From: Promethearchaeota archaeon
Lineage (GTDB): Archaea; Asgardarchaeota; Lokiarchaeia; Sigyniarchaeales; SOKP01
Length of the DNA stretch: 17,101 bases
NCBI GenBank assembly: GCA_013375475.1
Contig: JABXKD010000075.1
Span: 1-17,101 of the forward strand
Reading direction: 5' to 3'
Shown piece by piece: positions 1 through 17,101 of the stretch (positions are counted from its first letter, which is position 1; every line of letters begins with the position of its first letter). Under the pieces are notes generated by a model that was not told the origin of the DNA, ran no database searches, and saw only the letters and a program-made list of their open reading frames with translations. The position numbers were made by a program, and so were the translations under genes.

Positions 1-4
1 ACAT

Positions 5-16
5 AAAAAAAAAAAA
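5..16 (-). terminator. Oligo-T (T12 on minus strand) putative terminator after the membrane protein gene
   Basis: A12 on + at 5-16, ~25 nt downstream of the TAA at 42-44. Archaeal terminators are typically oligo-U tracts. Confidence 0.55.
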
Positions 17-41
17 TTAGTAGTTTTTTAATTTATGGCGT

Positions 42-437
42 TTAGCTTCTCTGTTTGATATAAGAGACAATTCCAAGCGTTAAAAGCACAGCTTCTACAG
101 TTATAGTAAATAAACCTTGTAGCCTCCACGAAGCTTCAAAAGTGGAGTATAACGTAGCATATACGGCAACTTCAATGATTAATGTGAATATAAGTAATCC
201 TATAAAATACTCAAATGTCAATTTAATTTCTTCCCATTCCTTTTTACGAAGCATTAAAATTGCGAAAATAGCAGATAATAAATTAACTCCCCCAAACATT
301 CTTGGAAGATAGGGGTTTGTCCATCCCGCAGGATTCATGGCCATATCATATAGGAATGTAAGGAGTATTCCAAATATGAACCAAAGAATAGTATCCACTA
401 AAAGTACGATTTTTGTAAATTTTTTTATTTCAGTCAT
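42..437 (-). CDS. Small integral membrane protein, about 4 TM helices, unknown function
   Basis: Four hydrophobic segments; 'PRMFGG' at the start of TM2. Start moved from GTG 449 to ATG 437 because GAGGTGA (452-446) is an SD lying 8 nt upstream of that ATG. Confidence 0.85.
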   Translation of the reverse strand: MTEIKKFTKIVLLVDTILWFIFGILLTFLYDMAMNPAGWTNPYLPRMFGGVNLLSAIFAILMLRKKEWEEIKLTFEYFIGLLIFTLIIEVAVYATLYSTFEASWRLQGLFTITVEAVLLTLGIVSYIKQRS

Positions 438-476
438 TTTTTTTATCACCTCTATTTGTTTTTTGTTTTATTTTTC

Positions 477-491
477 CCATCAAATTGATGG
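477..491. promoter_or_regulatory. Palindrome CCATCAA-A-TTGATGG upstream of the membrane protein gene
   Basis: Perfect 7-bp arms with a 1-nt spacer, read directly from the sequence. Function is inferred. Confidence 0.4.
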
Positions 492-503
492 TTGATGCGT
501 TTT

Positions 504-516
504 AAAAAAAAAAAAA
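504..516 (-). terminator. Oligo-T (T13 on minus strand) putative terminator after the secreted protein gene
   Basis: A13 on + at 504-516, ~50 nt downstream of the TAG at 568-570. It may double as a TTTTAAAA TATA box (507-500) for the next gene. Confidence 0.5.
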
Positions 517-567
517 GATTTTAGAATATATTTTCTCTCTGTTACGATTGATTTAGCGTTATGGAAC

Positions 568-1260
568 CTATTTTTCCACGTATTTTGTCAAATAGGATCC
601 CGGACCGACCGGGAACATACCAGGTCCAAACCCCACATTTATTGTTGGGATGCCAACATCCCATATAACCGCAGCAAGGACCCATCCTCCTTGTTCCAAA
701 TTACAAACTGGATTTTCGTCGGATCCTGGGGGATAATTGGGATCTTCAGGATCAAATTCATAATATTCACCTTTAGGGCTTAGTAACATTAAAATCTGTG
801 CTGATATGTATTTACCTCCAGTATTTGGCATGGTTATTGGAAACAAATTTCGATATAATTCCAGGGAATAATCAGTATCAGTAGTTTTAACCTTTCCCCC
901 ACCCACGACCTGCCAAACGTGAATAAACCAGAATTCAAAGATTGGGCAATAAAAAGTAAAATCGGTCGTTAGAAGGAATCCATCTTTGAGCATTCCTTTC
1001 ATCGCATACACTTTTTCACCTGATTCTTCATCATAGATTTTTGAATGGAAATTTACTTGTACCGAAGGGAAACCACTGACTTTATCGAATTTCATCTTCC
1101 CTACGATAAGATTAGTAGCATTGATATCTAGATCGTCTCCTATTGCCATGAATGAGACGCGATTAGAACTAGCAGCCATCACTGGTGTCATAATTGCTAT
1201 AATAGTTATGAAAAATGTTGCCGCGATCATTGCTTTAGTCATTTTTGATTTCTTTTTCAC
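568..1260 (-). CDS. Putative secreted protein with Sec signal peptide, unknown function
   Basis: Basic N-region (KKKSK..K), hydrophobic core (AMIAATFFITIIAIM) and a TPVMA|AS cleavage-like site. The mature part looks beta-strand and Gly/Pro rich. SD GAGGTGA at 1275-1269 lies 8 nt before GTG 1260; ATG 1266 and ATG 1242 are alternatives. Confidence 0.8.
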   Translation of the reverse strand: MKKKSKMTKAMIAATFFITIIAIMTPVMAASSNRVSFMAIGDDLDINATNLIVGKMKFDKVSGFPSVQVNFHSKIYDEESGEKVYAMKGMLKDGFLLTTDFTFYCPIFEFWFIHVWQVVGGGKVKTTDTDYSLELYRNLFPITMPNTGGKYISAQILMLLSPKGEYYEFDPEDPNYPPGSDENPVCNLEQGGWVLAAVIWDVGIPTINVGFGPGMFPVGPGSYLTKYVEK

Positions 1261-1362
1261 TATCATTTTCACCTCAAATATTTCTTTTTATTCAACTCTT
1301 TATTGTTAAATTTCGATTTTATCATCTTTACGATGATTAATTAAATCTTGAGTTATTATTGC

Positions 1363-1370
1363 ATTTATAA
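1363..1370 (-). promoter_or_regulatory. Putative TATA box (TTATAAAT) for the secreted protein gene
   Basis: Archaeal TATA-like octamer on the minus strand, ~100 nt upstream of the start and next to the direct repeat. Confidence 0.5.
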
Positions 1371-1375
1371 TTGAT

Positions 1376-1400
1376 CTATCGATAGTTTCACGATAGTTTC
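1376..1400. promoter_or_regulatory. Direct repeat CGATAGTTTC x2 (11-bp period) overlapping the palindrome CTATCGATAG; candidate operator
   Basis: Exact 10-mers at 1380-1389 and 1391-1400; perfect 10-bp palindrome at 1376-1385; lies in the divergent intergenic region next to a wHTH regulator gene. Confidence 0.6.
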
Positions 1401-1489
1401 GATTTTTTTTGAAAGTATTATGAAATAAATATAAATAGAAAAGAATCCGATCTATAATTCAGAAAAAACGAATTTGGTTTTCTCAAATT

Positions 1490-3394
1490 ATGAGAAATGT
1501 AAAGTATCCTCCAGAAAAGATCTATAGCCCTTCTAAGTGGAAAAGGCCGAATTATGACCATATTATTCTCTGGATGCTAAATAATAACGAGATGTGCAAG
1601 TGGGCGGATTTTTGTAAGGAACCAATTGAAATTCCTCCGGGTACTTTATCTAGACATTTGGAACCCTTAAAACGCAAGGGATTTGTAGAAAAAGTTGCGA
1701 GAGGCCATTACAGAATCACACCAGAGGGAAAAAAGGAATTTCATGCACTATCCGGCACTAAGAAAAAGGCACACCAACTAAATTATCCTCCTGAGGTAAT
1801 CATAAAAAGCGGTCGGAATTATTTTCATTGGATACTTTGGATGGTTTATAATAATACTTATTGCAAAAGATCTGAATTTCTAGAAGATCCTTTGTCAATA
1901 AATCAATCTTCGTTGTCAAAAAATTTGAATTCATTAATTGAAAAGGGTTTTGTAATAAAGGAGGATGGAAAATATGTAATTACCAGAGCAGGTAAATCTG
2001 AGTATTCAAAGATGCTTCAAAATTATGATTTAGATAGGCAAACAATTTTAGAAGAGGAAAGTAAACGGGTTGATGAAACAACTAAAAAAACATTTGAATT
2101 TTTCAGCAAATTCAAGGTCACTAATGATAACATTAGATATAGGTTTATTAATAATAAATTAAAATTGGATTATTCAAAAGTAAGCAACATTTTAAAAGAG
2201 GAAGTAGATTTTGATAAAGTTTTACTCTTCATTTCAACCAATCATCCTGATTTTTACCCTGATTATATATCATTTGATGAGTTTTCAAGATTTTACCATA
2301 TTAAAAAAAAAACTCTTGATTTTTGGGTTGATGAGATTGTAGAAAATGATTTATTTAATCTTAAGTTTTTTAAATTAGAAGTTTTTCCGGATAAGTGTTA
2401 TTATTTCCGATCCAACGATAAACTAGAAAGGATACTTCGAGCGATTACTGAGGACCATATTACAAAATATACTTTTTTAGCAAAATTTGGTAAATCCGAG
2501 ACTATGACCTCTATAATAGATGATATCCTTGAAGAAATTTGTAGTAAAATATTTAATGAGGATTTAAGGGATCAATTAAAAGACTTCTTACCTGAATATA
2601 TTCGAGTTCTAGCCTATAAAATCGAGACTAAAGGAATGTTAAAGGATACTTATGATAAATTAGAAGGACTTATTTGGCAGAATATGTCAGATATAATTCA
2701 AATTAAAGGTTCTAATAAGTTAGAAAATCAATATAAAGAAAAAATTAAAGAAATTGATAACGAACTTGAATCTGATCCAATGAACCTTGATTTATACTAT
2801 TCAAAAATTAGAATTTTGGTTTATTTCAACCAATATAATTTATCCTTAACATTATTAGATGAAATCCTTGAAAATTTCCCCGAAAATGAAAAGGATATTA
2901 AAATTAAAAAAGCTTCAGTCCTTAAAAAAATGAAAAGAGTTGAAAGCGGATTAGAATTAATTAACGATTTGATTCAAAAATATCCAAAAGATCATGATCT
3001 TCTTAGTTATAAAGCCTATTGGCTACAATTTTTAGATAGAAAAGAAGAAGCAATAAAAGTAATTCAGAAACTCATAGAAAATGAACCTGATAAGGGAATT
3101 TATTATGATACTTATGGAGAAATTTTAATGTATTTTGAAGAATATGAAGAAGCGACTAAAAAATTCGTAAAGGCTATGGTTTTAGGGAGCCATGATTGGT
3201 ACATTTACCAAACTTATATCAAATTAGGGATATGCTATAAAGTACTTGGAAATCTTGAGTTTGGAACTGAAAACCTTAAAAAAGGGAGAAGTTTTGTAAT
3301 TAAAAGCGTAAATGATCCTGATACCAAAAAAAAATGGCTTTCAATCGTAGATCTTTTTCTATCAGATAATGGACCAATAGAAGTAAAACTCTAA
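1490..3394 (+). CDS. Tandem winged-helix + C-terminal TPR protein, putative transcription regulator
   Basis: Two homologous N-terminal repeats: YPPE..NY.H.ILWM..NN..CK...F...P..I....LS..L..L..KGFV.K..G.Y.IT..GK.E (aa ~4-84 and ~97-172), matching a wHTH pattern. A third wHTH-like unit may lie near aa 240-307. The C-terminal third has ~34-aa helical repeats (ENFPEN, QKYPKD, ENEPDK..YYDTYGEIL...EEYEEA) typical of TPRs. Confidence 0.85.
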   Translation: MRNVKYPPEKIYSPSKWKRPNYDHIILWMLNNNEMCKWADFCKEPIEIPPGTLSRHLEPLKRKGFVEKVARGHYRITPEGKKEFHALSGTKKKAHQLNYPPEVIIKSGRNYFHWILWMVYNNTYCKRSEFLEDPLSINQSSLSKNLNSLIEKGFVIKEDGKYVITRAGKSEYSKMLQNYDLDRQTILEEESKRVDETTKKTFEFFSKFKVTNDNIRYRFINNKLKLDYSKVSNILKEEVDFDKVLLFISTNHPDFYPDYISFDEFSRFYHIKKKTLDFWVDEIVENDLFNLKFFKLEVFPDKCYYFRSNDKLERILRAITEDHITKYTFLAKFGKSETMTSIIDDILEEICSKIFNEDLRDQLKDFLPEYIRVLAYKIETKGMLKDTYDKLEGLIWQNMSDIIQIKGSNKLENQYKEKIKEIDNELESDPMNLDLYYSKIRILVYFNQYNLSLTLLDEILENFPENEKDIKIKKASVLKKMKRVESGLELINDLIQKYPKDHDLLSYKAYWLQFLDRKEEAIKVIQKLIENEPDKGIYYDTYGEILMYFEEYEEATKKFVKAMVLGSHDWYIYQTYIKLGICYKVLGNLEFGTENLKKGRSFVIKSVNDPDTKKKWLSIVDLFLSDNGPIEVKL

Positions 3395-3425
3395 TGCAAA
3401 CATCTTATTAATAATACAAAACTGT

Positions 3426-3440
3426 CGAAAAGCTTAAATA
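3426..3440 (+). promoter_or_regulatory. Putative BRE-TATA (CGAAAAG-CTTAAATA) for the MFS gene, implying a ~200-nt leader
   Basis: Purine-rich BRE followed by a TATA-like box. A similar AAGCTT(T)AA motif precedes other genes in the window (~5016, ~11606, ~13834, ~13860). Confidence 0.5.
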
Positions 3441-3481
3441 TTAGTCAAACGCTTAATAATATAGTGAATTAAAATGGATTA

Positions 3482-3637
3482 AGTTTATAGCGATTACTTT
3501 TTGTGATTGAGTAATTTTAATTTAAATTACTTTTGACCACATATCTAACCCTATCTTAATATCGCTATGAACTCTGAACAGCTACTCATATATTCATAGA
3601 GATTATGTTGGGGTATTAATCGTCTTTAACAGAGTTT
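3482..3637 (+). ncRNA. Candidate structured 5' leader RNA of the MFS gene
   Basis: By-eye pairing: a 13-bp stem 3482-3494/3561-3573 (one G-U) encloses a hairpin 3502-3517/3524-3541. Alternative stems are 3565-3571/3593-3599 and 3570-3576/3630-3636. I recognise no known RNA family. Confidence 0.35.
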
Positions 3638-3673
3638 TCCATAATTAGCAGAAGGTACAAGGTGAAGAGAATA

Positions 3674-4903
3674 ATGAATTTATTGGGTAATTCAGAGGAA
3701 ATTGATAAAGTTCAGAAAAAAAATCTGTGGGCTTTATTTTTTATGAGTTTAATTTATGGTTTCGCCTCGAAACCGTTCTTCATAGTGTATCAACCTTTTT
3801 TATTAGAAATTACAGATTCAGTCTTTATAACAGGTATTTTTGTAACTCTGGGAGGCATCCTCCTATTTTTACCAAAACCCTGGGTGGGAAGATTATCTGA
3901 TAGATTTAACCGCAAAAAAGTTTGGTTGCTTGAATTGCCCTTTTTTTACATTGGAATGACTTTCCTATTATTTACAGAAAATCTTATATTTCTGGTTCCA
4001 GGAATAATCTTCTTTCATTTAAGCGGAGCGATTGGAGAGATTGGTTACTTTATGTTTATTTCCGCAAGTAGCGATAAAACAAAGAAAGGGATTTTGTTTG
4101 GTTTGATGTTTTTTGGTATATTTATTGGTAATATCTGTGGAGAATTTTTTGTAATGCTTGATGTTGTCGACGATATTAGAATTTATTTTATTCTTTACAT
4201 AATATTAGATACATTCAGTTATCTCATCTTAATTTTTGTTATTTCTGACCCCAGATCTATAAGGGCTAAAGATTTTGCGATTACTACGGGGATTACTAAT
4301 AAAAAGCAGACTATGTGGAAAGATATCTTTAAATCACCTAAGAAAAGAGCTGTATTAATCTTCTTTGTGCTTGACACCTTCATTTATAGTATTTCACTCT
4401 CAATTCTTGGAGCCGGTTTGAGAGCTCAATACGGTTTGACATATGAAGAGATGGCTTTCATAGCAATCTGGTTAAGTATTTCAACTATGATTTTTCAAAT
4501 TCCCGGAGGACATTTAGCAGATAAAATCGGGAAAAAACGCTCTTTAATCGTGAGTGAATTATTTGGTTTAAGCGTTTTTTTTATTTTTATATTAACATTC
4601 ATTCTTTGGTCCTTAGGATTTCAAATATTTTTGATTCCACTACTTAGCGTTGCTAACATATTATGGGGTCTTAATAAAGCAACATTCATTCCTTCAGCGC
4701 AAATAATATTAACGGATTTAGATGAAACCAGAAAGGCTGAATCATATGGGATTTCAAGTTTTCTATTAGGAATTGGATTGATGCCTACAGGGATTATAGG
4801 AGGTTTCTTGACTGAAAAAGTTAGTTATATTACCCCATTTATCTTAAGTTTTATAGGAATTATATTTTTAATTTGGTTCTTATCTAAAAACTTCCACGAT
4901 TAG
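3674..4903 (+). CDS. Major facilitator superfamily transporter
   Basis: About 12 hydrophobic segments; MFS motif A twice (GRLSDRFNRK, GHLADKIGKK). AGGTGA at 3660-3665 lies 8 nt before ATG 3674, so this start is preferred to GTG 3662. Confidence 0.93.
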   Translation: MNLLGNSEEIDKVQKKNLWALFFMSLIYGFASKPFFIVYQPFLLEITDSVFITGIFVTLGGILLFLPKPWVGRLSDRFNRKKVWLLELPFFYIGMTFLLFTENLIFLVPGIIFFHLSGAIGEIGYFMFISASSDKTKKGILFGLMFFGIFIGNICGEFFVMLDVVDDIRIYFILYIILDTFSYLILIFVISDPRSIRAKDFAITTGITNKKQTMWKDIFKSPKKRAVLIFFVLDTFIYSISLSILGAGLRAQYGLTYEEMAFIAIWLSISTMIFQIPGGHLADKIGKKRSLIVSELFGLSVFFIFILTFILWSLGFQIFLIPLLSVANILWGLNKATFIPSAQIILTDLDETRKAESYGISSFLLGIGLMPTGIIGGFLTEKVSYITPFILSFIGIIFLIWFLSKNFHD

Positions 4904-5000
4904 ATATAAAAATGATAGAGTCTTAAATGAAAGGAGTAGAGTCCTAGGTATAAATTAAATTCCCTTTATAATACAAATAAATAAATTAGTGAAACGTTTT

Positions 5001-5018
5001 TTTATACTTAAGTATAAA
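5001..5018. promoter_or_regulatory. Perfect 18-bp palindrome TTTATACTTAAGTATAAA; candidate operator
   Basis: Read directly. It overlaps the AAAGC-TTTAAC promoter-like element (5016-5026) ~40 nt before ATG 5061. Confidence 0.5.
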
Positions 5019-5060
5019 GCTTTAACTAGGAATTAAAAATAAATTATTCTAATATCTCTT

Positions 5061-6455
5061 ATGACCGACCAAGGAAGCTATGATTCAGCACTGCAAGAAA
5101 TAAAAGTCATTTTTACTTTTCTTACAGAAGATAAACCTACACCAGATGATGAGATCGAAGCCAAAGACAAACTAATTAATCAATTCAGCAGATTAAAAAA
5201 CAATAGTACGTATCCCGAAGAAATTAATTTTATCGACCGAATATTGCAGAAATTGGACGAATGGGATACGCTCGATCTTTGGTTTTCAGAAACAAGTCTC
5301 CCGGATGATATTATGAATATATTAAATATACCTAAGAGGACCGAAACTTCAAAAGAAGAAGAGTTAGCTGATGTGCAAAAAACCCCTATTGAACAGACAA
5401 ACGGAGATTCAGAAGTTGATCTGACAGACATTTTTAATAAAGTTTCGGAGCAGTTTAAAGGGGAAATTGAGAATTTGAAAGGAACAATAGACACTCTTAA
5501 GAAAGAATTGGATAAGAAAGACGAGCCTGCCAAACTTCCAGCTCGTAAACGGGAAGTACATAAAATAACTCCTAACCCGAATGCAAAATTAGCTCCACCT
5601 GTAATTAAAATACCTGCTATAAAAAAGCTCGTAAAACCCCCTCAAAAAAAACTGCAATCAGTTCCAAAAATTCCAACTCCCACTGAAATCGAACAACAAG
5701 AAGCATTTAAAGAGCAATTAACTCCAATTCCTACTGAACCAGAAGAAATACCTTTACCCGTTGAAGATCACGATTTAACCCCTATCCCTAAAAAAACCCC
5801 TAGTATAGAAACAGTCGTATTTGAAGAATCAATGAAAGAAGACATTCCTTTAAAAACAGAAAAAAGGAAAATCACATCAATTATACCAGAAAAACCAAAA
5901 GAAGCATCTACTTCAGAATTATCGGAATCGAAACCATTCTTAATTGAGATACCTAAAATTTCCGCTGTGAAAATTGAAGAAATCGAAAGCGAGTCTATTG
6001 TTTCAAGTGGATCTGACCTTTTTAATGTATTTTCCTCTGTAGGGACTAAATCACAAAAAAAACCGCAAGAAATCATCGGATTTACTGAAAGGCACCCCAA
6101 AGTAGAAGAAAAGAAAAAACTTGAGAAGAAGAAAAAGAAAACCAAAGACGATCAAGAACCTGCTGCAATGCCTTTTATAAACTTTAATGATAACAAAGCC
6201 AGCATTGAACCTGAATTAGAAAGTCCAAATTTAGAGAATATTTCCGAAGATAAAGATACTCTTTATCAAGAACTGATCGCACTCGAGGGAAGGCGTTATT
6301 CCTTAGAAAGAAACTTTAAAGATGTAGAGAAGAATTTTAATAAAGGCTCGATATCAGATGCTGATTTTAAAAGGCAAAATAACATCCTTAAGAAGCAATT
6401 GAATGAAATTACTTCGCGTATTAATAATATTAGAAGAATTATATCCAGTTTATAG
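5061..6455 (+). CDS. Hypothetical protein: helical N-domain, coiled coil, long Pro/Lys/Glu-rich disordered linker, C-terminal helical hairpin
   Basis: 464-aa ORF. Coiled-coil-like at aa ~120-155; low complexity at ~155-395; C-terminal coiled coil with 'KGSISDADFKRQ' resembling a SHOCT-like G.I...EF motif. Confidence 0.85.
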   Translation: MTDQGSYDSALQEIKVIFTFLTEDKPTPDDEIEAKDKLINQFSRLKNNSTYPEEINFIDRILQKLDEWDTLDLWFSETSLPDDIMNILNIPKRTETSKEEELADVQKTPIEQTNGDSEVDLTDIFNKVSEQFKGEIENLKGTIDTLKKELDKKDEPAKLPARKREVHKITPNPNAKLAPPVIKIPAIKKLVKPPQKKLQSVPKIPTPTEIEQQEAFKEQLTPIPTEPEEIPLPVEDHDLTPIPKKTPSIETVVFEESMKEDIPLKTEKRKITSIIPEKPKEASTSELSESKPFLIEIPKISAVKIEEIESESIVSSGSDLFNVFSSVGTKSQKKPQEIIGFTERHPKVEEKKKLEKKKKKTKDDQEPAAMPFINFNDNKASIEPELESPNLENISEDKDTLYQELIALEGRRYSLERNFKDVEKNFNKGSISDADFKRQNNILKKQLNEITSRINNIRRIISSL

Positions 6456-6457
6456 CA

Positions 6458-7231
6458 TCAAATTTTGTTACTCTCCCTTAAATCAAAAAATGGTGGCATT
6501 TTAAGCTTATGTTCAGCTGCATTCATCATTGTTCTTACTTTTTTAATGTCGTTTTCGTTAATACCTTTAAAATCTAAATTGTAATCGATTCTATAAAGAA
6601 TTTCATCTATAGTATCATAGGTTAATCCAATTTCTCCCTCGTCTGTTTGTCCCGGCCAAAGACCTGCACTTGGGGCTTTAATTATTATTCTCTCGGGTAA
6701 TTTTAATAATTTCGCAATTTTCCTGACTTCCTGCTTATATAGAGACGCTATGGGCTCAAAATCGGCTGCGCCGTCTCCATATTTTGTAAAATACCCAATT
6801 ATTAATTCAGCTCGATTACTTGTTCCAGCAACTAAGCTTTTTCCCTTAGATTGACCTATAAAATATAATGCCATCATGCGTAATCGGGGTTTAAGATTAG
6901 CTGAAGCTAATTTATCCTTTCTTAGTAAGGGGTTTGTTATATCCAAGAATTTTTCGTAAACAGGTGTTAGATCTAAAACATCAAAATTGATTCCTAAGTG
7001 TTTAGCAATTGATTTAGCGTCATCGAGATCTTTTGATATAGATCCACACGGTAAGCCCATGCCAATTATCTTCTCTTTTCCAATTGCATTCGAACATAAC
7101 GCTGCTGTAACCGCGCTATCGATTCCACCACTCAATCCCACCACAATAATGGTAGCTTTAGCATTCTTTACATAATTTTTAATCCAGTCTTGAATATCAA
7201 CTACAATTTTTTTATAATTGAGTTCGCGCAT
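6458..7231 (-). CDS. nadE: NH3-dependent NAD+ synthetase
   Basis: GLSGGIDS PP-loop, NLKPRLRM, GTSNRAE..IGYFTKYGDG, LYKQEV, KAPSAGLWPGQTDEGEIG, EHK. No glutaminase domain. Confidence 0.97.
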   Translation of the reverse strand: MRELNYKKIVVDIQDWIKNYVKNAKATIIVVGLSGGIDSAVTAALCSNAIGKEKIIGMGLPCGSISKDLDDAKSIAKHLGINFDVLDLTPVYEKFLDITNPLLRKDKLASANLKPRLRMMALYFIGQSKGKSLVAGTSNRAELIIGYFTKYGDGAADFEPIASLYKQEVRKIAKLLKLPERIIIKAPSAGLWPGQTDEGEIGLTYDTIDEILYRIDYNLDFKGINENDIKKVRTMMNAAEHKLKMPPFFDLRESNKI

Positions 7232-7266
7232 AATGTCTATAAATCTTTTTTTTTTTAAAAATTCAT

Positions 7267-7288
7267 TTAAAAAGCTATTAAAAAGCTA
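7267..7288. repeat. Tandem 11-mer TTAAAAAGCTA x2 in the nadE promoter region
   Basis: Exact copies at 7267-7277 and 7278-7288. The minus strand reads TAGCTTTTTAA and overlaps a TTTTTAAAT TATA-like box. Confidence 0.55.
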
Positions 7289-7381
7289 AAATTCAAATAA
7301 GAAATATATGATTATACATTTAAAAAAAACTCTTAATTATCAATTATTATTATATTGTCTTAGAGTGAAAATTGATTTACT

Positions 7382-7795
7382 ATGAGTGACTTCAAAGCTA
7401 TAGTTGATTCATCATTTGATAGTGGAATTCCGTTCTGGATTTACACAAGCGATTATATTTTCGGTATGATTCCTCTAGACGCAAGTGGAGCTCGTTGGAA
7501 AGAAGTTTCATATACTTTTGAAGAACCAGATAATCCCCTTTTTGTCACGGAGAGGGATGCGGAACTATCCTTTCAATTTCTTCTCGAAGAAGTCGAAAAA
7601 GGAGTATCATTTTATGTCGACGATCTTAAAATTCCACTAATTAAAGAATTCGCAAAAACTCTTGAAGGGAAATCTGGTCCTGAAAAGATGAATGCTTTTA
7701 TAGCTGAATTAATTAACAATTCTTCCAATTATTCCTCAAAATTACCAATCATTAAAAATAAAGACGAACTCGGGACTCTTACAAATAAATTATAG
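7382..7795 (+). CDS. Hypothetical soluble protein
   Basis: 137-aa ATG ORF filling an intergenic gap, globular composition, T-rich tract downstream. No family recognised. Confidence 0.8.
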   Translation: MSDFKAIVDSSFDSGIPFWIYTSDYIFGMIPLDASGARWKEVSYTFEEPDNPLFVTERDAELSFQFLLEEVEKGVSFYVDDLKIPLIKEFAKTLEGKSGPEKMNAFIAELINNSSNYSSKLPIIKNKDELGTLTNKL

Positions 7796-7872
7796 TGCAT
7801 TGTTTGATACTATAATTATTTTTTTATTTTCTTGTAAATTTTTAATTCTTATTAGGAAAAGCATAAATCTGT

Positions 7873-8364
7873 TTAAATATATAAATTCTTTCTCTGAGGA
7901 TGTTTTTTGGTGAATTCTTCATCGATTCTTTTGGCCATTTGGTAGCCTAAATTCGAATCTCGTTCTCCAATAATCTTTTTCAAATAATCTCCATGTTGTT
8001 GAGAATATTTTTCTATTCCTGAAGCAATGATATTCTGATCTTTTTTTATAGGAACAATCATGCCAAACAATCGAAGCATTTCATCAGGTGATAAGGCTTT
8101 ACCTTTACCCGAGGCTTCATCGATGTCTTTGTCTATGTTTCGAACAATTGTGCCCATACTTAACGACGAATAGGGATTTAGCATTTTGGATTTTAACCAG
8201 TAGGCGTTAGGTTTTTTTGTTATAAAAGTATCTGTATTTCCATGATCATCTTTAGATCCAATAACTCTCCAATCAGTAGGATCTCTATCATACTCCTTTT
8301 TCAATTTTTTTATTATTGGCTTGATCGGAGCTACTCCGTCTTTTTCATCTTCGTTATTTTTCAT
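7873..8364 (-). CDS. Hypothetical protein, probably a conserved archaeal family
   Basis: 163-aa ORF. The DP..WR.....D.F.....Y.LK....NPY....G...R..D pattern recalls uncharacterised euryarchaeal proteins (from memory, not verified). Confidence 0.8.
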   Translation of the reverse strand: MKNNEDEKDGVAPIKPIIKKLKKEYDRDPTDWRVIGSKDDHGNTDTFITKKPNAYWLKSKMLNPYSSLSMGTIVRNIDKDIDEASGKGKALSPDEMLRLFGMIVPIKKDQNIIASGIEKYSQQHGDYLKKIIGERDSNLGYQMAKRIDEEFTKKHPQRKNLYI

Positions 8365-8502
8365 GCTTCTGATTATTATAAATAAATTTAACTATAAAAA
8401 GATAAAGAATATACAACATAAGAATTAATGAATTACACCATTATAATTTTCAGTTGTAAAACCATTAACAAATTAACACTTTAGGTTACATTATACAAGG
8501 AA

Positions 8503-10368
8503 ATGAAAGAAAAAGAAAAGCATCTACAAGCTGAGGTTTTGTTTAAATCTATTCAAAATTTTATTGAAACCGGCAATCATACTAAAATATCTGAGAGTTT
8601 AAATGAGCTAAATAGAATTGAAACTGATTTTTTGGACGTTTATAGCAATAGGAAAAAAGAGGGGGCTTACTATACTCAAGAATCAGTTTCAAACTTCATA
8701 GTTTCCCAAGGAATAACTTTTTTTCTTCAAACCTATCTTAAAAGTAATCAATTTAATAAATTAGAAGATATTTATAGTTTGGATGACGATACCAAGTCGA
8801 GAATCAAGCAAAAAATACTAAAGTTTTCCATCATCGATCCTGCCTGCGGTTCAGGAGTCTTCCTCCTGAGCGCTACAAAGGAAATTTATAAACTGATGCG
8901 AAAGCTCGAACCTGAATTGGACATAGCAAAAATCAAACTGCATATTTTAGAAAACATTTTTGGTTCTGAGATTAACGATTATGCTCGAAAACTTTGTATA
9001 ATGAAATTATTTAGGTGGGCATATTCTAAAAATAACTTAGTTAATTCAAAGATTTTTTCAATATTGAATTCTAACATTTTGTTAGAAGATAGTTTAGAAA
9101 GAAAAAAGAGCTCTAAATACGATCTTGTTATCGGAAACCCTCCCTATGGAAACATATTAGACAAAAATCAAAAGGAGAGGTTAAAATCAGAGGATATTTT
9201 TTATAACGATATATACTGTGCGTTTTTATTAAAATCTCTTGAGTGGACTGATGGTTTGATTGGATATTTAGTACCAAAAAGTTTTTTGCTACGACAGGGA
9301 TATATAAGATTTAGAAAGAAACTCTTATCTCTTGCAAATCTTCTCAAAATTTACGACATCGGTCCAAACTTGTTTGCAAAGGCGACAAACGAGGTCCAAA
9401 TTCTATTCTATGAGAAAAAAAGCGATACGAGTAAAGATGTAGAGGTATATCAATATCCAAATACCGAAATTGTAAAATATCCTAAACAAAAAGTTGATTA
9501 TTTAAGAGTATGCTTTAATAATGCCTGCCCTTTAAGCGTCAATAGCAAAAAGATTTACGCTTATGTGTCAGATTTAAAATGTCCATATTGTAATTCTAAA
9601 ACTTTAGCTTTAAATCGCATTAGAATTAAGCCAAATGAGACGATATTAAACCTTGTCACCAAAATTGAAAAAATAGGAGATGTAAATTATCTTAATATAT
9701 CGCGAATACCAAACATGATAAGGGGAGAAGAAGACAAAGGATTAAAACTAATCATAAACCTTATTGAAGAAAATACTAATAATAGTTGCTATTTTATAAA
9801 AGCAAAAGGAGATTTTAATTACTACTATTTTAATAAAGATAAGTCGTTTGCTATTGAAAACTTAGACCCAAAAATCCTAAAAGGAAACAATTTCGAATTT
9901 TATACTGATCCTAAATTATTAATTAAGCATAATAGTATCTTTCCTCAGTCTGTATTCAGTAAAGATAATGTATGTTTTACATCTTCAATCTATTCAATAA
10001 TCAGCGATGATGACATAGAGCTAAAATACATCAATGCAATCCTAAATTCTTCTCTAATGCAATTTTATTGTCTTTACGGGATAAACAATCAACAAAACAC
10101 AACAATAAATCTAAATCAGTATATGATTCGACATCTGCCCGTATTGAATGCTGCATCAGAAATAAAAAATAAGTTAAGTAATCTCGTACAAAGAGTGATT
10201 AACTCTCTTATCGAAAGTAAAGGAATTTATACCGGAGATGTATTGTCCACAATTGGAAGAATTGAAGAAAATATTTTTGAACTTTATGATTTAGAAAGTA
10301 ATGAAAGGAATATAATAATTTCCGACATTAAAAACCGAGTAGATCTCTATAAAAAGGTTTATAATTAA
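8503..10368 (+). CDS. N6-adenine DNA methyltransferase, gamma class (TaqI/Eco57I-like), with C-terminal target recognition region
   Basis: Motif X GAYYT, motif I IIDPACGSG.F, IFGSEIN, motif IV VIGNPPY, DIY..F, YLVP.SFL. The C-terminal 'LKYINAILNSSL..FY...N..MIRHLPV' resembles TaqI_C. No N-terminal nuclease domain. Confidence 0.93.
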   Translation: MKEKEKHLQAEVLFKSIQNFIETGNHTKISESLNELNRIETDFLDVYSNRKKEGAYYTQESVSNFIVSQGITFFLQTYLKSNQFNKLEDIYSLDDDTKSRIKQKILKFSIIDPACGSGVFLLSATKEIYKLMRKLEPELDIAKIKLHILENIFGSEINDYARKLCIMKLFRWAYSKNNLVNSKIFSILNSNILLEDSLERKKSSKYDLVIGNPPYGNILDKNQKERLKSEDIFYNDIYCAFLLKSLEWTDGLIGYLVPKSFLLRQGYIRFRKKLLSLANLLKIYDIGPNLFAKATNEVQILFYEKKSDTSKDVEVYQYPNTEIVKYPKQKVDYLRVCFNNACPLSVNSKKIYAYVSDLKCPYCNSKTLALNRIRIKPNETILNLVTKIEKIGDVNYLNISRIPNMIRGEEDKGLKLIINLIEENTNNSCYFIKAKGDFNYYYFNKDKSFAIENLDPKILKGNNFEFYTDPKLLIKHNSIFPQSVFSKDNVCFTSSIYSIISDDDIELKYINAILNSSLMQFYCLYGINNQQNTTINLNQYMIRHLPVLNAASEIKNKLSNLVQRVINSLIESKGIYTGDVLSTIGRIEENIFELYDLESNERNIIISDIKNRVDLYKKVYN

Positions 10369-10392
10369 CTCTTGATTGGAAGAATAGTGAAT

Positions 10393-11421
10393 TTAATCTT
10401 TTAATTTTAAAATTATATTGCACTCTGAATCCCCTAATCCCATAAATTTATCTCTCTCTACTTCAATTTTAGGATTAAATTCTTTAATAACGGGTTGCAA
10501 ATACGAAATACACATGTCTTTACAAATAGATTCGATTCTATTATGCCTTTCGGGATTTCTTTCCATTGCCGCTATGTAAGGACATTCAATTATGCTTATT
10601 GTAGCCTGATTATCCCCTTCTTGAAAAATATTGTGGATATTTCCTTCGCAATTCCATATAAAAGAAAGAACATTAACTAAATCTTCTAGAGTATTCCCTT
10701 TAATGTTTAAATATTTTATTACTCTGCGGAATATTATTATATATAATTTCTGCCATACGCTTATATCAAGCTTAAGAGCTGCATCCCAACCTAGCTCTCG
10801 TTCTGTTTTTATTACCCACAATCCATCCAATGTTCGAAAATTCTTTTCAAAATAGAAAAGCTTATCTTCCTTCTTAATCTTTCTTATTTCTTCAGGGATT
10901 CCACCTTGCTCAGCCTTATCTAAAGTCTTATCTTCAAAGGATAAAGAAAAATCGCAAGAACTATCACCTAAGCCCATAAATGCCGTTCTATTAAGAATTA
11001 TATTCTCATTGTAATTTTCTACAACCGATTTATAGAAGGGAATACACATTTCTTTACAAATTAGAGGTTGTTTTTCTGTGCGTTCTGGATTACGACTCAT
11101 AGCTGCCTGATAGGGACATTGATCAACTACAATTTTAACTTTACCATCCTCACTCTTTAAAACTTTATATTCCCAACCTTCTATAGACCATCTGAAAGTA
11201 AGAATGTCGATTAAATTTCTTAGATCGTTTTTTTCTAATTGCAAATATTTCTTTAATCTACGAATGACAATGTTAAGTAATTTTTTCCATACAATCACAT
11301 CAATTTTTAGAGCTGTCTCCCAATTTGTCATTTCTTCCGTTTCGATCATCCAAAGCCCATCTAAGGTAAAAAAATTTCTTTCAAAGAAGAATAGTTTATC
11401 GTCTTGTGATACTTTTTTCAT
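10393..11421 (-). CDS. Tandem-duplicated DUF6125-like (V4R / ATC-hydrolase-like) domain protein
   Basis: Two ~163-aa repeats: DKLF.FE.NF.TLDGLW.I.TE....W..ALK.D..VW.KL..I..RR..KYL...CPY.AAM.RNPER......CK.MCI......FMGLGDS.C. The CP..C..C..GD..C pattern is V4R-clan-like. The family name is from recall. Confidence 0.8.
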   Translation of the reverse strand: MKKVSQDDKLFFFERNFFTLDGLWMIETEEMTNWETALKIDVIVWKKLLNIVIRRLKKYLQLEKNDLRNLIDILTFRWSIEGWEYKVLKSEDGKVKIVVDQCPYQAAMSRNPERTEKQPLICKEMCIPFYKSVVENYNENIILNRTAFMGLGDSSCDFSLSFEDKTLDKAEQGGIPEEIRKIKKEDKLFYFEKNFRTLDGLWVIKTERELGWDAALKLDISVWQKLYIIIFRRVIKYLNIKGNTLEDLVNVLSFIWNCEGNIHNIFQEGDNQATISIIECPYIAAMERNPERHNRIESICKDMCISYLQPVIKEFNPKIEVERDKFMGLGDSECNIILKLKD

Positions 11422-11453
11422 CTAAAATTCCTAATTTAAATGTTAAATCTTTA

Positions 11454-11475
11454 AATATTGAAACGTATCAATATT
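11454..11475. promoter_or_regulatory. 22-bp near-perfect palindrome AATATTGA-AACGTA-TCAATATT upstream of the DUF6125-like gene
   Basis: Perfect 8-bp arms with a central ACGT. It overlaps a minus-strand ATTTAAA TATA-like box ~30 nt upstream of ATG 11421. Confidence 0.45.
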
Positions 11476-11650
11476 ATTAATAGTATCAACTTAAATCGAA
11501 ATAATTGTAACGTATTTTAAAAAGTATTCCTTTCGTAGGATCTTGCTGCTTTAACGATTTTCATGATATAATATCTATGAATTTTAATTATTAATAGAGG
11601 ATTTAGAAGCTTTAAATATCAAAACTTTTAAATAATGACAATTATTTTAT

Positions 11651-11672
11651 TAATTTAGATATACCTAAATTA
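11651..11672. promoter_or_regulatory. DtxR/MntR-family-like operator TAATTTAG-ATATAC-CTAAATTA
   Basis: Perfect 8-bp arms. The TTTAG-N6-CTAAA core resembles DtxR-family metalloregulator boxes. It lies between a TATA-like TTTTAAATA (11626-11634) and the ZIP transporter start. Confidence 0.65.
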
Positions 11673-11684
11673 GTGATTTTTGTA

Positions 11685-12587
11685 ATGGAAGTTTTTCTAT
11701 TTGCTCTCCTTTTAAGCTTACTTGCGGGATTATCAACAACAATCGGAAGTGTTATTGCCCTCATTGTTAAAAAACCTAATCCTAAATTTATTTCTCTTAG
11801 TATGGGTTTTTCAGCCGGAGTAATGATCCTGATTGCATTTGTAGAATTACTCCCAGAAGCCATCAAAGAATTAGATTTATTAACAGGTTCACTGTTTTTC
11901 TTCTTGGGGATGTTAATTATGTTTGGTATAGATGTATTCATCTCTCATGAGTATGAATTCGAAGATTCGATAGAAATCTTAACAAATGACAATGGATCCT
12001 GCAGTCCTCATCCACATCATGTTCTATATCATAAAAAACCCAGAAGAAAAAGACATCAAGGTCGCCAAGGGCTTCGTCGTGGATATAGAGATGGGAAAGG
12101 AGACAGACCTCAAGATGGGCGTGGACGCAAAGATGAAATCAATTTAGTAAAAACATCAATTTTTACATTTTTAGGCGTCTTTATTCATAATTTTCCCGAG
12201 GGAATGGCTACTTATATCGGAGCTATTACAGAAATTCAATTAGGAATTATTTTAGCACTAGCCATAGCCCTTCATAACATTCCTGAAGGAATTGCCGTTG
12301 CCGTACCTATTTATGCATGTACAGGAAATAAAAAGAAGGCGTTTAAGTGGTCATTTCTTTCTGGGATAAGCGAACCATTAGGAGCTGTTGTTACTTGGAT
12401 AGTTTTAACTCCTTTTATTACCCCATTTTTATTAAGTGCAATGCTTGCTATCGTTGCGGGTGTTATGATCTACATTTCGTTAGATGAGTTATTACCTGCT
12501 TCAAGATCACTAGGATACGAACATCTATCCATTCTTGGAATAATTGTTGGAATGTTTATTATGACACTCAGCTTAGTTATCTTGTAA
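11685..12587 (+). CDS. zupT: ZIP family divalent metal transporter (ZupT/GufA-like)
   Basis: LAGLST.IG, GFSAGVM....F.ELLPEA, HNFPEG, HNIPEGIAVAVP, SGISEPLGA, AGVMIYISLDELLP. ATG 11685 is preferred; GTG 11673 abuts the operator. Confidence 0.93.
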   Translation: MEVFLFALLLSLLAGLSTTIGSVIALIVKKPNPKFISLSMGFSAGVMILIAFVELLPEAIKELDLLTGSLFFFLGMLIMFGIDVFISHEYEFEDSIEILTNDNGSCSPHPHHVLYHKKPRRKRHQGRQGLRRGYRDGKGDRPQDGRGRKDEINLVKTSIFTFLGVFIHNFPEGMATYIGAITEIQLGIILALAIALHNIPEGIAVAVPIYACTGNKKKAFKWSFLSGISEPLGAVVTWIVLTPFITPFLLSAMLAIVAGVMIYISLDELLPASRSLGYEHLSILGIIVGMFIMTLSLVIL

Positions 12588-12639
12588 TATAATGGATTAA
12601 AAGAAAAAAATTAAAAAATAATATATTAACAGGACTTAT

Positions 12640-13779
12640 TTATCTTAGCCTTGGAGGTGCCACATATACCTTCCGCATTCCTTCTAATAAACTAATGGCA
12701 TTTTCAGGACAAAAATGAGCACATACTCCACAACCAATACAACATTCTGCATTAACTTCTGCTTTTTCGCTATCATTTAATTCTATCGCATCTACGGGGC
12801 ATTTTTCGACGCATGTTCCACAACCAACGCACAAATCAGGATCGACTTGCGATAAATAATTAGTGGAGTTGATCAAAGCAACTATTCCCATTCTCCACCA
12901 TTCCAAAGTACCACAACAATCTTTACAGCAATTACATATACTCGTTTCTGTTTTTGTAATATCTGAATGGGGATGAAATGCTTTATGAACTAAGCCGTCA
13001 TCTTCTGACTTTTTCATTATCTCTAGAGCTTCTCCTTTAGAGATCAAACGGCCAAATCCTTGTTCTGCTACATATCTTGCTGATTTGCCGAAAGTAAAAC
13101 AGTTTTCCCTCAGATCAGTGTATTTACAAGGATTTCCTAATAGATCTCTGTGATGTCTACAGAAGCAGTGCCCAACAGAAATATCATCAAATTTTTCGAT
13201 CAGTTCTTCAACGTTCTGTGTAAGTAATATAGTCTCTTCAGGAACCTCTATTTCTTTATTTACAGATAAACTAATTTGGTCTCCTTGGATCGTTTCATTC
13301 AAAATTGGCACTGTTCTATCAATTGGAAGCATATTTTCAAAAATTGGTAATATCTGTTCGTAATTAGCTTGAATAAAATCCCTAGTTTCCTCGAAGTAGT
13401 TTGAAAACATTTTAGCGAGTTTTTCTTCAACCTCGTTGTGCTCAATTTTTTTCATGTAAAGGTATTCAAAAGCACCGACCATGAGCAATGGCATTAACCT
13501 ATAGACCATCACCCCTTCCGAATTTGGTTGATTGAATATGAACCCTTTCTTGGCTAATCGCTTAACAAAAGATAAAATCTGAGGCTCGGATAATTTACTA
13601 GTCTTTTTTAGCTGGTCCATAGTTTGAGAAGTTTTCCTTCTAAAAGCATTAATGAAATCCAATTCGTCTTCAGTTAGTTGTGTTTTCAATATTTCTATCA
13701 AAGTACTGTTAACAGGCGTAGGCAAAATTCCAGCTTTAGTGATTATATAAGCTGCTTTTTTATATATTTCATCTGACAT
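12640..13779 (-). CDS. Fe-S protein: wHTH-like N-terminus, Cys-rich core and C-terminal 2x[4Fe-4S] ferredoxin domain
   Basis: CVGCGTCVEKCP and CIGCGVCAHFCP; central CFCR..C..C and ICNCCKDCC; N-terminal 'TMDQLKK...SEPQILSFVKRLAKKGFI' helix-turn-helix-wing pattern. ATG 13779 is preferred to TTG 13788 given the TATA-like TTTATAAG at 13820-13813. Confidence 0.88.
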   Translation of the reverse strand: MSDEIYKKAAYIITKAGILPTPVNSTLIEILKTQLTEDELDFINAFRRKTSQTMDQLKKTSKLSEPQILSFVKRLAKKGFIFNQPNSEGVMVYRLMPLLMVGAFEYLYMKKIEHNEVEEKLAKMFSNYFEETRDFIQANYEQILPIFENMLPIDRTVPILNETIQGDQISLSVNKEIEVPEETILLTQNVEELIEKFDDISVGHCFCRHHRDLLGNPCKYTDLRENCFTFGKSARYVAEQGFGRLISKGEALEIMKKSEDDGLVHKAFHPHSDITKTETSICNCCKDCCGTLEWWRMGIVALINSTNYLSQVDPDLCVGCGTCVEKCPVDAIELNDSEKAEVNAECCIGCGVCAHFCPENAISLLEGMRKVYVAPPRLR

Positions 13780-13917
13780 TAGTATCAATTCAAATGGTAA
13801 TATCTAATAATACTTATAAACCTTCAAAATTAAAAAGCTTTAAACAATAAGCAATAACTAAAGCTTTTATAAATAATTAATAAAATAAATTGTATTCTAC
13901 AAATAGAGGATTTCGAA

Positions 13918-14727
13918 ATGGAATTTAAAAATATTTTATATAAGAAGGAGGATCAGGTAGTAACGATAACGATAAATCGTCCAGAGGTTAGGAATTGCAT
14001 CAATAACGAAACAAATCTAGAATTACATGACGCTTGGAAAGCCTTTCGAGACGATGATGATGCTCTAGTAGCAATTTTCACTGGAGCGGGTGATAAGGCG
14101 TTTTCTGCCGGTTGGGATCTTAATGATGCCGCTGCACTTGAAAAATTGGATAATTACGATCAGTTTCGCGTTGCTGTGCATGGGATTGATGGATTTTGTG
14201 GATATACTAAAAAGTTTGACATATTTAAACCAATTATCGCAGCTATAAATGGTTATACTTACGCTGCTGGCCTTGAAAATTGTCTCCTAGCAGATATTCG
14301 AATAGCTTCAGAAAAAGCTAAATTTGGAGCAACGGAAAGGCGATGGAATATTGTAGCTGGGGATGGACTCTGCGTTCGATTACCCCTTGTAATTGGATAC
14401 TCGCGCGCAATGGAACTTATTATAACTGGTCGAGTAATAGACGCTCAAGAAGCTTATCGAATAGGATTAGTTAACGAAGTAGTCCCTCACGATCAACTTA
14501 TGAAGAGAGCTAGAGAGCTAGCTTTGTCAATATGTAAATTACCTCAAGGAGCACTTCGCACGGATAAAGAAACTGTTGTAAGGTGCGTAGGTCGAACAGT
14601 TGAAGAAAGAACATTTATTGAAACTGAAGGTACCATGTCCATGTTTGCCAGAAGAGACAAGCACACCGAAGGAGCGAAGGCATTTCTTCAGAAAAGAAAA
14701 CCAGAGTGGAAAGATCGAGGAATATAA
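13918..14727 (+). CDS. Enoyl-CoA hydratase/isomerase (crotonase) family protein
   Basis: ITINRPEVRN, GAGDKAFSAGWDL, KPIIAAING...AAGLE, ADIRIASE.AKFGATE, LIITGR.IDAQEAY.IGLVNEVV. Both catalytic Glu positions are present. GAGGA SD at 13906-13910. Confidence 0.95.
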   Translation: MEFKNILYKKEDQVVTITINRPEVRNCINNETNLELHDAWKAFRDDDDALVAIFTGAGDKAFSAGWDLNDAAALEKLDNYDQFRVAVHGIDGFCGYTKKFDIFKPIIAAINGYTYAAGLENCLLADIRIASEKAKFGATERRWNIVAGDGLCVRLPLVIGYSRAMELIITGRVIDAQEAYRIGLVNEVVPHDQLMKRARELALSICKLPQGALRTDKETVVRCVGRTVEERTFIETEGTMSMFARRDKHTEGAKAFLQKRKPEWKDRGI

Positions 14728-14752
14728 AACTAATTTCCAACTGAAAAAGTGA

Positions 14753-16039
14753 ATGAAATTGAGTGGAAAAAAAGGAAGAGTTCAATGCATTAGCGAGGAG
14801 ATTCTCGAAAAACTTTCGCTAACAACGCGAAATAAGTTCTTATATTACAATTTAATGAGTTTTTTAGAAACTAAGCATCTGCAATTTCTCAAACAAGCTC
14901 AGAACTTTTTTGAGAACTTCGAAGAAAATAAGAATATAACCCATAACGAAGATTTCTACGAATGGATCCCTGAATTAGGCAGAAATGGATATCTCTCTCG
15001 ATTACATAAATTTGAAGAGGTTGATTTAAATTATGAACCTTATGGGATGACTGCTGAATTTATGAGAATCCTGGCTATGGATTTTTTCGATCCCCAGTTA
15101 ACAATGTCTACTGGAGCTACTGCTATTTGTGTAAATCCAATTTTACTCCATAACGAAGATGTTAGCATTCGATTGAGAGCAGTTAAAGAGTTAATAACAG
15201 GGGAAAAAATAGGCGCTATAGTTATTACTGAACCAGAAAGAGGATCTGATGCAGTTCGTATGCAAAGCACTTGCGAAGAACAAGAAGATGGTAGCTTTTT
15301 ACTTAATGGAGAAAAGATATATCAAACTAACGGAAGCAAAGCAGGTTGGGCGGTTGTTTATGCTGTCAGTGAAAAAAACAACGGAAACACTATGGCTCAG
15401 TTCCTAGTTGACACATCTTTAGATGGTTGGACTGCTGAGCGTATTAACATTCCATGGGCTCCAAGGATGCACATAGCTAAAGAATACTTTACCAATTTAA
15501 AAATTCCTCCTGAGTGTGTATTGGGTAAACCTGGTGAGGGAAGGGCTCACTTATTTGAAGGTCTTAATTTAGAAAGATTAACCATAGTGTGTTTAAATGT
15601 TGCGGAAGCTTGGAACGCTATAACTCACGCGGTAATTTACGCAAATATGAGAAAGCAATTCGATAAAGAAATTTTGAAGTATCAAGGAGTAGGATTTCCT
15701 TTATCTGATCTCTGGGCACAAACTACGAGCCTGACTTTAGCGACTCTAAATGTATGCAAAATAATTGATGATAAAATGGAACAGTTAGGCACACTTCCAA
15801 AAGATTTTAATCTAGCTCTAGGAACCACCGCATCTCAATTGAAATTTCTTAGTGCAAAGTTAAGTGAGCGAGTGGTATATGAGTGTGCAAATCTAATGGG
15901 AGGAGCAGGTGTATGTGATAACACTTTAATGCACGATTTGCTAGGAATCTCGCGATTACAAGAGATCGGAGGCGGAACAAGGCAAGTTCAATCTCATATT
16001 ATGAGTTCGGCGTTAAGACAATTGTTTAAATTATTATAA
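14753..16039 (+). CDS. Acyl-CoA dehydrogenase family protein
   Basis: ITEPERGSD, LNGEKIYQTNG, GLNLERL, RKQFDKEI..YQGV, MGGAG, EIGGGT. It starts 25 nt after the crotonase gene, so the two are probably one operon. Confidence 0.95.
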   Translation: MKLSGKKGRVQCISEEILEKLSLTTRNKFLYYNLMSFLETKHLQFLKQAQNFFENFEENKNITHNEDFYEWIPELGRNGYLSRLHKFEEVDLNYEPYGMTAEFMRILAMDFFDPQLTMSTGATAICVNPILLHNEDVSIRLRAVKELITGEKIGAIVITEPERGSDAVRMQSTCEEQEDGSFLLNGEKIYQTNGSKAGWAVVYAVSEKNNGNTMAQFLVDTSLDGWTAERINIPWAPRMHIAKEYFTNLKIPPECVLGKPGEGRAHLFEGLNLERLTIVCLNVAEAWNAITHAVIYANMRKQFDKEILKYQGVGFPLSDLWAQTTSLTLATLNVCKIIDDKMEQLGTLPKDFNLALGTTASQLKFLSAKLSERVVYECANLMGGAGVCDNTLMHDLLGISRLQEIGGGTRQVQSHIMSSALRQLFKLL

Positions 16040-16061
16040 AAGATTCCGTGATTATTATATT

Positions 16062-17045
16062 TCAAAACACTACAAATATAATATTAATTGTAATAAAAAT
16101 AACAAAGAAACCCATTAAAACTAACCCATCTCTTTTAGCAAACTGTTCTTTTTTAGAAGATAAATTCATAAATAAAGTTATGAGAAATATTATTAGCCAA
16201 TTCCAAAGCAGTATAAATTTAAAGGGTAGATTCTTAATAAAAATCCCACTTATACCGAATGAAATTGTTAAATTCCAAATTAATTTGCCAATCATTCCCC
16301 CAAAACCGATCTCAACAGCTTTTTTTTTTACAGATTTTAATATTAAGGTTAGCTCTTCTACATTTGTAACAAACGCTATAATAATAAACCCAAAAAACAC
16401 TTCAGGTATCTGAACGATTTCAATAATTTGATCAGCAGATAAAATTAGTAATTCACCTCCTATAAAAACAAAAACTAGCCCTAATGAAGTTAGAATGATC
16501 TTCTTCGTCTTTGATGAGTTTTCCAATCCAGTCAGCTCTTGTTCAATATTACCTAAATTTTCTTCCATTTTTTCTTGCGAATGATGCTTAAGATTTCTCA
16601 ATACATAAATTATATACATTCCAATCGCGACGAATGCGGATACAAACATTCCACCACTAAAGATAAAGCTAAATAGGAGATTGAATAACAAAGTGTATAA
16701 AACTATAAAATAAAATTTAGAAATCGACCTAAATTTCATAACATAGAGTAGAACAGTTAAAGAAAATGGTAAAGTCATCGCAATTATAGAATTACCTACC
16801 ACATTTCCAAAAGAAACGTAAGGCAATCCATTAATAGCAGCGATAATTGATGCTATTGACTCTTCAGGATCAATTCCAAGAATCAGCATCCCAATTATAA
16901 AAGGAGATAGGTTGTAAATGTAACATAAATCTTTTAAATTATCTAAAAATAAATCAGCTGAAAAATAAATTACAACATAACTCCCTATAAATAATGTTAT
17001 CCAGAGGATCAGATTAAACATTGATTTCTTATAATATATTGACAT
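16062..17045 (-). CDS. Cation/Ca2+ antiporter (CaCA, YrbG/NCX-like) with atypical alpha-repeats
   Basis: Two homologous 5-TM halves (SAD.F.D...LSPFIIG..I / SADQII.....PE.FFG.II.AF.T..EE), GNVVGN, and a hydrophilic central linker. Confidence 0.85.
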   Translation of the reverse strand: MSIYYKKSMFNLILWITLFIGSYVVIYFSADLFLDNLKDLCYIYNLSPFIIGMLILGIDPEESIASIIAAINGLPYVSFGNVVGNSIIAMTLPFSLTVLLYVMKFRSISKFYFIVLYTLLFNLLFSFIFSGGMFVSAFVAIGMYIIYVLRNLKHHSQEKMEENLGNIEQELTGLENSSKTKKIILTSLGLVFVFIGGELLILSADQIIEIVQIPEVFFGFIIIAFVTNVEELTLILKSVKKKAVEIGFGGMIGKLIWNLTISFGISGIFIKNLPFKFILLWNWLIIFLITLFMNLSSKKEQFAKRDGLVLMGFFVIFITINIIFVVF

Positions 17046-17101
17046 TTAAAAACAATATTGAAATAATCTGAATCCTCAGATAGCATTATGGTCCCACTAA
17101 T

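Follow-up and report, generated by a model that had tools for sequence, protein, structure and literature searches.

A tandem winged-helix/TPR protein beside a conserved bidirectional control region: a candidate regulator of surface-protein genes in Asgard archaea

Genes of the locus

The window analyzed here is a stretch of 17,101 nucleotides from a Promethearchaeota genome. Near its start, a gene for a 634-amino-acid protein, here called the regulator (positions 1490 to 3394, plus strand, by ORF call), stands head-to-head with two genes on the minus strand, sec and tm4. An earlier note, made from the sequence alone, had described the divergent products as a signal-peptide protein and a four-transmembrane protein; the ORFs and hydropathy agree with that description, with the starts moved to 1260 and 437. 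The sec gene (568 to 1260; ORF listed as 568 to 1272) encodes an orphan of about 230 amino acids, probably from the GTG at 1260; a homologous locus, L044, lacks the nearer ATG but retains the GTG at 8 nt. Its N-terminus, MKKKSKMTKAMIAATFFITIIAIMTPVMA/AS, is signal-peptide-like by inspection and in a hydropathy window. The tm4 gene (42 to 437; ORF listed as 42 to 449; likely ATG at 437) encodes 131 amino acids with four hydrophobic segments (hydropathy peaks at residues 10-28, 44-62, 78-96, and 109-127) and no Pfam family. In the Atlas, the cluster nearest to it comprises 136 members, most of them from Promethearchaeota, which also lack a Pfam family, and a tm4 homolog lies within ∼3 kb on the divergent side in seven of the eight extended loci of relatives.

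The note had also pointed to signals shared by the two genes, and these are indeed present on the minus strand. An identical Shine-Dalgarno sequence, GAGGTGA, lies 8 nt before the GTG of sec (1275 to 1269) and 8 nt before the ATG of tm4 (452 to 446), where relatives have GAGTTGAT. GAGGTGA fits the expected complement of the anti-Shine-Dalgarno sequence, so the identity of the two sites is not special. Each gene is also followed by a long oligo-T tract, T13 at 517 to 505, 50 nt past the sec stop, and T12 at 16 to 5, 25 nt past the tm4 stop; both are likely archaeal oligo-T terminators. A T9-13 run is retained in all eight sec-tm4 spacers compared, which share a further order of elements: TTTGATG(A/G), GAGTTGA(T/A)/GAGGTGAT, an A run, and then the ATG. 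A second, weaker palindrome than that of the control region, CCATCAAATTGATGG (476 to 490), falls 38 nt before the tm4 start, within a copy of a leader that also precedes sec.

Architecture of the regulator

The N-terminal part of the regulator contains two winged helix-turn-helix (wHTH) units, wHTH 1 (aa 20-88; 1547 to 1753) and wHTH 2 (aa 110-177; 1817 to 2020). As proposed in the note, they are homologous to each other: aa 4-87 and aa 97-175 are 42% identical (E 5e-20), and by this sequence comparison the pair is an internal duplication. In structure searches, the model of wHTH 1 matched 8jxk (Z 10.0, rmsd 1.6 over 68 residues) and the PadR-DNA complex 5x11 (Z 9.3), and that of wHTH 2 matched BldR (3f3x, Z 10.0) and the MarR-DNA complex 5h3r (Z 9.6). 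Both units thus superpose on solved PadR/MarR-like members, DNA complexes included, and the comparison supports the view of the protein as a DNA-binding regulator. The Pfam matches of this part are HTH_34, HTH_45, TrmB, and HVO_A0261_N; scores for MarR, MarR_2, and PadR are below the curated cut-offs, so it is the fold that is shared with these proteins and not membership of those Pfam families. The recognition-helix residues T52, S54, S143, and K144 are invariant among 57 homologs. Foldseek also returned SarS (1p4x), a SarA homolog that has two winged-helix domains in a single chain, at E 1.9e-2. Weak rows for the N-terminal half include TFIIIC tauB (1.6e-3) and RPC62 (2.6e-3), multi-winged-helix proteins that are not sequence specific.

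A family-specific middle domain follows (aa 183-405; 2036 to 2704), laid out as helices, a winged-helix-like unit (aa 213-307), and a long helix; the secondary structure suggests that the unit may be a third winged helix. Among 1.84 billion proteins, this domain has 103 cluster representatives at E≤1e-3 and no more. It carries the predicted interface of a homodimer (aa 194-221, 310-335, and 353), for which the prediction scored 0.63, compared with 0.00 for the best control; the runs shared at least 78% of contacts, and the partner pLDDT was 75 or higher. In calibration, 20 of the 30 proteins with a solved paired structure and 1 of the 23 with a solved single-chain structure reached this mark, counts that hold only roughly because our own alignment was supplied as input.

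The C-terminal tetratricopeptide repeat (TPR) domain (aa 411-624; 2720 to 3361) also agrees with the note. Twelve helices form about six TPR pairs, with the tandem 34-residue helix-turn-helix repeats that define the fold. Pfam TPR_14, TPR_6, and TPR_2 match aa 473-534 (E 7e-6 to 3e-4), TPR_14 with 26.6 bits (cut-off, 23.5) and the remaining TPR models below their cut-offs, and the whole regulator model matched consensus-TPR, OGT, and MamA structures in Foldseek (E 3e-7 to 1e-5; consensus TPR and OGT, 3e-7 to 3e-6). In one metatranscriptome run, two low-depth contigs cover 3065 to 3314 and 3379 to 3500 and nowhere else in the window.

The control region, its copies, and its cargo

Between the two transcription units lies a bidirectional control region of ∼150 bases that can be aligned without gaps across 24 loci. 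It has three to four AGTTCC-type boxes in the same orientation, set between two TATA-like boxes that probably face outward. The TATA-like box of the presumed sec/tm4 promoter is TTTATAATT (1363 to 1371, minus strand). Box 1 (1380 to 1389) and box 2 (1391 to 1400) are both CGATAGTTTC, 11 nt apart, on the plus strand (family consensus CGATAGTTCC). Box 3 (1410 to 1419, plus strand), 19 nt after box 2, is degenerate here (TGAAAGTATT; consensus TGGAAGTTCT), and box 0 is absent from the window. The TATA box of the regulator promoter, AATATAAATAG (1429 to 1439, plus strand), is found 59 to 65 nt 5′ of the ATG in loci that have the control region. Between this box and the ATG is a conserved block, GATCTATAAT (1450 to 1459, plus strand), which might mark the start-site region or act as a second TATA. 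A palindrome, ATCATC-N5-GATGAT (1321 to 1337), sits ∼25 nt downstream of the divergent TATA; it would serve either as a 5′ stem-loop of the divergent transcript or as a symmetric site for a protein. The palindrome, box 3, and both TATA-like boxes were absent from the earlier note. Which way each TATA box faces, and where transcription would start, is our reading of the layout.

The note had reported the two copies of CGATAGTTTC, 11 bases apart at 1380 to 1400, as a direct repeat. By count within the window the repeat is unremarkable (2 copies versus 1.11 expected, with at least 2 in 60 of 200 shuffles); it is real because it is conserved as a phased element across 24 homologous loci. Averaged over all pairs of these loci, identity reaches 94% in the regulator TATA and 82% in the divergent TATA; the palindrome arms stand at 78%, box 3 at 76%, and boxes 0-2 at 70%. 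The baselines, taken from the palindrome loop (44%) and the 105-111 spacer, are 41 to 44%. Four-fold sites of the two regulator copies of this genome are 41% identical (36/87). In the palindrome, 93.1% of cells are paired, with both-sided changes in three pairs, a level matched by 1 of 500 shuffles, and it occurs at three loci genome-wide versus none in a simulated genome. The tandem box pattern shows no such enrichment (three sites versus two), so the boxes alone define no broad regulon. The boxes fall into two groups: GATAGTTCC boxes go with a first recognition helix that reads IP[PT]GTLSRH (group A), and GAAAATTCC boxes go with one that reads IPISTLSRH (group B). As co-variation this is weak, since it reflects only one evolutionary split. 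The seven group B loci, with AATTCC-type boxes, have CAATTTATAC in place of the GATCTATAAT block.

The control region accompanies the regulator regardless of what the divergent gene is. We paired by hand the places of control-region matches (44 at E≤1e-10) with those of regulator genes: 31 of the 44 end no more than ∼40 nt from a regulator start, one is at a distance of 465 nt, and 12 are solo copies. The solo copies keep the palindrome, divergent TATA, and boxes, and most end before the regulator TATA (model positions 117-134). All four that were examined face a signal-peptide or transmembrane gene; one solo copy is in this genome (C16), another faces a sec-like gene (G008:C17), and two on one contig (G010:C43) face tm4 copies. 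The whole module is also duplicated in this genome, on contig C285, where the regulator is 61%, sec 66%, and tm4 72% identical. The expectation that secreted or membrane neighbors would recur holds for the kind of product and not for sec itself. In 21 of 23 loci, the divergent gene product has a hydrophobic segment at its start, and besides sec and tm4 the genes beside the control region encode an SBBP propeller protein, a Kre9-like Ig protein, LVIVD-repeat proteins (E 1e-71 and 6e-76), and NosD/beta-helix proteins (2e-20 and 6e-37). In contrast, sec homologs are found in only 14 of 61 genomes, every one of the same genus, and no reliable relative of sec was found in the Atlas; by its distribution, sec is variable cargo rather than a fixed partner of the regulator. 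Searches with the tandem-wHTH part found it in no GTDB family other than the window's own, at 1 to 10 copies per genome, so that, as far as homolog searches tell, the regulator family is lineage restricted and multi-copy. Sister copies of the regulator adjoin Rab-like GTPases, TPR-longin-like proteins, and kinases, including a kinase pair.

A candidate circuit and its alternatives

It is tempting to read the locus as an autoregulated, probably activating one-component system for a small local set of surface-protein genes, acting via the boxes, and we give this reading a probability of about 0.65. The two tandem PadR/MarR-type winged helices would be the DNA-reading head, the middle domain would hold two chains in a symmetric homodimer, and the C-terminal TPR domain would receive a putative protein or peptide signal. 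The regulator would bind AGTTCC-type boxes just upstream of both TATA boxes, boxes 1 and 2 being one helical turn apart, and would control its own gene and the divergent genes, here the secreted orphan sec and the four-transmembrane protein tm4. Because a box array without a regulator gene precedes a few other secreted or membrane genes, it may also act in trans, with a small regulon that is mostly local. The palindrome would probably form a 5′ stem-loop of the divergent mRNA. The boxes are conserved and fixed next to the regulator gene, in both the 24-locus alignment and the linkage count, which makes them a candidate operator; binding by the regulator is what this position suggests, and another factor could bind them. 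Two wHTHs on two half-sites would fit the 11-base phase, but that picture is too simple for three to four boxes and a predicted dimer with four wHTHs. A symmetric dimer has no obvious fit to four boxes in the same orientation.

The literature search, like the earlier note, found no described system with this arrangement, but parts of it have parallels. The AfsR account drawn on here (PMC10936776) describes a large SARP of Streptomyces whose winged helices lie side by side on 11-bp direct repeats and whose TPR domain damps activity. The likeness is in winged-helix units on 11-spaced direct repeats near a core promoter and in a C-terminal TPR domain, in a protein that activates (PMC10936776). 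AfsR is bacterial, however, with one OmpR-type wHTH and a BTA domain per chain, dimerizes on DNA, and has a NOD ATPase between its DNA-binding part and its TPR (PMC10936776), whereas the regulator has two PadR/MarR-type wHTHs in one chain, no ATPase, and an archaeal TATA/BRE promoter. We found no sequence relationship between the two, and the likeness would be in mechanism only: Trans_reg_C, BTAD, and NB-ARC are absent among the matches listed (25 of 26 Pfam families at E≤1, so that the unlisted family could be one of them), and no SARP chain is among the best 50 structure rows. Among archaeal proteins, EarA and Ptr2 are small, belong to other families, and lack TPRs. In the source drawn on here (PMC5512572), these activators bind upstream of BRE/TATA, at several short consensus boxes directly upstream of it (for EarA, at the fla promoter), are proposed to help recruit TFB/TBP, and target surface-structure genes. 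Their box position is matched here if the TATA assignment is right, but they lack a fixed back-to-back promoter cassette copied before several genes. By analogy with such activators, control by helping TBP/TFB seems more likely than repression.

PadR and MarR proteins are known mostly as repressors, and the regulator could instead be a repressor or dual regulator that blocks TFB/TBP at the two BRE/TATA elements until a signal releases it. The regulator TATA follows the end of box 3 by ∼9 nt, and the divergent TATA is ∼6 nt from the start of the array, so overlap with the BREs is possible; the divergent leader starts with the palindrome, a potential roadblock site. The boxes, however, are upstream of both TATA boxes, neither over nor downstream of them, and solo copies retain boxes together with promoter, as expected if the promoter needs the boxes; we consider repression or dual control of this kind unlikely. 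The likeness to PadR/MarR regulators also has bounds: each wHTH matches their fold at Z 9-10, but those proteins have ∼100-180 residues, dimerize via their own helices, and bind mostly inverted repeats, whereas the pair here is covalently joined, faces direct-repeat sites, and has a 450-residue tail for dimerization plus TPRs. Winged helices are often protein-binding modules, and it might be that the region is a strong shared promoter and leader for general factors or another regulator, with the wHTH-TPR protein a scaffold that does not bind the boxes. The weak matches of the whole array to multi-winged-helix scaffold proteins and the 12 solo copies among 44 would suit this. Yet 31 of the 44 strong copies abut a regulator start by our hand matching, the closest fold matches are sequence-specific DNA binders of the PadR/MarR type, DNA-bound structures included, and the recognition-helix residues named above are invariant, all of which makes a scaffold quite improbable.

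The earlier note had drawn an analogy to the RRNPP peptide-sensing regulators. In sensing of that kind, a secreted peptide, perhaps cut from a neighboring secreted protein, would be re-imported, bind the TPR pocket, and switch DNA binding. Like the RRNPP receptors (Rgg, PlcR, NprR, PrgX, and AimR), the regulator would be one cytoplasmic protein with an N-terminal HTH and C-terminal TPRs, adjoining the genes it controls, and its partner genes are secreted. RRNPP receptors, however, pair one Xre-type HTH with a dedicated propeptide gene, and the described systems come from Gram-positive bacteria and their viruses (Bacillota and their phages). The HTHs here are duplicated and PadR/MarR-type rather than five-helix Xre-type, the protein has no phosphatase-only TPR body, and there is no candidate propeptide ORF of at least 20 aa in 1273 to 1489 or 3395 to 3661. 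The downstream MFS transporter is beside the regulator in none of eight relatives' loci, and the divergent cargo is highly variable, which argues against a dedicated signal precursor. Peptide sensing of this kind thus appears very improbable, and autoregulated control of surface-protein genes through the boxes is the reading we prefer, with any TPR ligand still to be read as putative.

To our knowledge, gene regulation in Asgard archaea is barely known, and we know of no lineage-specific Asgard regulator with a known operator. This case joins a clear DNA-reading head, a candidate operator of ∼60 bases, and a short list of likely target genes, whose products are all secreted or membrane proteins. 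With sister copies beside Rab-like GTPases and a kinase pair, the regulator family may help explain those eukaryote-like signaling proteins. A speculative and rather doubtful extension is that the paralogs are portable sensor-plus-promoter cassettes, in which the TPR domain would sense the state of a partner protein, perhaps a Rab-like GTPase, a TPR-longin-like protein, or a kinase, and pass it on to the transcription of surface-protein genes. If true, this would directly link eukaryote-like small-GTPase signaling to gene control in Asgard archaea.

The module and its control region

The three genes claimed in the earlier note are present as described. The regulator gene (1490-3394, forward strand, 634 aa) lies head-to-head with sec (568-1260, reverse strand), which encodes a signal-peptide-type protein with a probable GTG start, and beyond sec lies tm4 (42-437, reverse strand), encoding a membrane protein with four segments. 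The shared GAGGTGA indeed precedes the start codons of sec and tm4, at a spacing of exactly 8 nt in each, and on the coding strand oligo-T runs follow both genes (T13 at 517-505 after sec, T12 at 16-5 after tm4), placed like archaeal terminators. Because the window begins at a contig end, the module may extend past tm4. Frames antisense to tm4 (142-312, forward strand) and sec (1121-1309, forward strand) recur in relatives, e.g., as a 56-aa frame at loci L035, L036, and L053; most likely they only mirror the conserved genes on the opposite strand and are not genes themselves.

The remaining window genes (NAD synthase, an N6 DNA methylase, a ZIP transporter, ferredoxin, and beta-oxidation enzymes) are housekeeping genes unrelated to the module. 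A downstream MFS transporter was considered as a module member and rejected: neither it nor any further window gene was found adjoining the regulator at any of eight loci in relatives. The methylase (621 aa, 8503-10368) is of the Eco57I/MmeI/TaqI-specificity type and is possibly a fused restriction-modification enzyme, and three open reading frames (5061-6455, 7382-7795, and 7873-8364; 464, 137, and 163 aa) match no Pfam family at E<=1e-5. Rfam returned no family at gathering score across the entire window, and the sigma-70 and terminator scan is uninformative for archaeal DNA.

Between the divergent units, CGATAGTTTC occurs at 1380-1389 and again at 1391-1400. In the window alone this repeat is unremarkable (2 copies versus 1.11 expected; at least 2 in 60 of 200 shuffles), and a general repeat search overlooked the 11-nt tandem repeat, which a pattern search recovered. 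Comparison with relatives nevertheless upholds the direct repeat as a conserved element: regions upstream of regulators, anchored at the TATA box, align without gaps over ~150 bases in 24 loci. Nearest the divergent gene is a palindrome, ATCATC-N5-GATGAT (1321-1337), followed by a conserved divergent TATA-like box, TTTATAATT (1363-1371). Next come the family boxes (1380-1419), namely CGATAGTTCC, CGATAGTTTC 11 nt on, and TGGAAGTTCT a further 19 nt on, and then the regulator TATA, ATATAAATAG (1429-1439), 59-65 nt before the ATG. A TTCC directly ahead of box 1 (box 0) is frequent across loci; it is missing from the window's own copy, where box 3 is degenerate. In a more distant subfamily of ~830 aa, an inverted GAAACTT-N5-GAAGTTCG stands at the equivalent place, with the half-site in common but the arrangement different.

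Mean pairwise identity among the 24 loci is 94% for the regulator TATA, 82% for the divergent TATA, 78% for the palindrome arms, 76% for box 3, and 70% for boxes 0-2. As baselines, the palindrome loop and the 105-111 spacer reach 41-44%, and four-fold degenerate sites in the own genome's two regulator copies are 41% identical; other blocks are less clean as baselines (74% for the spacer separating box 3 from the regulator TATA, 54-57% for the remaining spacer and flank). Since the element identities lie far above the 41-44% baselines, the comparison argues that the elements are under selection and are not remnants of a recent duplication.

The divergent TATA precedes the palindrome by ~25-30 nt, which puts the palindrome at the expected start of the divergent transcript. 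In the alignment, 93.1% of cells are paired and three pairs are changed on both sides, a level matched by 1 of 500 shuffles. We prefer to read it as a 5' stem-loop of the divergent mRNA, and rank below this a symmetric site for a protein. A weaker palindrome, together with the following leader through the ribosome site, also precedes tm4 in all eight sec-tm4 spacers. This second leader copy suggests that sec arrived by insertion along with a copy of the leader.

Architecture and distribution of the regulator

Pfam assigns aa 26-86 and aa 130-172 of the regulator to winged-helix families and aa 447-580 to TPR repeats. The two winged helix-turn-helix (wHTH) repeats are homologous, as the earlier note had proposed (the halves are 42% identical, E 5e-20), and its C-terminal TPRs are borne out both by Pfam and by Foldseek, which with the full model yields TPR proteins only. 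We modeled the regulator with AlphaFold from an alignment of 57 homologs (pLDDT 81.8, pTM 0.39) and modeled aa 1-410 separately (pLDDT 83.4). The predicted models comprise wHTH1 (aa 20-88), wHTH2 (aa 110-177), a single helix (aa 183-207), further helices (aa 311-353), a long helix (aa 357-405), and twelve TPR-type helices (aa 411-624); at aa 213-307, helices and a hairpin resemble a third winged helix in secondary structure only. The linker after wHTH2 is modeled with low confidence and may be flexible. In a comparison with ~48,000 solved chains, PadR and MarR regulators, some of them in DNA complexes, superpose on each wHTH with Z of 9-10. A Foldseek search with the N-terminal half gave no match at E<=1e-3, the weak rows being multi-winged-helix proteins and SarS.

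Modeled as a pair, aa 185-634 is predicted to dimerize symmetrically, with an interface at aa 194-221, 310-335, and 353. The best control scores 0.00 and the dimer 0.63, a mark attained by 20 of 30 known pairs and, among single chains, by 1 of 23. At least 78% of contacts are shared between runs, and partner pLDDT is 75 or higher. Cysteines at aa 36, 125, 351, and 582 are invariant in the 57 homologs, and C36 and C125 occupy equivalent positions in wHTH1 and wHTH2 (NNxxCKW and NNxxCKR). These residues could serve in redox or metal sensing; OxsR of Haloferax is a thiol-based regulator with a single wHTH (excerpts of PMC9426492).

The family is multi-copy and, in the genomes sampled, taxonomically narrow. 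The window's own genome holds at least seven full-length paralogs, and of 8,000 entries scored in a word-based search, 1,166 are homologs. The top 120 of these are all at least 60% identical and mostly ~635 aa long, and those among them that are named come nearly all from Asgard metagenome bins, labeled "hypothetical" or "TPR repeat protein." Among 301 genomes drawn from the phylum, a search for the tandem-wHTH part (E<=1e-10) gave hits in 55 of the 68 others belonging to the window's own GTDB family and none in the 232 that represent 29 further families. Genomes carry 1-10 copies, and the lengths of the family's open frames cluster near 460, 640, 830, and 1,000 aa. Searched against 1.84 billion proteins, the middle domain matches no more than 103 cluster representatives, nearly all at the same chain position. 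The full texts searched, with supplementary tables outside the search, hold no description of the regulator family or of its promoter, which agrees with the earlier note's view that no such system had been described; a mention in an asCOG-type table is possible.

Divergent genes, solo copies, and the proposed regulon

The control region accompanies the regulator regardless of the gene on its opposite side. Of 61 related genomes, 14 yielded homologs of sec, every one of them in a single genus, and 9 of 19 sec loci have a divergent regulator adjoining. Atlas searches gave no match at >=0.9 for sec, whose model (pLDDT 0.53) has a TM below 0.5 to beta-barrel models, and only unnamed Promethearchaeota clusters for tm4. 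The divergent neighbor may be sec plus tm4, tm4 alone (seven loci), an LVIVD-repeat, NosD/beta-helix, SBBP-propeller, or Ig-like protein, or, in two loci, a cytoplasmic protein. The expected recurrence of secreted or membrane neighbors is seen, in that an N-terminal hydrophobic segment opens the products of 21 of the 23 divergent genes. The two without it are the cytoplasmic proteins (L038:2270-3082 and L042:531-1304; 258-271 aa, no Pfam match), in which, judged by eye, wHTH-like segments seem to be present.

By nhmmer, the own genome contains three copies of the control region, two of them adjoining regulators, on contigs C261 and C285. The second of these modules, on C285, is an old duplicate carrying its own sec and tm4; this tm4 copy (C285:7022-7422) matches in two mutually out-of-frame pieces (aa 1-82 and aa 93-135), which points to a frameshift in the gene or to a faulty assembly. 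The third copy (C16:1546-2417, outside the window) is solo: no regulator gene stands beside it, its regulator-side TATA has decayed, and it faces a different signal-peptide protein of 236 aa (1707-2417), with a small Ras/Rab-like GTPase (2602-3261) coming after it. TPR proteins that are paralogous and have a C-terminal domain in common lie beside both the C285 module (C285:4889-6829) and the solo promoter (C16:104-1519). The other paralogs in this genome have divergent neighbors unlike sec and tm4; these encode two Rab-like small GTPases (C144:30057-30608 and 35532-36074), a histidine kinase with a response regulator (C42:3915-5504), and an LRR protein with a single wHTH of this type at its end (C8:4782-6584).

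Searched with a sequence model of the region, 28 of 41 genomes of the genus contain it, in 1-8 copies each. When control-region places were matched by hand to regulator places, 31 of 44 matches at E<=1e-10 abutted a regulator start, one lay 465 nt away, and 12 were solo. Solo copies mostly stop short of the regulator TATA and often share a contig with a regulator a few kilobases away, and the four examined all face sec-like, tm4, or other signal-peptide genes. Because most solo copies stop ahead of the regulator TATA and the four examined face secreted or membrane genes, we infer that TTTATAATT belongs to the divergent promoter and is oriented accordingly, and that the boxes would serve this promoter as well as the regulator's own.

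How far might the boxes reach? A strict tandem-box pattern is not enriched across the own genome (3 sites versus 2 simulated), and the nhmmer match following the three copies has an E of 1.8. We therefore reject a broad box-defined regulon for this genome; on these searches the regulon appears small and local. Public DNA runs holding the sequence are metagenomes from marine sediment and subsurface. The sole RNA run contributes two metatranscriptome contigs of depth 3 (3065-3314 and 3379-3500), which cover only the 3' end of the regulator gene and are too sparse for start sites or for sec and tm4 expression.

A proposed circuit

It is most economical to suppose that the wHTH pairs of the regulator bind the box array, in which boxes 1 and 2 are one helical turn apart, and that the regulator thereby controls the two outward promoters, one serving its own gene and the other the surface-protein genes, with the TPR domain receiving the signal. 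The earlier analogy to RRNPP peptide-sensing regulators finds no support: the HTH type does not match, and no propeptide candidate of 20 aa or more lies in 1273-1489 or 3395-3661, which makes that reading unlikely. The closest mechanistic parallel is AfsR, whose winged-helix units line up next to one another on 11-bp direct repeats and whose TPR domain damps activity (excerpts of PMC10936776). Box sequence and first recognition helix differ jointly between group B (seven loci with AATTCC-type boxes) and group A (the other box type), although this amounts to one split only. The predicted symmetric dimer is no obvious match for an array of same-orientation boxes.

The position of the boxes bears on the sign of the control. 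They lie upstream of both TATA boxes, as do the sites of EarA and Ptr2 relative to theirs (excerpts of PMC5512572), and this analogy favors activation. Repression is also possible, since the outer boxes may overlap BREs. With either sign, the regulator would be of the one-component winged-helix kind with upstream boxes, though in a new architecture, and the circuit proposed for it is directly testable in vitro.
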